Shown piece after piece: positions 1 through 64,000 of a stretch of DNA of 64,000 nt. Where the stretch lies: contig CAXXNF010000001.1 in assembly GCA_963666365.2 (NCBI GenBank), positions 1,056,001-1,120,000 of the forward strand, in the 5' to 3' direction. The notes under the pieces were generated by a model. The model saw only the letters and a list, made by a program, of their open reading frames with translations. It had not been told where the DNA came from and did not search any database. Each line of letters begins with the position of its first letter. Positions within the stretch are counted from its first letter, which is position 1. This stretch comes from Syntrophales bacterium (GTDB lineage: Bacteria; Desulfobacterota; Syntrophia; Syntrophales; UBA2210). Position numbers and translations under genes: made by a program.

Positions 1-2
1 AT

Positions 3-188
3 CCCTCCATTGATGAAACCGCCATATGGGCCAAGGCGCAGGAGGTGGAAAAACTCAACACCAGCATGGAAGAAACGATTCTTCATTATCAGCTGCGCAT
101 CAGGAGAGTGTTGACGGCCGCACAGATAGCGACGTGGTGTGCCGGCGCAGAAGCGCCGGCAACGAAAGGATGGAGGCCCCGAGAGTGA
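3..188 (+). CDS. 3' end of a periplasmic heavy-metal sensor / Spy-CpxP-ZraP family protein (partial)
   Basis: Hand translation of frame 3: PSIDETAIWAKAQEVEKLNTSMEETILHYQLRIRRVLTAAQIATWC...RE*. It has an LTxxQ-like motif, and its TGA overlaps the GTG start of the kinase (GTGA). Confidence 0.6.
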   Translation, partial: PSIDETAIWAKAQEVEKLNTSMEETILHYQLRIRRVLTAAQIATWCAGAEAPATKGWRPRE

Positions 189-1966
189 CACAGGAACGAA
201 GTGCCTTGTCTCAGTATATCATGCCGATTACTCTCTTTCTGGTGGTTGCCGTCTTTATTGCACTCATTCTGATCATGGGATACATGGATCTGAGAAGGCT
301 TGACCGAACCCTTGTGGAGTTCGTGCAAAACAGGGGACTCGATATTGTCAAGACGATCGAAAACGTCGCACAGGAAGATCTCGATTTCCTCAGGCTCACC
401 CTCAAGCAAGACAGCGGTGAACTGGCAGTATCGTCCATACCCCTTTCGCATAAAGAATTTTCCATCCAGGAATCTCTCATAAATGCCCTCATTGACGTGG
501 CCCGGGACATTGATGTCAAGTGGCGGCAGCAGGGGTTGAGCGAGGACATGCTCAAGGAAATAGCAGCGCTGGAAAAACTCGCCATTATCGCCATCCTAAA
601 CAAGGAAGGAGAAATCGTCCTTCAGAGCAGAAAATTTGACCGGCACGTCGCCGATCATGCGGACTCGATAAAATCGGCACAGGAAAAAATTGTCATCGAT
701 ATGTTCAACCGTCTGGGGAATTTGGGCGAGATGGGCTACATTGCACTTCGCAGAAAAGACGGAAGTGGCACCATCGTGATCGGACTCGACGCAGAAAAGC
801 TGAAATACTGGGGCACGAAGATCGCCGTCAACAAAGTGATAGAAGAAATCGGATGGGAAAAGGAACTCGTATACCTGACCGTGTCTGATCATGACGGAAA
901 GGTTCTGGGGGCGGCAGGAACATTCCCTGAGGAACCGCCTGAAAGATCACAGCTTCTGACGGATGACATCCTGGCGGGGCGTCTTGACATACTGAGCCGA
1001 AAGATAGGCGCTGCAGATAAGGAGCTTATTGAAATTCTCGCACCGCTGCATCTCGATCGCACCATAATGGGATACGCACGCCTGGGTCTCAAGTGGGATC
1101 GCGCACGGACCATACTGTCGGAAAACAGAAACCGTATGATCATCAGCACCATCTTTATCATGATGATCGGCATTATGTCGACTTTGGCACTCTACCAGAA
1201 TCAGAGCAGGCACCTGGCTCGAATGGACGAGATGGAAAAGCGTCTTCGGCGCGCCGAACGTCTGTCAGCGCTGGGACAGCTCGCTGCCGGAGTGGCGCAC
1301 GAGATCCGCAACCCTCTCAATGCCGTCAGCATGGCAAGCCAGCGGCTTCAAAGGGAGTATGCGCCAAAAGACGAGGAGGAAAGGAATGACTTTTATCGCA
1401 TAACCGGCATTATTCGTGAAGAAATCCGACGACTGAACAGCATAATAGAAGAATTTGTCACATTCTTCAGGATCAGGCGAATGGAATTGAGGAGTCATTC
1501 TCTTGAAGAGGTGCTTAAAAAAATTCTGGAGTTAATGAAAGAAGAACTGGCATCACGAAATATCACATTGAAAAGCTACTGGAAGGGAAACGATGCCTTG
1601 GTGCTGATGGATGCCGATAAATTGACACAAGCATTTTATAATATTATCAAAAATGCCGTTGAATCTATGCCCGCATCAGGGATTATCACCCTGTCGGTCG
1701 ATGCTGTAGGAAAGGACCGACTGGCCGTGAGAATTTCCGATACCGGTGCGGGTTTGTCCGCTGAAGAAATAGAACAGATATTTAATCCCGAATATACCAC
1801 GAAGGAAAAGGGGCTCGGCCTGGGCCTGACCCTTGCACACGAAATAATCAAGGGGCACAGAGGGGAGATTCACGTCTCCAGCAGAAAGGGGGTAGGCGCC
1901 ACTTTTGAGGTTCTGCTCCCTCGAGATCGAGAGACTCTGGGAACCAATCAGGACCTGCAACCATGA
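185..1966 (+). CDS. Membrane sensor histidine kinase (ZraS/AtoS-like)
   Basis: Two TM helices, H-box AHEIRNPLN, N-box NIIKNA, G boxes DTGAG and GLGLGL. Likely start is GTG185 after RBS GGAGG, not position 26. Confidence 0.92.
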   Translation: MTQERSALSQYIMPITLFLVVAVFIALILIMGYMDLRRLDRTLVEFVQNRGLDIVKTIENVAQEDLDFLRLTLKQDSGELAVSSIPLSHKEFSIQESLINALIDVARDIDVKWRQQGLSEDMLKEIAALEKLAIIAILNKEGEIVLQSRKFDRHVADHADSIKSAQEKIVIDMFNRLGNLGEMGYIALRRKDGSGTIVIGLDAEKLKYWGTKIAVNKVIEEIGWEKELVYLTVSDHDGKVLGAAGTFPEEPPERSQLLTDDILAGRLDILSRKIGAADKELIEILAPLHLDRTIMGYARLGLKWDRARTILSENRNRMIISTIFIMMIGIMSTLALYQNQSRHLARMDEMEKRLRRAERLSALGQLAAGVAHEIRNPLNAVSMASQRLQREYAPKDEEERNDFYRITGIIREEIRRLNSIIEEFVTFFRIRRMELRSHSLEEVLKKILELMKEELASRNITLKSYWKGNDALVLMDADKLTQAFYNIIKNAVESMPASGIITLSVDAVGKDRLAVRISDTGAGLSAEEIEQIFNPEYTTKEKGLGLGLTLAHEIIKGHRGEIHVSSRKGVGATFEVLLPRDRETLGTNQDLQP

Positions 1967-3327
1967 AGCCATTGAACACACTTATCGTTGAAGACGGTCA
2001 CTCACAAAGAGAAATGCTGGGAGATTTTCTCACCAAGGAGGGGCACCTCGTCACCGAAGCCGAAACGGGGGATCAGGCTGTGCGGGAGGTGCTGGAGGGC
2101 CATTTCGACCTTGTGCTGCTGGACTACAAGATGCCGGGCATGAATGGACTCAAAGTGCTTAAAAAGATAAAAGAAATAAATCCCGAAATTGACATTGTGA
2201 TGATGACGGCCTATGGAACGATTGAAACCGCCGTCGAGGCGATGAAGCAGGGCGCCGTCGACTATATCACAAAACCGATCGATCTCGATGAATTGCTTAT
2301 TCTCATCGATCGCATCTCAGAGCGGAGAATCCTGATCAGAGAGAACGAAATTCTGAGGAGAAAACTCTGGAAAAAGGGGATGAAGGACAGCCAGATTGTT
2401 CATCAGAACCCGAAAATGGAGGCACTCATCAATATGGCGGGCCGGGTGGCCTCCAGCCGCGCCACCGTCCTTATCGAAGGGGAAAGCGGAACCGGCAAGG
2501 AACTATTTGCCCGGCTTATTCACAACACAAGCCCCCGTTCCGAAAAGCCCATGATCGTGGTGAATTGCGGCGCCCTTCCCGAAACACTTCTCGAAAGCGA
2601 ACTCTTCGGTCACGAAAAAGGGGCCTTCACGGGCGCGACAACCCGTCGAGTCGGCCGTTTTGAAGAGGCCGATGGAGGAACGCTTTTCCTTGATGAAATC
2701 GGCGAACTCTCGGCGCCGGTCCAGGTGAAACTGCTTCGCTTTCTCCAGGAGCGGGAATTTCAGCGCCTGGGAGGCAACCAGACCCTGAAGGCCGATGTAA
2801 GAATCATCAGTGCCACAAACCGCAACCTGGAAGAGCTGATGAAAAAGGGAATTTTCAGGGACGATCTTTATTACCGTTTGAATGTCGTGGTCATGCAGAT
2901 TCCTCCGCTTCGCGAGAGAAAGGAAGATATCCCTCTGCTGGTGCAGCACTTCATCGATATCTTTTCCCGTGAAAACGATAAAGAGATCAATGGTGTCAGC
3001 AGCGAGGCCCTGGACGTGCTTCTGAAATACGACTACCCCGGCAATGTGCGGGAACTTGAGAATATCATGGAACGGGCTGCCGTCATCACCCGGGACACGA
3101 TAATTTCCCTTCGTGATCTCCCCTTCAGGGATACCCCGGGCCAACAGACGGGGGAACCGAAACGGCACGGCAGCCTCATAAAGGACTCCGTTGAAACGCT
3201 GGAGTGTCAACTCATCGAACAGGCGCTGGCCGAAGCAGACCACAATCAGACCCGGGCAGCCGAACAGCTGGGAATTACGGAACGAACCCTGAGATATAAA
3301 ATGAAAAAATACGGCCTGAAACAGTAA
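1963..3327 (+). CDS. Sigma-54-dependent response regulator (NtrC/ZraR family)
   Basis: Receiver (EDG, LLDYKMPG, TKP), Walker A GESGTGKE, GAFTGA, Fis-type HTH. ATGA overlap with the kinase. Confidence 0.95.
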   Translation: MKPLNTLIVEDGHSQREMLGDFLTKEGHLVTEAETGDQAVREVLEGHFDLVLLDYKMPGMNGLKVLKKIKEINPEIDIVMMTAYGTIETAVEAMKQGAVDYITKPIDLDELLILIDRISERRILIRENEILRRKLWKKGMKDSQIVHQNPKMEALINMAGRVASSRATVLIEGESGTGKELFARLIHNTSPRSEKPMIVVNCGALPETLLESELFGHEKGAFTGATTRRVGRFEEADGGTLFLDEIGELSAPVQVKLLRFLQEREFQRLGGNQTLKADVRIISATNRNLEELMKKGIFRDDLYYRLNVVVMQIPPLRERKEDIPLLVQHFIDIFSRENDKEINGVSSEALDVLLKYDYPGNVRELENIMERAAVITRDTIISLRDLPFRDTPGQQTGEPKRHGSLIKDSVETLECQLIEQALAEADHNQTRAAEQLGITERTLRYKMKKYGLKQ

Positions 3328-3336
3328 GCCGGTCTG

Positions 3337-4470
3337 TTACGACTCATCCCCCACAGGCACGAGGTCGACCACCACTATCTCCGGCGGCGCCAGCACCCGC
3401 ATGGGAGGTCCCCAGGTGCCCGATCCCCTGCACACATAGAGCAGACGTCCTTTCCCCAGATCGTACCGTCCGGCCAGGTACGGATACACAAGACCTGTTA
3501 TCCAATTGAACGGCACAATCTGACCTTTATGGGTGTGGCCGGAAAGCTGGAGATCGAAACCGTCGCCGCCGCTGTCGATGACCCGAGGCTGATGTTTCAG
3601 CAGAATGCGATACCCTTCCGATTTCATTAATAGATCATGCTCAGGCGGCGCCCGGTTGCCTCCGAATCTTCTGCCTGCAGGATCGTCAACTCCTGCGATG
3701 GTAATCGATTCCGCCACCTTCACCGACTGACCCCGCAGGAGGCGAAACCCGGCCTTTTCAGTAAAGGCTGTCGCCTGATCAATGCCGGCATAAAATTCAT
3801 GATTGCCTGTCACGGCAAATTTCCCATAGCGGGGTTTAATCTCCCTGAAGAGATCGGAAAGCTCTTCAAGAGAATCCATCTCACCGTCCACAAGATCCCC
3901 TGTCGACACGAGAATATCGGGCGAGGCGGCCTTCACCTTCTCAAGAATCATGGACAGGCGTTCCCGGCGCACCATGACCCCCAGATGCACGTCCGAAATC
4001 TGCACAATGCGCAGAAGACCCACGTGCCGGGGGATACGGGGCGTCTCGATTGTGAGAACGGAGGTCTGAATGTCCCACGCCTCGTAAACCCCGTATAGAC
4101 AGATAATGAGGCCCAGCACAAGCGCAAGGGCCGTCAGTGGACGAGGGGAAATATACAATCCTTGCAATCCTGCCGCTTTTGCAGTTAATAGTGCCAGTGA
4201 CAGCAGATCGCCCAGCAGACACAGCAGGAAGGTCACGAAGACAAACCCCATCCAGGTATAGCCCACATGGGCCGAGAGACGCGCTCCCCACGCCCATCCT
4301 TCCCGCTCAAAGAATCGGACCAGGATTGGAGAAAGGACCATCACCGCCATGCACAGAGAGACCATCAGGGTCGCCGTAAGGCCAAATCGAAAGAGGTTTT
4401 TCAGTCGCAGGAAAAGATAGAGGTGGACGCCTCCATAGATCACGAATATCATCAGCAGAAAGGACTTCAT
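3337..4470 (-). CDS. Membrane-anchored metallophosphoesterase (YkuE/YaeI-like)
   Basis: N-terminal TM helices, then SDVH, GDLVD, GNHE, HQP and GHTHKGQ motifs. Confidence 0.9.
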   Translation of the reverse strand: MKSFLLMIFVIYGGVHLYLFLRLKNLFRFGLTATLMVSLCMAVMVLSPILVRFFEREGWAWGARLSAHVGYTWMGFVFVTFLLCLLGDLLSLALLTAKAAGLQGLYISPRPLTALALVLGLIICLYGVYEAWDIQTSVLTIETPRIPRHVGLLRIVQISDVHLGVMVRRERLSMILEKVKAASPDILVSTGDLVDGEMDSLEELSDLFREIKPRYGKFAVTGNHEFYAGIDQATAFTEKAGFRLLRGQSVKVAESITIAGVDDPAGRRFGGNRAPPEHDLLMKSEGYRILLKHQPRVIDSGGDGFDLQLSGHTHKGQIVPFNWITGLVYPYLAGRYDLGKGRLLYVCRGSGTWGPPMRVLAPPEIVVVDLVPVGDES

Positions 4471-5717
4471 GTGGGCAGACTCTCATCGGGAACAGCGAGA
4501 TGATCGAAAAATACCATCGACGCGTAGGTAACGGCACTGGCCGTCGCCGCCTCGCGGTAGGCATGATGTGCCAGCTGTATCCCCCGGTAGTTCTTCATAA
4601 GTTGCGCAAAAAGAATGATCGACGGAAGACCGCATACATTAAACTGGTCTCTGGTCCTTTTGGCATGCAAAAAAACGCCCTCAGCCCTTCCCTGCTCCAG
4701 AAGCGACAATATCTCGCGATCGCTTTCCAGCGCCTCCTGGAGGAGGACGTCCGCGGGATTCTGATGTCCGAACTTCAACCCCACATGGGAAAAATCAACG
4801 GCGGCAACAACCAGAGTACGTGCATCGTCCCTCGAAATCATGTCCGAAAGCAGGGCGACGGTATTCTGAAATCCCTGATCTTCAAACAGACTCATCCCTC
4901 CCAGGAGAAACTCGTGAATCCCTCCGCAGAGCACCGGCACTATTTTAAAGGGCTTTGCGAGGTAATAATGAAGAAACACCGTCTGAAATTCGATGGAATG
5001 TTCCACCTTGTGTCCGAAATCATCGGCGTCGATCGTTTCCGGAGAAAGACGTTGTCTCAGTTCCTCCACGAAAGGTCTGTCCGTCTCGAGCGTCCCGAAG
5101 GGGGTGATAAATCCTTTTTCGCAGAGACAGTAGAGCCCTCTCTGAATCTGGTGGTTAATTCCCAGAATAACAACCCTGTCATAGTGCCTTCCCCTGAGAT
5201 GACGATAGAGATCGACATAGGTCGATTTCGCCACGCCAATGTCAATGTGGGGGGCAAGGATTCCCGCAATGGACGATTTTGAAAGGTCGATGGCGGGAGG
5301 AGGGAGCGCCGCTTCAACGGCGGCAATAAAAGACGCGAGTGCTGACGGATCAGCATCGTAGGCCTTCCCCGCATGCACGGGACATCGATCGGTCGCGGCG
5401 CCGAAATCCTTGTGCAGGCGATCCTTTCGAGCGCGAAATCGCTCACTTTCCAGCAGATAATTTTTGTCGAGACTCTCAATAAACGATGTCAACCGGTCAA
5501 GAGTGACAGACACCTCCGTGAATCGGTCCGACAGGGACCGTTGTATATCCCTCACACTATGTCGTCCGTCAAGAAGTTCAAGAATCGCGTAAAGCCCCAT
5601 ATCGAGTGCGAGGTCGCCGTCAACGAGTCTGAGCGGATCCAGGAAGGCAATCAATCGCCGCCCCTGCACCCGGGCGGGAATAAGTTGGAGGTCTCTTCTC
5701 AAGAGGGGATGTTCCAT
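4467..5717 (-). CDS. amrB: MEMO1 / AmmeMemoRadiSam system protein B with N-terminal extension
   Basis: APHID, GINH, EHSIE, VDFSHVG and CG motifs. Probable start is MEHPLL at 5717. Confidence 0.85.
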   Translation of the reverse strand: MEHPLLRRDLQLIPARVQGRRLIAFLDPLRLVDGDLALDMGLYAILELLDGRHSVRDIQRSLSDRFTEVSVTLDRLTSFIESLDKNYLLESERFRARKDRLHKDFGAATDRCPVHAGKAYDADPSALASFIAAVEAALPPPAIDLSKSSIAGILAPHIDIGVAKSTYVDLYRHLRGRHYDRVVILGINHQIQRGLYCLCEKGFITPFGTLETDRPFVEELRQRLSPETIDADDFGHKVEHSIEFQTVFLHYYLAKPFKIVPVLCGGIHEFLLGGMSLFEDQGFQNTVALLSDMISRDDARTLVVAAVDFSHVGLKFGHQNPADVLLQEALESDREILSLLEQGRAEGVFLHAKRTRDQFNVCGLPSIILFAQLMKNYRGIQLAHHAYREAATASAVTYASMVFFDHLAVPDESLPT

Positions 5718-5797
5718 GCCGGTCCTTTCTTTTATCGTTACGCCCCTATGATAGTCGATGATCCGCCGGGGATCAAAGGATATCTCTCCCCCGAATC

Positions 5798-7231
5798 CTA
5801 CAGGTAGGGCGACAGCAGCCAGGCAAGGGCATCGCGCACCTTTTCGGGAAAGGGCCGTCCATCGATCTCCTGAAGTGAAAGAGGGCGAGACCGGTCTCTC
5901 ACCTCTTCGGCATAGACGGCAAGACACGATGCCAGCGACCGATCATAGACTTCCACGGCCAGTTCAAAATTGAGCCGAAGGCTTCGCGGATCGATGTTCG
6001 CCGACCCGATATGCACATAATGGTTATCGACGATAAAAAGCTTGGTGTGTACAAAGGGCGCCGGCTGATAGTAAATCCGGACGCCCCGTTCCAGCAGCTC
6101 CCAGAGCATATTGCGGGTCGCCCAGTGCACCAGGGCCAGATTATTTTTTTCAGGCAATATGATCGTCACTTCCACTCCCCTCAGGGCAGTCGCCTGCAGT
6201 GACGCCAAGAGCCCCCGGGGAGGAATAAAATAAGGGGTCATAATGATCACCGATGATCGAGCCGAGGACACGGCGCCCACCAAGATCATGGAAAGCTTGT
6301 CGAGATCCTCGTTGGGACCTTCCGTAATAACCCTGCATATGGCCGACCCCTGCCCCTGGCGTCTCTGAGTCGCTTTTTTTTCGTAACGGCCCGTAAGAAA
6401 ACGCCAGTCTTCAAAAAACACGGATTCAACCTGTTCCACAATGGGACCGGCAAGGCGAAAGTGGATGTCCACCACCCGGTTGGGGTTTTCAATCCTTTCC
6501 GCAAGATGGCGATCGCCGATGTTCATGCCTCCTGTAAAACCTTCCACTCCGTCCACTACAAGGATTTTTCTATGATTCCTGAGGTTTATATGCAGGCTGG
6601 GAGGAAACAGTCTCGGCGGAAGGAACCGCGCCACCGACACCCCCCTTCTTTTAAGGAGAGTCCCCGCACGCGGCCAGGAATAGAGCTCTCCAAACCCGTC
6701 TATGATTACCCTCACATCGATCCCCCGGGTAACGGCCCGTCCCAGTGCATCAATGAAGCGCCGCCCCGTCTCATTGGTTTCGAAGATATAGGTGGTGAGA
6801 ACGATCGATATCTGCGCACTCTCGATCGCTGCAAGCATTGCGGTATAGGTCTGTTCCCCATTGTGAAGAATATCGATCCGGTTTTCTCCGACCAGAGGTT
6901 TTTTCGTGATCACATCGGAGATATGCAGAAGATCGGCATAGGCATCTGCCGATTGGGCGGGTACGGCATAGACTTCGGCAGTATGAGGGCTCTGTTCCGC
7001 AACTGAGGCATCGGGAGCGTGCCCCCGAAGTTTTATCGCCCGGGTGCGCACCCGATTGATGCCGAAGAGAAAATAGATGAACGGCCCCCCAAAGGGAATG
7101 ATGAGGCACAGGGCCATCCATCCAAGGGATGCTTTGGGATCGCGCTTGCTGAGGAGCGCATGCCCTGCACTCACAATGGCAAGGACAAAGGCCGCCACGG
7201 TAACGGTGTAATCAATAATGTCCGACATCAC
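5798..7231 (-). CDS. cls: Cardiolipin synthase
   Basis: N-terminal PLDc_N TM hairpin and two HKD motifs (NHRKILVVD, HTKLFIVD). Confidence 0.92.
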   Translation of the reverse strand: MMSDIIDYTVTVAAFVLAIVSAGHALLSKRDPKASLGWMALCLIIPFGGPFIYFLFGINRVRTRAIKLRGHAPDASVAEQSPHTAEVYAVPAQSADAYADLLHISDVITKKPLVGENRIDILHNGEQTYTAMLAAIESAQISIVLTTYIFETNETGRRFIDALGRAVTRGIDVRVIIDGFGELYSWPRAGTLLKRRGVSVARFLPPRLFPPSLHINLRNHRKILVVDGVEGFTGGMNIGDRHLAERIENPNRVVDIHFRLAGPIVEQVESVFFEDWRFLTGRYEKKATQRRQGQGSAICRVITEGPNEDLDKLSMILVGAVSSARSSVIIMTPYFIPPRGLLASLQATALRGVEVTIILPEKNNLALVHWATRNMLWELLERGVRIYYQPAPFVHTKLFIVDNHYVHIGSANIDPRSLRLNFELAVEVYDRSLASCLAVYAEEVRDRSRPLSLQEIDGRPFPEKVRDALAWLLSPYL

Positions 7232-7490
7232 TTCCCCTGTCGTTTCAATTCAGTTCGATGATTTCAGTGTTGAGACAATCGTGCAGGCCTATTCACATCC
7301 TAAGATGTCGCCTTGCTTTTTCTCGTCACTGCCTGTTTCCTTAATACGTAATGTATACAAAGATTTAAGTCAAGTTTCTCTTGAAAGGTGACCAAAATCA
7401 CACCGCGAACGGCCGCGATTGTCCCCTTACGGCTTGACTTTTAAGGAAAAGTTCATATGTTATCATCTAAAGAACGAAGGGAGCAGTCAT

Positions 7491-7712
7491 ATGAAAGAAA
7501 AAGTCCAAAAAGCGCTTGATGAAATACGGCCCGCTCTTCAGGCCGACGGCGGTGATGTGGAATTAGTCAATGTCAGCGACGACGGCATAGTAACGGTCAA
7601 GCTTGTCGGCGCCTGCGGCGGCTGTCCCATGGCCCAAATGACTCTGAAGGGCGGCATCGAAACACGTCTGAAACAGGTCATTCCCGAAGTAAAAGAAGTC
7701 GTTCCGGCTTAA
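7491..7712 (+). CDS. NifU C-terminal / Nfu-type Fe-S carrier protein
   Basis: IRPALQADGGDVELV...GACGGCP. Start is ATG7491 after RBS GGGAG. Confidence 0.92.
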   Translation: MKEKVQKALDEIRPALQADGGDVELVNVSDDGIVTVKLVGACGGCPMAQMTLKGGIETRLKQVIPEVKEVVPA

Positions 7713-7742
7713 TTGTTTTTCTGGAAGAGTGTTACCGCGCAC

Positions 7743-7772
7743 GAACCCGCCCTCTGGGCGGGTTCACTCTTT
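7743..7772. terminator. Intrinsic terminator between convergent nfu and ilvE
   Basis: Perfect 10-bp stem GAACCCGCCC-TCT-GGGCGGGTTC followed by ACTCTTT. Confidence 0.7.
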
Positions 7773-7794
7773 CAGAGACAAAGGAATGTACCGG

Positions 7795-8718
7795 TCACCA
7801 CTCCGAATCCACAGTGGTAGACCACTTTTCGAAACGTCGGTCCTCTCCATTGAGAATCTTTTCCATTATTCCGCTTAACGCCCTTGTTACCGGTCCCGGA
7901 ACGTCCCTCATCACACGATCTTCGATCTTCTTTACGGGAATCAACTTGTTGGGAGTACCCGACAGAAATATCTCATCGGCCTCAAAAAGGAGTGTGGGGG
8001 GAAGGTGCGCTTCTCCGGTTTCGATCCCCTCCGTCCTGGCCACTTCGAGAAGAGAGCGCCGGGTAATGCCGTCGAGGACACGTCCCAGCGCCGGCGTCAG
8101 CAAAGTGCCTCCTTGGACGATAAAAATCGATTCCGTGGCCCCTTCGGCGATATAACCCTCGGTGTCGCACATGAGCGCAAAATCGAACCCCCTTCTACGG
8201 GCATCGCTGCGCGCCACCATGCCGTTCAGATAGTTGGCGGCGGCCTTCGCCTCTATGGGAACCGTGTGGGGATCAAGTTTTCGCCAGCGGGAAATCCCCA
8301 CCGTGGCCCCGTGATCAAAGGACCCGGAAGACCCGTCTCCATAAGAGCGTGAATCAATGACACACACTGCCACGTCAAGAGTGCGCTGAGGCGGATTCAC
8401 ATCAAAAGCGATCTGAGGATAGTAGCAGATAATTTTTATCATCCCATCCCTCGCTCTGCTTTTCCGCAGAGTTTTCAAAACGGCGCGACCGCACTCCTCC
8501 CGTGACAGGGGAATCTCCATATCAAGGAGTTCCGCCGTTCGAAAAAGGCGGTCCAGGTGATCCTGAAGGCGGAAAATCGCCCGTCCCTCCGATATCTCCT
8601 GAAATCCAAGCACCTCAAAGATTGCGGAACCCCGCCCCACACAGTGCGACAAGAGGTGAACGGTGGCCTCCTGCCAGGGAACGAACGTTCCGTTTATGTA
8701 TACAATCGCTTCATTCAT
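7795..8718 (-). CDS. ilvE: Branched-chain amino acid aminotransferase (class IV PLP)
   Basis: YINGTFV, FRLQDHLDRL, AKAAANY (PLP Lys), EGATES, LDGITR. Confidence 0.85.
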   Translation of the reverse strand: MNEAIVYINGTFVPWQEATVHLLSHCVGRGSAIFEVLGFQEISEGRAIFRLQDHLDRLFRTAELLDMEIPLSREECGRAVLKTLRKSRARDGMIKIICYYPQIAFDVNPPQRTLDVAVCVIDSRSYGDGSSGSFDHGATVGISRWRKLDPHTVPIEAKAAANYLNGMVARSDARRRGFDFALMCDTEGYIAEGATESIFIVQGGTLLTPALGRVLDGITRRSLLEVARTEGIETGEAHLPPTLLFEADEIFLSGTPNKLIPVKKIEDRVMRDVPGPVTRALSGIMEKILNGEDRRFEKWSTTVDSEW

Positions 8719-8773
8719 CAAAGACTGTCCTTTCAAGATTGCATATACCCTGCAATGCCATGGCCTTCATGAT

Positions 8774-10576
8774 TTATTGTTGCCTTCCCATGAGCACCGT
8801 TATTTCCTCACTGCCGATTTTTTCCTTCTCCAAAAGAAGGGCGGCCCCTTTTTCGAGCACTTCCTGCTTTTCCCTGAGAATTTTCAGCGCCCTTTCATAC
8901 TGCCCGGTAATAATTTTTCGTATTTCAGCATCGATGGTCTCCGACGTCTGTTCGCTGTAATCACTCCGCTGGGGCAGGCCGGCATCCAGAAAGGCATTAC
9001 CCTTTTCACTCGCCAGATATACCTGTCCAAGGACGCTGCTCATGCCGTATTCCTTGACCATGCGTTTTGCGATATCCGTAGCCCGGGCAATGTCGTTGTG
9101 GGCACCCGTCGAAATATCCCCGAAGATAACCTCCTCGGCGACACGACCTCCCAGCAGCGTGGCTATTTTGGCGAGAAGCTCTGTTCTGCTCAAGAGAAAT
9201 CGGTCTTCCGTAGGCGCCTGCATGGTATAGCCCAGGGCCGCAATGCCCCTGGGAATAATCGAAATTTTCTGCACCGGATCGGCGCCGGGAAGAGAGAGAG
9301 CCACCAGGGCGTGTCCCATCTCATGGTGGGCCACGATCTCCCGTTCGTGTACATTGATAAGGCGATTTTTCTTTTCAAGCCCGGCAATTACCCGTTCCAC
9401 TGCCTCTTCGAATTCGGCCATGCCCACCGCCTGTTTTCCCCCTCTTACGGCAAGAAGGGCCGCCTCGTTTACCAGATTCGCCAGATCAGCCCCCACCATT
9501 CCCGGCGTCATGCCGGCGAGTCGTTCTATATCGAGATTAGCGTCTGATTTAATGTTCTTGAGATGTACTTTTAGTATTTCTTCCCTGCCTTTTTTGTCGG
9601 GCCGGTCCACCAGCACATGACGATCGAATCTTCCCGGTCGCAGGAGCGCCGGATCCAGAATCTCCGGCCGGTTTGTTGCCGCCATGAGTATAACGCCCAC
9701 CTTGGGATCAAAGCCATCCATTTCAACAAGCAGCTGATTAAGCGTCTGCTCCCGTTCGTCGTGGCCGCCGGTCATACCCACTCCCCGCGCCTTGCCGAGC
9801 GCATCGAGCTCGTCGATAAAAATGATGCAGGGGGCGCGCCCCTTTGCCTGCACAAAGAGGTCCCGCACCCGAGCGGCGCCAAGCCCAACAAACATCTCGA
9901 CAAATTCGGAACCGCTAAGGCTGAAAAAGGGAACGCCGCTTTCGCCGGCTACCGCCTTGGCAAGCAGTGTTTTCCCCGTCCCGGGAGGACCTACCAGAAG
10001 AATCCCCTTGGGAATCTTTCCTCCCAGTGCGGTAAATTTATCCGGCGTTTTCAGAAAATCGATCACCTCCACCAGTTCCTGCTTCGCCTCGTCGACACCA
10101 GCCACATCCTTGAAGGTGACATTCAGTTCGTTTTCCATGTAAATTTTGGCTTTGTTTTTCCCCAGGGTCATAAAACCGGGCTGGCCGCCGGTCATTCGCT
10201 TCATCATGAAATACCAGATGCCGATGAAAATAAGGATGGGGAACACCCAGGACATGAGATTGGCAAGAAAGGTCGATTCCACCTCTCCCTTAAATGTGAC
10301 ATTGTACTTCGCGAGCATCTGCGAAAGTTCCTGATCGACCCTCACCGTTTTGAAGGATTTCAGTTGCTCTCCCGCCGCGTCGGCTTTCATTTTCCCATGG
10401 ATCTCGTTGGCCGAAACGGCTATTTCCACAACCTTCCCTTCTTCAAGCAGCGATAAAAACGTGCTGTAGGGAATCCTTTGAACGGCAAGCATAGAGGCAA
10501 GATAGTTCTGGACTATCAATACCACCCATACTCCCAGCATTACGTACCAGATCGAAAACTTGTGATGCTTTTCCAT
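8774..10576 (-). CDS. ftsH: ATP-dependent zinc metalloprotease FtsH
   Basis: Two TM helices, [16 protein letters not shown] region [10 protein letters not shown], zinc motif HEMGH. Confidence 0.96.
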
Positions 10577-10849
10577 AATGATTGCTCCCCGTTTATTGAA
10601 TGACGCATTTCACTGCTGGAAAAAACACATGAAAGGTAGCAAGTTGCACAGGCAAACTCAAGTGAAATGTCCGGCACGGAAGAAACAGCCCAATTGCTGT
10701 CTGACTTTCATGGGACCTGATTTTCATTGACAATAGCGGGAAAGCGGGCTATTTTCTTGCCTCAAGTGTCGATCGGGTTCGAGAAAACGCCGGTGGCCTC
10801 AACAGGGCGACAACTGAGACGTAAATAGAGTGCCGAAAGGAGCATGCCT

Positions 10850-10957
10850 ATGGGAAAAGGCGATAAACGCAGCAAAAGAGGAAAAACATTCCGGGGATCT
10901 TTTGGCAAAACCCGCCCCCACAAGAAAAAAGAAAAAGCGAAAGACGCAAAGAAGTAG
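10850..10957 (+). CDS. thx: 30S ribosomal protein THX (bTHX/bS31 family), absent from the ORF track
   Basis: Hand translation MGKGDKRSKRGKTFRGSFGKTRPHKKKEKAKDAKK* (35 aa) matches the THX signature MGKGDxxxxRGKxxxGxxGxxRP. RBS AAAGGAG lies upstream. Confidence 0.88.
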   Translation: MGKGDKRSKRGKTFRGSFGKTRPHKKKEKAKDAKK

Positions 10958-10960
10958 GGC

Positions 10961-11944
10961 GTGCCTCTTACGATTGAGCGTCTTGTATCGGGCGGTCTGA
11001 TAACCAATTACTACTGCAGTTCGACCTGTCGTCACTGTCTGTACCGGTGCAGTCCCCGCTGGCCCCGAGAATTTATATCCCCCGGGGATGGGGCAGCCGC
11101 ATTTTCCCTGATTAAAAGTCTCGGCTGTGATGCCGTTCACCTCGGCGGCGGCGAGCCTCTTTTGAATCCTGAGGGGGTTCTGTCCTTACTCGATGTCGCC
11201 CGTGAAGCGGACATGACCATCGAATATCTCGAAACCAATTCTTCCTGGTTCAAAGACAGTGACTCCACCCGCAACCTTCTTGAAAAGCTTGCCGCACACG
11301 GTCTTGAAACTCTGCTCATATCGATCAGTCCCTTTCATAACGAATATATTCCGTTATACAAAACAAAAGGGGTGATTCAGGCCTGTCATGAAACGGGACT
11401 GGCCCTCTTCCCCTGGATCGCCGATTTTTATCTCGATCTGGAAAGTTTTGACGAAACAGCCACCCATACCCTGGAAGAGTATGCAGGACACTTCGGTGAT
11501 GAGTACATGGAGAACCTTCCCCACCGCTACGGAATCGTTCCCGGCGGAAGAGCCCTCGAGACATTTCGCCCCTATGTGAAGGAGCAAACCATCGCAGAAC
11601 TGGTGGAGGAAAAACAGAGCGGCTGTCCTGAACTGGCCCAGACCACCCATTTTCACATCGATCTTTACGGCAACTACATACCGGGGATGTGCGCGGGACT
11701 TGCTGTCAGAAAAGAGGATCTCGGCGCCCCTCTTGATCCCGATGCCTATCCCATCATTACCCGCCTCTTCGAAGGGGGCGTTGGCGCACTCCTTTCCTGG
11801 GCCGCCGAGTGGCATGGATTCCGTCCCTCTCACAACACATACGCTACCGAATGCGAACTCTGTTACGAAATACGGCGCTACTTGACAATCGACCAGGCGA
11901 TCGGGTCACCGGAACTCCAGCCCGCCGGTCATTATCGCTTCTAA
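10961..11944 (+). CDS. Radical SAM protein of unknown function
   Basis: CSSTCRHC, GGGEP and ETN motifs, with extra C-terminal Cys residues (CPEL, GMC, CELC). Confidence 0.88.
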   Translation: MPLTIERLVSGGLITNYYCSSTCRHCLYRCSPRWPREFISPGDGAAAFSLIKSLGCDAVHLGGGEPLLNPEGVLSLLDVAREADMTIEYLETNSSWFKDSDSTRNLLEKLAAHGLETLLISISPFHNEYIPLYKTKGVIQACHETGLALFPWIADFYLDLESFDETATHTLEEYAGHFGDEYMENLPHRYGIVPGGRALETFRPYVKEQTIAELVEEKQSGCPELAQTTHFHIDLYGNYIPGMCAGLAVRKEDLGAPLDPDAYPIITRLFEGGVGALLSWAAEWHGFRPSHNTYATECELCYEIRRYLTIDQAIGSPELQPAGHYRF

Positions 11945-12186
11945 ACTTGACAGTTGTATACATCTCCCCGGAAAGCGACCTGCTCGATTGGTCTGTACCG
12001 CTTTGATAAACGAAGCATATCAGGAACGTGAAGGGGCCTGAGGATTTTCCTGCAACGATCTTTGACGATATACTGATGTGAAAAAATAATGTATAGGGGA
12101 GTAAAAAAGATTATAGTAAAATATCATGAGAAAAGGGATTTATGCTAGGTCTCATCATATGCCATCGTCCGTGAGAGGGTACTATT

Positions 12187-13011
12187 ATGTGGGATTATAC
12201 GGATAAAGTAAAAGATCACTTTCTTCACCCCCGCAACGTCGGGGACATAGAAAATCCTGACGGGGTCGCCGAAGTCGGGTCTATTGCCTGCGGCGACGCC
12301 TTAAAATTTATGTTCAAACTTGATGAAAACAAACGGATCAAGGAGGCGAAATTCAAGACCTTCGGCTGTGCGAGCGCCATAGCATCTGCGTCCGCCCTGA
12401 CGGAGATGGTAAAGGGAAAAACCCTTGAAGAAGCCGCGAAAATTACCAATCAGGATATTGCCGAATACCTGGGAGGATTGCCGGATGCCAAAATGCATTG
12501 TTCCGTTCTCGGACGGCAGGCTTTGGAAGCCGCTATAGGCAACTATGGAGGAGCTCAGGCAGAAAAGACCGAGGAAAGAATTGTCTGCGAGTGCTTTGGC
12601 GTTACTGATAATGAAATCGAGAGGGCGATAAGAGAGAACAATCTGACTGCCGTGGAAGAAGTGACGAACTACACAAAAGCGGGGGGTGGATGTGGAAGCT
12701 GCCACAAAGACATCCAGGAAATCATCGACCGGGTATGGTCCGAAAAAAAAGAGATCACAAAACCCGAACTCACCAACATCCAGAAAATCAAGCTGATCGA
12801 GGAGACGGTGGATCGTGAAATCAGACCGTCGCTTAAAAAGGACGGGGGAGATATCGAACTGATAGACATTATAGAAAACCGTGTGCTTGTCGCGAAGCGG
12901 GGCGCCTGCGTTGCCTGTCCCGCCTCGCAGCAGACCCTGAAAGGGCTTGTGGAAGCGAAACTTCGTGAATTTGTGCATCCCGATCTGACCGTGGAAGAGG
13001 TGAGCGAATGA
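12187..13011 (+). CDS. nifU: Fe-S cluster scaffold NifU (three-domain)
   Basis: IscU-like domain (ACGD, FGCAS, KMHCS), BFD-like domain (CECF, GGCGSC) and Nfu domain (GACVAC). Confidence 0.95.
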   Translation: MWDYTDKVKDHFLHPRNVGDIENPDGVAEVGSIACGDALKFMFKLDENKRIKEAKFKTFGCASAIASASALTEMVKGKTLEEAAKITNQDIAEYLGGLPDAKMHCSVLGRQALEAAIGNYGGAQAEKTEERIVCECFGVTDNEIERAIRENNLTAVEEVTNYTKAGGGCGSCHKDIQEIIDRVWSEKKEITKPELTNIQKIKLIEETVDREIRPSLKKDGGDIELIDIIENRVLVAKRGACVACPASQQTLKGLVEAKLREFVHPDLTVEEVSE

Positions 13012-14189
13012 ACACGATCTATCTTGACAATAACGCCACCACAGAGGTTGCTCCCGAGGTGGTGGAGGCCATGATGCCCTCTTTTCATGAGTATTACGGT
13101 AATCCTTCGAGTATGCACTCCTTTGGAGGCCAGGTGGCGAGAAACATAGAGCAGGCACGGGAGCAGGTGGCGGAACTTTTGGGCGCCTCACCCGAAGAAG
13201 TCATTTTTACCAGTTGCGGTACTGAGAGTGATAACGCAGCGATTATGTCGGCTCTTGCCGTCAATCCCGAAAAACGTCATATCGTCACGAGCCGCGTGGA
13301 ACACCCTGCCGTGAGGGGGCTCTGTATGCATTTGGCGAAACAGGGCTATGGCGTCACGGAACTCTCCGTCGACAAGGATGGTCTTCTCGATATGGAACGT
13401 TATCGGAAAAGTCTTTCAAAAGATACGGCCATCGTCAGTCTCATGTGGGCTAACAACGAGACAGGTGTTCTTTTTCCGGTGATCGAAGCGGCCGAGATGG
13501 CCCGTGAACGGGGAATACTTTTTCATACCGACGCCGTGCAGGCGGTGGGAAAGATTCCGATTAACGTGAACAACACCGCCATCGATATGCTTTCGCTTTC
13601 GGGACACAAACTCCACGCTCCCAAGGGGATCGGCGTGCTGTACCTTCGCAAGGGGACGAAGTTTTCCCCTTTTCTGATCGGCGGGCACCAGGAGCACGGA
13701 CGCAGAGGGGGGACGGAAAATACGCCGAGTATTATCGGTCTGGGAAAGGCCAGTGAACTGGCAATGAAGAATTTGGAAATTGAAAAAACCTTTGTCCGTG
13801 GATTGAGGGATAAGCTCGAGCACGAGATCACCACTCGGATTCCTCATTCTAAAGTGAACGGCCACAAAAAGCGGCGTCTTCCCAACACGACAAACATAAG
13901 TTTCGAATTCGTGGAAGGTGAAGGAATTCTGCTCATGATGAACGAATACGGTATCTGCGCCTCTTCCGGTTCCGCCTGTACTTCCGGCTCTCTTCAGCCG
14001 TCACACGTCATGAGGGCCATGGGAGTTCCGTTCACCATGGCCCACGGCTCCATCCGATTCAGTTTGAGTATTTACAACAGGGAAGAAGAGATCGACTTTG
14101 TCGTCGAAAAGATCGTGCCGATCATAGAAACCCTGCGTAAGATGTCGCCATACTGGGATGAGACCGAACATGTCTATTCCATTCAATAG
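13008..14189 (+). CDS. nifS: Cysteine desulfurase NifS
   Basis: YLDNNATT, SGHKLH (PLP Lys), SSGSACTS. ATGA overlap with nifU. Confidence 0.95.
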   Translation: MNTIYLDNNATTEVAPEVVEAMMPSFHEYYGNPSSMHSFGGQVARNIEQAREQVAELLGASPEEVIFTSCGTESDNAAIMSALAVNPEKRHIVTSRVEHPAVRGLCMHLAKQGYGVTELSVDKDGLLDMERYRKSLSKDTAIVSLMWANNETGVLFPVIEAAEMARERGILFHTDAVQAVGKIPINVNNTAIDMLSLSGHKLHAPKGIGVLYLRKGTKFSPFLIGGHQEHGRRGGTENTPSIIGLGKASELAMKNLEIEKTFVRGLRDKLEHEITTRIPHSKVNGHKKRRLPNTTNISFEFVEGEGILLMMNEYGICASSGSACTSGSLQPSHVMRAMGVPFTMAHGSIRFSLSIYNREEEIDFVVEKIVPIIETLRKMSPYWDETEHVYSIQ

Positions 14190-14246
14190 GTCTTGAATGA
14201 GCGTTCTATTTTTACTTATTCCACGAGCGTGAAAAGGGGGGATACA

Positions 14247-15203
14247 ATGGACAGGCCGTCGATTGAAGATCGATGCCGAAAGGAAGTCGCCGATAGTTTC
14301 CGCATACGGGAGGAGCTGCCGGAGGTCGTGCGCGACCTGGTGAAAACCTGCCGCCTCGAAGGCTGCTTCGATCACGTCGATCCCGAATCGATTTCATCAC
14401 GGGACACTATTGTCGATATCGTCAACCGCACCTACCGGATTCTTTATCCCGGCTATTTCACCCGTCGGCGCATTGACCGAGTCAACCTTGAATTTTACTA
14501 TGGACAGAAGATAACGGAACTCTTTGAATTGATGGCCGAGCAGATAACTCGTGCAATCCGGCACGATTGCCTGCGCTATACCCTCCCCTGCACGAATTGT
14601 CAGGACCGGGGGCACTATGAAGCGCTGGCGTTTTTGAAAAGTCTTCCCCGTCTGAGGGTAATTCTGGGTATGGATGTACGGGCTACCTGGGAAGGAGATC
14701 CGGCGGCAAAAAGTCATGACGAAATCATCGTAAGCTATCCCGGACTCTTCGCGATCACCGTATATCGCGTGGCTCATCAGCTTCAGGAACAGAGCATTCC
14801 CCTGATTCCCCGCATCATGGCCGAACATGCGCACAGCCTGACCGGAATCGATATTCATCCGGGCGCCGAAATCGGCGAAAGTTTTTTTATCGACCACGGA
14901 ACGGGAGTGGTGATCGGCGAAACCACGAAAATCGGGAATCGGGTCAGGATCTATCAAGGAGTGACGCTAGGGGCGCTTTCTCTCAAAAAAAACGAGGTAG
15001 TACAGCTGAGAGGAAAAAAACGACACCCCACAATTGAAGATGATGTCATTATCTACGCAGGGGCAACCATTCTGGGAGGTGACACCGTGATCGGTGCACG
15101 GTCGATTGTCGGAGGTAATGTATGGGTTACCGAGTCGGTGCCGTCGGATACGGAGGTATTCGCCGGAAAACCGGAGCTTATCTTCAAGAGGGGCACCGGT
15201 TAA
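14247..15203 (+). CDS. cysE: Serine O-acetyltransferase
   Basis: GDPAA, TGIDIHPGA, IDHGTG, KKRHPT and hexapeptide repeats. Confidence 0.92.
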   Translation: MDRPSIEDRCRKEVADSFRIREELPEVVRDLVKTCRLEGCFDHVDPESISSRDTIVDIVNRTYRILYPGYFTRRRIDRVNLEFYYGQKITELFELMAEQITRAIRHDCLRYTLPCTNCQDRGHYEALAFLKSLPRLRVILGMDVRATWEGDPAAKSHDEIIVSYPGLFAITVYRVAHQLQEQSIPLIPRIMAEHAHSLTGIDIHPGAEIGESFFIDHGTGVVIGETTKIGNRVRIYQGVTLGALSLKKNEVVQLRGKKRHPTIEDDVIIYAGATILGGDTVIGARSIVGGNVWVTESVPSDTEVFAGKPELIFKRGTG

Positions 15204-15365
15204 CCCGGAGCATCGGAGACATATTCCGGAAACTGAAAAACGTTCTGTCCTCCATACCGCTATGGATGGTCCGGATGCCGATAAACGCGAATGTACGGGG
15301 GCACACGCTACGCTACTATCAACGTCCCCCGCATGATCGTTTTACAAAGAGAAAGGAGGGATTTC

Positions 15366-16295
15366 ATGGCCCGCTATTATTCCCATGTTATGAGCACCAT
15401 TGGAAGGACGCCTCTTGTCAGACTCAACCGCATTGCAGAGGGGACAGAGGCCACACTTCTCGCCAAACTGGAATTCAGAAATCCTCTGGGAAGTCTGAAA
15501 GACCGCATCGGCGCGGCCATGATCGAGCAGGCGGAGCGTGAGGGATTAATCGACAAAGAGACTCTCATCGTGGAACCGACCAGCGGGAATACCGGCATCG
15601 CCCTGGCTTTTGTGACAGCCGTCAAAGGGTATCGCCTGATGCTGACCATGCCCGAATCAATGAGTCTGGAACGACAGAAAATTCTGAGATATCTGGGGGC
15701 TGAATTGACCCTTACCGTTGCCGAGAAAGGAATGGGGGGCGCCATCGAAAAGGCCCACAAGATATTGGAAAGCCGCACCAACACCTTTATGCCCAATCAA
15801 TTTGCAAATCCCGCAAACCCCGAGATCCACCGGAGAACCACGGCGGAAGAAATCTGGCATGATACGGAAGGCCAGGTGGATATACTCATCGCCGGTGTAG
15901 GAACGGGAGGCACCATTACGGGAGTAGCCGAAGTGCTGAAGGCGCGAAAGCCCTCATTTAAAGCCGTTGCAGTCGAACCCGCTGATTCAGCGGTCATCTC
16001 AGGCGGAACACCGGGCCCTCACTCCATTCAGGGTATAGGCGCCGGCTTTATTCCGGATAACTTGAATGTACGGGTTATCGACGAAATCGTAACCGTGACA
16101 AATGAAGAGGCATTCGATACGGCACGGGCCCTCGCAAAAATGGAAGGCCTGTCCTGCGGCATCTCCTCCGGAGCGGTTGTGGCTGCGGCGCTTAAGGTCG
16201 CCCGGCATCCGGGCAGCAAGGGCACACAAATCGTCACGATCCTCGCAAGCCATGGAGAGAGGTATCTCAGCACACCGCTCTTCGAATCGCGCTAG
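15366..16295 (+). CDS. cysK: Cysteine synthase A
   Basis: [36 protein letters not shown]. Confidence 0.95.
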
Positions 16296-16735
16296 GGCCT
16301 CAGAAGCTTAAACCCCGTTTCCTGATCATGCAGGCGACGCGCCGTTGAGTCCTTCAGTTCGAAAAGCACCGCCTCCATTACCTGCCATACCCGCACGCCG
16401 TTGCGCACGCACCCTGTCACGGTGGCGGTTTCCCTGCCGCAGGCAATGTGCATATGAAGTACGGGGTTTCCCTCGTCATCAGGGAAAATTGTGCCCGTTC
16501 CCACGATTTCCGACACCTCTGCGAGCACTGTTTCCAGGGGAACGATTACTGCCGCCCGTCCGTCTTCGGGACCGACCACGAGCCGGCTCCCTTCATCGGC
16601 GCCCCCCAGAATGATAAGCGCCGCCGCCCCGATGTCTTCTGCCCGGGCGAGCTTCTCGATTTCTTCATGAACAATGTCGCCATCTTCAAGACGAATGACA
16701 AAAATTCTTCCCTGACGTGCCTGTGAATACCGCAT
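16292..16735 (-). CDS. PPC / DUF296 domain protein
   Basis: IRLEDGD, EIVGTG, LHMH and GCV pattern typical of PPC-domain proteins. Confidence 0.8.
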
Positions 16736-16993
16736 TCGTTTTTCCTCCCCTGTCTCTCTACGGCGTCGCCGATGTTGCAATCATAGTACAGTGAAAGCAT
16801 CTCTGCCGCAACAACATGATTGAGTATCCTGCATAGTGATGTCTTTTTTTCTGTTTATTCTGCCCGGATATGGTGGTATGATGCGCGCCGATACAGATAG
16901 AGGGTCGTCAATCATTGTGTATCTTGCAAGGGGGTCGCTGCCTCCGAAGAAAGGTACGCACTGAAGGACTCTTTTTCAATCCCCAAAGGAGGA

Positions 16994-17983
16994 ATGATGA
17001 TGACATATCGAAGTGAAGGGCTGCGGCGGTGCCTGATGGCGTTAGTATTTCTGGTAGTGGCGGCGGGTCCAGCCCTGGGAGGCGCTTCAGGCGACAAGAC
17101 GGATCCGATAGCCCTCGTTAACGGCCAGGCGATTTTACGAAGCACCTTCGATGACGAAGTGAAAAAAATGGAGGCCCAATCCGCTCAGCAGGGCAGACCG
17201 CTTTCCGCTGATCAGGTTGCCGCTATGAAGAAAGACACCCTTGAGCGGCTCATAAACATAGAACTGCTCTGGCAGGAAAGCCAGAAACAGAAAATATCCA
17301 TTAATGAAAATGATGTAGCCGAAGAAATCGGCAAACTGAAACAGCGGTTCCCCGATGAAAAGGCCTTTACGGAGGCAATAACGAATATGGGGATGACTGA
17401 AGCGGAACTGAAGGAACGAATCGAAAAGAGCATGGCGATTCAAGGACTTATCGATCAGGCGGTGACACAGAAGATTATCGTCTCCGATCAGGAAATAAAG
17501 GATTTCTACGACAAAAACCCCTCGTATTTCAAGGAAGAAGCGCAGGTGCGGGCAAGCCATATCTTGATCAAAGTCGAAGACAAGGCGACCGATGCCGAAA
17601 AGGCGCAGGCGAGAAAGAAAATAAAAGAAATCCAGGAAAAACTGAAACAGGGTGAAGGCTTTGAAAAGCTTGCCAAAGAGAATTCTCAGTGTCCCAGCGG
17701 AAAAAATGGCGGGGATCTGGATTTCTTTGGACGGGGCCGCATGGTCGAGGCCTTTGAAAATGCCGCCTTTGCCTTGAAAAAGGGGGAAATCAGCGACATA
17801 GTGGAAACCCCCTTCGGATATCATCTGATCAAGGTAACGGACACGAAGGACGCGCGAACCGTCGATCTTAAAGAGGCCAGGGAAAAGATTGCCGGTTATC
17901 TGAAACAGCAGAAAACCGAAAAGGATGTAAACACATATATCGAAAAGCTCCACAGTGAATCGAAAATAGAAAATTTTCTTTAG
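16994..17983 (+). CDS. Exported parvulin-type peptidylprolyl isomerase (PrsA/SurA-like)
   Basis: Signal peptide, SurA-like N domain (ALVNGQAI), ASHILIK, GGDLDFF, FGYHLIK. Confidence 0.92.
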   Translation: MMMTYRSEGLRRCLMALVFLVVAAGPALGGASGDKTDPIALVNGQAILRSTFDDEVKKMEAQSAQQGRPLSADQVAAMKKDTLERLINIELLWQESQKQKISINENDVAEEIGKLKQRFPDEKAFTEAITNMGMTEAELKERIEKSMAIQGLIDQAVTQKIIVSDQEIKDFYDKNPSYFKEEAQVRASHILIKVEDKATDAEKAQARKKIKEIQEKLKQGEGFEKLAKENSQCPSGKNGGDLDFFGRGRMVEAFENAAFALKKGEISDIVETPFGYHLIKVTDTKDARTVDLKEAREKIAGYLKQQKTEKDVNTYIEKLHSESKIENFL

Positions 17984-18015
17984 AAGAGAGATCGTCTGAC
18001 CATGAAGCGCGATCT

Positions 18016-19611
18016 TCAGGCGGCACTGTTGCCGAAGAAGCGAAGAATCCTGTCGAAGAGGGATCGCCGCTTTTCGTGACCGCTCATTGAAGAAGGCTTT
18101 GGTGCGGCATCGGGAGATGCCGCCTCCATCCCCCCTGATTCGCGGGGACTCACTTCGTGAGACATTTCGAAAGTTTCGCCGTATTTGGACTGGTAATAGG
18201 CGAGCCGTTCTTCCCTAGACCCATTGAGGGGGGCAACCTGTTTCGGTGATCCTTTTACTGAAGGACGCCGTGTGCGGGTTTTCGTGGAAGGAGTCGTCCC
18301 CTCCTTTATCGCGTGTGTTTCAACGGACGCCGCCTCTTTGCGGGGTCTCTTTCTGCGAACTTTTTCTTTCGATTCCGTTGTGGCGACCTTTGTTTTCCGC
18401 CCCTTTCCTCTTTCATTACGCTCTGAATACTTCTTGTCTTTGTCATCCAGTCTGAATCGCATGCCGGCGGCAGCGTCGGCTTCGAAGAGGGTGTCGTCAG
18501 GCCAGATGACGGGGATCTTCATCCCGATGTAATCCTCGATCGCTTCTAAACCATAGACATATTTTTCGCAGGCAAGAGACAGGGCTTTCCCTGTTTTACC
18601 GGCTCGGGCCGTGCGGCCGATACGGTGTACATAATTTTCACAGTCCTGGGGAATGTCATAATTAATGACAAGTTCAAGATCATCCACATGCAACCCCCGG
18701 GCCGCCACATCGGTTGCAGCCAGGAACCGAATTTTCCCTGATTTTAAACCCTTGATAATTTTCTCCCTCTGCCGCTGGGGCAAATCGCCGATCAGGTATT
18801 CGCAGGGATATCCGTTCCGCTCAAGACGCTGCGACAGCGCATAGGCTTCGTGTTTCGTATTCGTGAAAATAAGTGCGTTTCTGGGATCGACCCTTTTCAT
18901 CAGGCCAAGAAGGAGGCGTATTTTTTCATGGACGCCCACATGGTACAGCTCCTGTGTAATTTCTTCCACCACCTTCTGGTCCGGCGTGACGGCGATTTCC
19001 GCCGGATCGTTCATATGTTCCCAGGCAAGATCCCGCGCAACGGCGTCAAGCGTCGCACTGAACAGCATGGTAATCCGCTGGTCCGACGGGGGCATTTTTT
19101 TCAGCATCTTTCTCAAATCGGGAAGGAATCCCATATCGAACAGTCGGTCGGCCTCATCAATGACCAGAATGCCCCGCTCCCGAAAGTTCAATTTTCCCGA
19201 TCTGCCAAAATCCAGAAGTCGTCCCGGCGTACCGATAATGATGTCGGCATCCTGCTCAAGAAGCTCCTCCTGCTTGGCATATCCGACACCTCCGTATATG
19301 CTGCCAACGGAGTAGGGCAGATGACCTCCAAGAATGTTCGCTTCCTTTTCTATCTGAACGGCCAGTTCCCGCGTGGGGACGATTATCAATGCTTTTTTTC
19401 CGACCCCCGAAGCGTCATCCGAAAAAAGCTTGTAAATAGTAATGAGGAAGGCGGCCGTTTTCCCGGTACCCGTTTGAGATTGTACCGTAACGTCTCTCCC
19501 CTTGAGGGTTTCTGAAAAGGTCAACTCCTGTACCGCCGTGCATTCAACAAAGCCGGCATCCCGAATTCCTTCCAAAATCGCTTCACTTACATCTAGTTCG
19601 TTAAAATTCAC
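18016..19611 (-). CDS. DEAD-box RNA helicase (RhlB-like)
   Basis: QTGTGKT, PTRELA, DEAD, SAT and HRIGRTAR motifs, with a basic low-complexity C-terminal tail. Confidence 0.94.
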   Translation of the reverse strand: MNFNELDVSEAILEGIRDAGFVECTAVQELTFSETLKGRDVTVQSQTGTGKTAAFLITIYKLFSDDASGVGKKALIIVPTRELAVQIEKEANILGGHLPYSVGSIYGGVGYAKQEELLEQDADIIIGTPGRLLDFGRSGKLNFRERGILVIDEADRLFDMGFLPDLRKMLKKMPPSDQRITMLFSATLDAVARDLAWEHMNDPAEIAVTPDQKVVEEITQELYHVGVHEKIRLLLGLMKRVDPRNALIFTNTKHEAYALSQRLERNGYPCEYLIGDLPQRQREKIIKGLKSGKIRFLAATDVAARGLHVDDLELVINYDIPQDCENYVHRIGRTARAGKTGKALSLACEKYVYGLEAIEDYIGMKIPVIWPDDTLFEADAAAGMRFRLDDKDKKYSERNERGKGRKTKVATTESKEKVRRKRPRKEAASVETHAIKEGTTPSTKTRTRRPSVKGSPKQVAPLNGSREERLAYYQSKYGETFEMSHEVSPRESGGMEAASPDAAPKPSSMSGHEKRRSLFDRILRFFGNSAA

Positions 19612-19821
19612 CGTAGTTTTATATTCTCTTTTCTCTCTGATTTATAACGCATACTGTCTACTGCATGGGGGGCGGGGGCTGGCAGCATATATGAGCGCTT
19701 TCTTTGCATCTGAGCGCCGCTTATACCACAACTACTGAATAATGCAAGCGCTTTATATGCATCGTCCGATTCTCTTCCAGTAGATCCCTGGGAAACCTTG
19801 TGCGGCGCCCTGCTTTTTTTC

Positions 19822-19849
19822 TAAAGATTAAATTCCTTCTGTCCGAATA
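19822..19849 (+). promoter_or_regulatory. Possible sigma-28 (FliA)-type promoter for the FIST operon
   Basis: TAAA-N16-TCCGAATA is an imperfect match to TAAA-N15-GCCGATAA. Confidence 0.3.
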
Positions 19850-19979
19850 TATCTCTGCGGCGCCTGCAGGCGCCGTCGGGAGATTTTACATTTTCATTCG
19901 GTTCGGGCAGACAGGCGCCTCATCCTGTCTACATCAGGTACAAAGGTTACGCGATCATCATAGTGCAATGGAGGATTAT

Positions 19980-20180
19980 ATGGCAGGGAAAATAAAAAAA
20001 ATGCTCGATGAAATCATTGAAAAAAAATCGGGGGGGCATCCGACTCTGATGAGTACCACAAAAACCAAGCTGATTTTAAAGGGACTCAATCCGGACAAAT
20101 ACAGTGCTCAATCGGCAGATGACCCCGTCGTGATAGAGAAAGTCCTTATGGCGGCGCGAGAAATGGGTGTAAAATTTTAA
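19980..20180 (+). CDS. Small hypothetical protein (66 aa) upstream of a FIST-domain gene
   Basis: Strong RBS GGAGG. MAGKIKKMLDEIIEKKSGG...TTKTKLILKGLNPDKY...DDPVVIEK. Confidence 0.8.
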   Translation: MAGKIKKMLDEIIEKKSGGHPTLMSTTKTKLILKGLNPDKYSAQSADDPVVIEKVLMAAREMGVKF

Positions 20181-20207
20181 ATGGACACAACAGGGAGGAG
20201 AAATCAT

Positions 20208-21320
20208 ATGAGTATAAAAACAGCCTATACCACCGAGAAAATAACAGGAAAGGCCGTGGATGCTATAAGAGCGAATTTTTCCGGAGAGAATCCGAAAGCC
20301 CTTATATATTTTGCCTCATCGTCCTACGGCGCTGATGAGCTCGCCGCTACGATGCAAAAGGCCTTCGGCGAAGTGCCGGTATTCGGTTGCACGACGGCGG
20401 GAGAAATTGTGTCCGGTAAAATGTTGGATAATTCCATTGTGGCCATGGCGCTCGGGTCCGATGTAATTGACGATATATCGATCGCCGTAGTGGAAAATGT
20501 AAGCGCCGGGGACAAGGCAACCATTCAGCATGCCTTCAGTGCCTTTGAAAAATATTTCAGTGCCGACATGTCCACACTGGATTTCACACAATATGTAGGG
20601 ATCATTCTCGCCGACGGCATGAGCGGCGCCGAAGAAAGACTGATGGAATGGATCGGCGATCTGACCAATGTCACATTTGTGGGTGGATCTGCAGGTGATG
20701 ATCTTGCATTTAACAGGACCTATCTCTTTGCACAGGGGAAGGCCTATACAGACGCGGCCCTTCTGGTTCTGATACAATCAGCCAGAACTTTCGATATCGT
20801 CAAGACCCAGAGTTTCAAGATTCTGGACCGTACACTGACGGCAACAAAAGTGGATGAAAAAAATCGGGAGGTGATTGAATTTGACAACCGGCCTGCCGTA
20901 GACGCCTACGCGGAGGCAGTGGGAATACCTGTGGCGGAAGTGGCTGACTATTTCATGAAATACCCTCTCGGCCTTGTCATCGATGGGGAGCCCTACGTAA
21001 GAAGCCCACAGCAGGTAAAGGATAAGGGCATTGTCTTTTACTGTCAGATACTGGAGGGCATGGAGCTTTCCCTGCTGGAATCGGGAGATATTGTGGGAGA
21101 CACAAAAGTCGCCCTTGAGAAGAAAGAACAAGAACTGGGATCGCTTTCAGGCATCTTGAATTTTCACTGCATTCTGAGGACGCTGGAACTGAAAGAAGAA
21201 GGGAAAACAGATGAATACGGCGCGGTGTTTTCCCATACTCCCACCATCGGATTCAGTACCTATGGCGAGGAATATCTCGGCCACATCAACCAAACCTCGA
21301 CAATACTCGTTTTCCGATAG
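20208..21320 (+). CDS. FIST N/C domain sensor protein
   Basis: GCTTAGEI, GGSAGD, CILR, GFSTYGE, HINQT. Confidence 0.9.
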   Translation: MSIKTAYTTEKITGKAVDAIRANFSGENPKALIYFASSSYGADELAATMQKAFGEVPVFGCTTAGEIVSGKMLDNSIVAMALGSDVIDDISIAVVENVSAGDKATIQHAFSAFEKYFSADMSTLDFTQYVGIILADGMSGAEERLMEWIGDLTNVTFVGGSAGDDLAFNRTYLFAQGKAYTDAALLVLIQSARTFDIVKTQSFKILDRTLTATKVDEKNREVIEFDNRPAVDAYAEAVGIPVAEVADYFMKYPLGLVIDGEPYVRSPQQVKDKGIVFYCQILEGMELSLLESGDIVGDTKVALEKKEQELGSLSGILNFHCILRTLELKEEGKTDEYGAVFSHTPTIGFSTYGEEYLGHINQTSTILVFR

Positions 21321-21326
21321 GCGTGT

Positions 21327-21359
21327 ATTCCGGGGGCGCCGAACCGGTTCCCCCGGAAT
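21327..21359. terminator. Hairpin between convergent FIST and paaI genes
   Basis: Perfect 10-bp outer stem ATTCCGGGGG...CCCCCGGAAT. Confidence 0.55.
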
Positions 21360-21414
21360 GGCGTCCCTGCCCGATCCTTTCACACATTTTTGTCCTGCTG
21401 AAAGACGAAATGCC

Positions 21415-21846
21415 CTATTTTGGGGTATTCAGGAAGGGAAGCGGGGCGTCTTTCCGGTAAACCAGAGCGTTACAGGTAGCCATGAGACGTTCCTTTTCGT
21501 CCTTCACAGTAATTGCATAGGTTGCCGTTCGTCGGGTTCTGCTGATTTCGGTCGCTTCAGCCCTCAGCGTGTCGCCGATTTCAGGCGCCGCTATGTAGGT
21601 AACATTCATATTCAGGGCAACCGCCATAATGCCGTGGGAATTGGAGGCGATCTCGAAGGCCTCGTCTAAAAGTGAAAAAATCGCCCCTCCGTGGGCCATA
21701 CCGAAGATGTTCGCCATCTCCTCGGTAAGCGCCATTTCCACAAGCGCATACCCTTCATCAACCGCACACAGTCGGATCCCCATTTTCCCGGCGTAGGGTT
21801 CGTGCAACACCTCCATTTTTATTGATTCTTCAATTTCCTTACGCAC
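21415..21846 (-). CDS. PaaI-family hotdog-fold acyl-CoA thioesterase
   Basis: NIFGMAHGGAIFSLLDEAF...ASNS. Confidence 0.88.
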   Translation of the reverse strand: MRKEIEESIKMEVLHEPYAGKMGIRLCAVDEGYALVEMALTEEMANIFGMAHGGAIFSLLDEAFEIASNSHGIMAVALNMNVTYIAAPEIGDTLRAEATEISRTRRTATYAITVKDEKERLMATCNALVYRKDAPLPFLNTPK

Positions 21847-22035
21847 CTGTCCCCCCTGCGTTTTTCTGTAGTGATATAGGAAATTCAGGAATGTGTCTAT
21901 CTATAAATCATCGAAACTTACATGTTCCCTTTATGGAAAAATTCTTCACAAAGCACTTGACACCCTTCGGTACACGCGCTAGTGTGCGTGATTTTAATGT
22001 GTAGTCATACTATTTGCTGAAAAAGAAAGGTCATA

Positions 22036-22212
22036 ATGGGAATATTACAGAACCTCCTCTCAAGGAAAAAATCGCCAGAAGACATAAAACTTGGCAGAAA
22101 CGATCTGTGCTGGTGCGGGAGCGGCAAAAAATACAAGCGATGCTGCATGGAAGATGACGCCAGGAAACGATCGAGCAGAATCGCCGAAGCGGCGATTCAG
22201 GGCAAGCGATAA
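22036..22212 (+). CDS. Small SEC-C metal-binding motif protein (58 aa), absent from the ORF track
   Basis: Hand translation [67 protein letters not shown]. Confidence 0.85.
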
Positions 22213-22278
22213 TATGAACCGGCAATCAGAATCGCACACACACGATTCTCATTGGACATAGGCTATAAGGAGATCAGT

Positions 22279-22764
22279 ATGCAACAAAAGCAATGGGACA
22301 CACGGCCGGCATTGACAATCGATCCGGAGAAAAGCTACCGGGCATCGATAGAAACTGAAAAGGGGAAAATAGAGCTGACTCTTTATCCCCAGCACGCGCC
22401 TCAGACGGTAAACAACTTTGTATTCCTGGCACGGGAAGGATTTTATGACGGCGTCGCCTTTCACCGGGTAATCGGGAATTTTATGATTCAGGGAGGCGAT
22501 CCGACGGGCACTGGCAGGGGAGGACCGGGGTACCATTTTGAGGATGAAATAAAGGGTAATCCGCTGCAGCATGAAACCGGGGTCATTTCAATGGCGAATG
22601 CCGGTCCCCATACTAATGGAAGCCAGTTTTTCATTACCCATTCGCCGCAACCGCACCTGAACGGCAACCATACGGTCTTCGGGAAGGTCACGGCGGGGCA
22701 GAGCGTGGTAAACGCAATCCGCCAGGGAGACAGGATGATTAAAGTTACCATTGAGGAGCTGTAG
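22279..22764 (+). CDS. Cyclophilin-type peptidylprolyl isomerase
   Basis: [33 protein letters not shown]. Confidence 0.95.
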
Positions 22765-22862
22765 TCTTCTTAACCGTTGACCCCCTCTCGGCGCCGGTAG
22801 TATAGTAGAACAACTTGTGCAGTGTGCAAAAAGGCTTCCTGAAAGGATATAGAGGGCATGCC

Positions 22863-24659
22863 ATGACTCTGCAGATGCTGCTTGTATTTCTGATTCTCGC
22901 CGTAACGGTGTTTCTTATTGCAAGTGACGCCCTGAGGGTGGACATAGTCGCCATTTCGGTTATGGTACTCCTGCCCTGGCTGGGTCTCCTCACGCCGGCG
23001 GAGGCATTTTCCGGACTTGCCAGCAATGCCGTAGTAGCAGTTATCGCCGTGATGATCCTGGGGTATGGGGTGGATCGTTCCGGCGCCGTCAACCGACTGA
23101 TACACCCTATTATTCTATTTGCCCGTAACGACGAACGACGTCTTATCGGCGTAGTAACCGTTACGGTAGGACTGATTTCAGCCTTTATGCAGAACAGCGG
23201 GGTTGTTGCCCTCTTCCTGCCCGCCATGCTGAGAATCTCAAAGAGTACGGGAATGCCGGCTTCACGCCTTTTGATGCCCATGGCCTTTGCCGTACTGCTG
23301 GGAGGAAACCTTAGCATGATCGGATCGGCGCCCTTGATAATCCTTAATGACCTGCTTCGCCAGGGTGGAGAGAACGATTTCGGTCTGTTCTCCGTGACGC
23401 CGGCGGGAATTGTTCTACTCGGAGCAGGAGTTCTCTATTTTTTCTTTTTCGGAAATCGCGTACTGCCCGATCTGGGGAAACGGTCAAAAAAATCCGTAAG
23501 CGCCCAGCAAAAACTAATAGAAACCTGGCATCTTCCCACAACCATCTACCAGTGCGCAGTTCCGGCGCAAAGCCCCCTGGTAGGTAAAACGAGGGGAGAA
23601 GCCCAGATTCGGGCGCACTACCGGCTGAATCTTCTTGCCTTGGCGCAGGGGGACGATGTGCACTACGCCCCATGGCGACATACGCCTTTTGCTGCGGGAC
23701 AGCGCATGGCGCTTCTGGGGAACAAGGACGATCTGAACAGATTTGTCAATGATTACGGGCTTATGTACAAAGAAGACGCCAGGCCCTTCGAGCATCTGGA
23801 AACCGCGGGAAATGCCGGCTTTGCCGAACTGATCATTCCTGTCCGGGCGCCGATTATTGGAAAGTCACTGCGCGACATCGCACTTCGCAAGACCTACGGT
23901 GTCGAGCCGATCATGTTGCTAAGCGGCGAGGGTGAGGCGCGGCAGAATTTTTCCGATGAACAACTTCAGGCAGGAAATGCGCTTATCGTTCACGGAAGAT
24001 GGCAGCAAATCAGAGCGATGGCCGACAACAACAACTTCGTGCTCATTACCCCCGTTGACGCAAAAGAAGAGGCGGAAGAGGCACGGCCGGGAATGGCTTT
24101 GGTCTGTTTTATCGGCGCCATTATTCTCACCCTCTTAGGCCTCCCCATTGCCCTCGGTCTCCTGACGGGCGCCTTGGCAATGATTCTGCTGCGTGTTGTC
24201 CCCATTGATGAAGCCTACCGATCCGTCAACTGGCGAACAGTGTTTCTTCTGGCGGGATTGATTCCGCTGGGAATCGCCATGGATCAGAGCGGCGCCGCTC
24301 GGTATGTAGCCTCCCATGCACTCCACCTTCTGGAAGGAAGCTCCCCGATTCTGATACTCTGCACCGTCGGTCTCCTTACCACCTTCTTTACTCTCGTCAT
24401 ATCAAACGTGGCCGCCACGGTGCTCCTGGTTCCTCTGGCAATGGTCATGGCCGATTTGTCGGACATTAATCCCCGCGGCATGGCACTCCTGGTCGCCCTC
24501 TGCGCCTCGAATTCATTTCTGCTTCCCACGCATCAGGTAAACGCACTGATTCTGGCGCCGGGGGGATATAAGACGGCGGATTTCATGCGCACAGGCAGCA
24601 TACTGACTATTTTGTTTCTCGGCATATCGGTGCTCTTTATCTACCTGTTTCATGTGTGA
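22863..24659 (+). CDS. SLC13/CitMHS-type permease with two TrkA-C (RCK_C) domains
   Basis: TM blocks at both ends, central SPLVGKT and APIIGKSL repeats, SNVAA motif, PGGYK. Confidence 0.88.
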   Translation: MTLQMLLVFLILAVTVFLIASDALRVDIVAISVMVLLPWLGLLTPAEAFSGLASNAVVAVIAVMILGYGVDRSGAVNRLIHPIILFARNDERRLIGVVTVTVGLISAFMQNSGVVALFLPAMLRISKSTGMPASRLLMPMAFAVLLGGNLSMIGSAPLIILNDLLRQGGENDFGLFSVTPAGIVLLGAGVLYFFFFGNRVLPDLGKRSKKSVSAQQKLIETWHLPTTIYQCAVPAQSPLVGKTRGEAQIRAHYRLNLLALAQGDDVHYAPWRHTPFAAGQRMALLGNKDDLNRFVNDYGLMYKEDARPFEHLETAGNAGFAELIIPVRAPIIGKSLRDIALRKTYGVEPIMLLSGEGEARQNFSDEQLQAGNALIVHGRWQQIRAMADNNNFVLITPVDAKEEAEEARPGMALVCFIGAIILTLLGLPIALGLLTGALAMILLRVVPIDEAYRSVNWRTVFLLAGLIPLGIAMDQSGAARYVASHALHLLEGSSPILILCTVGLLTTFFTLVISNVAATVLLVPLAMVMADLSDINPRGMALLVALCASNSFLLPTHQVNALILAPGGYKTADFMRTGSILTILFLGISVLFIYLFHV

Positions 24660-24821
24660 CGCCGCCGCAGAAAGGGCCATAGAAACAGAAACGCGCCGAG
24701 ACTGTTCTCTTATCAGGCCTTTATATATGCAATGTTCCGGTCTCTTAGGAGAAACAATGTAACCTCTTGCGTCGGCTATGCGACGTACTATATACACAAT
24801 GAAGAAAAGAGGTGTACGGTC

Positions 24822-25622
24822 ATGTTGCAAAGAGCCAAAAAACGGCGGGTCCGGGGTTCGATTGTCCTTGCCGCGATATTTGCATCGGCCTTCGTGCTGC
24901 CCCATAACGAAGTACTGGCATTTCACAGGCACTCTCCGGAGAGTCCACAGAGTTATCAGTCCCGCATAAATCAGTCGAACCTGCAACAGCCAGAACTGTC
25001 TCGTCCCGCGGCGCATCACTCCCGAATCTACCAGCCAAGGGCGTATCGGTCACGCGCGGCCCGCCCTCCTGTGCATTACTCATACTGGCGGGATCACGAC
25101 CCGTTACTGCGGTTGCTGCCGCTTGGCGTCGCCCTGCTGACCATCGCCGGCATTCATTATTACTACCATCAGGAACGGGACGTCTACTACAGGCAGGCGC
25201 CCTCCGGGTATATAACGGTTCCACCGCCGATCGGCGCCTGTGTGAAGACCCTTCCCATTGGATACACGACCTTTTATGCAAGCGACGCCAGGTACTTTTA
25301 TTATGGAGGCGTCTATTACCGGAGGGCGCCGGCGGGGTATATCGTGGTGAACCCTCCCTACATGATCCAGTCTTCGAGTGGTGCGGCAGAACCTTCCGCG
25401 ACAGGTTCATCATCGGCACGCGTTACTGTCACAGCCCAGTTGTTGAATGTTCGCTCCGGTCCCGGCGTGGAACATCCTATCATTCATCAGGTCGCCAAAG
25501 GCACTCTTCTGGAAACTCACGGCACTGCTCCGGGATGGCTGTATGTCAAACTTCCGGTGGGTTGTTATGGGTGGGTAATGATTCAATTTACCGCATCCTC
25601 CACACCGGCAACCTGTGGATAA
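24822..25622 (+). CDS. Exported DUF6515-like Tyr-rich protein with C-terminal bacterial SH3 domain
   Basis: Signal peptide, repeated YYYxxGVYY...GYxVVxPP units, LNVRSGPG...GWV. Confidence 0.75.
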   Translation: MLQRAKKRRVRGSIVLAAIFASAFVLPHNEVLAFHRHSPESPQSYQSRINQSNLQQPELSRPAAHHSRIYQPRAYRSRAARPPVHYSYWRDHDPLLRLLPLGVALLTIAGIHYYYHQERDVYYRQAPSGYITVPPPIGACVKTLPIGYTTFYASDARYFYYGGVYYRRAPAGYIVVNPPYMIQSSSGAAEPSATGSSSARVTVTAQLLNVRSGPGVEHPIIHQVAKGTLLETHGTAPGWLYVKLPVGCYGWVMIQFTASSTPATCG

Positions 25623-25641
25623 CCAACGTCCGCTCTAACAG

Positions 25642-25684
25642 GGGGAGAATTCCTTTCTGAAGGAACTCTCCCCGTATTTTTTTT
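25642..25684 (+). terminator. Intrinsic terminator
   Basis: GGGGAGAATTCCTT-TCTG-AAGGAACTCTCCCC followed by a T8 tract. Confidence 0.75.
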
Positions 25685-25865
25685 GCCCCACCCCCCTTTC
25701 CCGTTGCTATTCCTCCCCCGATTGTTTATTATACACACTATTTCGTGCACGAACGATAGACGACACAACGTGCACCATGAGTACCGCGACCGTTATGCGG
25801 CACTGAAGATTATCGATTCCCTGCAAACCTGTACGGCTGTCACAGGCATTTTTTAAGGATAGACT

Positions 25866-26849
25866 ATGGCACTCATCAATACGGTTCTCGGTCCCATACA
25901 CCCGGACTCCCTGGGACCGACCCTCGTGCATGAACACCTTGCAATCGGCTTTCCAGGATGGGAATTAGATCCCCTGGCAGGGTCAACGAACCGGAGGCAC
26001 ATCGTTGAAACCTGTCTCAAGGCGCTCAAACCGGCAAAAGATCTCGGCCTCCGTTCCCTCATTGACGCCACTCCCCCCGATCTTTCCAGAGATGTGGAAA
26101 TCATGAGGGAAGTGTCCGAGAAGGCAGAGATCAATGTCATCTGTGCCACGGGCAGGTATGATGAGGAAAAAGGAACCTGGACCTATCTGAAATTCAAGAA
26201 CCAGGGTGATATGGGGGCCATCCGGGGAGAACTCTATGAGGGGTTTATGCGAGAGGTCACCTCTGGAATCGGCCCGTTGCATATAAAGCCCGGCGTCATA
26301 AAAGTCGCCACGGGGCTGGGACATATTTCCCCCTGTGAAGAGGCACTGCTGACGGCGGCGGCCAGAGTCAGCAAGGAAACGGGCGTCCCCATCGTCACCC
26401 ATACCGAAGACGGCACCATGGGACCGGAACAGGCGCAGCTTCTTATTGACGAAGGCGCCGACCCGAACCGCATCATGATCGGCCATATGTGCGGCAATCA
26501 ATCGCTTGACTATCACAGGTCCGTGTTGCACAGAGGCGTCAACATTGCCTTCGACCGCTTCGGGGTCGATATTTTCGTTTCCGACGCGGCGCGCCTCGCC
26601 ACACTCGTCGCGCTTCTGCGTGAAGGGCACGCCGAAAATATCATGCTCTCCCATGACCATGTCAGCGCAACCTTCGGCCGCGGCGGCGTCTGGCCGACAC
26701 ACCTGCTCCCCCAGACCGTTAATTGGTCCTTTTCCCACATATTCAAGGCCATCATCCCGGCACTCAAACAGGAAGGGATCGAAGATGAGATGATTCGCAC
26801 AATGATAATCGACAATCCCCGCCGTCTCTTTGAAGGAACAGCCGAATAA
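25866..26849 (+). CDS. Phosphotriesterase-related amidohydrolase / lactonase
   Basis: TVLGPI, HEH, GVIKV, THT, IGH and SHD metal ligands. Confidence 0.9.
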   Translation: MALINTVLGPIHPDSLGPTLVHEHLAIGFPGWELDPLAGSTNRRHIVETCLKALKPAKDLGLRSLIDATPPDLSRDVEIMREVSEKAEINVICATGRYDEEKGTWTYLKFKNQGDMGAIRGELYEGFMREVTSGIGPLHIKPGVIKVATGLGHISPCEEALLTAAARVSKETGVPIVTHTEDGTMGPEQAQLLIDEGADPNRIMIGHMCGNQSLDYHRSVLHRGVNIAFDRFGVDIFVSDAARLATLVALLREGHAENIMLSHDHVSATFGRGGVWPTHLLPQTVNWSFSHIFKAIIPALKQEGIEDEMIRTMIIDNPRRLFEGTAE

Positions 26850-26886
26850 ACCAAAAACCCGGAATTTAAATAGAGGAGGAAGATTC

Positions 26887-27555
26887 ATGGAGCTGAAAGA
26901 AGCCATTGCGAAGAGGAGAAGCATTCGGAGTTACAGAAACGATCCCCTGTCAAAGGAGACACTTGCGGAAATCATCGAAACGTCTCTACGCGCACCGTCG
27001 GCGATGAACGTACAGCCATGGGAAATTATTGTCCTCGCCGGCGCCCCCCTCGATGAGCTCCGCCGGGCTAATATGGAAAAACTGAGCGCCGGCGCCGCAC
27101 CGGTTTCCGATTTCGGCCATGCGAAGCCCTATGAAGGTGTCCATAAAGAACGCCAGCGTACCCTGGGATTCGACCTTTACGGGCTTCTGGGCATTGCCCG
27201 CGACGATACGCAAAAGCGAACGGAGTGGACCATGAAGGGGTTTCGCGGGTTCGACGCACCGGCCATGATTATACTCGCGGCCGATGAGAGCCTGGATGTC
27301 CGCCTGGCCGCCTCCGATATCGGGGGGCTGATACAGACGATCTGCCTGACGGCACTTGAATACGGTCTGGGTACCTGCATCAATGGCCAGGGCGTCTTTT
27401 TCCCCGACGAAGTCAGAAAAATCGTCGGCATCCCGCCGTCTAAAAAAATCTACATCTGTATCGCTATCGGCTACCCCGATTGGGATCACCCGGCAAATGC
27501 ACTGGAAAGTGCGAGAGAGTCGGTTGAAACCATGGTGCGCTGGGTCGGCCTCTAA
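26887..27555 (+). CDS. Nitroreductase family protein
   Basis: RRSIRSY, APSAMNVQPW, GLGTC, AIGYP. Confidence 0.9.
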   Translation: MELKEAIAKRRSIRSYRNDPLSKETLAEIIETSLRAPSAMNVQPWEIIVLAGAPLDELRRANMEKLSAGAAPVSDFGHAKPYEGVHKERQRTLGFDLYGLLGIARDDTQKRTEWTMKGFRGFDAPAMIILAADESLDVRLAASDIGGLIQTICLTALEYGLGTCINGQGVFFPDEVRKIVGIPPSKKIYICIAIGYPDWDHPANALESARESVETMVRWVGL

Positions 27556-27602
27556 TGCACTGCGAAGATGTCAAATTGTAAATTATGAAGAAAGGAAACA
27601 CC

Positions 27603-28295
27603 ATGGCACTTATCCAATATGAGATGGACGAGCATATGGCAGTGGTCACTATGAATGCCGGTGAAAACCGCTTTAACTTCCCCTTCATCCGGGCATTCAT
27701 GGAAGTGCTGGACGAGATCGAGGAAAAAACCGATGCAAAGGCGCTCGCGGTGAAATCATCGGATGTAAAGATATGGTCCAACGGCATTGACCTGAACTGG
27801 CTTCTTCCGGTGATCGAAAGGCAGGAGCAGGCATTGATCAATTCATTCCTGCGAGAGTTATTTGGCTTGATGAGACGCGTACTCCTCTATCCGATGCCCA
27901 CTATTGCCGCCATTAACGGTCACGCCTTTGCAGGCGGCGCATTTCTGTCATTCGCCCACGACTTCCGCTTCATGCGTAATGACAGGGGGTGGATCTGCAT
28001 GCCCGAGGTGGATCTCGGCATGTCACTTACACCGGTGTTTGTGGCGCTTTCGAAACGGGCGGTTCCCATGTATATGTTCGAAGAGATGCAATACACGGCA
28101 CGAAGGCTCACGGCGCAGGAATGCGAGCAACACCACATCATTACGAAAGCCTGTGCCAACGAGGAGCTGCTGTCCGAGGTGCGGGCCTTTGCAATGCCCC
28201 TGAAAAAAGACCGGGAAGTAATCCGGAAAATGAAGATTGAAACCCACGACCAAACCCTTGCCGTAATCGACAGGGAACTTGCATCTCTGTCGTGA
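27603..28295 (+). CDS. Enoyl-CoA hydratase/isomerase family (delta3,delta2-isomerase-like)
   Basis: WSNGIDL, AAINGHAFAGG, MPEVDLG. Only one catalytic Glu. Confidence 0.85.
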   Translation: MALIQYEMDEHMAVVTMNAGENRFNFPFIRAFMEVLDEIEEKTDAKALAVKSSDVKIWSNGIDLNWLLPVIERQEQALINSFLRELFGLMRRVLLYPMPTIAAINGHAFAGGAFLSFAHDFRFMRNDRGWICMPEVDLGMSLTPVFVALSKRAVPMYMFEEMQYTARRLTAQECEQHHIITKACANEELLSEVRAFAMPLKKDREVIRKMKIETHDQTLAVIDRELASLS

Positions 28296-28442
28296 AGAGA
28301 CGACCAGCGCATAAGGAAGAATGAGGAATGACCGGTAACCGGTATAAAGAACGAATCGCCAAACCGGTGGGCATCAGGCGCGAAGGCTCAACAAAGGGCA
28401 TCTTCAGAGCGCTCCATTCGTGGCATTAACGAGGACAGCCCG

Positions 28443-29360
28443 TTGAAGATTCATTCTCTGGATGACATTTCGAGACTGGCACGTGAAAAAGGGCCGAAAA
28501 CACTTGCTGTTCTCGCACCGGAGGACGAGGAGTTTATGGCGGCGGTAAAAGAGGCGCGCCGACTCGGTTTTATTGAACCTCTGCTCATCGGTGATGTGGA
28601 GATCATGAAAACCATGGCCGAGAAGGTGGAATTCGATATAAGCCCCTTCGAAACGATTTCCCTGCGTGACAAACAGGAGATCTCAGACCTGGGCATCGCA
28701 CTGCTTTTTTCCGGTCAGCGCGCCATTGCCAGCAAAGGGCAGATTCCCACCTCTTTTATCTACCGTTCGATCATTCGGCAGGAGGCCACGGCGGGTTCCG
28801 GCATGACGGTCAGTGTGGTCTGCTTCTGGGAAGTTCCAGGCGTCGATCATCTGGTGGCGCTGACCGATACAGGCGTCAACATCGCGCCCAATGTAAGAGC
28901 CAAGGCGGAAATACTGAAAAACGCCGTCTTTGTCTGCCGCCTGCTGGGCTATGAGAAACCGAAAATCGCCATACTCTCGGGCCGGCGGGAAATCGGCGGC
29001 GGCCTTCAATCATTTAAGGATTTCGAGAAACTGAAGGAATACGCCGCTTTGGGGAAACTGGGGCTGTGCGAAATGCTCGAAGCCACGTCTTTTACCGACA
29101 TCTTTCTGGGCCAAGGAAAGAGGTTTAAAAATTACGAGGAGATCCGTACTGAAACTATGCCCCATATCCTCCTTGTCCCATCGCTCGATGCGGGAAACAT
29201 TATCTGCAAACTCGATTTCTTTCTCAATGTGACGCGAAGCGCCCTGGTGGCTACCTCGCGTGGGCCGGTCTGCATCCCGGCCCGTTCGGATCTTTGTGAT
29301 AACATCGTCCAGCAGATGGCCACGTGCGTCGTCCTGGCGGACCGAATGGAGACCCGATGA
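28443..29360 (+). CDS. Phosphate acyltransferase family protein (Ptb-like, divergent)
   Basis: TDTGVNIAP, PKIAILS, LLVPSLDAGNIICK, ARSD. Confidence 0.75.
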   Translation: MKIHSLDDISRLAREKGPKTLAVLAPEDEEFMAAVKEARRLGFIEPLLIGDVEIMKTMAEKVEFDISPFETISLRDKQEISDLGIALLFSGQRAIASKGQIPTSFIYRSIIRQEATAGSGMTVSVVCFWEVPGVDHLVALTDTGVNIAPNVRAKAEILKNAVFVCRLLGYEKPKIAILSGRREIGGGLQSFKDFEKLKEYAALGKLGLCEMLEATSFTDIFLGQGKRFKNYEEIRTETMPHILLVPSLDAGNIICKLDFFLNVTRSALVATSRGPVCIPARSDLCDNIVQQMATCVVLADRMETR

Positions 29361-29444
29361 GCTGCCGCAAAACGCTTCTCTATGCCAACATATTGGCATT
29401 ATAATGGAAAGTCTTCGCAAAGTGCCGGGAATAAAAACATTATT

Positions 29445-29525
29445 TCGCGCAGAGACGCAGGGACGCTGAGGATAAAAGGAAATAAAAAAATGTTTTTCTC
29501 TGCGCGTCTTGACGTCTCTGCGGGA
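29445..29525. repeat. Imperfect long inverted repeat (REP/MITE-like) between convergent genes
   Basis: TCGCGCAGAGACGCAGGGACGC ... GCGTCTTGACGTCTCTGCGGGA around an A-rich loop. Confidence 0.6.
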
Positions 29526-29600
29526 GAGAATGAACAGGTTACTTGGGTTCAGAACAATAGGGGTTACCTTGCTTTTTTTATGCATGTACTGTCGGGTACG

Positions 29601-32045
29601 TCACAGGTGATGCTCGGTTCTGGCAATAATGCCGTCCTGTAAAGGTTTCGGAAGTCGCGTGTAATAGGCGCTGTATCCTGCCACCTTGACAACGAGATCG
29701 CGGTAATCGTCAGGATTTTTCTGAGCCGCCCGCAGTGTTGCACCGTCTATCATATTGAACTGGACATGGAAAATCCCGTGATCCGCAAAGGCACGGATAA
29801 AATTAGTGAACCGCTGCATTCCATCCTTCAGTGTGAAGAAACGGGGATCGAACCTCAGATTAAGCGTCACTCCTGCCGTCAGCTCCGCGTTGTCGATCTT
29901 CCCCATACTTCCCAGAACCGCCGTAGGACCCTTCCTGTCGCAGCCGGCAGAGGGCGACCAGGCATCCGAAAGGGGCTGCCAGGCGGCGCGTCCCGACGGC
30001 AGCGCGCCGACAACCCAGCCGCCGAACACGTAATACTGAAGGGGGGCGCCCAGGGGAGTGGAAAACCCGCCCCTCGTGTTGGGCTGTTTCCCCACTTCTT
30101 CGGCAAAGACGTGGCTGACCCAGGCAACCTGCTCATCGGCGTAGTCATCGTCGTTTCCGAATTTGGGCGCCTCGCGGAGACGTTTCTGAAGCACTTCATT
30201 TCCCTCAAAGTTATGCTCCAGTGCCTCGCACAATTCCTTCATGGAAACAGTGCGATCCTCATAAACGAGTTTGCGTAGGGCTGTCAGCGAGTCTCCCGCA
30301 TCGGTGGAGCCGGCGCCGACGAACTGTTTGAAATTGAACAATGCTCCTCCTTCTTCGCGCGAAGTACCTTTCTCTATGCACCCATCAATCAGGCTCGATT
30401 CAAAGGGCGTGGGGAGCACATCGGCAAAGACGCGCTCGAAGATGTTCGACGCATCGGAGAAGTTCTTCGCCATGTGCGCGAGCTGTTTCCGGTAGGCGTT
30501 CTTGAACGCCTCGAATGACTCAAACGTGGCGGGATCGCCCGTTTTTGGACCGATCTGCTTCTTGTAATAGCGGCTGTACCCGTTGGTAAGCACCAGCTCC
30601 ATCACTGCGGCCATATTGAAAAATCCGCTGAACATGTATCCCGAATCCTGCCCGGGGATGACCGGTTCGTAACAGCCGACGGGCGTCGCCTTGCGGGCCA
30701 GCGGCAGGGTGATGCAGGGACCGCCCCTGGTTCCCCGGGCCAGCATCATTGTGGTAAGCGTGTCGGCATTCAGGTAGACGGGATGGCCGGAACCGAGCGA
30801 CGACAGTTCCGCGGCCCGAATCAGCAGGCGTTCCGGCGTGCGCCTGTGGACCAGTATGCTGAAAAAGGGTTCCACAAGCCGTATGCGCTTCATGCTCTCA
30901 ATCAGCATATAGGATATCTCGTTGGCGCCGTCACGACCGTCGGGCCGGTAGCCGCCCACGGATATGTGACTGCCGCTGTTGACGTGACTCAATTTGATAA
31001 AATAGCAGTCGAACAATTCCTGCGCCTCTTCCACAGTCAGTGCTCCTGAATCGATGTCCCTTCTGTAATAGTTGTAAAGGTACTGATCGATTCTGCCCGG
31101 TGTCTGGGACATGATGCGCGGCGATTCCCAGTTGAGAATGACCTGCGTCAAGAAGATGGATTGCAGGGCTTCATGCAGATTCCTCGCGGGCTGGGCGGGA
31201 ACCCGTTCGCAGATTTCCGATATTTTAAGCAGATCCTCTCTTCTTTCGTCATCCTGCTCCGATACGGCGAGAGTTCGCGCTGACTTCGCAAACCTCCCTC
31301 CCACCTCCGCAGCAGCCTCAAGCGCCAGCAGCACCGCGTCTAAAAACCGGGCTTCATGTTTGCGGTCCGAGGGCAGTGACGCACGCCTTTCCTCGGCTTC
31401 TTTTCGGATTCCCAGAAACCCCTTTTCCAGCACTTTTTCATAGTTGGCGGAATTATGCCCGTAATGCCCCCCCTTTATAAAGGGCGTATAGATCATGGAG
31501 CGCTTTGGAGGAAACACCCCATCATCAACAAGGAGCAGCGCTTTTAAATAATCGGGAAGCGCCTTTAGATTGCTGCCCAGCTGTGTCCGCGCCCAATCGC
31601 CTTCCCCTTTCCAGTAGGGGGCAATCTCTTCTTTCAACACTCTCTGATCCTCGGGATCAAAATCCTTCAATGAATATTCCAGGGTGTCGCGGACCGGCGC
31701 CATCCTTTTGCCCGCCAGCAGGACCGGGATATCATCGGGGATGACATCGAGGCAGAGAGGCCTGATGCCGGCATGGCCGACAATCAGTTCATCCGGGAGA
31801 ATCACTGCAGGCGTTTCTCGCGCAAGGGCGGCAAACACCTTCGCCCTCCGCATCATCATGGGCTCACCCTCGGTTTCCCTCATCACCCTTGTCTCGATCC
31901 GCAGGCGGTTGATTGAAGCCGAGTTGTACTCAAGTTTCAGATGGCCTTCCCGCAATCTGTCCACGCGCCGTCGCGCAGGAACGTCGCTCAGCGCTTTCGG
32001 CATACCTTCGGGGAACTGATTGTACGCTTCATGAATACCGTTCAT
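29601..32045 (-). CDS. Glycyl radical enzyme (PFL-like superfamily), substrate unknown
   Basis: ILPDELIVG, GRIDQYL, single-Cys loop VGCYEP, KFGNDD, Gly loop DLVVKVAGYS, IIART. Confidence 0.93.
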   Translation of the reverse strand: MNGIHEAYNQFPEGMPKALSDVPARRRVDRLREGHLKLEYNSASINRLRIETRVMRETEGEPMMMRRAKVFAALARETPAVILPDELIVGHAGIRPLCLDVIPDDIPVLLAGKRMAPVRDTLEYSLKDFDPEDQRVLKEEIAPYWKGEGDWARTQLGSNLKALPDYLKALLLVDDGVFPPKRSMIYTPFIKGGHYGHNSANYEKVLEKGFLGIRKEAEERRASLPSDRKHEARFLDAVLLALEAAAEVGGRFAKSARTLAVSEQDDERREDLLKISEICERVPAQPARNLHEALQSIFLTQVILNWESPRIMSQTPGRIDQYLYNYYRRDIDSGALTVEEAQELFDCYFIKLSHVNSGSHISVGGYRPDGRDGANEISYMLIESMKRIRLVEPFFSILVHRRTPERLLIRAAELSSLGSGHPVYLNADTLTTMMLARGTRGGPCITLPLARKATPVGCYEPVIPGQDSGYMFSGFFNMAAVMELVLTNGYSRYYKKQIGPKTGDPATFESFEAFKNAYRKQLAHMAKNFSDASNIFERVFADVLPTPFESSLIDGCIEKGTSREEGGALFNFKQFVGAGSTDAGDSLTALRKLVYEDRTVSMKELCEALEHNFEGNEVLQKRLREAPKFGNDDDYADEQVAWVSHVFAEEVGKQPNTRGGFSTPLGAPLQYYVFGGWVVGALPSGRAAWQPLSDAWSPSAGCDRKGPTAVLGSMGKIDNAELTAGVTLNLRFDPRFFTLKDGMQRFTNFIRAFADHGIFHVQFNMIDGATLRAAQKNPDDYRDLVVKVAGYSAYYTRLPKPLQDGIIARTEHHL

Positions 32046-32133
32046 AGAACCCGCCTTTCATTCTTTTCATACTTGATGGTCCGTACGTAATAGGAAATTG
32101 TGCGAATTCGCCACCGTTGCCGCCCCGATTTCT

Positions 32134-33009
32134 CTATATATAGACCACATCGGCTGCCTTACGGGGCGGTATGTTTCTGATCGTGAAGCCCTGTGCCGGG
32201 ACACCGACGGCAAGAATCTCGTACAGCCGGCGGCCCTGCGGCATCTCAATCCCCATTTCACCCAGCGAATCGGGCGACTGATTTATTGCCATTGTGAGAA
32301 GTCCGAGCATACAGGTCCCCAGTCCCATGGTCACGGCCTGAAGCGCCATATTATGCGCGGCAAGCGTCGCATTGATAAATGAATCGTCACGGTTCGGCCC
32401 CGGTCCGTGAACGAGAATCACGCAGGGGGCATTGTTCGTGAGTTCCATGCTGCCCGTGTTGTCGTATATGTCGACATGCCACTGCAGTCTCGGGGCCATG
32501 AGATTCACGATATAGGCTTTTTCCTTGCCGATGAGTCCAACCAGCCTGTCCTTGTCAAGTTCCAGAATACGCCGGAAAGCATTCAATCCCGCCTCACCCA
32601 GTTTTCGTATCTTGTCGAGGCTGGTGAGCACGATGTAGCTGACATCCTGACTGTTGTGGCCGGTGGGGGCATAGCGCGCCACATCGATAAGCTGTTCGAT
32701 GTCCTCTCTGGTAGGCACTACATCCTTACGGAATTTTTTGCAGCTTCTTCGCGAATAGAGCAGCATGCTCATATCCCCGGCTGACGGCAGCGATCCCACG
32801 GGCCTCAATTTCACCGGACCGTAGGGGGAAAGTACAAGGGCCCCTTCCTCCGGACAGACTGACAGGCAGTGCCCGCATCCAAGACAGGTGTCCTGCGCAT
32901 ATGTTGCAAGCTGCACCTTCCTGTTTTCATCGAGAACAAAATTCTGCCGTGAGCATACGGTCAGGCAGGACTTGCAGGATCGGCATATCTGCTGATTATG
33001 CGTTATCAT
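32134..33009 (-). CDS. Nitroreductase with N-terminal 2x[4Fe-4S] ferredoxin domain
   Basis: CRSCKSCLTVC and CLGCGHCLSVCP, then RRSCKKF, APTGHNSQ, GLGTC. Start is MITHN at 33009. Confidence 0.9.
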   Translation of the reverse strand: MITHNQQICRSCKSCLTVCSRQNFVLDENRKVQLATYAQDTCLGCGHCLSVCPEEGALVLSPYGPVKLRPVGSLPSAGDMSMLLYSRRSCKKFRKDVVPTREDIEQLIDVARYAPTGHNSQDVSYIVLTSLDKIRKLGEAGLNAFRRILELDKDRLVGLIGKEKAYIVNLMAPRLQWHVDIYDNTGSMELTNNAPCVILVHGPGPNRDDSFINATLAAHNMALQAVTMGLGTCMLGLLTMAINQSPDSLGEMGIEMPQGRRLYEILAVGVPAQGFTIRNIPPRKAADVVYI

Positions 33010-33113
33010 ATTCGGTTTCCCCTTTAAAAATGGTTCCCTTGCTCGTACATGTTCCCGAAGTGCGGCGATACTAAAGATATTCCTGCCTCTCGGGGCCTCG
33101 AACGACCCTGGGG

Positions 33114-33800
33114 TCAAATCCTGCCGAGAAATTCCTCGATGGCCTCATTGACTTCCTTCGGCTTTTCGGCAAAGACGAAATGAGTGCCGCCCTCTATAAT
33201 GACGGCGCGGGCGCCCGCAATATTTTTTTCTACAAATTGACTGTACTTGGGCGGGGTCATTTCATCATCGGCGCCGCAGATAGCCAAAGTCGGTAAGGTG
33301 ATTTCGTGCTCCCGCCCCATGATATTGAAATTATCGCAGGCGCGCATGTCGTTCAACATAACCGCCGGACCGTTTTCCAGAACCCGCCTTGTAAGAATGC
33401 CGGTCAATGTAGGATCGATACGTTCGTAGCTTGCCCCGGCAAATTCTTCAAAAATATCCGGCTCGACGCAGGCCTTTTCCAAAGATTCCAAAAACAGTGG
33501 ATGCACACGAAGCCGCACACCGCTCCCCAGCAGGATAAGACCTTTCAGACCATCTGGATATTTGAGGGCATAGGCGAGGGCAATGCCGCCTCCCAGCGAA
33601 TGACCGGCAAGCACCACGTCCTCATACCCGCGATCTTTCACATACGCGTGCAACCAATCGGCATACTCGTCAATGGTGGTGCAGGGCTCACCCTCGGGAT
33701 GACCGGGAAGATTCACCGCCTCCGAATTATCAAAATAGTCCGTCTGATACTGAAAGGACTCTTTGGCGCCTCCCGAACCGTGAATAAAGATCAATTGCAT
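33114..33800 (-). CDS. Alpha/beta hydrolase
   Basis: FIHGSGG, GHSLGG nucleophile elbow, GADD, GGTH. Confidence 0.9.
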   Translation of the reverse strand: MQLIFIHGSGGAKESFQYQTDYFDNSEAVNLPGHPEGEPCTTIDEYADWLHAYVKDRGYEDVVLAGHSLGGGIALAYALKYPDGLKGLILLGSGVRLRVHPLFLESLEKACVEPDIFEEFAGASYERIDPTLTGILTRRVLENGPAVMLNDMRACDNFNIMGREHEITLPTLAICGADDEMTPPKYSQFVEKNIAGARAVIIEGGTHFVFAEKPKEVNEAIEEFLGRI

Positions 33801-33937
33801 GACATCGCCCCCTTTTCGCAGAATTATCAGGCACTATCGGCCAGTCGAACCGTTATGGACAGACAACCGCTTCCGCATTAAATGATTGCAGTGTAAGACG
33901 AAGAAAAGGGTGAGTCAACAATAATGTACTTTTTATT

Positions 33938-34516
33938 TTATTTTACAAGCTTGAATTCATCTCTGCGATTTTGAGCCCAGGCGTCTTCGTCGTGACCCGG
34001 AGCTGCAGGCTGCATCTCTCCATAACTGACGGCGATCAAGCGGTCGGGGGAGATCCCGAGAGAGGCGAGATAGGCCTTGGCCGCTTCGGCGCGCCGCTGT
34101 CCAAGGGCGAGATTATACTCCGAGGAACCCTGTTCATCGCAATGACCTTCGATCCTCAGGGATAGTCTTGGATGGGCCTGGAGCCATGCGGCCTTCCTCA
34201 TCAGAATTTCCCGGGCCTCAGGTTTCAGATCATACCTGTCAAAATCGAAGAATATCTTTTCCGACTCGAATCGGCTCGCCTCCGACGGACTCACGACCTG
34301 TACAATAGCCTCGGATTCCACTTTTCCCGGCGACGCAGGCGCTGCCTTTGCCGTTGCCGCGGGTTCCCTCGTTGTTGCCGATGCCGCTTTCCGGTCTGTC
34401 GTGGCTGATAGTGTTGGCTCACTCGTCACCATCACATCTTTTGTTGCACATCCCGATACCATTAGCACCATCGCCAACAGGAGAAATAACACCGTCATTG
34501 CACCATACTTTTTCAC
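33938..34516 (-). CDS. pal: Peptidoglycan-associated lipoprotein Pal
   Basis: Lipobox VSGC, FFDFD, IEGHCD, YNLALGQRRA, SYGE, NRR. Likely GTG start at 34516. Confidence 0.9.
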   Translation of the reverse strand: MKKYGAMTVLFLLLAMVLMVSGCATKDVMVTSEPTLSATTDRKAASATTREPAATAKAAPASPGKVESEAIVQVVSPSEASRFESEKIFFDFDRYDLKPEAREILMRKAAWLQAHPRLSLRIEGHCDEQGSSEYNLALGQRRAEAAKAYLASLGISPDRLIAVSYGEMQPAAPGHDEDAWAQNRRDEFKLVK

Positions 34517-34567
34517 GTTTACACCTCTTGACAAAGATTTTGAATTCGAATGATTGAACCGGAACAG

Positions 34568-34596
34568 CCGGGAAAGGGATGCATCCCCTTTCCCGG
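34568..34596. terminator. Intergenic hairpin upstream of pal
   Basis: CCGGGAAAGGG-ATGCATC-CCCTTTCCCGG, an 11-bp stem with no clear U tract. Confidence 0.45.
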
Positions 34597-34620
34597 GTCT
34601 CGATACTGTAGAGCAGCCTA

Positions 34621-34914
34621 CTAAATTTCTTCAAAACTTGCAACCGTAAGGGTCTTTTGATCACCTTCGGTCTGGACAGTTCCCTTTACCTCAACCTTCT
34701 TGTCGACCATGACCGCAAGCTTTTTCCCCATGTCGTCCTGGGCGATAAAATAAGAGGTCCCGTCTCCGGCAACCAGCTGTCCCGTGGGATTTACGGTCCC
34801 AACAATTACTGTTTCATCGGCTGCAGTGGCATTCGTTACCATTGCATTGGCAAAAAATAACGATGCTGCCACCAGACAAAACACCACCACAACTACCCCC
34901 AAATACTTTTTCAT
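34621..34914 (-). CDS. Small exported beta-rich (OB-fold-like) hypothetical protein
   Basis: RBS GGAGGT, signal peptide, KKVEVKGTV strand pattern. Confidence 0.75.
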   Translation of the reverse strand: MKKYLGVVVVVFCLVAASLFFANAMVTNATAADETVIVGTVNPTGQLVAGDGTSYFIAQDDMGKKLAVMVDKKVEVKGTVQTEGDQKTLTVASFEEI

Positions 34915-34984
34915 GCAACTACCTCCATTGTGAAATAAATTATGAGCACCATGCTCCTTTATTACCGGATCCATCTTATGATAG

Positions 34985-35266
34985 TTATCCCGGTTTTCTT
35001 GTGATTTTATATTCTATTACTTCTAGATAGAGCCGATCGTCATATCCCTGTTCAATAAATCCGCGAATCTCTACGGAACACCGAAAATATGCGGCAAGTT
35101 CCCTGTTTTTCTTTATGGGAATGGGGAAGTATCTCTGTTCTTCCTCCGCGTCGATGACAACATCGACAACGAGGCCCTTTTCATCCCATGACCACGGGAC
35201 AATAATCCCCCGTATGCAGATAAGTTCCCCCTCTTCTCGCCCTTTCCTATCCATAACCGTCATCAT
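34985..35266 (-). CDS. Small hypothetical protein (OB-fold-like)
   Basis: IRGIIVP..WDEKG.V..V.I...VEIRG pattern; co-oriented with its neighbours. Confidence 0.6.
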   Translation of the reverse strand: MMTVMDRKGREEGELICIRGIIVPWSWDEKGLVVDVVIDAEEEQRYFPIPIKKNRELAAYFRCSVEIRGFIEQGYDDRLYLEVIEYKITRKPG

Positions 35267-35413
35267 GTGCAGCTATAACTGCCATTTGTAGTTCTGCTGT
35301 CAGGCTGTTGCCGGAGAACAGCAGGCATCTGCCATAATATCTGCTCCCTTCCAGCGGTACTCCTTCACTCTCTGCAGATAAACTTCATGTTTCGAACTGC
35401 CGTGCAGGACAAA

Positions 35414-35430
35414 TTGCATTCGCCGCGCCA
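35414..35430 (-). promoter_or_regulatory. Sigma-54 -24/-12 promoter
   Basis: Minus strand reads TGGCGCGGCGAATGCAA (GG-N10-GC), directly downstream of a sigma-54 activator gene. Confidence 0.7.
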
Positions 35431-35609
35431 AATCATAACATGCTGATATTATGTAGTATAAATGATTGGTCCAACAGAAATCGGAACTATTATTCCGTAT
35501 TTAAAAAATCGGCATGGCAAGGTATAATGATTACATCTATCAGATATCATTACAGTAAACTGATACCAGGAACTTTTTGTCCTATTTTCCTGACGACGAA
35601 CAAGAGTTC

Positions 35610-37028
35610 TTATTTGACCGGTGAGTGTTTCTTGTCCTTGAAGATATCCTTATGAAGATCATACTTTTTCATGAGTTTGTGCACCTGCCTCGTTGAGATG
35701 CCGCCCTTTTCAGCCGTTCTCCGGATATTTCCCCGGAATTCATCAAGCAGTGTTCGAAGATACTCTTTCACTGTGGTATCCTTGATCTCCGCGAGGGAAC
35801 CGGCGGTGCGCGGCAAAGAGTGGTCTCCGGTACGACAGTCGAAGGAAAGCTCCTTGGGAATGCTGGCCGGTGTGATAACCTCTGATTTTTCAATAATAAA
35901 GGCACGTTCTATGATATTCTTCAACTCACGGATATTTCCAGGCCAGCAATAACACTGTAACAGTTCTATTACTCGTGGATCGATATTGTTGATTACTTTC
36001 ATGTTTATTCGGTTGAGCTCTCTGAGAAAACCGTCTGCCAGCAGGGGAATGTCCTCGATCCGTTCCCGCAGGGGAGGAATCTCTATGGGAAATACGCTGA
36101 GCCGATAGAAAAGATCATTTCGGAATAGACCCTCTTCTATCATCTCTTCCAGATTCGTATTTGTCGCTGCGATCACGCGTATATCCACAGGGATATCTAC
36201 TTCGCCTCCCACGCGTTGAAGGGTTTCTTCCTGGAGGACCTGAAGCAACTTGACCTGCGCCGATGGGGTCATAGTGCCTACCTCATCAAGAAATATGGTA
36301 CCCTTATCGGCGATTTCGAATTTTCCCAGCTTTCTCCGGTCCGCACCGGTAAAGGCCCCTTTTTCATGGCCGAACAATTCGCTTTCCAGCAGCGTATCCT
36401 GAATGGCGCCGCAGTGAACCTGTATGAACTGCTTATCGGCCCTGTTGCTGTACCGGTGTATGATCCGGGCGAGGACACTTTTACCGGTACCCGTTTCACC
36501 GGTAAGGAGGACCGTTGTTTTCATGGGGGCAACGGCCATAAGCTTATCAATGGCACTGCGCATTGCCTGACTTTCCGTATGGATGCTGTCAATACCGCTC
36601 TGCAGGAATCTGCCTCGCAGGTACTGAAGTTCCGATTTCATGAGAAGTGTCCTGTACACGCTTTCCGTAATATATTTTAATTCATCTCTGTCAATAGGGC
36701 GGGTAATATAGTTACTCGCCCCGCCTTTGACGGCCATAACGGCCTTTCGAATGTGCATCGCAGAAGTAAGAACGATGATTTGCGCTGTGGGAAATACCTT
36801 CCAGAAATTCATAAGAGCCCTTTTGAAATAGGGATCATCACCCAGCGTCGATTGCAGATGTTCCAAGAATTCCATATCAATAAAGAGGTATTCGCAGCGC
36901 TTCCTCCCGAACATTTCGATACATTGAGCAGCGCTTACCGCTACATCGATACGATATTCCATGTTGAAGGATTCTCTGATGGCCTGAACCGTGTCGCTGT
37001 CGGTCGTTGCCACAAGAATGAGTTTCAT
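35610..37028 (-). CDS. Sigma-54-dependent transcriptional activator with atypical receiver domain
   Basis: GETGTGKS, GAFTGA, WPGNIREL and HTH. The receiver reads VATTD and YITRP. Confidence 0.92.
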   Translation of the reverse strand: MKLILVATTDSDTVQAIRESFNMEYRIDVAVSAAQCIEMFGRKRCEYLFIDMEFLEHLQSTLGDDPYFKRALMNFWKVFPTAQIIVLTSAMHIRKAVMAVKGGASNYITRPIDRDELKYITESVYRTLLMKSELQYLRGRFLQSGIDSIHTESQAMRSAIDKLMAVAPMKTTVLLTGETGTGKSVLARIIHRYSNRADKQFIQVHCGAIQDTLLESELFGHEKGAFTGADRRKLGKFEIADKGTIFLDEVGTMTPSAQVKLLQVLQEETLQRVGGEVDIPVDIRVIAATNTNLEEMIEEGLFRNDLFYRLSVFPIEIPPLRERIEDIPLLADGFLRELNRINMKVINNIDPRVIELLQCYCWPGNIRELKNIIERAFIIEKSEVITPASIPKELSFDCRTGDHSLPRTAGSLAEIKDTTVKEYLRTLLDEFRGNIRRTAEKGGISTRQVHKLMKKYDLHKDIFKDKKHSPVK

Positions 37029-37279
37029 AAACCGTAAGTTCCCCTTATTCGTACGTTGATCATTATGCGTTCTTTTAATCCTATCTGACTATAAATACAA
37101 CAGATATTTAAAAAGCGGACGACGATTGTTTCCGCGACACATAACGACATTTCATACTCATAAGAGAAATTTATGTATGGATATTTTTTCACGCATTGGT
37201 ATGATGCATTAATCACGCCGAATGTTGATTAATGAACCGATGGGAAAGGCTTTTTGCGCACACACAAAGGAGGAAACTC

Positions 37280-38470
37280 ATGGCACACACCACATTTATT
37301 GAAGCATTCGATCCTGAAGGAAAGAGCCTCAACATCTGCGAGCATTGCGGCGTCTGTTTGCAGCAATGCCCCGTAATGAAAATGGAAGAAGAGGAATCCC
37401 GGGCGGAAATGGGCCGGTTGCTCAGGGGGCAGGAACCTGACCGTGTGCTCAAAGAATGCACTTTCTGTTTCGGGTGCAATCATTATTGTCCCCATGGTCT
37501 GCGGCCTTATGCCCTTATCATGGAACGGGCTGCGGAGAAGAATCGAAAGGCCGGCACGGGGTTCCCTCCCTATATCGACTACCTCTTGACGGGAAAGACC
37601 GATTCTTCCGTCTTCGGCGATGTATATACCACAGAGTCTGAAGAAGAAAAGGCCATTCTGGACACGTGGGAGGTCGTTCCTCCCAAAAGCCCGGAGGTGC
37701 TTTTCATCGGGTGCATCGGTCGACAGATTCCATACGGTACGGAACACTCATCGCTGTTCGCGGAACTTCCGAAGTATGCACCGCGCACTGCCTGTTGCGG
37801 AGAACTTGCCTATCGATACGGGGACTATGACACTTTTGCAAAGACCGTCGAGCGAACTCGGGAAATGCTGGAACGCCTCGACACGGAACGCCTGATCTGC
37901 TACTGCGGTTCCTGCGCGAATTTTCTGGGCAATATTTGGCCGAATTATCACGGCGTCACATTACCCTTTGAGATCATATCGGTGTGGCAGTGGTTGTGGG
38001 AGAAATACCGGAACGGTGAAATAAAGGTAGTACGCCCTATCAATCGGACGGTAGTCATTACCGACTCCTGTTACAGCAGCGAACTGGGTGACGGATTCAT
38101 GGATGCGGTCAGAGGACTTCACAGAGCAGTGGGAATGGAGGTGGTGGAACTCGAGAACAATCGGTTCGAAAATCTCAGCTGCGGCATGGTGTCCGGCTTT
38201 CGAAAGAACTACGACCTGGGCGTAAGCGCCAAAGAAGCGGGAAAAAAGATGGTGCAGATTCTTGACACAAAGGTGGGCGATCTTAGCTGCTATTGCCCCG
38301 GTTGTTATATGCAGCTCCGTGGCGCGGCCAAAATGTCCCAGGTGAAAATCCACTATGCCCTGGAGGAAATTCTCTGGGCCTTTGGCGACGAATATCCGGT
38401 TCCGCTGGAAACAAGGGCGGATGCACAGGTCGCACGTTTCATAGAAAAAATAAAAGAGTCGTTTTCGTAA
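37280..38470 (+). CDS. Fe-S oxidoreductase with 4Fe-4S dicluster and two CCG domains (HdrD/GlpC-like)
   Basis: CEHCGVCLQQCP, CTFCFGCNHYCP, ACCG...CGSC, DSC...SCG...CPGC. Confidence 0.88.
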   Translation: MAHTTFIEAFDPEGKSLNICEHCGVCLQQCPVMKMEEEESRAEMGRLLRGQEPDRVLKECTFCFGCNHYCPHGLRPYALIMERAAEKNRKAGTGFPPYIDYLLTGKTDSSVFGDVYTTESEEEKAILDTWEVVPPKSPEVLFIGCIGRQIPYGTEHSSLFAELPKYAPRTACCGELAYRYGDYDTFAKTVERTREMLERLDTERLICYCGSCANFLGNIWPNYHGVTLPFEIISVWQWLWEKYRNGEIKVVRPINRTVVITDSCYSSELGDGFMDAVRGLHRAVGMEVVELENNRFENLSCGMVSGFRKNYDLGVSAKEAGKKMVQILDTKVGDLSCYCPGCYMQLRGAAKMSQVKIHYALEEILWAFGDEYPVPLETRADAQVARFIEKIKESFS

Positions 38471-38508
38471 AGAATAACGACAGTAAAATATTAAATAGGG
38501 AGACTGTA

Positions 38509-39429
38509 GTGATTAAGACGTGTTGGCGTGTATGTATTGTTCTGGCAGGAATTTTGTCTCTTGCCTTCGGATCCGTTCTCACAGCCGGTGCCGCAGGGAA
38601 TGGTTATACACCAGGCACCGAAGGGGTAATGGCGGCAACGATCCCCCCACCGGGTTTTCACTATCGAATGTATAATACGTATGTCGATGCAGACACGCTC
38701 ACAGATAAAAACGGTGACGAGTTGAATGTCGGCTTTGACCTGATGGTATTTGCGCAGGCGCACCGTTTTGTATGGATTACTAAACAAAAGCTTTTCGGCG
38801 CCGATTACGGCATGAGCGCCATAGTGCCGCTTATTTCGACGGATTTTAACGTGGACGCACTGAACATTCATGACTCCGAAACCGGACTAGGGGATATTTT
38901 CATAGAACCCCTGGTGTTGGGCTGGCACGGTGAGCGCTACGATATCGGCCTGGGGCTGGGCCTCAATCTGCCCACGGGCAAGTTCAGTCGGAATGAACCC
39001 GCCTCCTGCGGCAACGGGTATGTAAGCGGATTATTGACATTGGGTGGAACTTACTACCTTGATGACGAAAAAGCATGGACAGCCTCGGCGCTGACGCGCA
39101 CTCTGGTCTATGGCGAGCAGGAAGAGACGGATGTAACTCCAGGGTGGGAATTTATTGTTGACTGGGGCATCGGGAAACAGTTTCCGCTCACGAAAGGCGT
39201 GCTTGCCAGACCCGGAATCTGCGGGTACACCTATCACCAGCTTGGAGAAGACCATGGTCCGGGGACAGCCGGTGACAAAGGAAGGAACTTCGCAATCGGC
39301 GCGGAGGTCAACCTTTTCTGGCTGCCGCCCTGTCTGTTTCAGGCAAATTTGAGAGTGTTGAAAGAATTCGGCGCAAAGGACGAAGCGGAATCCACCAAGG
39401 TTGTCCTCACCCTGAGCAAGTCTTTTTAG
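38509..39429 (+). CDS. SphA / MetA-pathway-of-phenol-degradation family outer-membrane barrel
   Basis: Signal peptide, PPPG, GADYG, GLGDI, LPTG, C-terminal Phe. Confidence 0.85.
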   Translation: MIKTCWRVCIVLAGILSLAFGSVLTAGAAGNGYTPGTEGVMAATIPPPGFHYRMYNTYVDADTLTDKNGDELNVGFDLMVFAQAHRFVWITKQKLFGADYGMSAIVPLISTDFNVDALNIHDSETGLGDIFIEPLVLGWHGERYDIGLGLGLNLPTGKFSRNEPASCGNGYVSGLLTLGGTYYLDDEKAWTASALTRTLVYGEQEETDVTPGWEFIVDWGIGKQFPLTKGVLARPGICGYTYHQLGEDHGPGTAGDKGRNFAIGAEVNLFWLPPCLFQANLRVLKEFGAKDEAESTKVVLTLSKSF

Positions 39430-39538
39430 GCACGCACAGGTCCTCCTGTCCTGAAAATCTTTCGGCCCGTGTAAAATTGAGACCGGTTAACAGTACCGCG
39501 GTGATTGAAAGGGTGCCGCACTACGGTCTGTTGCCGAA

Positions 39539-39568
39539 AAGCTCCCCGCATCCTGCTGCGGGGAGCTT
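39539..39568. terminator. Intrinsic terminator between convergent genes
   Basis: 12-bp stem AAGCTCCCCGCA-TCCTGC-TGCGGGGAGCTT. Confidence 0.7.
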
Positions 39569-39575
39569 CGCGCTG

Positions 39576-40340
39576 TTAGATCAGCATGCCGCCGTCGCAG
39601 ACGACGCAGGTGCCCGTGGTGTAGGATGAAGCATCGGACACGAGGTACAGCACTGCACCCGCCATTTCCATGGGTACGGCATGACGGTGCATGGGAACTC
39701 GCTCTACGGCCAGTTTGTAGATTTCCTCGTTCGTAAAAAGCGCCGAAGCGAACTTCGTCTCCGTCAGCCCCGGGAGAAGGGCGTTTACACGGATGTGCGC
39801 CGGCGCCAATTCCTGGGCGAAGGCCTTGGTCATGCTGATCATGGCAGCCTTGGTGATGGAATAAATGCCCTGAAAAATTGCGGGGCTGACACCGTTTATC
39901 GAGGCCACATTGACTATAGCGCCGCCCCCGCCCTCGGTCATAAGCTTTGCGGCGTTCTGAATCATAAAGAAGGGGCCCTTGAGGTTCACTTCCTGTGTTT
40001 TGTCCCACACACCTTCATCGGCCCCGATCATATCGCCGAAATAGGGGTTGGTGGCGGCATTGTTGACCAGGATATCCAGTTTCCCGAATTTCTCCTTTAC
40101 TTCATTGAAAAGTTCCGCAATCTGATCCATTTTCCCCATGTTGCAGGCGATCGGCGCCGCAACGCCTCCAATCTCTTCGACCTTCGCCGCCACTTCTTTG
40201 AGCGCATCCAGTTTCCTGCTGACGAGAATCACCCGGGCGCCGTATTCCGCCAGCGTCATGGCAATGGCCTCTCCGATGCCCCTGCTTGCCCCTGTGATCA
40301 GGGCTGTTTTTCCCTCGAGAGAAAAATCAACTGTCTTCAT
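39576..40340 (-). CDS. Short-chain dehydrogenase/reductase
   Basis: TGASRGIG, NNAA, YSITK. Confidence 0.93.
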   Translation of the reverse strand: MKTVDFSLEGKTALITGASRGIGEAIAMTLAEYGARVILVSRKLDALKEVAAKVEEIGGVAAPIACNMGKMDQIAELFNEVKEKFGKLDILVNNAATNPYFGDMIGADEGVWDKTQEVNLKGPFFMIQNAAKLMTEGGGGAIVNVASINGVSPAIFQGIYSITKAAMISMTKAFAQELAPAHIRVNALLPGLTETKFASALFTNEEIYKLAVERVPMHRHAVPMEMAGAVLYLVSDASSYTTGTCVVCDGGMLI

Positions 40341-40722
40341 ACCGTTCCTCCGTTTCTATGGAATATTTTTAAACTATTGCAGTGGGATTGCATAGGTACC
40401 CATGTTCGACCAGCAACACTTTTCATGTAAATGCCTCTCAGTCAACAGTTTTCTGATCAAAAACAAAATATACAGGCGCAATAAACCTCTTGCACGGCAA
40501 TATCAGAGCCTGCAATGAAGAAAACAGTAAGGATCCACCTTTTTCGACCGCTTCTTTATGCTTGACAAGAGGACATCGACACGCCTATGTACAGATATCT
40601 TTCAGAGTTTTTTGCAGCCACTCCATCAGATACCGCCTGCACTATTTGACCGGCGGAAATATCCTATAAGGACTACATTCAGCCTGTCAGGAATATTTAT
40701 AAAAAAGACACTTGAGGAAAAC

Positions 40723-41403
40723 ATGTCGCGAAATTTCAAATTTTCGATCCTTACGTCACAGCTGTTTTTGTCTTTTCTTTACCGCTTTATACGTATTTAT
40801 TCAGCAACATTTCGGCTGACCGTCCAGAACGAAGAGGGATGGCGTGATCATATAGAAAAGGGAGGCAAAGTTCTGCTCTGTGTCTGGCATCAGCAATTCT
40901 TTTCCGCAATTCGTCACTTTAAAGAATATCGTCACTACCATCCCAGCCTGATGATCAGCAGGAGCGCCGATGGAGAAATCATTGCAGGCGTGGCCAACCG
41001 CACCGGGTGGAATACTGTGCGCGGTTCGTCGTCGCGGGATGGACGCAAGGCATTGAGTGAAATGATGGAAACGCTGAAACACTCCTCGCTGGCCGCCCAC
41101 ATCCTGGACGGGCCGAGAGGCCCTGCCGGGATTGTCAAACCGGGCGTCATCCGCCTGGCCGGGGCTACGGGCGCGGCGATTGTGCCTTTCTATACGAGTG
41201 CCGACAGGGCCTGGTATTTTAACAGCTGGGACAGATTTATGCTCCCGAAACCCTTTGCCCGGGTGACCCTGCGGTTCGGAGACATAATTACCTTAGCCGA
41301 TGCAGACACCGAAGAGGAGTTCGAATCTCAGAGAAAGGCCCTCGAAACGCTCATGGGTCCTTCGCTGATCCTTCCTGAAGCCAGAGGTTCCATCTCACCC
41401 TGA
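40723..41403 (+). CDS. DUF374 / lysophospholipid acyltransferase family protein
   Basis: WHQQ, SRSADGE, RGSSSR, DGPRGP, SWDRF..PKPF. Confidence 0.88.
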   Translation: MSRNFKFSILTSQLFLSFLYRFIRIYSATFRLTVQNEEGWRDHIEKGGKVLLCVWHQQFFSAIRHFKEYRHYHPSLMISRSADGEIIAGVANRTGWNTVRGSSSRDGRKALSEMMETLKHSSLAAHILDGPRGPAGIVKPGVIRLAGATGAAIVPFYTSADRAWYFNSWDRFMLPKPFARVTLRFGDIITLADADTEEEFESQRKALETLMGPSLILPEARGSISP

Positions 41404-41498
41404 TTCGAATCAGATACCGGCGGACGCCCGAATTTTCGAAAAATTAGTAATGGCATTACATGGATTTCGGCTGTATATAAGTAGAGAGAGTGACGCCT

Positions 41499-42665
41499 AT
41501 GGACCTGAAAAGGCGACATTTCATTACGGGAATCGCCGCGGCAGCCGGTGTTTCCGCCCTGGACGGCTTTGGACTCCTGAGGGCGTCGGCGGCAGCTCAG
41601 TCCGTCGCTCGCGCAGTGAATGACAATCCAAGCAGAAGACTGGAAGACTACCCTCACATCACTGACACGATTCCATCCAGGGATATGCATCGCTATTTTT
41701 CCCTCATTGTTGACGCCTGTGCTGCGCCCGGAACAGGCTATCTGTCAAAAGTGCCCTTTATTATCGAACTGGAAGTAGCAAAGATCTGGAGCGAGTCGCG
41801 ATTCGAATGGGATGCCCTCTCGGCTGTCGGCGCAGCGGGCCTGCAGCAGTTGATGGCAGAAACGGCTCGTAAGTACGGTCTTACGGTGATTGAAAGTCCT
41901 GAGTTCGTAAGAGTGAACAAGTGGATTTGCAAATACCGGCAGTTGAGATTCAGCACGGGGGCCACGCGCCAGAAACTTTACCGCATGGCAGAGTCGGGAA
42001 CAGGCGCCATTTCGAAACGGCGCATCGGAGCCATGAATACACTGCGCGCAGAACTGCGTGAACTGGACGATCAGCGCGCGGCTGCATATGAGAATCTTGC
42101 TGCCGCACGAAGGGCATACCGGGATAAGATTCGCTGCATGACCCCGGATCAGCGAAAAAAAACAGATGCCAGATTCGCCCCGGAGCTGCACATTCCGGTA
42201 GGGGTGAGGCACCTCGTCAGGGGCATACTTGAATGCAGGGATTTTTTCGGCGGTCCCGTTGAAATGAATGTCTGGAGGGGAATCGCGGCCTACAACTCCG
42301 GACTGGCAAGAGTAAAGACATGGGGGGGCCTGCCTTTTATCGAGGAGACGGTCCACTTTACCCGGAATGTGGTTTCAGACCTTACCAGGACGCTGGAAAT
42401 GAAATATGCCTATGCAAACGGCGATGCCGCGCTGATCGCCGAAACAAGAATGCGCTTGGGGTTGAGGAAACCCTATTTTATGTATGTGGTCAAGGTCGGC
42501 GACACTTTTTTCCGGATCGTTCGTGAGCAGATCATGGAACGTTACGAGCTGACCTTTGCGGACGCGCTGAAGCACATACGGGATGGGCAGGGCAACGAGG
42601 TGAATCCGAAGGATATGTCCACAATCTTTCCGGATCAGCAATTCAGAATATACGTCCCCGAGTAA
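41499..42665 (+). CDS. Tat-exported SLT-family lytic transglycosylase-like protein with C-terminal LysM-like domain
   Basis: KRRHFI Tat motif, SESRF, GAAGLQQLM, AAYNSG, ET, YVVKVGDT...IFPDQ. Confidence 0.75.
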   Translation: MDLKRRHFITGIAAAAGVSALDGFGLLRASAAAQSVARAVNDNPSRRLEDYPHITDTIPSRDMHRYFSLIVDACAAPGTGYLSKVPFIIELEVAKIWSESRFEWDALSAVGAAGLQQLMAETARKYGLTVIESPEFVRVNKWICKYRQLRFSTGATRQKLYRMAESGTGAISKRRIGAMNTLRAELRELDDQRAAAYENLAAARRAYRDKIRCMTPDQRKKTDARFAPELHIPVGVRHLVRGILECRDFFGGPVEMNVWRGIAAYNSGLARVKTWGGLPFIEETVHFTRNVVSDLTRTLEMKYAYANGDAALIAETRMRLGLRKPYFMYVVKVGDTFFRIVREQIMERYELTFADALKHIRDGQGNEVNPKDMSTIFPDQQFRIYVPE

Positions 42666-42735
42666 TTACGGAGAGTATCTATGGCATGGCCGAAACGTCC
42701 GGACTGGGGGATAATGTGAAAGGGGGGTATTTATC

Positions 42736-44103
42736 ATGAAACATAAGATCTCAGGACTTATTCTGGCCCTTCTCTTTTTCACTGCCACATTCTGCAATTC
42801 ACAGGCAGCGCTTTCAAAGACCGACAGTGCGGTATCAAAAAAGCTTGATCTCTACATGACGGCCCTTGCCGATGCCGGGAGGTTTGATGGGGCCGTGCTG
42901 GTGGCCAGGAACGATGCGGTTCTCCTCTCTAAGGGGTACGGAACTGCACAATACGAATTCTCCGTCCCCGTTACGCCGGAAACTCTTTTTCCCATCGGTT
43001 CAAACACCAAGCAGTTTACCGCGGCCGCCATCATGAAACTTCAGGAGCAGGACAGGCTGAATATCAACGACGCGGTTACGAAATATATCCCCGATACCCC
43101 GCGATGGAAAGATATACGCATTTACCACCTGCTGAACCACACGTCGGGCATACCCTCCGAAGGAGCGTACGTAACCACCGATCCTGTCGATTTCACCCTT
43201 CCTGAACTGGTGAAACGCATCACCGCGCTTCCGCTCAGCTTTGAGCCGGGGACAGGCAAGACCTATTCAAATAACGGCTACATCACCTTGAGCTACATCA
43301 TCGAGAAAGCATCGGGCCTGTCCTATGAGGAATACCTCCGGCAGAACATCTTCCTTTCGCTCGGGATGACCGCCACCGGGCAGGATAACCGCCGAGATGT
43401 GTTTGCCAACCGGGCATCGGGATATACCACGATGGCGGGAAAGCACATCCACTATGAGCCCCAGAACACCCATAACCGGTACGGCGCGGGGGCCCTTCAC
43501 TCCACAACAGAGGATGTCTTTCGATGGATGCGGGCATTCCATGCACCGAGCACGATCCTCTCTCAACAGTCTTCGGACAGGATGGTTCAAAACGATTATG
43601 GCATCGTAAAAGCCCAGATTAATGGTCGCACCGTTATCGGCCATGGCGGGCGGGCAGTCGGATTCATTTCGTACACCATCTATTACCCCGAAGAGGGTGT
43701 GACCATAATATTCCTGTCAAACCACGACAGGACCCCGATGGTAACTCTTCCGAAAGACCTTGCGGCCATAGTCTTTAATGAATCCTATGAACTGCCGAAG
43801 AGGATCGAACGCAAAGCCATGCCGCTTACCCCGGAGGCGCTAAAGGAATATACCGGCGTTTATATGGCTGAGTGGGAAAAGAGCTGGACCTTCACGGTAT
43901 TTCACAAGGGAAGCCGATCGTTTTACACCTCTACGTTTCCTCGTGAGACAGTAGAACTCTTCTTTGAGGGCAATGACACCTTCTTCGTGACACCCGAGTC
44001 GGCGGACTCCTTTATTTTCACCCGCGATAATAACGGGAAGATCGACGGGCTGAAAATGTATACGCTGGAAGGGATGTATGATAAGGCTGTCAGAGTGCCG
44101 TAA
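42736..44103 (+). CDS. Exported serine hydrolase (beta-lactamase class C-like) with C-terminal DUF3471-like domain
   Basis: SNTK, LLNHTSG, YSN, HGG. Confidence 0.9.
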   Translation: MKHKISGLILALLFFTATFCNSQAALSKTDSAVSKKLDLYMTALADAGRFDGAVLVARNDAVLLSKGYGTAQYEFSVPVTPETLFPIGSNTKQFTAAAIMKLQEQDRLNINDAVTKYIPDTPRWKDIRIYHLLNHTSGIPSEGAYVTTDPVDFTLPELVKRITALPLSFEPGTGKTYSNNGYITLSYIIEKASGLSYEEYLRQNIFLSLGMTATGQDNRRDVFANRASGYTTMAGKHIHYEPQNTHNRYGAGALHSTTEDVFRWMRAFHAPSTILSQQSSDRMVQNDYGIVKAQINGRTVIGHGGRAVGFISYTIYYPEEGVTIIFLSNHDRTPMVTLPKDLAAIVFNESYELPKRIERKAMPLTPEALKEYTGVYMAEWEKSWTFTVFHKGSRSFYTSTFPRETVELFFEGNDTFFVTPESADSFIFTRDNNGKIDGLKMYTLEGMYDKAVRVP

Positions 44104-44115
44104 TGAGCATTCCCG

Positions 44116-44188
44116 GGGACAGTATACTTAATTCAATATGTGCATCCTTTGTGAATATCCAATGATGTAAAATTAAGTATACTATCCC
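44116..44188. repeat. 18-bp inverted repeat flanking a 37-bp spacer (REP/MITE-like)
   Basis: GGGACAGTATACTTAATT ... AATTAAGTATACTATCCC, one mismatch. Confidence 0.7.
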
Positions 44189-44233
44189 TATGTTTATCGG
44201 AGCGATGGCGGCAGCAGGAAAAAAATAGCCTGA

Positions 44234-44824
44234 TTATTTAAGAAGCAGCGAAGGAGGCAGCTCTTGTACAAACTCGACGGCGAAATGTTGGGGCCCGGAA
44301 CTTCCCTTTGTGTGCCAAAGGCGAATCACTCGGGAACTTCTGAATACTATTGCATCTCCTCGTTCAACCGTCAGAATTATTATATCTTCAGGGCCGAGTA
44401 TGGGCATGCTGCAGGGCTTTCTGACCAGTTGGGCGCCGCCTCGGGAAATGTTTACCACTTCCAGCGTTTCACCGGCTAATCGAACTTGCAAGTCTTGGCA
44501 CGGCTTAATCCGCTGGTATTTCCGAAGATCGCAGGGAGCGCTTTCCGTTATTCTGCGTACCAGTATAGCCGGGAATCCTCTGCCCCGTGTGATGTACCCT
44601 TCGCGCAATTCGTCGATTTCAGCCCAAAAACCGTATCGTGAAAAGTCCCTTCCGGCATCAAAAAATGTTATGAGGATACGCTTGTGCACATAACGTCCAT
44701 CCAGAGGGGGGCGTGTCTGCAGAAGCACCAGCCGATCATCATTTACATCCTGCAGAAAAGACCGGCCTATCCTACCGGCATCGAGCACCACTTCAACTGA
44801 AAGACCCGGTTTCACTGCGTCCAT
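44234..44824 (-). CDS. PilZ domain protein with N-terminal beta-barrel (YcgR-like layout)
   Basis: RKYQR (RxxxR) and NISRGG ([DN]xSxxG) motifs, C-terminal AVEF. Confidence 0.8.
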   Translation of the reverse strand: MDAVKPGLSVEVVLDAGRIGRSFLQDVNDDRLVLLQTRPPLDGRYVHKRILITFFDAGRDFSRYGFWAEIDELREGYITRGRGFPAILVRRITESAPCDLRKYQRIKPCQDLQVRLAGETLEVVNISRGGAQLVRKPCSMPILGPEDIIILTVERGDAIVFRSSRVIRLWHTKGSSGPQHFAVEFVQELPPSLLLK

Positions 44825-44827
44825 TGT

Positions 44828-46531
44828 TTATGATTCCTTATGCAAATGTGACGTAGAACCGTCCTTGTTGAGGTAGGTGAGGATCGCCTGCCGCACTGTC
44901 GGTGGAATCTTGATGCCCATGGCCCTGATCCGGGTTTCATATTTTTCGAATGAACGGGTGTGTCGGGAGGTATTGGCAAAAATCTTCAGATAGGATTGTA
45001 CGCTGCCCTCAAGTTCTGAGCGGAACTCCATATCCTTGTTGAGCATATCCTCCACGGGAGCAATGACCCGGTAGTTGATGGGGCGGCAGATCGAACGGTA
45101 GGCCACGAATCGCTGTGTGTCCTGGCATTCGTAATTTTTTTCCCGGATCGACTTTTCCACTACCCCCAGATCGATGCAGTCGAGTATTTGAAAGGCAAAA
45201 TCCGGTCTCAGAATCTCTTCCAAAATCGCCTCCGCCTTTTTATACTGCCGGCATGTGGTCAATTCTGCATCACCTTCGGTACTGCGTATATAGAGCGCAA
45301 AATCGATGTCGGAACCGGTCTCACAGACACCCATGTTGGTCGAGCCGAGGATATCCATGGCAATATCGTCCTGAACTTTTTCCTCCACGAGCCGTGCAAC
45401 CTGTTCCATCCTGTCTAGACGCTCGTCCGCCTCTTCAGTCTGAAACATCCGATAAAACTGTTTGATCTCGTTGTAAAGCTGAATTTCCGGGATATGAGAA
45501 TACTTCTTGATTTTCATATCGAAGTTCTCCCCGGCCTTCAGAGCCCTGTAGCGGTTTTCGTCTACAATCTCCTCGACCCATTGTCCTTCTCTTGGAAAAT
45601 AGTCGGCAATATCGTATATTCGATTTTCAACCAGCTTTTTAAAAATGATTTTCCTGATTTCACCGTTTTCGATCTCAAGAGAATAAAAAAATCCCCCTTC
45701 AGAAACACCGCCGGTCATAAGCGTTACTTCGCCGAAATTGGAAGGATTCAGATAGAGGGTATCTTCACGAATATCGAACCCCCAGTCGGCATGAATGTGT
45801 CCGGTGAGGCAGGCCTTGATGGGATGGGTATCGCAAAAGGTCCGCAGCGCCGGCGAACCGGACGTACCGAACTGCAACACCCGATCATGAATCCCGTGGG
45901 CCGGTTGATGGGTGACAATGATGTCGGGATTGACGGCCTTGAAGAAAGTGATCATTTCGCTTTGAGATCCGTCGGCGCCCCGGTCGTCCTGATAGCGCAC
46001 TATGTATCGCTCCGGAATGCCCGGGGTCCATATGTCCGCACCGCCATACCCGGCTATCCTTATTCCCTGAAAGTCGTGCCAGTGAAGATGTAGATCCCGC
46101 TCGTGAAGCGAGGTGTATTTCAGATCCATGTCATAATTGCCGGGCAGTGAAAACACGGAAGCCGTCTGCTTTGTGGCGAAAATATTTTCCAGCACCTTGT
46201 ATTTCTGCTGAAGAACCCGCCGGGCGCGGATGGTGTACTGCTGGTATTTGGTGCCTTTTTCTTCTATCTCGGATGACATGTCGGGACTTTCGAGAAGCTC
46301 GTCCACAAAATCCTCGATCAGCATGTGTTCTTTATTCATCTGGCGGCGCAATCCGTAAAAATATGACTGCAGGTCATGGTAGTTGATTGCCGTGTTCATC
46401 GTGTAAAAGGGTATATCAATGAGATCGCCCGTGATAATATACAGGTCTGCCACTGTTTCAGATAAAAGCGTTTTAATTCTTTCAAAGGCGCCGTGGATAT
46501 CTGCCGCGTAAATCATTCTCATACCTGTCAA
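44828..46531 (-). CDS. Calcineurin-like metallophosphoesterase fused to a Pol-beta-type nucleotidyltransferase domain
   Basis: N-terminal DIH, GDLID, GNYD, THQP, GHIH. C-terminal ILGSTNMGVCETGSDIDF matches hGS-x10-DhD. Confidence 0.8.
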   Translation of the reverse strand: MTGMRMIYAADIHGAFERIKTLLSETVADLYIITGDLIDIPFYTMNTAINYHDLQSYFYGLRRQMNKEHMLIEDFVDELLESPDMSSEIEEKGTKYQQYTIRARRVLQQKYKVLENIFATKQTASVFSLPGNYDMDLKYTSLHERDLHLHWHDFQGIRIAGYGGADIWTPGIPERYIVRYQDDRGADGSQSEMITFFKAVNPDIIVTHQPAHGIHDRVLQFGTSGSPALRTFCDTHPIKACLTGHIHADWGFDIREDTLYLNPSNFGEVTLMTGGVSEGGFFYSLEIENGEIRKIIFKKLVENRIYDIADYFPREGQWVEEIVDENRYRALKAGENFDMKIKKYSHIPEIQLYNEIKQFYRMFQTEEADERLDRMEQVARLVEEKVQDDIAMDILGSTNMGVCETGSDIDFALYIRSTEGDAELTTCRQYKKAEAILEEILRPDFAFQILDCIDLGVVEKSIREKNYECQDTQRFVAYRSICRPINYRVIAPVEDMLNKDMEFRSELEGSVQSYLKIFANTSRHTRSFEKYETRIRAMGIKIPPTVRQAILTYLNKDGSTSHLHKES

Positions 46532-46607
46532 TCTCCGTCATTCCTCACCACACTGTTGAACACGTTCATTCCCTGTAGGCGCCTTTACCGAAGAGGTTCC
46601 GCTGTCA

Positions 46608-47408
46608 TTACCCCGGCTCGTTGAACATGGCCGTTCTTCCGCCGTCCACCACAATATCCTGGCAATTGACAAAACTTCCCTCGTCGCTTGCAAGATAGAG
46701 CGCCGCATAGGCGATGTCTTCCGCAAAACCCGCCCGCGGAAGCGGCGTCGCTCTGGCCAGGCTTTTTTTCAGTTTTTCCATCTTCCGTTCGTTCTCTTCC
46801 TGGGAAAGCTCGTTGGCCCTTTCTGAACCGCCCCAGAAGATGGGAGTCGCAATGGCACCCGGCGAAATTGAGTTTACGCGGATACCGAATTGACCAAGTT
46901 CCGCGCCGCACAAGCGGCTCAGGTGGGTGACCGCGGCCTTCGCCACCGAATAAAGATAGGCTCCCTGCTTAATGCGAATCGCCGCAATGCTGGAGGTGTT
47001 GATGATGCTGCCTCCTCCCTGCTTCTTCATTACCGGCACCGCGTACTTTATTCCGAATATGCAGCTTCCCAGAAGAAGGTTCATTCCATGCTCAAAATCC
47101 TCTTGCGTCACCGTCTCAATTGTTCCGCCTGTGCGCCCTCCGGCGTTATTGAAGAGACAGTCCAACCGTCCGAAGCGATCAACCGCCTGTTGGATAATAT
47201 CGCGTATGTCGCCTTCACGGGTCACATCGGCGCGGCAGTACGCCGCCGACTCACCCAGCCTGTCGGCAATTGCGCGCCCTTTCTCTTCCGATCTTCCCGC
47301 AATGATCACACGGGCACCTTCCCGCACGAACAGTTCCGCCGCGGCTTCACCTATTCCACTGGTTCCGCCCGTTATAACAGCTGTTTTTCCTTCCAGTCTA
47401 CCGCTCAT
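46608..47408 (-). CDS. Short-chain dehydrogenase/reductase
   Basis: TGGTSGIG, NNAG, YSVAK. Start is MSGRLEGK at 47408. Confidence 0.92.
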   Translation of the reverse strand: MSGRLEGKTAVITGGTSGIGEAAAELFVREGARVIIAGRSEEKGRAIADRLGESAAYCRADVTREGDIRDIIQQAVDRFGRLDCLFNNAGGRTGGTIETVTQEDFEHGMNLLLGSCIFGIKYAVPVMKKQGGGSIINTSSIAAIRIKQGAYLYSVAKAAVTHLSRLCGAELGQFGIRVNSISPGAIATPIFWGGSERANELSQEENERKMEKLKKSLARATPLPRAGFAEDIAYAALYLASDEGSFVNCQDIVVDGGRTAMFNEPG

Positions 47409-47705
47409 ACCTGCCCTCCTCACACGACGATAGTATGCCACAAAATGCGTACGGTCTTTTTTATAGTATGTTGAGTGTAACAGGTCAATCAAAATGGCGT
47501 GCCTCGTACACATGAATCTATGAATGAGAGAAGACAACTTCTCCCAGAGAAAAGGAGATAACAGTTATTGACAAGAGGGTTCCCGGTTTCGTATAAATTA
47601 GAACCATCCCTTAATATCGGCATTTTCTTTCCGTGGGTGCCTCAGTGATCAATTCGCACATAGCATGGGAAACGTAAGAAATCAGCCGATCAAGGAGTCA
47701 CAGAA

Positions 47706-48446
47706 GTGTTTGACCGCATAATCTCAATCATCTTTCTCTGTTTTATCGGCATCTCTTGCATGATCATGTTCGCAGGAGCTCTGATCGTATGGATGTGCAC
47801 GGTTCTTTTTGACAAAAGGCTCGTCATCCTGCACTATTTTACCTCCTTCTGGGGATCGATATACCTCTGGGCCATGCCTGCCTGGTCGGTATCCGTAGAA
47901 GGGAAGGAACGCATCGGAAAGAAAACCTATGTCGTTGTCTCGAATCATCAATCACTGCTCGATATACTCGTCGCCTTTCGCATTTTTTTCCCCTTCAAGT
48001 GGGTATCCAAGGCGGAAATATTTAAGATACCCCTTGTCGGATGGAACATGACCTTAAATCGCTACATCAAACTTGTGCGGGGAGACAGCAAAAGTATACG
48101 CAGTATGCTTGAGGACTGCAACAAAGCCCTCGCCGGGGAAAGCTCGGTATACATGTTCCCCGAGGGGACCAGGTCGGCCACAGGAATCGTAAAACCCTTC
48201 AAGCCGGGGGCCTTTGTCCTGGCTCATGACAACAAACTTCCCATTTTGCCCATTGCCATCGACGGCACCAAAGACGCCCTTCCTAAATACAGTCTGAATT
48301 TTCACGGTATCCACAGAATTAGAGTAAAGATCCTCGAAGAAATCCCTTATACATCATTCGAAAAGATGACTGTCGATGAAACGGCCGCCATGGTGCGCGC
48401 GCGCATAGTGGATGCGATAAAACTCTTAAGAAAGACATCTCGGTAA
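47706..48446 (+). CDS. plsC: 1-acyl-sn-glycerol-3-phosphate acyltransferase
   Basis: NHQSLLD and FPEGTRS motifs. Confidence 0.88.
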   Translation: MFDRIISIIFLCFIGISCMIMFAGALIVWMCTVLFDKRLVILHYFTSFWGSIYLWAMPAWSVSVEGKERIGKKTYVVVSNHQSLLDILVAFRIFFPFKWVSKAEIFKIPLVGWNMTLNRYIKLVRGDSKSIRSMLEDCNKALAGESSVYMFPEGTRSATGIVKPFKPGAFVLAHDNKLPILPIAIDGTKDALPKYSLNFHGIHRIRVKILEEIPYTSFEKMTVDETAAMVRARIVDAIKLLRKTSR

Positions 48447-48499
48447 AAACCAAATTTCCCTTGTGCCTTCCGGTCTTCAGCCTGTGCACGCCTGATGAG

Positions 48500-49213
48500 T
48501 CATTCCTTCTCTTCCGGAAACGTTAACTGTCCCCCATACCGACCGATCACTGCAACCAGCGGCAAACAGATAAGAAAAAGGATGACATGCGCCATGCCGG
48601 CAGCCCCTGTGGCAGTCGTGACGGCGGGATCATAAAGACGCCAGAGAAAGATCGTCGCAGAAAGGACCATAAGCACAGCGGAAAGCCAAATTTTCATTTT
48701 TATCGGTTTCATCGGACGGGCCTGGTAATTGAGCCGCCAGGACAGAAATCCCGTGATAATGGCGGGAACGGCAAAGAGAATGCCGGCGCCGAGACAATGG
48801 AGGGATGTTGGTTCAAAAAAATTAAGCCCCTCTATGAGGGAGAGCAGTTTGAAAATCACCGCCATCATGATGAGCGCAATGGGAAAATGAACCATCATCG
48901 GATGAGGATGGCGGCGCAACGAAGGGAAGCGCACCAGAAGCAGGCTGAAGAAAAGAGGCATCGATCCGGCATCGGCGTTTTCTTTTTTGAAAATACCCAC
49001 CTGGGGATAGCGTATCAGCACATCTTTCTCATGAGGGGCCGCCTGAATATCGGCAGTAAGGTCTTTCCCCGCAGCATGGCGATTCATATGAAGGCCATCC
49101 TTCCACAAACGGCTTTTGCTTACGTCATATACTTTGCCCCGGCAGGCGACGAGCGCCGGCCGGCCTTCCTTGCCGTTCGCGGCCTTCAAAGTCTCCTCAT
49201 CATACACTTTCAC
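48500..49213 (-). CDS. Cytochrome b5-like heme/steroid-binding domain fused to a DUF2231-like membrane domain
   Basis: GKVYDVS, W..G.H..RH.AG.DLT, APH, then HPMMVHFPIAL and four TM helices. Confidence 0.85.
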   Translation of the reverse strand: MKVYDEETLKAANGKEGRPALVACRGKVYDVSKSRLWKDGLHMNRHAAGKDLTADIQAAPHEKDVLIRYPQVGIFKKENADAGSMPLFFSLLLVRFPSLRRHPHPMMVHFPIALIMMAVIFKLLSLIEGLNFFEPTSLHCLGAGILFAVPAIITGFLSWRLNYQARPMKPIKMKIWLSAVLMVLSATIFLWRLYDPAVTTATGAAGMAHVILFLICLPLVAVIGRYGGQLTFPEEKE

Positions 49214-49277
49214 TATAGGCCCTCCTTAAAAATCCTGCCTTTCTCACCGGTCCTGTCGTTCAGGATCGATAGTGCGC

Positions 49278-51002
49278 CTATCGTTTCCTATATTCCGTGG
49301 GTCCTTTATGCCAGCCGGCAGCTTCGCGCCACCACCGGGGATACCCGACTCGCGCGGCAACCCGGTTCTGATTGATAAACCCGTCGGAATACTTCACAAT
49401 GAGCCCTTCCGAAAATTTCCACCAATCCGCTACCACTGCCGCCGCATTGGCACGACAAAATTCTGTCAGAAGCGCCCCGGCGCCATCGGGATTTTCCTTA
49501 TACAAAGCCTCGGCACGGTTATCCATGTCTTTCAGTGCCGCCCATTCTCTGGTTTCCAGTTTATACTGCATCTCATTGATATCCCGTATCATATAGGAAT
49601 ATTTCAATTGAGCCCAGTTGGCGACGAAATTGAAGGCCCACCACGCACTCTCTTTACTGAAGATTCCCACATCGCAGGTTTCGAAGCAGGACGGCATTGC
49701 CGTGATCCCGGCATAAAAAGGAACGAAGCAGGTCTCGGCAGGCTTGTCAAGGCCGATCCACATTATGCCGCCTATGGGGTCGGGATACCAGCTTCGTGCC
49801 TGGCAGACCTGTGTGTACCCGCAATAGGCTACCGACAGGGGTCGTTCCCAGGCACCCTCCCTTTTTTGCGTGGGATCGCCCACATCGCCGGAACTTTCGT
49901 AGGGACCGTAAAATCTGTTGGGAAAACCGAACGGCCCTGCGGCAATCCCCCTGGTCATATCGAATTCGGTCCCCTCGTAATGATCTCGATAGAGATTCAT
50001 GACATCACGGACGGACAGTTTTTTGTCGGGCTTGACGGAAAAGGGATAGACCTTTGTGAAGCCGTCCTCTACCCAGGGGCTGAATTTTTTGGACGGGGCA
50101 ATGAACGACAGCAGCCGCCATACCCTTCGAAGGGAATAGTAGGGATGGTTGTATTCACCCTGCGTGATGGCCTTAAGCCAGTCAAGCGTCCCCTCTGCGG
50201 GGTTCCACCATCCCTTTTCCTGCAGTATGCGGTGCAAATCCTTCGAATACATTATATCCGGATCATCGGGATCGATCTCACGGATACGGAATTCATTGGC
50301 GGCGACAAAGATCTCCCCATCGGGAACCCTTTTTGCCACCCATAACCCTCCGGTCCCTGAGGGAGAAGGGGCCATTTCCATGACCCATGCTTCCTCTGTA
50401 TCGCCCACGGGAAGGGTTTCGCCGGTCCCATAATACCCATAGGTTTCGATAAGCTCTCCCATCAGCGCGATGGCGTCTCGTGCCGTTCTGCACCGCTCCA
50501 GGGCAACGCGCGACAGTTCGGAGCTATAAAAAATCCTCTTGCCCGGTTCCGGACCTATGGTGGTTTTCACCCCGTCGGTACACTCTCCGAACATGAGCTG
50601 ATGTTCGTTCATTATGCCGTAATCACCATCGAAATAGGCGTAGGTATGGGATACCTGTGGAATGCTCCCCAGGGGAATGCTCTGGGGGCGATCGAGATCC
50701 ACATAGGCCGGCCCTCTGTCGGGCCCGGCGTAACGACACCACCAGGAATCGTTATATTTTTCATTTGGCCCCAGTGAACAGGGATCGTAGTAGACGTTGC
50801 GCATGGCGCCTTCCGGGTAATCCCGTGCAGACACGTACACTATTCGCTGATCAGCCATATCGTTATCATCGGAATGGGCAACGATAATAGAGCCATCAGA
50901 GGTGGCGTTTTTCCCTGCAATGATGGTCGTGCAGGACAAAGCCGGAAGTGTCCAGGGAATGGTGATACACCACATAAGCAGGATAATAAGTGCTTTTTTC
51001 AT
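49278..51002 (-). CDS. Exported peptidase C69 (dipeptidase/secernin family, Ntn hydrolase)
   Basis: Signal peptide ending at SCTTIIAGKNAT.DGS, MNEHQL, ALERC.TARDAI. Confidence 0.9.
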   Translation of the reverse strand: MKKALIILLMWCITIPWTLPALSCTTIIAGKNATSDGSIIVAHSDDNDMADQRIVYVSARDYPEGAMRNVYYDPCSLGPNEKYNDSWWCRYAGPDRGPAYVDLDRPQSIPLGSIPQVSHTYAYFDGDYGIMNEHQLMFGECTDGVKTTIGPEPGKRIFYSSELSRVALERCRTARDAIALMGELIETYGYYGTGETLPVGDTEEAWVMEMAPSPSGTGGLWVAKRVPDGEIFVAANEFRIREIDPDDPDIMYSKDLHRILQEKGWWNPAEGTLDWLKAITQGEYNHPYYSLRRVWRLLSFIAPSKKFSPWVEDGFTKVYPFSVKPDKKLSVRDVMNLYRDHYEGTEFDMTRGIAAGPFGFPNRFYGPYESSGDVGDPTQKREGAWERPLSVAYCGYTQVCQARSWYPDPIGGIMWIGLDKPAETCFVPFYAGITAMPSCFETCDVGIFSKESAWWAFNFVANWAQLKYSYMIRDINEMQYKLETREWAALKDMDNRAEALYKENPDGAGALLTEFCRANAAAVVADWWKFSEGLIVKYSDGFINQNRVAARVGYPRWWREAAGWHKGPTEYRKR

Positions 51003-51221
51003 CGTCGATCCTTTCTGTACGCGGCGGGTGCCTCTTTTTCCGCCGGGGCTCAATGACCGGGCACACATGTACCCACAATGATTCGATAAAGGAATATATT
51101 CTGTAACAATTTTTCACTGATTTTAACAGTCTCTTTTATCATTAATAAAAAGGTGATTACATGTTTTGACTTGATAAAATGAGTGTTTGATATATCATAT
51201 CGAGTGCAAAATGGGGGATCC

Positions 51222-54347
<3,126 letters not shown>

Positions 54348-54391
54348 CATCCCGCACAGGCGCATCTTGCATTCCGGCGATATCTGCTTTC

Positions 54392-54511
54392 GACATATCG
54401 TATATACGCGAAATATCGCCGCATACTCTTCGGCTGTTTTTTGCCCGAACTACGCCAACAGTGTAATTATCGGCACTAAATTCCATATCTGTTCCTGGCA
54501 TGAATCATGCG
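54392..54511 (+). promoter_or_regulatory. Sigma-54 promoter module, copy 1 (candidate tandem UAS plus -24/-12)
   Basis: CGACATATCG and CGAAATATCG boxes, and TGGCATGAATCATGC at 54496-54510. Near-duplicate at 57608-57726. Confidence 0.85.
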
Positions 54512-54691
54512 TAAGTAAGAATTTTTGTGAGGGGAGGCGCTCATATTTGAATCAGAAACGCAATAGGAACCATTCCGATCCCGGAGATAAAACGAATCAA
54601 AGAGTTGCAGTTGATACAAATATGTGGAGTCAACACATCAATATATGGACGGGTGTATTCAAAACGACACAATTCAAAAAAGGAGGGTACA

Positions 54692-55513
54692 ATGGACGCA
54701 CAGGTGAATCAATCTGAGGGTTTGATCCTGACTGAAGTTTCCAACAGGATCGCCACGTTAACCTTTAATCAACCCCAAAAGCTCAACGCGCTCAGCCCCG
54801 AGCTGGAATTTGAATCGATACAAATTTTAAAACGATGGAGTCTTGACCCGGATATCGGCGCAATAGTTCTTACAGGCGCCGGCCGTGCCTTTTGTGTAGG
54901 CGGAGACGTCTCAAAAATGGATGATGGAAAGGGGGAACTGCTCGCGGGCGATACCTTTGAGCAGCACGTAGACGGACTGCGCAGAGAACACGAGCTTGCC
55001 TGGCTGCTCTACCATATGCCAAAGGTAACGATTGCCGCGGTCAACGGGCACGCAATGGGTGCCGGTCTTGCCATCTGCCTGGCCTGTGATCTTCGGATAG
55101 CTTCCGATAAAGCGAAATTCGGAGCGGCCTACGCACGCGTAGGCCTGGGAGGCGATTTTGGAACAAGCTGGCTGCTGACACAATATGTAGGAGCGCCAAA
55201 GGCAAAAGAGATGCTTTTTCTGTGCGATATCATCGATGCGACCGAAGCCCACCGGATCGGACTTGTTAATCGGGTGGTTCCGCAGGACGAGTTCTCCCTC
55301 TCTGCAAAGGATCTCGCGTCCCGCATCGCCAACGGCGCCGGGATCAGTTATCGATACATGAAGGCAAATATTAACTTTGCGGCGACGGCCGATTTTCGCA
55401 CGCTGCTCGACCGTGAGGCCGAAACGCATCTTTTGTGTGGCCTGACGGAAGATTTCAAGGAAGGAGTTCTGGCATTTATGGAAAAGCGGCCGCCCCTTTT
55501 CAAAGGACGTTGA
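54692..55513 (+). CDS. Crotonase-family protein 1 (PaaG-like)
   Basis: AFCVGGDV, AVNGHAMGAG, VGLGGDFG. Confidence 0.9.
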   Translation: MDAQVNQSEGLILTEVSNRIATLTFNQPQKLNALSPELEFESIQILKRWSLDPDIGAIVLTGAGRAFCVGGDVSKMDDGKGELLAGDTFEQHVDGLRREHELAWLLYHMPKVTIAAVNGHAMGAGLAICLACDLRIASDKAKFGAAYARVGLGGDFGTSWLLTQYVGAPKAKEMLFLCDIIDATEAHRIGLVNRVVPQDEFSLSAKDLASRIANGAGISYRYMKANINFAATADFRTLLDREAETHLLCGLTEDFKEGVLAFMEKRPPLFKGR

Positions 55514-55581
55514 GGCAGACCTGCCGGGACATTCGCTTCCGGCGTTCACATATCTACTTTCTGTTAGATAGGAGGAATGTC

Positions 55582-56409
55582 ATGTACAAGGCGATTACAC
55601 TGGAAATTATCGGACACGCGGCTGTTGTTACTCTGAACCGGCCGGAAAGTCTTAACGCGTTTACCTACCCCATGATAGATGAATTCGGCTGTGCCGTTGA
55701 AGAAGCGGAAAAAAACATAGATGTAACAGGCATAATCGTGACGGGCGCAGGACGGGGATTCTGCGCGGGCGTTGACATGAACACCCTGGACGAGCTTCAG
55801 CAAGACGGCCAGGGAAGCCAATCTGACGAGCTCAAGGTCAGTCCGGGGGACAAAGAGATGGGCGATAATTTCGGGGCGGGCCTCACCTACCTCCTGTCCA
55901 TAAGAAAACCCGTCATTGCCGCGGTCAACGGGCCATGTGTCGGTCTCGGCATGTCGCTCGCCCTTTTCTGCGACATGCGATTCGCCTCCGACAAGGCGAA
56001 ATTCATTACCTCTTTTTCGCCAAGAGGACTGGTGGCGGAGCATGGCCAGAGCTGGATTCTTCCGCGGATACTGAATCCATCAAAAGCGCTCGATCTTTTA
56101 TGGAGTTCCCGCAAGGTGAGCGCGGAGGAGGCGGCTGAAATGGGATTGATAGACAGGTTGTTTCCGCCCGACCGCCTGCTGGAGGAAACAGTCAATTATA
56201 TAGAAGGCTTGGCAAAAGCAGCGGCGCCCAAATCTCTCATGGCGATGAAGCAGCAAATTTATCGCCACCTCAATATGGAGCTGGGAGAAGCAATGCAGGA
56301 TACCACCCGCCTGATGGACGCGAGCATGGTACGCAATGACTTTAAAGAGGGCATTGCCTCTTTTGTGGAGAAGCGCCCACCAAAATTTGAGAAAATCATT
56401 ATAGACTAG
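55582..56409 (+). CDS. Crotonase-family protein 2
   Basis: GFCAGVDM, AVNGPCVGLG, RGLVAEHG. Confidence 0.9.
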   Translation: MYKAITLEIIGHAAVVTLNRPESLNAFTYPMIDEFGCAVEEAEKNIDVTGIIVTGAGRGFCAGVDMNTLDELQQDGQGSQSDELKVSPGDKEMGDNFGAGLTYLLSIRKPVIAAVNGPCVGLGMSLALFCDMRFASDKAKFITSFSPRGLVAEHGQSWILPRILNPSKALDLLWSSRKVSAEEAAEMGLIDRLFPPDRLLEETVNYIEGLAKAAAPKSLMAMKQQIYRHLNMELGEAMQDTTRLMDASMVRNDFKEGIASFVEKRPPKFEKIIID

Positions 56410-56498
56410 GCAGGCGCGAAGGCAATCCTGCAGACTGCCCATAAAATATTGTCCGATTATCCGAAAGAAACTCATTTTTTAGCACGAGGAGACAGCGC

Positions 56499-57299
56499 AT
56501 GGAATTTACGTACATACTATTTTCAAAAGAACATAAGGTGGCGACAATTACTTTGAATCGTCCCGAAAAGATGAATGCCTACTTCGAAGACATGGTGCAT
56601 GAAATCCTGGCAGCTCTTGCCGACGCCCGTGATGACGATGACGTGCGTGCCGTAATCATCACCGGTGCCGGTCGCGGTTTCTGTTCCGGGGGCGAGGTCT
56701 CCGCCGATTTCCAATACCCTGAACGCTACCGCGGTCACCGCCTGGAATCAATGCTTGAAATGCGGGAGAATTTCCATCAGCTCGTAAAATTTTTATGGCG
56801 TTTCGATAAACCGGTGGTCGCAGCGATCAATGGAGCTGCAGTTGCAGGAGGATTAACGCTGGCCTTATGCTGTGACTTCAGGATTGCCGCCGAGGGCGCG
56901 AAGCTGGGAGACACGAGTCTGAAATTCGCCCTTATGCCGGACGAAGGCGGCGCTTGGATTTTCCCCCGTGTAATGGGTTTGCAAAATGCACTGAAAATGT
57001 CGCTCTTTTCCGAAGTATACCCGGCACAAAAGGCGAAGGAACTCGGATTGGTGCACGAAGTGGTAACGGCTGATAATCTGATGCCCACGGCACGACAGTG
57101 GGCTGAAACCCTTGCCGCAGGACCTCCCATCGCAATGAGAATCACAAAAAGAATGATGTACAAGCAGATGGAGATGGATCTCGATAACGCCCTGGAAGAT
57201 GCCGCCCTCGGCACTCTGGTGACCAATTACTGTGAAGATGTCAAGGAAGGCGTGACGGCCTTCCACGAAAAACGAAAACCGGCATTTAAAGGTCGTTGA
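56499..57299 (+). CDS. Crotonase-family protein 3
   Basis: GFCSGGEV, AINGAAVAGG, ALMPDEGG. Confidence 0.9.
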   Translation: MEFTYILFSKEHKVATITLNRPEKMNAYFEDMVHEILAALADARDDDDVRAVIITGAGRGFCSGGEVSADFQYPERYRGHRLESMLEMRENFHQLVKFLWRFDKPVVAAINGAAVAGGLTLALCCDFRIAAEGAKLGDTSLKFALMPDEGGAWIFPRVMGLQNALKMSLFSEVYPAQKAKELGLVHEVVTADNLMPTARQWAETLAAGPPIAMRITKRMMYKQMEMDLDNALEDAALGTLVTNYCEDVKEGVTAFHEKRKPAFKGR

Positions 57300-57607
57300 T
57301 ATCAGGCAATGAGAGAGGGGGGAATCGCACGATTACGGGCGATCACCCCCCATGCTCACAACAACTCACGGATAAAAAAACAGGGAACCCGGAAGCACTA
57401 ACGTTTACAATCTAGTCGAAAGCACCGCTATACCGAAGGATCGGCAGTATAATAACACGTACATGATGCTGGTGCATCGCTGTTCCCTCTGCTGCACCCT
57501 TCTTCAGTTCTTGCCGTTGAGGGGGATGCAGAGCGATGCAACACGTACTTGGAAGCTCCACCTGTATAAGGCACACGCATGCCGCGCACCGCAGAACCAG
57601 TCATCTT

Positions 57608-57726
57608 GACATATCGCGTATCGGCGAAATACCGCCACATACCTCCCTCATTCAGTTGTCGAAAATCCGCCAACAGTTTGATTATGGGCACGAAATTGCA
57701 CGCACGGTCCTGGCATGGATCATGCG
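57608..57726 (+). promoter_or_regulatory. Sigma-54 promoter module, copy 2
   Basis: TGACATATCG and CGAAATACCG boxes, and TGGCATGGATCATGC at 57711-57725. Colinear with copy 1. Confidence 0.85.
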
Positions 57727-57748
57727 GTGTTTCTGTTCTTTATGAGAG

Positions 57749-58681
57749 GTGGCATTGAAATTGGAATCAGAAAAGGGGTGCATTTACAAAATTCAGCCAT
57801 TGTCAATTCACTTCGGCCCGGGAATACGTACCGCAGTATTTCTGCAGGGCTGTCCCCTGCAATGCCGTTGGTGCCCCTTTCCGGAAGTACGACAGGCAAT
57901 CACTTTTATTGAAAAGAACTGCACCGTCTGCGGTATATGCAGGGATGCATGCCCCGCCCATGCCATCGAAGAGACCGAAGAAGGCGCTGTACGAATCAAT
58001 CAAGACCTGTGCAACGGATGCGGCATCTGCGTGGAACAATGCCCTGCGGGAGCGCTGGAGCAGCGGGGAACATGCTACAGTGTTGAAGGACTGCTGAGGG
58101 AGGTCGAGAAAGGAATCCCCGCATATAGACACTCCGGCGGAGGAGTCACGGTAGGCGGAGGCGAACCGGCTCTTCAGGCAGAGTTTGTTGCGACCTTTCT
58201 TCAGCAATGCAGAAGACACAGCATTCATTCCGCAGTCGAGACTCGCGCCTTCGGACCCTGGCACAAGATAGCCACGATAGCTGAGTGGCCCGATCTTTTC
58301 TACATCACACTCTCATGCATCGACGACAAGGCACACAGAGAAGCAACCGGCGTATCCAACCAATCGATTCTCCACAATATCCGGAAAGTTGCGGCTGAAC
58401 GCCCTGTTATTCTTCGCGTGCCCATATTTCCCCACACAAGCGGTCTGGATGAAACCATTCGAGATATCGCCAGCTTTACCAAAAGCCTCGGCACGAATGT
58501 ACACTCTATCGAACTGTTCTTCCGGCCCGAGGCTGCCGCCGAAAATGGGTGTGGATTAGCACAAAGTGCTCATGACGGTCAAAAGACGCCATATTATGAA
58601 GAAGACACCGCGTCTGCACTGAAAGACCTTTTAGAATCTCACGGGGTGCATGTCCGCATTGACGGCTGGAAAGGAGGCTAG
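57749..58681 (+). CDS. Glycyl-radical-enzyme activase-like radical SAM protein with 2x[4Fe-4S] insert (divergent)
   Basis: GPGIRT.VF..GCPLQCRWC, CTVCGICRDACP, CNGCGICVEQCP, GGGVT.GGGEP, TGVSN, RVP. The start may be TTG57761. Confidence 0.85.
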   Translation: MALKLESEKGCIYKIQPLSIHFGPGIRTAVFLQGCPLQCRWCPFPEVRQAITFIEKNCTVCGICRDACPAHAIEETEEGAVRINQDLCNGCGICVEQCPAGALEQRGTCYSVEGLLREVEKGIPAYRHSGGGVTVGGGEPALQAEFVATFLQQCRRHSIHSAVETRAFGPWHKIATIAEWPDLFYITLSCIDDKAHREATGVSNQSILHNIRKVAAERPVILRVPIFPHTSGLDETIRDIASFTKSLGTNVHSIELFFRPEAAAENGCGLAQSAHDGQKTPYYEEDTASALKDLLESHGVHVRIDGWKGG

Positions 58682-58871
58682 ACAAATGATGCATATAGGG
58701 ACGCTGCGTGAACGCTGCGGCACACATTACCTGACGTACGAAACAGATATATACCATATAATGAAGGTGAGTCCATCCTTGCGGACCAGGGGATGATCAT
58801 CATCGCATAATGGGGATTTCCTGCAGTTGTAACAAATGAACCATTTCTTATGACAATGGAGTGTAATCGTA

Positions 58872-60530
58872 ATGGAACGCATTTGGATGAAAAATTGGCC
58901 GGAGGGTGTATCCACCACCATAGAGTATCGTCTCGGCGAAAAACCCCTGCACGAGTACCTGCTGCAGAACGCCAGGGATTTTCCCGACAAAACGGCCTAT
59001 ATCTTCTACGGCAGAGAGATCTCCTGGGGAGAACTGGCAGACTTCGCCACGCGGTTCGCCAATTATCTGCACAGCGCAGGAGTGGTGAAGGGAGAGCGGG
59101 TTGCCCTTTTCATGCAGAATTGCCCCCAGTATGTCATTGCTCATTTCGCAACGCAGATGCTCGGCGCCATCGTGACCCCTTGCAGCGCCATGTTCAAGGA
59201 ATGGGAGCTGGAATACGAACTCAACGATGCCGGCGCCAAACTGCTGGTTACCACCGACGATCTCTATCCCATTGCCGAGAGAATCAGGGGAAATACAAAC
59301 CTTGAAAAAGTGGTCCTCACGAGCTATCGTGACATGATCCCCTCAACACCGACACTTCCCCTTCCCGCGGAACTTGAACAGGAACACATGGTCTATCCCG
59401 ATACGGAATTGTTGATGGAAATTATCGAAAGCTGTCCCGCAGAGATCCCTTCCTGTGATATCGATATATGGAACGACGTGGCCATGATGATCTATACCTC
59501 AGGGACCACGGGCCGACCCAAGGGGGCAATGCTGACCTACGGGAACGCTCTGGCAACGGTTGCTTCCGCCGTCCAGGTCAAACGACTCCGGATGGACGAG
59601 ATAGCGATTGCGGTCATGCCGATCTTTCATATCGCCGGGAACCTCCTGGGACTTTGCACTCCCGTCTACTCCGGCGCCACAACAATGCTTCTCACCCGCT
59701 TCGATCCAAAAGCCATAGTGGAAGCCTTTGCCAGGTATCGTTGCACCACGTGGTACTCTGTGACGCCAATGCTCCTGGCCATCATGGCACTTCCGGAGGC
59801 GAAGGAGATAGACTGGAGTTCGTTGCGCCATACGACCTGCACGAGTTTCGGCGTGCCGCTTACCGAAGACATTGCGACCCGGTGGCGGGAATTTACCGGA
59901 GGAACACCGGTACTGGAAGGCGGGTACGGCCTGACGGAAACGCATACAGGCGACACCTTTATTCCTGAACGCAATATAAAGTGGGGTTCTAACGGCATTC
60001 CCACCTTGGAGACGGATTTGAAGATTGTCGATTCCTTATCGGGCCAGGAACTGGGAGTAAACGAAAAAGGGGAGATCGTACTCCGCAATCCCGGCGTATT
60101 CAAGGGATATTGGAAAAACCCGGAACGGACAGCGGAAACGCTCAGGGACGGCTGGGTGTACACCGGCGATATCGGATATGTCGACGAAGACGGAATTTTG
60201 TGGTTCCAGGGTCGCATGAAAGAGATGATCAAGTGTTCCGGATACAGCGTGTTCCCGGAGGATGTGGAAGTGATGCTCGTCAAGCATCCTGCGGTGGCCC
60301 AGGTGGCCGTGATCGGCATTCCCGATCAGGTGCGCGGAGAGAGCGTAAAAGCCTTTATTGTGCTCAAACCGGAGTATAAAGGAAACGTTACAGAGTCAGA
60401 CATTATTGCCTGGTCAAAAGAAAAGATGGCCTCTTACAAGTATCCCCGCGCCGTGGAATTCAGAGACAGCCTGCCCGCTTCCGGGGCAGGAAAGATTCTG
60501 CGGCGGTTGTTGAAAGAAGAGGCTAAATAG
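58872..60530 (+). CDS. Acyl-CoA synthetase (long-chain fatty acid--CoA ligase family)
   Basis: YTSGTTGRPKG, GYGLTE, TGD, GKILRR. Confidence 0.94.
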   Translation: MERIWMKNWPEGVSTTIEYRLGEKPLHEYLLQNARDFPDKTAYIFYGREISWGELADFATRFANYLHSAGVVKGERVALFMQNCPQYVIAHFATQMLGAIVTPCSAMFKEWELEYELNDAGAKLLVTTDDLYPIAERIRGNTNLEKVVLTSYRDMIPSTPTLPLPAELEQEHMVYPDTELLMEIIESCPAEIPSCDIDIWNDVAMMIYTSGTTGRPKGAMLTYGNALATVASAVQVKRLRMDEIAIAVMPIFHIAGNLLGLCTPVYSGATTMLLTRFDPKAIVEAFARYRCTTWYSVTPMLLAIMALPEAKEIDWSSLRHTTCTSFGVPLTEDIATRWREFTGGTPVLEGGYGLTETHTGDTFIPERNIKWGSNGIPTLETDLKIVDSLSGQELGVNEKGEIVLRNPGVFKGYWKNPERTAETLRDGWVYTGDIGYVDEDGILWFQGRMKEMIKCSGYSVFPEDVEVMLVKHPAVAQVAVIGIPDQVRGESVKAFIVLKPEYKGNVTESDIIAWSKEKMASYKYPRAVEFRDSLPASGAGKILRRLLKEEAK

Positions 60531-60592
60531 CCATGGGCACGCACCGATTGAAGTGGGTGATGGCGCCACATTACATGATGTGAAGGTAAGAG

Positions 60593-62176
60593 ATGAACTC
60601 TACAAAGGATCAGCACAACACAACCTGGCTTCCCGAAGTCGAGGAGCTTCGTTTACGCAGCAAACTGGCAACACAGATGGGCGGGCCGGAGAGTCTTGCG
60701 AAGTATAAAGCCGGCGGCAAGTTGAACTGCCGGGAACGAATAGAAATGCTGCTTGATAAGGGAAGCTTCCATGAAACCGGAGCGATTACGGGAATTCCCA
60801 CTTATGAAGGAGGCCGTCTCTTTGCCTTGCGGCCTTCCAACTATATTTTTGGAACGGGAAGAATCAATGGCCGCAAAGTAGTGGTGGGCGCCGACGACTT
60901 CACCATTAGAGGAGGCGCTGCCGATGCCAAAATCGGCAACAAAGGACCCTATTCGGAGCAGATGGCTCTCGAGTTGCGTCTTCCCATCATTCGCCTGATT
61001 GACGGCACGGGGGGAGGCGGAAGCGTAAAATTTCTGGAAATAATGGATCGCACCTATGTTCCCGCCAATCCAGCCGTTGCCACAATGGTGGAATTACTTT
61101 CGACCGTACCCGTCGTGTCCGGCGCTATGGGGTCTGTCGCGGGGCTGGGGGCGGCACGGACCGTCTTTTCTCACTTTTCGGTGATGCCCAAAAAAACGGC
61201 CCAGCTCTTTGTTGCCGGCCCGCCTGTGGTGGAACCTGCAATCGGGCGTAAGATCAGCAAGGAAGAACTGGGCGGTTCTGAAATCCAGACCAGGGGATTC
61301 GGCGCGGTGGACAACGAGGCCGAATCGGAGGAAGACGCCTTTGAACAAATTCGACGCTTTCTTTCCTACCTGCCCGATTCGGTGTACGAAATGCCGCCGG
61401 TTATTGAATCTACCGATTCTGCAGAGCGCCGCGAAGAAGAACTTCTCCGCATCATTCCGAGGAATAAGCGCCGCTCCTACCAGGTACGACGGATTATATC
61501 CCTGGTCCTTGACAGGGAATCCTTTTTTGAAATAGGGGCAAAGCACGGAACCTCCATCGTAACAGGATTTGCGCGGCTTTCCGGAAAGCCTGTCGGGGTC
61601 ATTGCCAATGATCCCAGATTCTTCGGAGGAACCATGACGGCGCAGGCGGCGGACAAGATTGTACGTTTCATCGACACCTGTGACACCTTTCATCTCCCCA
61701 TCGTCAATTTCGTTGATCTTCCCGGTTTTCTGATCGGTCCAGATGGAGAAAAACAGGCCACTATCCGCTTCGGCGCCCGTTACATGTTTGCCGTCTGTCA
61801 GGCGACTGTTCCCTGGTGTTCAGTTATACTGAGGCGGGTTTTCGGAGTGGCCGGTGCGAATCACGGCAATACGGGAAGACTTAATTTACGCTATGCCTGG
61901 CCTTCGGGGGAATGGGGGTCCCTGCCTATCGAAGGCGGCGTTCAGGCGGCCTACCGTCGTGAAATCGAGGCCGCTGACGATCCGGAGGTCCTGCGAAAGG
62001 AGATTGAAGCCCGTCTGTCCAAAGCCACGTCGCCCTTTCTCACGGCGGAGGCCTTCGGCATTGAAGACGTCATCGATCCTCGCGATACACGGCCTTTGCT
62101 GTGTGACTGGATCGAAACGGCCTATCGCCTGCTTCCGAGCGAGCTGGGTCCGAAGAAAAGAGGGATGCGGCCCTGA
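60593..62176 (+). CDS. Acyl-CoA carboxylase/decarboxylase carboxyltransferase subunit
   Basis: GKLNCRERI..LLD.GSF.E, DFTIRGG, EELGG, DLPGF, IDPRDTR. Confidence 0.9.
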   Translation: MNSTKDQHNTTWLPEVEELRLRSKLATQMGGPESLAKYKAGGKLNCRERIEMLLDKGSFHETGAITGIPTYEGGRLFALRPSNYIFGTGRINGRKVVVGADDFTIRGGAADAKIGNKGPYSEQMALELRLPIIRLIDGTGGGGSVKFLEIMDRTYVPANPAVATMVELLSTVPVVSGAMGSVAGLGAARTVFSHFSVMPKKTAQLFVAGPPVVEPAIGRKISKEELGGSEIQTRGFGAVDNEAESEEDAFEQIRRFLSYLPDSVYEMPPVIESTDSAERREEELLRIIPRNKRRSYQVRRIISLVLDRESFFEIGAKHGTSIVTGFARLSGKPVGVIANDPRFFGGTMTAQAADKIVRFIDTCDTFHLPIVNFVDLPGFLIGPDGEKQATIRFGARYMFAVCQATVPWCSVILRRVFGVAGANHGNTGRLNLRYAWPSGEWGSLPIEGGVQAAYRREIEAADDPEVLRKEIEARLSKATSPFLTAEAFGIEDVIDPRDTRPLLCDWIETAYRLLPSELGPKKRGMRP

Positions 62177-62271
62177 TGTCGGGTGGAATGCGATTGTTTT
62201 CGGCAGCAAGTATGTAAATGAGGTAACAATACCAACAAACCGTAGATAAGGACAAAAAAGGAGGAAACACA

Positions 62272-62422
62272 ATGAAAAAACCATCGGTGGCAGTATTGCT
62301 GGGCATTCTTGTCTGCCTAATGGGTATTACGGCAGGCAGCAGATGCGTCTATGCAGAAAAGAGGTACGTTTCGGCATACTGACCGCCATAAGCGGTCCGG
62401 CATCGCCCTGGGGTATCCCCAA
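62272..62422 (+). pseudogene. 5' fragment of an ABC transporter substrate-binding protein (LivJ/K-like), frameshifted and interrupted
   Basis: RBS AAGGAGG and signal peptide MKKPSVAVLLGILVCLMG. After a 1-nt shift in the A run at ~62357-62360 it reads EVRFGILTAISGPASPWGIP, then intron sequence begins. Confidence 0.7.
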
Positions 62423-63744
62423 ATCTGGGAGGAAGTGGCCTTGCAGCCACCCCCTCCCAACAGAACGGCTCGTACCGGCCAGGTAAGCCGCTCTTCGATT
62501 AGTAACTGAAGTTAAATTCACAAGTCCGTTTTGTGAAATCATGGAAATGGAAAAGACCCTGCCTTCTGAACCACTGAAGATTCATCACAACGTTGACCTC
62601 TCTGCGGCTCACCGATTGCCACTTGTTCATTTTGACCCATACTCTATGAGCTTCCTGGGGTTTGTATCAAGATCGGATCATCATGCTCTGGAATCGCTTC
62701 GGCTTCTTCCACTTTTTCAATTGCATGGAACGGAGTCGGTTCCGTATCCAGGTATCAAGATCGCTGAATATCTTCTTAAATTCCTGAACTCGAAAATACG
62801 CCACCCATCCCCGCAGGTACTCGTTAAGGCTTTGGATCTCTTGATGCATCGACAACAGGTTGTTTCTTCTGGTCAGTTCCCGCACTTTGGCTTTGAACTT
62901 CTTTATTGCCTTTCCGCTGATCCGGATCTTTCCCCTGAGTATCTGGAAACCAAAAAAGGCTACGTCCTTTACCTTTGCGGCCTCGCTCTTCTCCTGGTTG
63001 ACGGGAAGTTTGAGTTCATTTTCAAGATAACGGATCGTTCCTTCCATCACTCGCCCTGCACCTCTTACCGATTTTACCATAATCAGAAAGTCATCTGCCC
63101 ATCGGCAATATCTCAGCCCCCTTCTCTCAAGTTCATGATCCAGTTCGTTTAAGACAATGTTCGACAGCATCGGTGACAGCGGCGATCTCTGGGGACATCC
63201 CTTCGTCGTTTTCTCAAATATCCCCTTATCCATGAATCCTGCTTTTAACGCTCTTGCAATCAGCGTTACCAGCTTCTCATCGGCTATCTTTCTTCGAATG
63301 AGTTTCAGAATCACTTCATGGGGAATTTCGTCAAAGAAGCTCCGCAAATCTATGGATGCACACCTCTCGTATCCCTGCTTTGCATACTTCCGAACCTGTC
63401 CAATGGCCTGGTGTTGGCTTTTCCCTCTCCGAAAACCAAAGCTGGATGCAGTAAAATCAGGATCTAATATCTCTTCGAACACCAGATTCATGCTCTGACC
63501 GACTATGCGATCCATCACTGACGGTATCCCCAGCTTCCGCATCTTCGAGGTTCCTTCCTTCGGTATCAGTACCCGTCGGCTTGGTCGGAAACGGTAGGCG
63601 CCGCTCTTGAGCTTCTCGTGGATGGCTTTAAGCAGCGCCTCCTCGTTTTGCTCGAACGTCTCTACCGTCATCCCGTCTATCCCTGCTGCTCCGGCATTTT
63701 CTTTACATGCCAGAAGCTCGGCTAATGCGCCATGCCAGGCACAC
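62423..63744 (-). mobile_element. Group II intron, class IIC-like, internally deleted
   Basis: 5' end GTGTGCCTGGCATGG at 63744. Short DV AGAGCGGCTTACCTGGCCGGTACGAGCCGTTCT at 62494-62462. DVI hairpin and terminal GAT at 62423. RT/maturase ORF inside. Confidence 0.85.
62499..63715 (-). pseudogene. ltrA: Group II intron reverse transcriptase/maturase pseudogene (no endonuclease domain)
   Basis: GAAGIDG, RKLGIP, SFGFR, DLRSFFD, PQRSPLSP, RWADD, GWVAYF. N terminus is missing, and an in-frame TGA at 62667-62669 precedes a 55-codon continuation ending at TAA 62499. Confidence 0.85.
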
Positions 63745-64000
63745 GTAAACTACCACCGACTTTGTCGGTGGTTTTCTCAAAGACGACAACTCCTGACAAT
63801 GTCATTCGCTGTCGTCCTTCCACAACCTAAGCTGTTCTTCTCGAATCTGTTCCTCTGACTGCTCTCTCACATAATTTCGTATCACGGTACTGTCGATCCC
63901 CACTGTGCTGACAAAGTAGCCCCGCGCCCATATATGCATCCCCCAATATCGCTTGCTCAATTCCGGATACTCATTGCGCAAATACTCCGCACTCTTACCT
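63745..64000 (-). mobile_element. IS200/IS605-family element, right end (runs off the window)
   Basis: tnpA 3' end, subterminal hairpin ACCACCGAC-AAA-GTCGGTGGT (63772-63752), terminal AGTTTAC. Confidence 0.85.
63802..63999 (-). CDS. tnpA: IS200-family Y1 (HUH) transposase TnpA, C-terminal part, absent from the ORF track
   Basis: Hand translation GKSAEYLRNEYPELSKRYWGMHIWARGYFVSTVGIDSTVIRNYVREQSEEQIREEQLRLWKDDSE*, with WARGYF and the catalytic YxxxQ. Confidence 0.9.
   Translation of the reverse strand, partial: GKSAEYLRNEYPELSKRYWGMHIWARGYFVSTVGIDSTVIRNYVREQSEEQIREEQLRLWKDDSE

Follow-up and report, generated by a model that had tools for sequence, protein, structure and literature searches.

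A conserved bacterial fusion of a calcineurin-like phosphoesterase and a Pol-beta-type nucleotidyltransferase with a facultative link to c-di-GMP genes

Does a single gene of a Syntrophales bacterium, in which a phosphoesterase is joined to a nucleotidyltransferase (NTase) and which is followed by a PilZ gene, encode both the writer and the eraser of a nucleotide signal? The gene lies in a 64,000-nucleotide stretch of contig CAXXNF010000001.1 (the window, the whole DNA analyzed here), and a sequence-only reading had proposed that its product makes and degrades a messenger read by the PilZ protein, or reversibly nucleotidylates a protein. Bifunctional enzymes that write a nucleotide mark and remove it again, such as SpoT/Rel and GlnD, are central in bacterial stress and nitrogen signalling. 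A family of this kind would carry SpoT/Rel- and GlnD-like logic built from another hydrolase fold, and the possible payoff is another route into, or output of, bacterial c-di-GMP signalling.

The fusion gene (44828..46531, minus strand) was found as earlier described, as a 567-aa ORF from TTG 46531 with its stop codon at 44828-44830. Its true start is probably ATG 46522 instead of TTG 46531, because the alignment of homologues begins at residue 4 and the sequence reads GGAG 11 nt 5' of this ATG. The AlphaFold models were confident (pLDDT 88 and 90), and a two-domain architecture, in which a metal-dependent phosphodiesterase is fused to a Pol-beta-type NTase, was supported. The two domains are real, each with a conserved catalytic set, as detailed below. 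As context only, a short-chain dehydrogenase gene (46608..47537, minus strand; Pfam adh_short_C2, E 2e-57) lies on the same strand 85 nt upstream of the probable fusion start; such a gene is also found upstream of the fusion in locus L001 and is absent there in the other loci.

The calcineurin-like metallophosphoesterase domain covers residues 4-330 (45542..46522, minus strand), as delimited by Pfam, Foldseek and the ligand set. All five motifs that the sequence-only reading had listed were located (D11-I-H13, G35-D36-L-I-D39, G131-N132-Y133-D134, H208 and G244-H245-I-H247, in the numbering of the 567-aa ORF), and the predicted metal ligands D11, H13, D36, N132, H208, H245 and H247 are all present. 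Pfam Metallophos (PF00149) matched residues 4-248 above its cut-off (E 1.1e-8, 36.2 bits vs 21.5), and 115 of the 121 full-length members aligned retain the complete ligand set. The His in GNH[DE] serves as the catalytic acid or transition-state residue. The window protein lacks this His and carries Y133, a replacement already pointed out from the sequence, which turned out to be the family norm: 112 of the 121 members combine the GNYD Tyr with the full ligand set and 3 have His. The long helical insert that had been noticed corresponds to helices 45-64, 72-81 and 87-119 of the model, between motifs II and III (residues 45-119; 46175..46399, minus strand; DSSP, block pLDDT 91-97).

The Foldseek search with this half gave aq_1956 (2yvt) as the best match (E 9.9e-12, TM(target) 0.69), followed by TT1561 (1uf3, E 1.5e-7), MPPED2, Rv0805 and GpdQ, with a probability of 1.00 against 2yvt, 1uf3, MPPED2, Rv0805, UshA and Mre11. 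Searched alone against PDB sequences, the half returned nothing, and MPPED2 gave a local profile match (E 1.6e-4). The closest structures, aq_1956 and TT1561, belong to the Icc-related metallophosphoesterases of Pfam Metallophos_3 and, unlike the fusion, are single-domain proteins without an NTase half; a literature search found no functional study of either in the parts of the papers it covered. The class III cyclic-nucleotide phosphodiesterases and their relatives (MPPED2, Rv0805 and GpdQ; Foldseek E 4e-7 to 4e-6), to which CpdA also belongs, have the fold and the metal-ligand motifs in common with the N half. The fusion differs from them in the Tyr at the GNHD His, the 75-residue helical insert and the fused NTase.

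The Pol-beta-type NTase domain with its C-terminal helical subdomain spans residues 340-567 (44831..45514, minus strand), a region delimited by Pfam matches under cut-off, the model and VIA-align. The motif LGSTNMGVCETGSDID lies exactly where the sequence-only reading had put it, at residues 395-410 (45302..45349, minus strand), and holds the signature L395-G396-S397...D408-I-D410. A third acidic ligand, for which a check had been suggested, has a candidate in D451 (45179..45181, minus strand), which sits on strand 447-454 of the model and is invariant in alignments A1 and A2. GS, DxD and D451, together the GSDDD pattern, were intact in 114 of the 121 aligned full-length members, so that the conservation in doubt earlier was confirmed. 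The helical subdomain (residues 455-553; 44873..45169, minus strand) is marked by the near-invariant columns R474, F475, Y478, R479, R483, S527, K530, Y531 and R534, and this RFYRRSKYR pattern was retained in 110 of 121 members.

The profile matches of the C half all remained below cut-off: MTPAP-like_central (E 1.5e-5, 25.5 bits vs 27), NTP_transf_2 (16.2 bits vs 21) and Polbeta (15.2 bits vs 26.9). The free-standing C-half homologue P0197 reached 26.6 bits with NTP_transf_2, against the cut-off of 21. NCBIfam profiles gave nothing better than E 0.048, and the ESM Atlas yielded, apart from generic NTP_transf_2 clusters, nothing but the free-standing C half of this same family. Whether this half models as an NTase had been left as a check. 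Modelled separately (pLDDT 90.4), it matched solely Pol-beta NTases, the best of them at Z about 6; the 13 top VIA-align rows were all Pol-beta-fold NTases with Z 5.1-6.2, all less than 8, a range in which the tool warns that a match may reflect a common arrangement alone. GlnE (Z 6.2, 180 residues aligned), DrrA (6.2), MNT (6.1) and AAD(9) (6.0) led, with MNT and MntA at 5.5-6.1 and the ANT/AAD enzymes at 5.2-6.0, whereas the CD-NTases CdnB and CdnE were lower at 3.6-4.4. Foldseek gave a best E of 0.056, with none at E <= 1e-3, and DrrA and the MNT/HEPN complexes at the top of its list. At these modest Z-scores, the predicted fold favours transferases of the GlnE/DrrA/MNT type over CD-NTases. 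The G-x11-D-x-D signature is common to the C half, GlnD, GlnE, DrrA and MntA, and Pfam and NCBIfam assigned the half to none of these four families. The CD-NTases (cGAS/DncV-like, of CBASS) have the Pol-beta catalytic core in common with it and match its fold more weakly; some of them make c-di-GMP, according to the title of PDB entry 6wt8.

Conservation of the family extends over Syntrophales, other Desulfobacterota and Spirochaetota. More than 600 homologues of the fusion gene were found at 63-96% identity, and the Syntrophales and Spirochaetota loci compared were 57-81% identical to the window protein. At E <= 1e-20, matches to the family came from 145 of the 401 Spirochaetota genomes sampled, some of these matches spanning a single half, and from 23 of 401 genomes sampled in the phylum of the window, Desulfobacterota. 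A full-text literature search, which for most papers covered the listing and the start of the abstract, gave no description of the fusion family, nor did passages of PMC12943098; as far as this search extends, this is a conserved bacterial enzyme family without a described function.

The two halves also occur apart. Free-standing N halves, which match Pfam Metallophos_3, and free-standing C halves of about 225 aa exist, and 2 of the 3 split loci fetched from spirochaetes have the N-half and C-half genes side by side. Among the fused members, 6 of 7 clade II sequences combine a degenerate NTase motif with an intact phosphoesterase, and 6 of 7 clade III sequences combine the reverse, a degenerate phosphoesterase and an intact NTase. 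Judged by these motifs, the two catalytic sets have decayed in separate clades, one set in each, and the decay is reciprocal. The half-dead clades are natural separation-of-function variants, and they parallel the RelA/SpoT paralogues, in which one of the two activities has been lost. Locus L189 of clade II has lost the NTase domain wholly and retains a GGDEF gene.

Behind the fusion in the window lies the gene of a two-domain PilZ protein of 196 aa (44234..44824, minus strand; Pfam PilZ at residues 100-190). That it starts 3 nt past the fusion stop and keeps both PilZ motifs had been read correctly. The junction is ...AAGGAATCA TAA ACA ATG, with the fusion stop at 44828-44830, a 3-nt spacer and the PilZ ATG at 44822-44824, and an SD-like AAGGAA (44834..44839, minus strand) is seen 9 nt 5' of the PilZ start, within the 3' end of the fusion gene. 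The 3-nt spacing and the internal SD indicate co-expression of the two genes in this organism. The RxxxR motif (R101-K-Y-Q-R105; 44510..44524, minus strand) was invariant in 7 of 7 aligned homologues, as were S127, G129 and G130 of the [D/N]xSxxG motif (N125-I-S127-R-G129-G130; 44435..44452, minus strand). The window protein scored just below the Pfam PilZ cut-off (21.4 bits vs 22.5), and its homologues in loci L081 and L185 scored 36.3 and 33.3 bits. Two-domain PilZ proteins are commonly c-di-GMP-dependent adaptors. Like the YcgR-type receptors, the window protein has RxxxR and [D/N]xSxxG after an N-terminal domain of about 95 residues; it differs in belonging to a narrow subfamily, of which 6 clusters were found, and in lacking a flagellar context, and its role as a c-di-GMP receptor is putative.

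As a conserved partner of the fusion, which the sequence-only reading had expected, the PilZ gene did not hold: a gene of this subfamily adjoins the fusion in 4 of 210 loci in the final tally, and a universal partnership was rejected. The smaller surveys gave similar pictures, with a PilZ homologue by tblastn in 1 of the first 80 loci, Pfam PilZ in 1 of 42 representative downstream ORFs and adjacency in 2 of the 12 genomes sampled from the order in which both genes are present. The four adjacencies represent three lineages (the window with L001; L185; L081) and involve one narrow PilZ subfamily throughout. Since just 21 of 61 genomes from the order yielded this subfamily, most of them with one match, adjacency by chance in three lineages is very unlikely. 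Both genes were present in 12 of these 61 genomes, the fusion only in 16, PilZ only in 9 and neither in 24; this co-occurrence was dropped as a line of evidence, as an odds ratio of about 2 between genomes that are related is hardly a correlation and not informative.

A second link came from clade II, whose members are 35-45% identical to L086. In all 9 of the 9 loci that extend 600 nt or more beyond the fusion, the next gene, in the same orientation, encodes a GAF-G[A/G]DEF protein, and the other neighbours differ. In 7 of these 9 loci the motif of this partner cyclase is GADEF, and such a protein may not be a standard diguanylate cyclase. Elsewhere the signal is sparse: of about 170 loci with context that lie outside clade II, only 5 have a c-di-GMP gene next to the fusion, and 131 of the 135 clade I loci with at least 600 nt downstream show no gene of the PilZ subfamily, of the GGDEF or of the HD-GYP type as far as the seeds used could reach. 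In L030, the fusion is followed by an HD-GYP protein gene. The claim of a c-di-GMP linkage therefore stands in part. A fixed PilZ partner was rejected, and the looser link was retained, since PilZ in three lineages together with the GAF-G[A/G]DEF gene in 9/9 clade II loci makes the association real but facultative; it is also recurrent. This recurrent, facultative pairing with PilZ, GAF-G[A/G]DEF and HD-GYP genes is a concrete entry point to the function of the family.

The window genome (4.0 Mb) is poor in c-di-GMP genes, with 4 GGDEF, 5 HD_5, 2 Pfam-level PilZ and 0 EAL matches, and EAL was absent from 4 of 5 genomes checked. The idea that the phosphoesterase is the missing c-di-GMP phosphodiesterase was rejected: HD-GYP-type genes are plentiful in the clade II genomes (3-21 matches per genome), so no phosphodiesterase is missing there. 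The prediction that another eraser gene would stand beside the phosphoesterase-dead clade III members failed, as such a gene was seen in 0 of 5 loci with downstream DNA, and an EngB-like GTPase gene is downstream in 3 of those 5 (L190-L192).

Taken together, the fusion is likely to be a competent bifunctional enzyme that does not depend on PilZ. Its two halves would oppose each other, the one erasing and the other writing the same nucleotide phosphodiester linkage. For the nature of this linkage, we tentatively prefer a nucleotide messenger, a version that we consider possible at less than even confidence. The NTase half would convert NTPs to a guanine-nucleotide signal of the c-di-GMP/pGpG class, the phosphoesterase half would hydrolyze it, and the translationally coupled PilZ protein, as a reader of c-di-GMP, would sense that pool or gate the enzyme. 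In clade II, a GGDEF writer would have displaced the NTase writer while the eraser was kept, which fits L189 and the decayed NTase motifs. The nearest characterized structures of the N half (MPPED2, Rv0805 and GpdQ) act on small nucleotide diesters, an observation in favour of the messenger; against it, the C half is closer to protein and small-molecule adenylyltransferases (Z 5.2-6.2) than to CD-NTases (3.6-4.4). The separable halves, their reciprocal decay, the GAF-G[A/G]DEF and PilZ adjacencies, the HD-GYP gene in L030 and the scarcity of c-di-GMP genes in this genome also speak for the messenger; the sparse c-di-GMP neighbours outside clade II, the failed clade III prediction, the plentiful HD-GYP genes of the clade II genomes, the GADEF motif and the weak co-occurrence with PilZ also speak against it. 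In its strongest form, which we regard as very improbable, the NTase half would be a new class of c-di-GMP or guanine-dinucleotide synthase, the phosphoesterase a third class of cytoplasmic phosphodiesterase acting on that messenger, the GAF-GADEF protein the displacer of the NTase in clade II and PilZ the dedicated reader. Such a synthase would be neither a GGDEF enzyme nor a CD-NTase, and the reader role of PilZ would be limited to the window's lineage.

The same C-half matches are an argument for a rather unlikely alternative, a c-di-GMP-controlled nucleotidylation cycle in which the NTase adds an NMP to a protein or a small hydroxyl-bearing molecule and the phosphoesterase removes it. GlnE, DrrA, MNT/MntA and the ANT/AAD enzymes are the best VIA-align matches and DrrA and MNT/HEPN head the Foldseek list, but the Z-scores are modest. 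The PilZ protein would be a c-di-GMP-dependent adaptor or regulator, for which two-domain PilZ adaptors are a precedent, or itself the substrate; GlnD, whose NTase and hydrolase work on the same protein, is a precedent for coupled transfer and removal, with an eraser of a different fold from that of the fusion. Most loci examined, however, have no conserved candidate target gene beside the fusion, and to our knowledge no metallophosphoesterase is a de-AMPylase. In clade II, the dead NTase domain would have turned into a sensor of nucleotides supplied by a cyclase of its own, and it is awkward for such a sensor that L189 loses the domain yet keeps its GGDEF partner.

RNA 3'-end repair offers another reading, which appears improbable. 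The phosphoesterase would open a 2',3'-cyclic phosphate or remove a 3'-phosphate and the NTase would add untemplated nucleotides, a heal-and-tail principle known from the CCA-adding enzyme, which carries an HD domain, and from the phosphoesterase module of Pnkp. Among Pfam families, the C half comes closest to the palm found in TUTases and in poly(A) polymerases of the mitochondrial type (E 1.5e-5), the MTPAP-like family is precomputed for most homologues, and TUT7, CutA and TUT4 are among the Foldseek rows; yet TUTases and PAP rank under GlnE, DrrA and MNT in VIA-align, and Mre11 and Dbr1 rank under the small-diester phosphodiesterases among the Foldseek matches of the N half. Some clades have translation-linked neighbours (BipA upstream in L081 and L082, TrmO near L193 and L195, MnmE upstream in L051, and the EngB-like GTPase), but no RNA-binding domain was detected in the fusion by Pfam or NCBIfam, and the GGDEF and PilZ links are left unexplained.

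We likewise give little credence to the view that the PilZ adjacency is meaningless in the window's clade, the substrate of the fusion being unrelated and only clade II recruited to c-di-GMP. The 131 of 135 clade I loci without c-di-GMP genes in seed reach, the otherwise highly variable neighbourhoods and L001, where the PilZ gene is uncoupled about 280 nt from the fusion, agree with it; the repeated use of one narrow PilZ subfamily, found in only 21 of 61 genomes, by three lineages and the co-expression indicated by the 3-nt spacing and the internal SD argue against it. A defence-system reading was rejected, as PADLOC matched neither a CD-NTase nor another system and picked up only the candidate model PDC-S10, with the phosphoesterase half (E 2.3e-14), and neither a CBASS effector operon nor Cap-type neighbours were present in the loci examined.

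The preferred reading, opposing activities in one polypeptide, parallels the logic of SpoT/Rel, which joins a hydrolase to an NTase-fold synthetase. The resemblance is of logic only: the hydrolase of the fusion is calcineurin-like and not HD, SpoT matched the C half at Z 3.7, and no HD, RelA_SpoT, TGS or ACT match was given by Pfam or NCBIfam, so that the fusion is not a member of the RSH or GlnD families. As minor observations on the downstream genes, the ORFs following the fusion in L020, L021 and L044 look spurious, and one Desulfobacterota family has a conserved downstream ORF of ~200 aa that is lipoprotein-like and dissimilar to PilZ.

The pairing of a calcineurin-like phosphoesterase with a Pol-beta nucleotidyltransferase (NTase) in one protein, observed in the sequence-only reading, was confirmed. 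The 567-aa fusion ORF occupies positions 44828-46531 on the minus strand; its true start is probably ATG 46522, and the listed TTG 46531 probably lies 9 nt too far upstream, because homologues align from residue 4 and a GGAG is located 11 nt before that ATG. Residues are numbered throughout from the TTG. All five phosphoesterase motifs (D11xH13, G35-D36-xx-D39, G131-N132-Y133-D134, H208 and G244-H245-x-H247) were found where first read, and Pfam Metallophos matched residues 4-248 above its cut-off (E 1.1e-8). The long helical insert also noticed then was seen in the AlphaFold2 model of the full-length protein (pLDDT 88.1, pTM 0.84; 24-sequence alignment) as helices 45-64, 72-81 and 87-119. The N half dominated the Foldseek search of this model against the PDB, with aq_1956 as the best match (2yvt, E 9.9e-12) and TT1561, MPPED2, Rv0805, UshA, Mre11, GpdQ and Dbr1 among the other top matches; a profile search of PDB sequences gave a local match to MPPED2 (E 1.6e-4). 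The N half belongs to the calcineurin-like superfamily, where the unstudied aq_1956/TT1561 group stands closest to it. In contrast to most superfamily members, which carry His, the fusion family has Tyr at position 133 as its norm (Tyr in 112 and His in 3 of the 121 full-length members aligned), and the metal-ligand set was intact in 115/121.

The motif G396-S397 ... D408xD410, located exactly at nt 45302-45349 (minus strand) as first read, marks the C half as a Pol-beta NTase. This half falls outside every curated NTase subfamily: three Pol-beta NTase families of Pfam matched, all under cut-off (best MTPAP-like_central, E 1.5e-5), and an NCBIfam search of the window proteins added nothing to Pfam. 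The candidate for the third acidic ligand that the sequence-only reading had proposed to look for is D451, invariant in the family alignments and positioned on model strand 447-454, where the third carboxylate is expected. Conservation of GS/DxD in homologues, on which that reading depended, was borne out, the GS/DxD/D set being intact in 114 of the 121 full-length members. When modelled alone (residues 325-567, 37-sequence alignment, pLDDT 90.4), the C half gave no Foldseek match at E <= 1e-3; the leading rows, though sub-threshold, were all Pol-beta NTases (DrrA, HI0073, MNT/MntA, TUT7, CutA, ANT/AadA and GlnE), suggesting that the fold, too, is probably Pol-beta.

A word-indexed search returned more than 600 homologues of the fusion (63-96% identity), named, where a name was given, 'metallophosphoesterase' or 'Icc-related', and searching the 50%-identity representatives exhaustively gave 328 matches, of which ~25 were full-length and reached down to ~30% identity. 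Family matches were found in 33/61 sampled genomes of the window's order (28 strong), 23/401 sampled genomes of its phylum and 145/401 sampled Spirochaetota genomes. The tree resolved four clades. Both halves are intact in clade I, which includes the window protein (members 57-81% identical to it), and in clade IV (32-36% identical). The NTase motif is degenerate in 6/7 clade II sequences with the phosphoesterase intact, and the phosphoesterase is degenerate in 6/7 clade III sequences, from Spirochaetota by source name, with the NTase intact. Several genomes hold two paralogues from different clades. The remaining representatives include free-standing N halves (~310-350 aa) and C halves (~220-235 aa), and the two were adjacent genes in two of the three split spirochaete loci fetched (L207:3287-4965, minus strand; L209:4081-5759, plus strand; genomes of ~4 Mb), flanked by an unannotated 229-aa ORF and a 140-aa ORF, then recG; in the third, L208, the search at E 1e-8 picked up no C half. 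The halves can exist as two adjacent genes, and each can be inactivated in a lineage of its own. This pattern fits two cooperating, probably opposing activities on one substrate, a logic for which SpoT/Rel and GlnD are precedents. The portion of the literature seen through full-text searching held no description of the fusion family, which is an uncharacterised, predicted bifunctional family and a good target for the bench.

Clade II stands apart in its neighbourhood. A GAF-GGDEF gene (Pfam) lies downstream on the same strand in 9/9 loci whose sequence extends 600 nt or more past the fusion; the link is confined to this clade and is kept among members 35-45% identical to the L086 member while other neighbours vary. 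It coincides with NTase decay, up to full loss of the domain in L189, where a 338-aa phosphoesterase (L189:4023-5039, minus strand; 49% identical to window residues 4-336) is followed after 24 nt by the GGDEF gene (L189:2889-3998, minus strand). The cyclase motif reads GADEF in seven partners (L086, L087, L088, L104, L113, L183 and L189) and GGDEF in two (L110 and L111), with no RxxD in the six residues before it; this could mean a cyclase that is non-canonical or of altered specificity. The NTase decay, seen wherever the GGDEF gene is present, is most simply explained by a GGDEF writer taking over from the NTase writer, with the eraser retained. For this reason a nucleotide-messenger role, in which the NTase half would write and the phosphoesterase half would erase, is ranked first, as a tentative reading.

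That the NTase half instead modifies a protein or small molecule as an adenylyltransferase is rather unlikely, even with the fold evidence leaning that way. In VIA-align, which is independent of Foldseek, the C half scored Z 6.2 with GlnE (180 residues aligned), 6.2 with DrrA, 6.1 with archaeal MNT, 6.0 with AAD(9) and 5.8 with HEPN-MNT, and only 3.6-4.4 with CD-NTases and 3.7 with SpoT, all under the tool's level for more than a common arrangement, so that a probable Pol-beta fold can be named without a finer subtype. The models place the C half, if anything, nearer to adenylyltransferases than to CD-NTases, and none of the tests run identified it as a CD-NTase. An RNA heal-and-tail role of the fusion appears doubtful.

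The PilZ ORF (196 aa, 44234-44824, minus strand) carries R101xxxR105 and N125xS127xxG130 as listed in the sequence-only reading, and scored 21.4 bits against Pfam PilZ (cut-off 22.5). The junction reads AAGGAATCA-TAA-ACA-ATG; because the spacer between the fusion stop and the PilZ ATG is 3 nt and an SD-like AAGGAA lies within the 3' end of the fusion gene, the two genes are, judged from this arrangement, almost certainly co-expressed. Gene order around the fusion was highly variable across the 210 loci examined (window included; genome contigs, whole genomes and metagenomes; at least three duplicate pairs, L033/L105, L034/L106 and L048/L107). In L001, the nearest relative (fusion 81% identical), the fusion is followed by a PilZ homologue across a gap of ~280 nt; others come after the clade IV member L081 (18-nt gap) and stand convergently, 49 nt from the clade I member L185 (fusion 64% identical). 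These PilZ proteins align along both domains and belong to a narrow subfamily found in 21/61 genomes of the order, and fusion and PilZ are adjacent in 2 of the 12 holding both. Of the earlier interpretation, the catalytic equipment of both halves stood, and PilZ as a conserved partner did not; the strongly conserved fusion needs no fixed partner. The same rare PilZ subfamily nevertheless stands beside the fusion in three lineages, and since the GGDEF link is also kept over deep clade II divergence, we judged the c-di-GMP link to be facultative but beyond chance. That clade I is unconnected with c-di-GMP is improbable.

Further c-di-GMP-type neighbours were a PAS-HD-GYP gene directly downstream in L030, a divergent Cache-PAS-GGDEF gene upstream in L041, and HD-GYP genes 2.4-3.6 kb upstream in two sub-lineages. 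The window's 4.0-Mb genome has few such genes (4 GGDEF, 5 HD_5, 2 PilZ and 0 EAL matches), and five other genomes have 8-14 GGDEF and 3-21 HD_5 matches each. Some results speak against a c-di-GMP reading. None of the P0124-like loci (0/10) has a neighbour of this type. A prediction that clade III members, phosphoesterase-dead, would lie beside another eraser failed: among the five loci with downstream DNA no c-di-GMP-type gene was seen (0/5), and three carry an EngB/YihA-like GTPase (~193 aa) on the same strand after 8-16 nt (3/3 such loci; L190:5660-6241, L191:3475-4053, L192:2611-3210). In two clade IV loci the gene immediately before the fusion, on the same strand, encodes a BipA/TypA translational GTPase (L081:1730-3553, 3-nt gap; L082:1521-3410).

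Residues 111-266, in the phosphoesterase half of the window protein, matched the PADLOC candidate-defence model PDC-S10 (E 2.3e-14), as did the L086 member (E 2.6e-15) and, weakly, homologue P0126 (E 8.7e-5); defence-island context was not seen. Lnt (apolipoprotein N-acyltransferase) is the immediate same-strand neighbour upstream of the fusion in the spirochaete clade I loci L053, L058 and L073. A type II/IV secretion ATPase with MshEN, a c-di-GMP-binding module, is divergent upstream of a clade II fusion (L088:5627-7252, plus strand). A PlsC-type acyltransferase lies two genes upstream of the window fusion, divergent (47706-48446, plus strand), and the same Pfam family directly follows two clade III members (L193:765-1517, L195:1808-2560), which may be coincidence. 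In one Desulfobacterota family, a conserved, lipoprotein-like ORF of ~200 aa with no Pfam match follows the fusion in 5/6 loci (L095, L099, L100, L101 and L103), and DUF362 comes next in two of these (L099 and L101); in L102 it stands near the fusion.

Follow-up and report, generated by a model that had tools for sequence, protein, structure and literature searches.

The interrupted gene and its IS200-type element

The window, by which is meant the whole 64,000-nt stretch of DNA analysed, closes within a transporter gene that is split by two mobile elements lying end to end. The 5' part of this gene (62272..62422, plus strand) specifies the signal peptide and first ~52 codons of a Peripla_BP_6 periplasmic binding protein of an ABC transporter, and is shifted by -1 in a run of A residues near 62355. 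The gene runs on past the window end at 64000 and resumes beyond the left end of the IS element, its distal part giving the Pfam match to Peripla_BP_6 (2.5e-38). Alignment to the ortholog in genome G001 (397 aa, 72% identity) places residues 1-31 in frame 3, residues 28-52 in frame 2 and residues 52-397 in frame 2 across the insertion, with no residue lost or duplicated over the 1950-nt insert. On the minus strand the antisense of this gene begins directly after the intron end at 62423, as the initial annotation had it. Reading past 64000, which that annotation had advised, located the left end of the IS (64371/64372) and the remainder of the binding-protein gene.

The IS is 628 nt long and has tnpA as its only gene. 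The 3' part of tnpA occupies 63802..64000 on the minus strand, with a TGA stop codon at 63804-63802; the start of the CDS is at 64245 of the same contig, beyond the window. Its product, an intact Y1/HUH transposase of 147 aa, shows HVH and GYFVST motifs and a Y1_Tnp domain (Pfam, 5e-41 for the full TnpA protein). The element possesses subterminal hairpins at the left and right ends, conserved in seven IS copies, and is without terminal inverted repeats. Its left end lies directly after the host hexamer TTGAAT; TT(A/G)AAT forms the left flank in 7/7 copies and the target is not duplicated. With a Y1 transposase as sole gene, subterminal hairpins and a target without duplication, the element belongs to the IS200 group of the IS200/IS605 family. 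Two other placements of the left boundary, one at 64365 (the edge of a BLAST match) and one taken from a conserved-looking stretch of 18 nt, were ruled out by the host ortholog. Screening of its own genome by blastn and tblastn returned no second copy of the IS or the intron, the only tnpA paralogs being three distant loci (29-43% identity).

The right end of the IS (63745..63772, minus strand) consists of a 9-bp hairpin at 63772-63752, made up of ACCACCGAC (63772-63764), a loop of AAA and GTCGGTGGT (63760-63752), followed by AGTTTAC at 63751-63745. The 45 nt preceding the IS/intron junction have a DNA MFE of -10.0 kcal/mol. This right end is conserved in 6/6 intron-free copies of the IS (genomes G014 and G023) and in 56 right ends elsewhere, and the AGTTTAC is followed by T in all six of the former and in 52 of the 56 hairpin-bearing latter. 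Since these six copies from two related genomes end in AGTTTAC and then T, the GTGTGCC that follows here is not IS sequence, and the right boundary is fixed at 63745. The initial annotation had placed the tnpA stop (63802), the hairpin and AGTTTAC in this order on the minus strand, had named intron-free copies as the means of fixing the right end, and had allowed that GTGTGCC might prove to be part of the IS; the arrangement is as it described, and the last doubt is removed by the intron-free copies.

Anatomy and decay of the intron

Between the IS and the gene fragment lies a group IIC (bacterial class C) intron (62423..63744, minus strand) of 1322 nt, a relic that retains both true termini and has lost an internal segment. 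Its 5' end, GTGTGCCTGGCATGG, starts at 63744 (GTGTG at 63744-63740). The first 36 nt are identical at 34/36 positions to nucleotides 1-36 of the full-length intron at locus L014, which bears out the IIC-type 5' end recognised in the initial annotation, and intron positions 41-1322 align with L014 positions 865-2153 at 72.6% identity. The 5' end was also aligned with six relatives. The 3' end, ...CCCAGAT, falls at 62423, the GAT of the initial annotation, and the last ~100 nt, comprising domains V and VI, align with 13/13 relatives. Directly following the intron, 11 of these 13 have T, and L024 and L025, where the end is less clear, have C; L285, L290 and L298 have T also. In the present copy the corresponding T (62422, minus strand) may be the final IS base (TTTAC-T) or else the first base of the host, and is likely the IBS3 nucleotide.

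Domain V (62463..62493, minus strand) reads GAGCGGCTTACCTGGCCGGTACGAGCCGTTC, with an AGC triad and a 2-nt bulge in a pairing read by eye; it is identical in 10/13 relatives, L017, L026 and L027 differing at 1-5 positions. Domain VI occupies 62423..62458 on the minus strand and has a 3' strand of CCTCCC, for which the relatives have CCTACC. Of domain I only the start is present (63706..63744, minus strand): its first ~36-38 nt lead into a deletion joint at TGGCA (63712-63708). Between these lies the remnant of a reverse transcriptase (RT)/maturase (62502..63706, minus strand) with RVT_1 (Pfam, 1.9e-31) and GIIM (1.6e-21) domains and without an endonuclease domain. Its best PDB match is the GsI-IIC RT (6ar1; 1.2e-86, from chain residue 20), and the top matches as a whole are IIC RTs (6ar1, 7uim, 5hhl, 5hhj), with weaker matches to LtrA (4.9e-38) and a IIB RT (1.4e-32). 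An Rfam scan of 58000-64000 gave no group II model, RF02001 and RF00029 included, at E<=1; among the relatives, RF02001 was matched by 6/8 loci and RF00029 at only 25 bits in one. With Rfam blank and the RT reading frame beginning ~40 nt after GTGTG, the GTGTGCC was also considered as a chance match before a 5'-truncated intron, a reading that was set aside on alignment to full-length relatives, which revealed an internal deletion. The element is a class C group II intron, as a relic of a member and not a working member.

The deletion removed ~0.83 kb (~828 nt present in L014), taking with it nearly the whole of domain I, domains II-III and the beginning of the RT gene. The present length of 1322 nt compares with 2059-2233 nt in seven of the eight full-length relatives measured, the eighth (L020) being 3070 nt. 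In L014 the counterparts of the two sides of the joint are CTTCTGGC at intron position ~30 and CATGGCA at ~860. About 15-20 N-terminal codons of the RT are gone, and the frame is interrupted by an in-frame TGA (62669-62667) which differs from the relatives by three substitutions. The branch-point A of domain VI has become C, all 13 relatives keeping CCTACC, and the helix is fully paired, its bulge gone. Further damage includes the loss of 1 nt in an A run. With these lesions the intron is dead and non-functional, an internally deleted relic, a point that the initial annotation had overlooked; its termini and its placement were real, while the ~0.83-kb deletion, the broken RT and the lost branch A deprive it of completeness. 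The transporter gene was already broken, and the relic copy within it has no likely function.

Recurrence of the junction in other genomes

An identical junction (...GGTGGTAGTTTAC/GTGYGCC) is present in 13 further contigs, 11 from metagenomes and two from genomes, all retrieved with a pattern that required the junction, so that no frequency can be derived from them. A same-strand tnpA lies upstream in 5/13, and at least one carries a tnpA-less mini-element. In the RT tree the present intron groups with L290 and L286 (support 99/100), while L285 and the L287/L291/L295 clade stand separately, and at least three IIC clades occur at the identical junction. L290 and L286, the closest RT relatives (81% aa identity), occupy the same IS end.

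The same association was found with a different IS200 in G265, a genome of the same phylum. Of its nine intron copies, seven come after the right-end hairpin of this IS, six of the nine with tnpA and one at the same hairpin without tnpA; the other two follow other hairpins. Counted from the side of the transposon, 6/10 of the tnpA-bearing IS copies in G265 are occupied by the intron. Eight further members of the present intron's RT lineage, those with readable 5' exons, lie after ordinary terminator-like hairpins. No tnpA was found upstream among the 124 IIC 5' exons listed (122 distinct), a set whose search pattern excludes the intron types of L290 and G265. A DNA search of 40 relatives yielded no intron DNA.

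The initial annotation had suggested a lineage specialised on IS200 ends, to be judged from the 5' exons of other intron copies, and had named ordinary terminators without IS enrichment as the outcome that would speak against it. The genome itself and the 40 relatives supplied no such copies; elsewhere IS200 right ends do repeat, and IS enrichment is evident in the 13 contigs, in L290 and L286 and in 7/9 copies of G265. The word "specialised" is too strong, since eight members of the same lineage follow ordinary hairpins, and the IS200 right end is better described as a strong preference of related introns, not an exclusive one. It is quite possible, if still just short of probable, that several class C lineages home regularly to the right-end hairpins of IS200/IS605 elements and their gene-less derivatives, precisely at the nucleotide cut by Y1, and that the intron is a parasite of the transposon.

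Targeting, order of events and known systems

Three nested events, namely entry of the IS into the gene, entry of the intron at the IS right-end hairpin and death of the intron, very probably explain the locus. An IS200-type element would have entered the binding-protein gene just 3' of TTGAAT without target duplication. A class C intron would then have reverse-spliced into the same strand between ...AGTTTAC and T, 7 nt past the IS hairpin, the hairpin together with a short IBS1 (TTAC) and an IBS3 (T) being treated like a transcription terminator. The intron starts 7 nt after the 9-bp hairpin, in the same strand and orientation as tnpA, and these seven unpaired nucleotides fall inside the 0-18 nt range (mode 6) of the IIC 5' exons listed; a hairpin with an MFE <= -8 was found in 87 of the 122 distinct IIC 5' exons among the matches listed. 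The initial annotation had put the landing site at or within a few nucleotides of the IS/host junction, and with the insertion lying between TTTAC and a T that is the last IS or first host base, this has held. The EBS1/EBS3 region is deleted in this copy. In the relatives a covarying tetramer (column 230) is the tentative EBS1, fitting at 4/4 positions in 8/11 of their 5' exons; its sequence, GTGA, would pair with TTAC only via G-U. The strand holding tnpA and the intron is suggested by GC skew to be the lagging-strand template, on which hairpins would be exposed in single-stranded form. On contig C1 the skew is negative from 0 to 1.3 Mb; within the window it is weak (-0.0115), and a match of strand is an even bet by chance.

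The reverse order, in which the intron first settled after ...CTTGAAT in the host gene and the IS later struck the exon/intron boundary through TTGAAT, is most improbable. It draws on the insertion of the IS 3' of TT(A/G)AAT in 7/7 copies, with that hexamer flanking the IS immediately on its left in the host gene, and on the host gene closing over the whole insert whichever order applied. However, the host gene has no hairpin before the site, such as those 87 of 122 exons listed possess; an incoming IS would have kept its usual terminal T before the intron, and the joint reads TTTAC/G. Moreover, chance landings are insufficient to account for a joint found again in 13 other contigs, whose flanks are unrelated, and seven times in G265, where intron-occupied and intron-free copies of one IS have otherwise identical ends. 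Movement of IS and intron as one unit by TnpA, with the intron as right-hand cargo in a group II counterpart of an IStron, would accord with a composite that has clean outer boundaries in the host gene, with at least six IS-plus-intron copies in G265 whose TnpA is 98.7-100% identical (~750 nt read upstream of the intron), and with the similar identities of TnpA (84%) and RT (81%) to L290. We consider this very unlikely: no right-end-like hairpin or AGTTTAC follows the 3' end of the intron, and in IS608-type TnpA, as far as is known, the right cleavage site must be a few nucleotides from the hairpin. The right end is unchanged in copies of this IS that lack the intron. The site has been entered by introns of at least three RT clades, with identities as low as 31-43%, and also on hairpins without tnpA (L296/L214, L317, L292).

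That the IS and intron were joined only in the assembly has a practically negligible probability. Each element is repeated in the source sample, with higher depth over domain V and the IS, and repeats are prone to misjoining; a misassembly at 63744/63745 had been raised as a concern in the initial annotation. Logan contigs from two runs, which represent a separate assembly of the sample that probably gave the present one and not an independent sample, bridge 63744/63745, 62422/62423 and the left junction of the IS with 0 differences and no indels, reaching 65-67 nt across each of the three; run X17, of the same species label, contributed no contig here. In addition, the identical joint exists in 13 unrelated public contigs and the reading frame of the host gene resumes exactly across the insert. 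Two further Logan joints, which skip 980 and 730 nt and have sides of 35-36 nt, look like introns of other organisms that share domain V. With regard to the death of the intron, the IS having entered first and the intron second, a late deletion of ~0.83 kb between two TGGCA pentamers would have taken domains I-III and the RT start, and the RT would have gained its stop codon and the branch-point A become C. The gap may instead date from insertion: at the TGGCA microhomology the RT would have switched position along the intron RNA, skipping from near the RT start to near the 5' end, and the copy would have been dead on arrival. The joint within a shared TGGCA and the exact termini suit this account, though either mechanism gives them. 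Replication slippage between 5-nt repeats yields the same joint, and the further independent damage (the nonsense codon, the branch-point change and the A-run loss) shows prolonged decay, which makes loss at insertion rather unlikely; the question is one of timing alone, and either answer is compatible with the three nested events.

Class IIC introns such as B.h.I1, O.i.I1 and GsI-IIC are described in PMC7306698 and PMC3522654 as inserting after intrinsic terminators. The present intron resembles them in its endonuclease-less RT/maturase, GUGYG 5' end and short domain V, and in lying a few nucleotides past a DNA stem-loop, where the putative IBS1 is very short and the putative IBS3 is one nucleotide; RF02001 matches occur among its relatives, most of which come after hairpins of terminator type. 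It differs in that the stem-loop is the Y1-recognised right-end hairpin of an IS200 and no terminator of a host gene, that the insertion point is the boundary of the IS to within 1 nt, and that the copy is an internally deleted relic. Like the IIC-attC introns mentioned in PMC7923331, it represents a IIC sub-lineage which uses the single-stranded DNA recombination hairpin of another mobile system; unlike them, its target is an HUH/Y1 transposon end and not an integron cassette site, and its relatives use terminators too. IStrons combine a group I intron with IS200/IS605/IS607 elements, according to PMC4227781 and 10.1101/2023.11.20.567912. The common feature is the physical union of a self-splicing intron and an element of the IS200/IS605 family. 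In IStrons, however, the intron contains or borders the IS genes and ends and the whole transposes, whereas the present intron is of group II and lies outside the IS end or 1 nt inside it. Since the ends are no different in IS copies that lack the intron, the two elements move separately, and the distinction from IStrons drawn in the initial annotation is upheld. RmInt1 is a class D intron that finds its site inside an IS by long EBS1/EBS2-IBS pairing. Recognition here, at the very end of the IS, is presumed to depend instead on hairpin shape and 4+1 nt. The two share a homing site in a multicopy IS, which offers many targets and a ride between genomes, as with the 6/10 occupied IS copies of G265. 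RmInt1 in ISRm2011-2, along with further introns homing into IS elements, figures in the reference list of PMC3522654. A literature search revealed no paper on IIC introns at IS200/IS605 right ends; the intron-neighbourhood supplementary tables of PMC7306698 were outside that search and may bear on the point.

In PMC7306698, class C introns are held to be indifferent to their neighbourhood, since they follow terminators. The present findings indicate that their stem-loop rule makes IS200-type ends attractive targets, dominant in some genomes (7/9 copies in G265), and connect two kinds of mobile element with a common reliance on hairpins in single-stranded DNA. If several class C lineages do home regularly to these ends, intron and transposon would both work on hairpins of the lagging-strand template in its single-stranded state, and the intron would parasitise the transposon, gaining a multicopy and horizontally mobile target. 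In DNA the intron would separate the hairpin from the right cleavage site or abut that site, and the IS copy could be frozen by it; in relatives that carry TnpB the guide-RNA scaffold could be split from the guide unless the intron is spliced out. The question thus raised is whether an intron at the right cleavage site of the transposase immobilises the IS.

Layout of the composite insertion

Read on the minus strand, and with sequence beyond position 64000 included, the locus begins with the 3' part of a periplasmic binding-protein gene (antisense, beyond 64000), followed by the host hexamer TTGAAT and, directly after it, the left end (64371/64372) of a 628-nt IS200-type element with two left-end hairpins. 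Its tnpA (64245–63802; 147 aa; Y1_Tnp, 5e-41) precedes the right-end hairpin (63772–63752) and AGTTTAC (63751–63745), and the intron 5' end, GTGTGCC, starts at 63744. The intron contains a reverse transcriptase (RT)/maturase reading frame (RVT_1, 1.9e-31; GIIM, 1.6e-21), domain V (62493–62463) and domain VI (62458–62423, ending ...CCCAGAT), all on the minus strand. A single T (62422) separates it from the 5' part of the binding-protein gene, which is antisense to the intron (ATG at 62272, plus strand). The initial annotation had described the tnpA stop, hairpin, AGTTTAC, GTGTGCC at 63744, GAT end at 62423 and antisense gene, all of which were confirmed on the sequence; reading past 64000, as it proposed, yielded the IS left end and the rest of the gene. 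Three distant Y1 transposase paralogs (29–43% identity to this tnpA) occur elsewhere in the genome, at C1:380801–381179 (two HSPs), C1:862800–863138 and C2:2163400–2163771.

In sister genome G001 the ortholog (397 aa; 72% identity) aligns through residues 28–52 on one side of the 1950-nt insert (62423–64372, or shifted by one T) and 52–397 on the other; its residues being continuous, nothing was removed or duplicated. Such a clean insertion is the behaviour expected of an IS200-type element plus intron. The gene also carries a -1 frameshift near residue 30, in an A run at 62340–62360 (plus strand), where the signal peptide gives way to the mature part and the match to the G001 ortholog shifts from frame 3 to frame 2; this region has no indel relative to separately assembled contigs.

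A DNA search of 40 relatives' genomes revealed the IS in several and the intron in none. Six intron-free IS copies, five from G014 and one from G023, were aligned with their flanks. All six are directly preceded by TT(A/G)AAT and end ...GGTGGTAGTTTAC followed by T, which fixes the true right end and places GTGTGCC outside the IS.

Identity and decay of the intron

The best solved-structure relatives of the RT are IIC enzymes (GsI-IIC, 6ar1, 1.2e-86; 7uim, 5hhl and 5hhj), with LtrA and a IIB RT matching far less well. Relatives with 62–74% RT identity are encoded at 25 loci, and their RTs start some 15–20 residues earlier. An Rfam scan of 58000–64000 gave no match at E ≤ 1; in six of eight relative loci scanned, RF02001 (group II domain I–IV) matched several hundred nt before the start of the ORF.

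The relatives' introns begin GTG(C/T)GCC(G/T)GGCATG.... Positions 1–36 of the present intron are identical to those of the L014 intron at 34 of 36 sites, and from position 41 the alignment resumes at L014 position 865, so that ~828 nt are absent: almost the whole of domain I together with domains II and III and the RT start. The deletion joint falls in TGGCA, present at both sides. This leaves 1322 nt; seven relatives measure 2059–2233 nt and an eighth 3070 nt. That the deletion arose during insertion, instead of after it, is possible but rather unlikely. The RT frame is further interrupted by an in-frame TGA (62669–62667) where relatives have AG(F/Y), and the branch-point A of domain VI, kept in 13/13 relatives, is replaced by C, leaving the domain fully paired. 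To judge from its sequence, the intron is genuine but dead; the copy in the window is an ordinary decaying relic.

Recurrence of the joint and choice of target

A scan with the right-end 16-mer gave at least 56 hairpin-bearing matches; among the matches listed, the next nucleotide was T in 52, and an intron 5' end followed in one. In L179 and L269 the 16-mer makes up each arm of a long perfect palindrome, GTAAACTACCACCGAC-N3-GTCGGTGGTAGTTTAC, perhaps an IS-end derivative reduced to the hairpin.

A pattern scan for the joint itself, ...GGTGGTAGTTTAC directly against GTGYGCC, found it in 11 metagenome and 2 genome contigs, which, having been chosen by its presence, show recurrence and say nothing on frequency. 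tnpA lies upstream on the same strand in five (L290, L291, L286, L288 and, as a fragment, L284), with 84% identity to the present tnpA in L290 and 73% in L291. L292 has left- and right-end hairpins that enclose no gene; in L296, L289, L294 and L295 the hairpin is present and tnpA absent; and two contigs hold too little upstream sequence to judge. The L292 hairpins, within ~260 nt (about 1170–1429 in the orientation analysed), have the appearance of a PATE/MITE-like mini-element occupied by a IIC intron.

The RTs of L290 and L286, from full-length introns of about 2.1 kb, are 81% identical to the present one, that of L285 66%, and those of L287, L289, L291 and L295 31–43%. A maximum-likelihood RT tree joins the present RT to L290/L286 (support 99/100) and keeps L285 separate, with L287/L291/L295 in a distant clade of their own; the site was therefore reached by no fewer than three intron clades. 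About 20 nt past the 3' end of the L285 intron, which itself sits at an IS right end, TTTAAT leads into another left end of that IS, so that two IS copies lie in tandem.

A pattern for the present kind of 5' end, which excludes the L290 and G265 intron types, gave at least 124 5' exons (122 distinct); among the matches listed, none of the 124 had a tnpA homolog upstream, 87/122 had a hairpin of MFE ≤ -8, and most resembled terminators. A second recurrent target motif, CGCTGA-N(3–16)-CGT, unlike a terminator in look, ends 8/120 distinct IIC 5' exons among the matches listed (L068, L071, L102, L109, L112, L122, L141 and L152; within the final 45 nt upstream of the intron); by their titles, five of these records belong to the Gammaproteobacteria, and L109 is from Syntrophales.

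When 401 genomes of the phylum were searched with the RT, 13 gave matches, the present genome included. The 5' exon could be read at six loci; in three the intron lies after the right end of a different IS200, in one after the same hairpin lacking tnpA, and in two after other hairpins. In one genome, G265, six of nine intron 5' ends follow the right end of that other IS200 (five with full and one with truncated tnpA), one follows a tnpA-less hairpin copy and two follow unrelated hairpins. Its 14 hairpins comprise seven occupied, six free and one at a contig end; 6/10 tnpA-bearing copies are occupied. Every free copy ends ...GTGAC (or GGAC) then T, mirroring the TTTAC+T of the IS in the window. 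Tabulation of 5' exons, proposed in the initial annotation, thus did reveal repeated IS200 right ends, and its main inference, that the intron used the IS end hairpin as target at or near the IS/host junction, is supported by the recurrent joint and the G265 census.

Alternatives, mechanism and significance

The possibility of misassembly at 63744/63745 is contradicted by the data. The IS/intron, intron/host and host/IS joints are each crossed by 65–67 nt, with 0 differences and 0 indels, in Logan contigs of two runs; both runs derive from one sample, probably the assembly's source, so that a second assembly of what are probably the same data counts for less than an independent sample would, and independence is supplied by the 13 contigs with the same joint. 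It is highly improbable that the intron is the older element and the IS landed beside it, as this leaves the missing terminal T and the recurrence of the joint unexplained, and the host gene offers no hairpin. It is unlikely that IS and intron move as a single unit, given that no right-end structure lies past the intron, that intron-free IS copies have identical ends, and that unrelated introns and gene-less hairpins use the same site.

In the two source-sample runs, depth over domain V (62443–62523; 1443–1523 of L001, the region under study) is ~80-fold above the flanks, and over the IS (63793–64329; L001 2793–3329) a second variant, with 77 differences in 537 nt, has ~5-fold the depth of the present one. 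These depths point to other organisms in the sample whose introns and IS are related.

The lagging-strand template is the strand commonly proposed as the substrate of both IS200/IS605 elements and endonuclease-less introns. The intron and tnpA share orientation, and the cumulative GC-skew minimum lies at 1.30 Mb on C1, so that the minus strand here is leading-strand sequence and hence lagging-strand template; locally the skew is weak, and by chance alone the strands would agree half the time. The IS right end consists of a 9-bp stem and seven unpaired nt ending TTAC, then T. Stem, TTAC and T would serve a class C intron like a terminator target, class C introns being described, in the available parts of PMC3522654 and PMC7306698, as inserting downstream of terminator stem-loops with EBS1 and EBS3 pairings only. 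The putative EBS1 tetramer of relatives (GTGA in IS-associated ones) would tentatively pair with TTAC via one G-U, and the first nucleotide past the intron is T in 11/13 aligned relatives and C in L024 and L025. The intron lies at, or 1 nt inside, the predicted right cleavage site, whether the terminal T belongs to IS or host, and may thereby hinder TnpA.

A full-text literature search found no paper that places class C introns at the right ends of IS200/IS605 elements. In the parts available, the nearest, PMC7923331, remarks that group II introns, attC sites and an IS200/IS605 element cluster as single-strand-dependent elements, and PMC7306698 finds class C introns no more than slightly enriched near mobile elements. 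The relic in the window points to a wider pattern, in which class C introns frequently home to the right ends of IS200-type elements; this is a modest novelty within known class C behaviour, and it merits a proper census.
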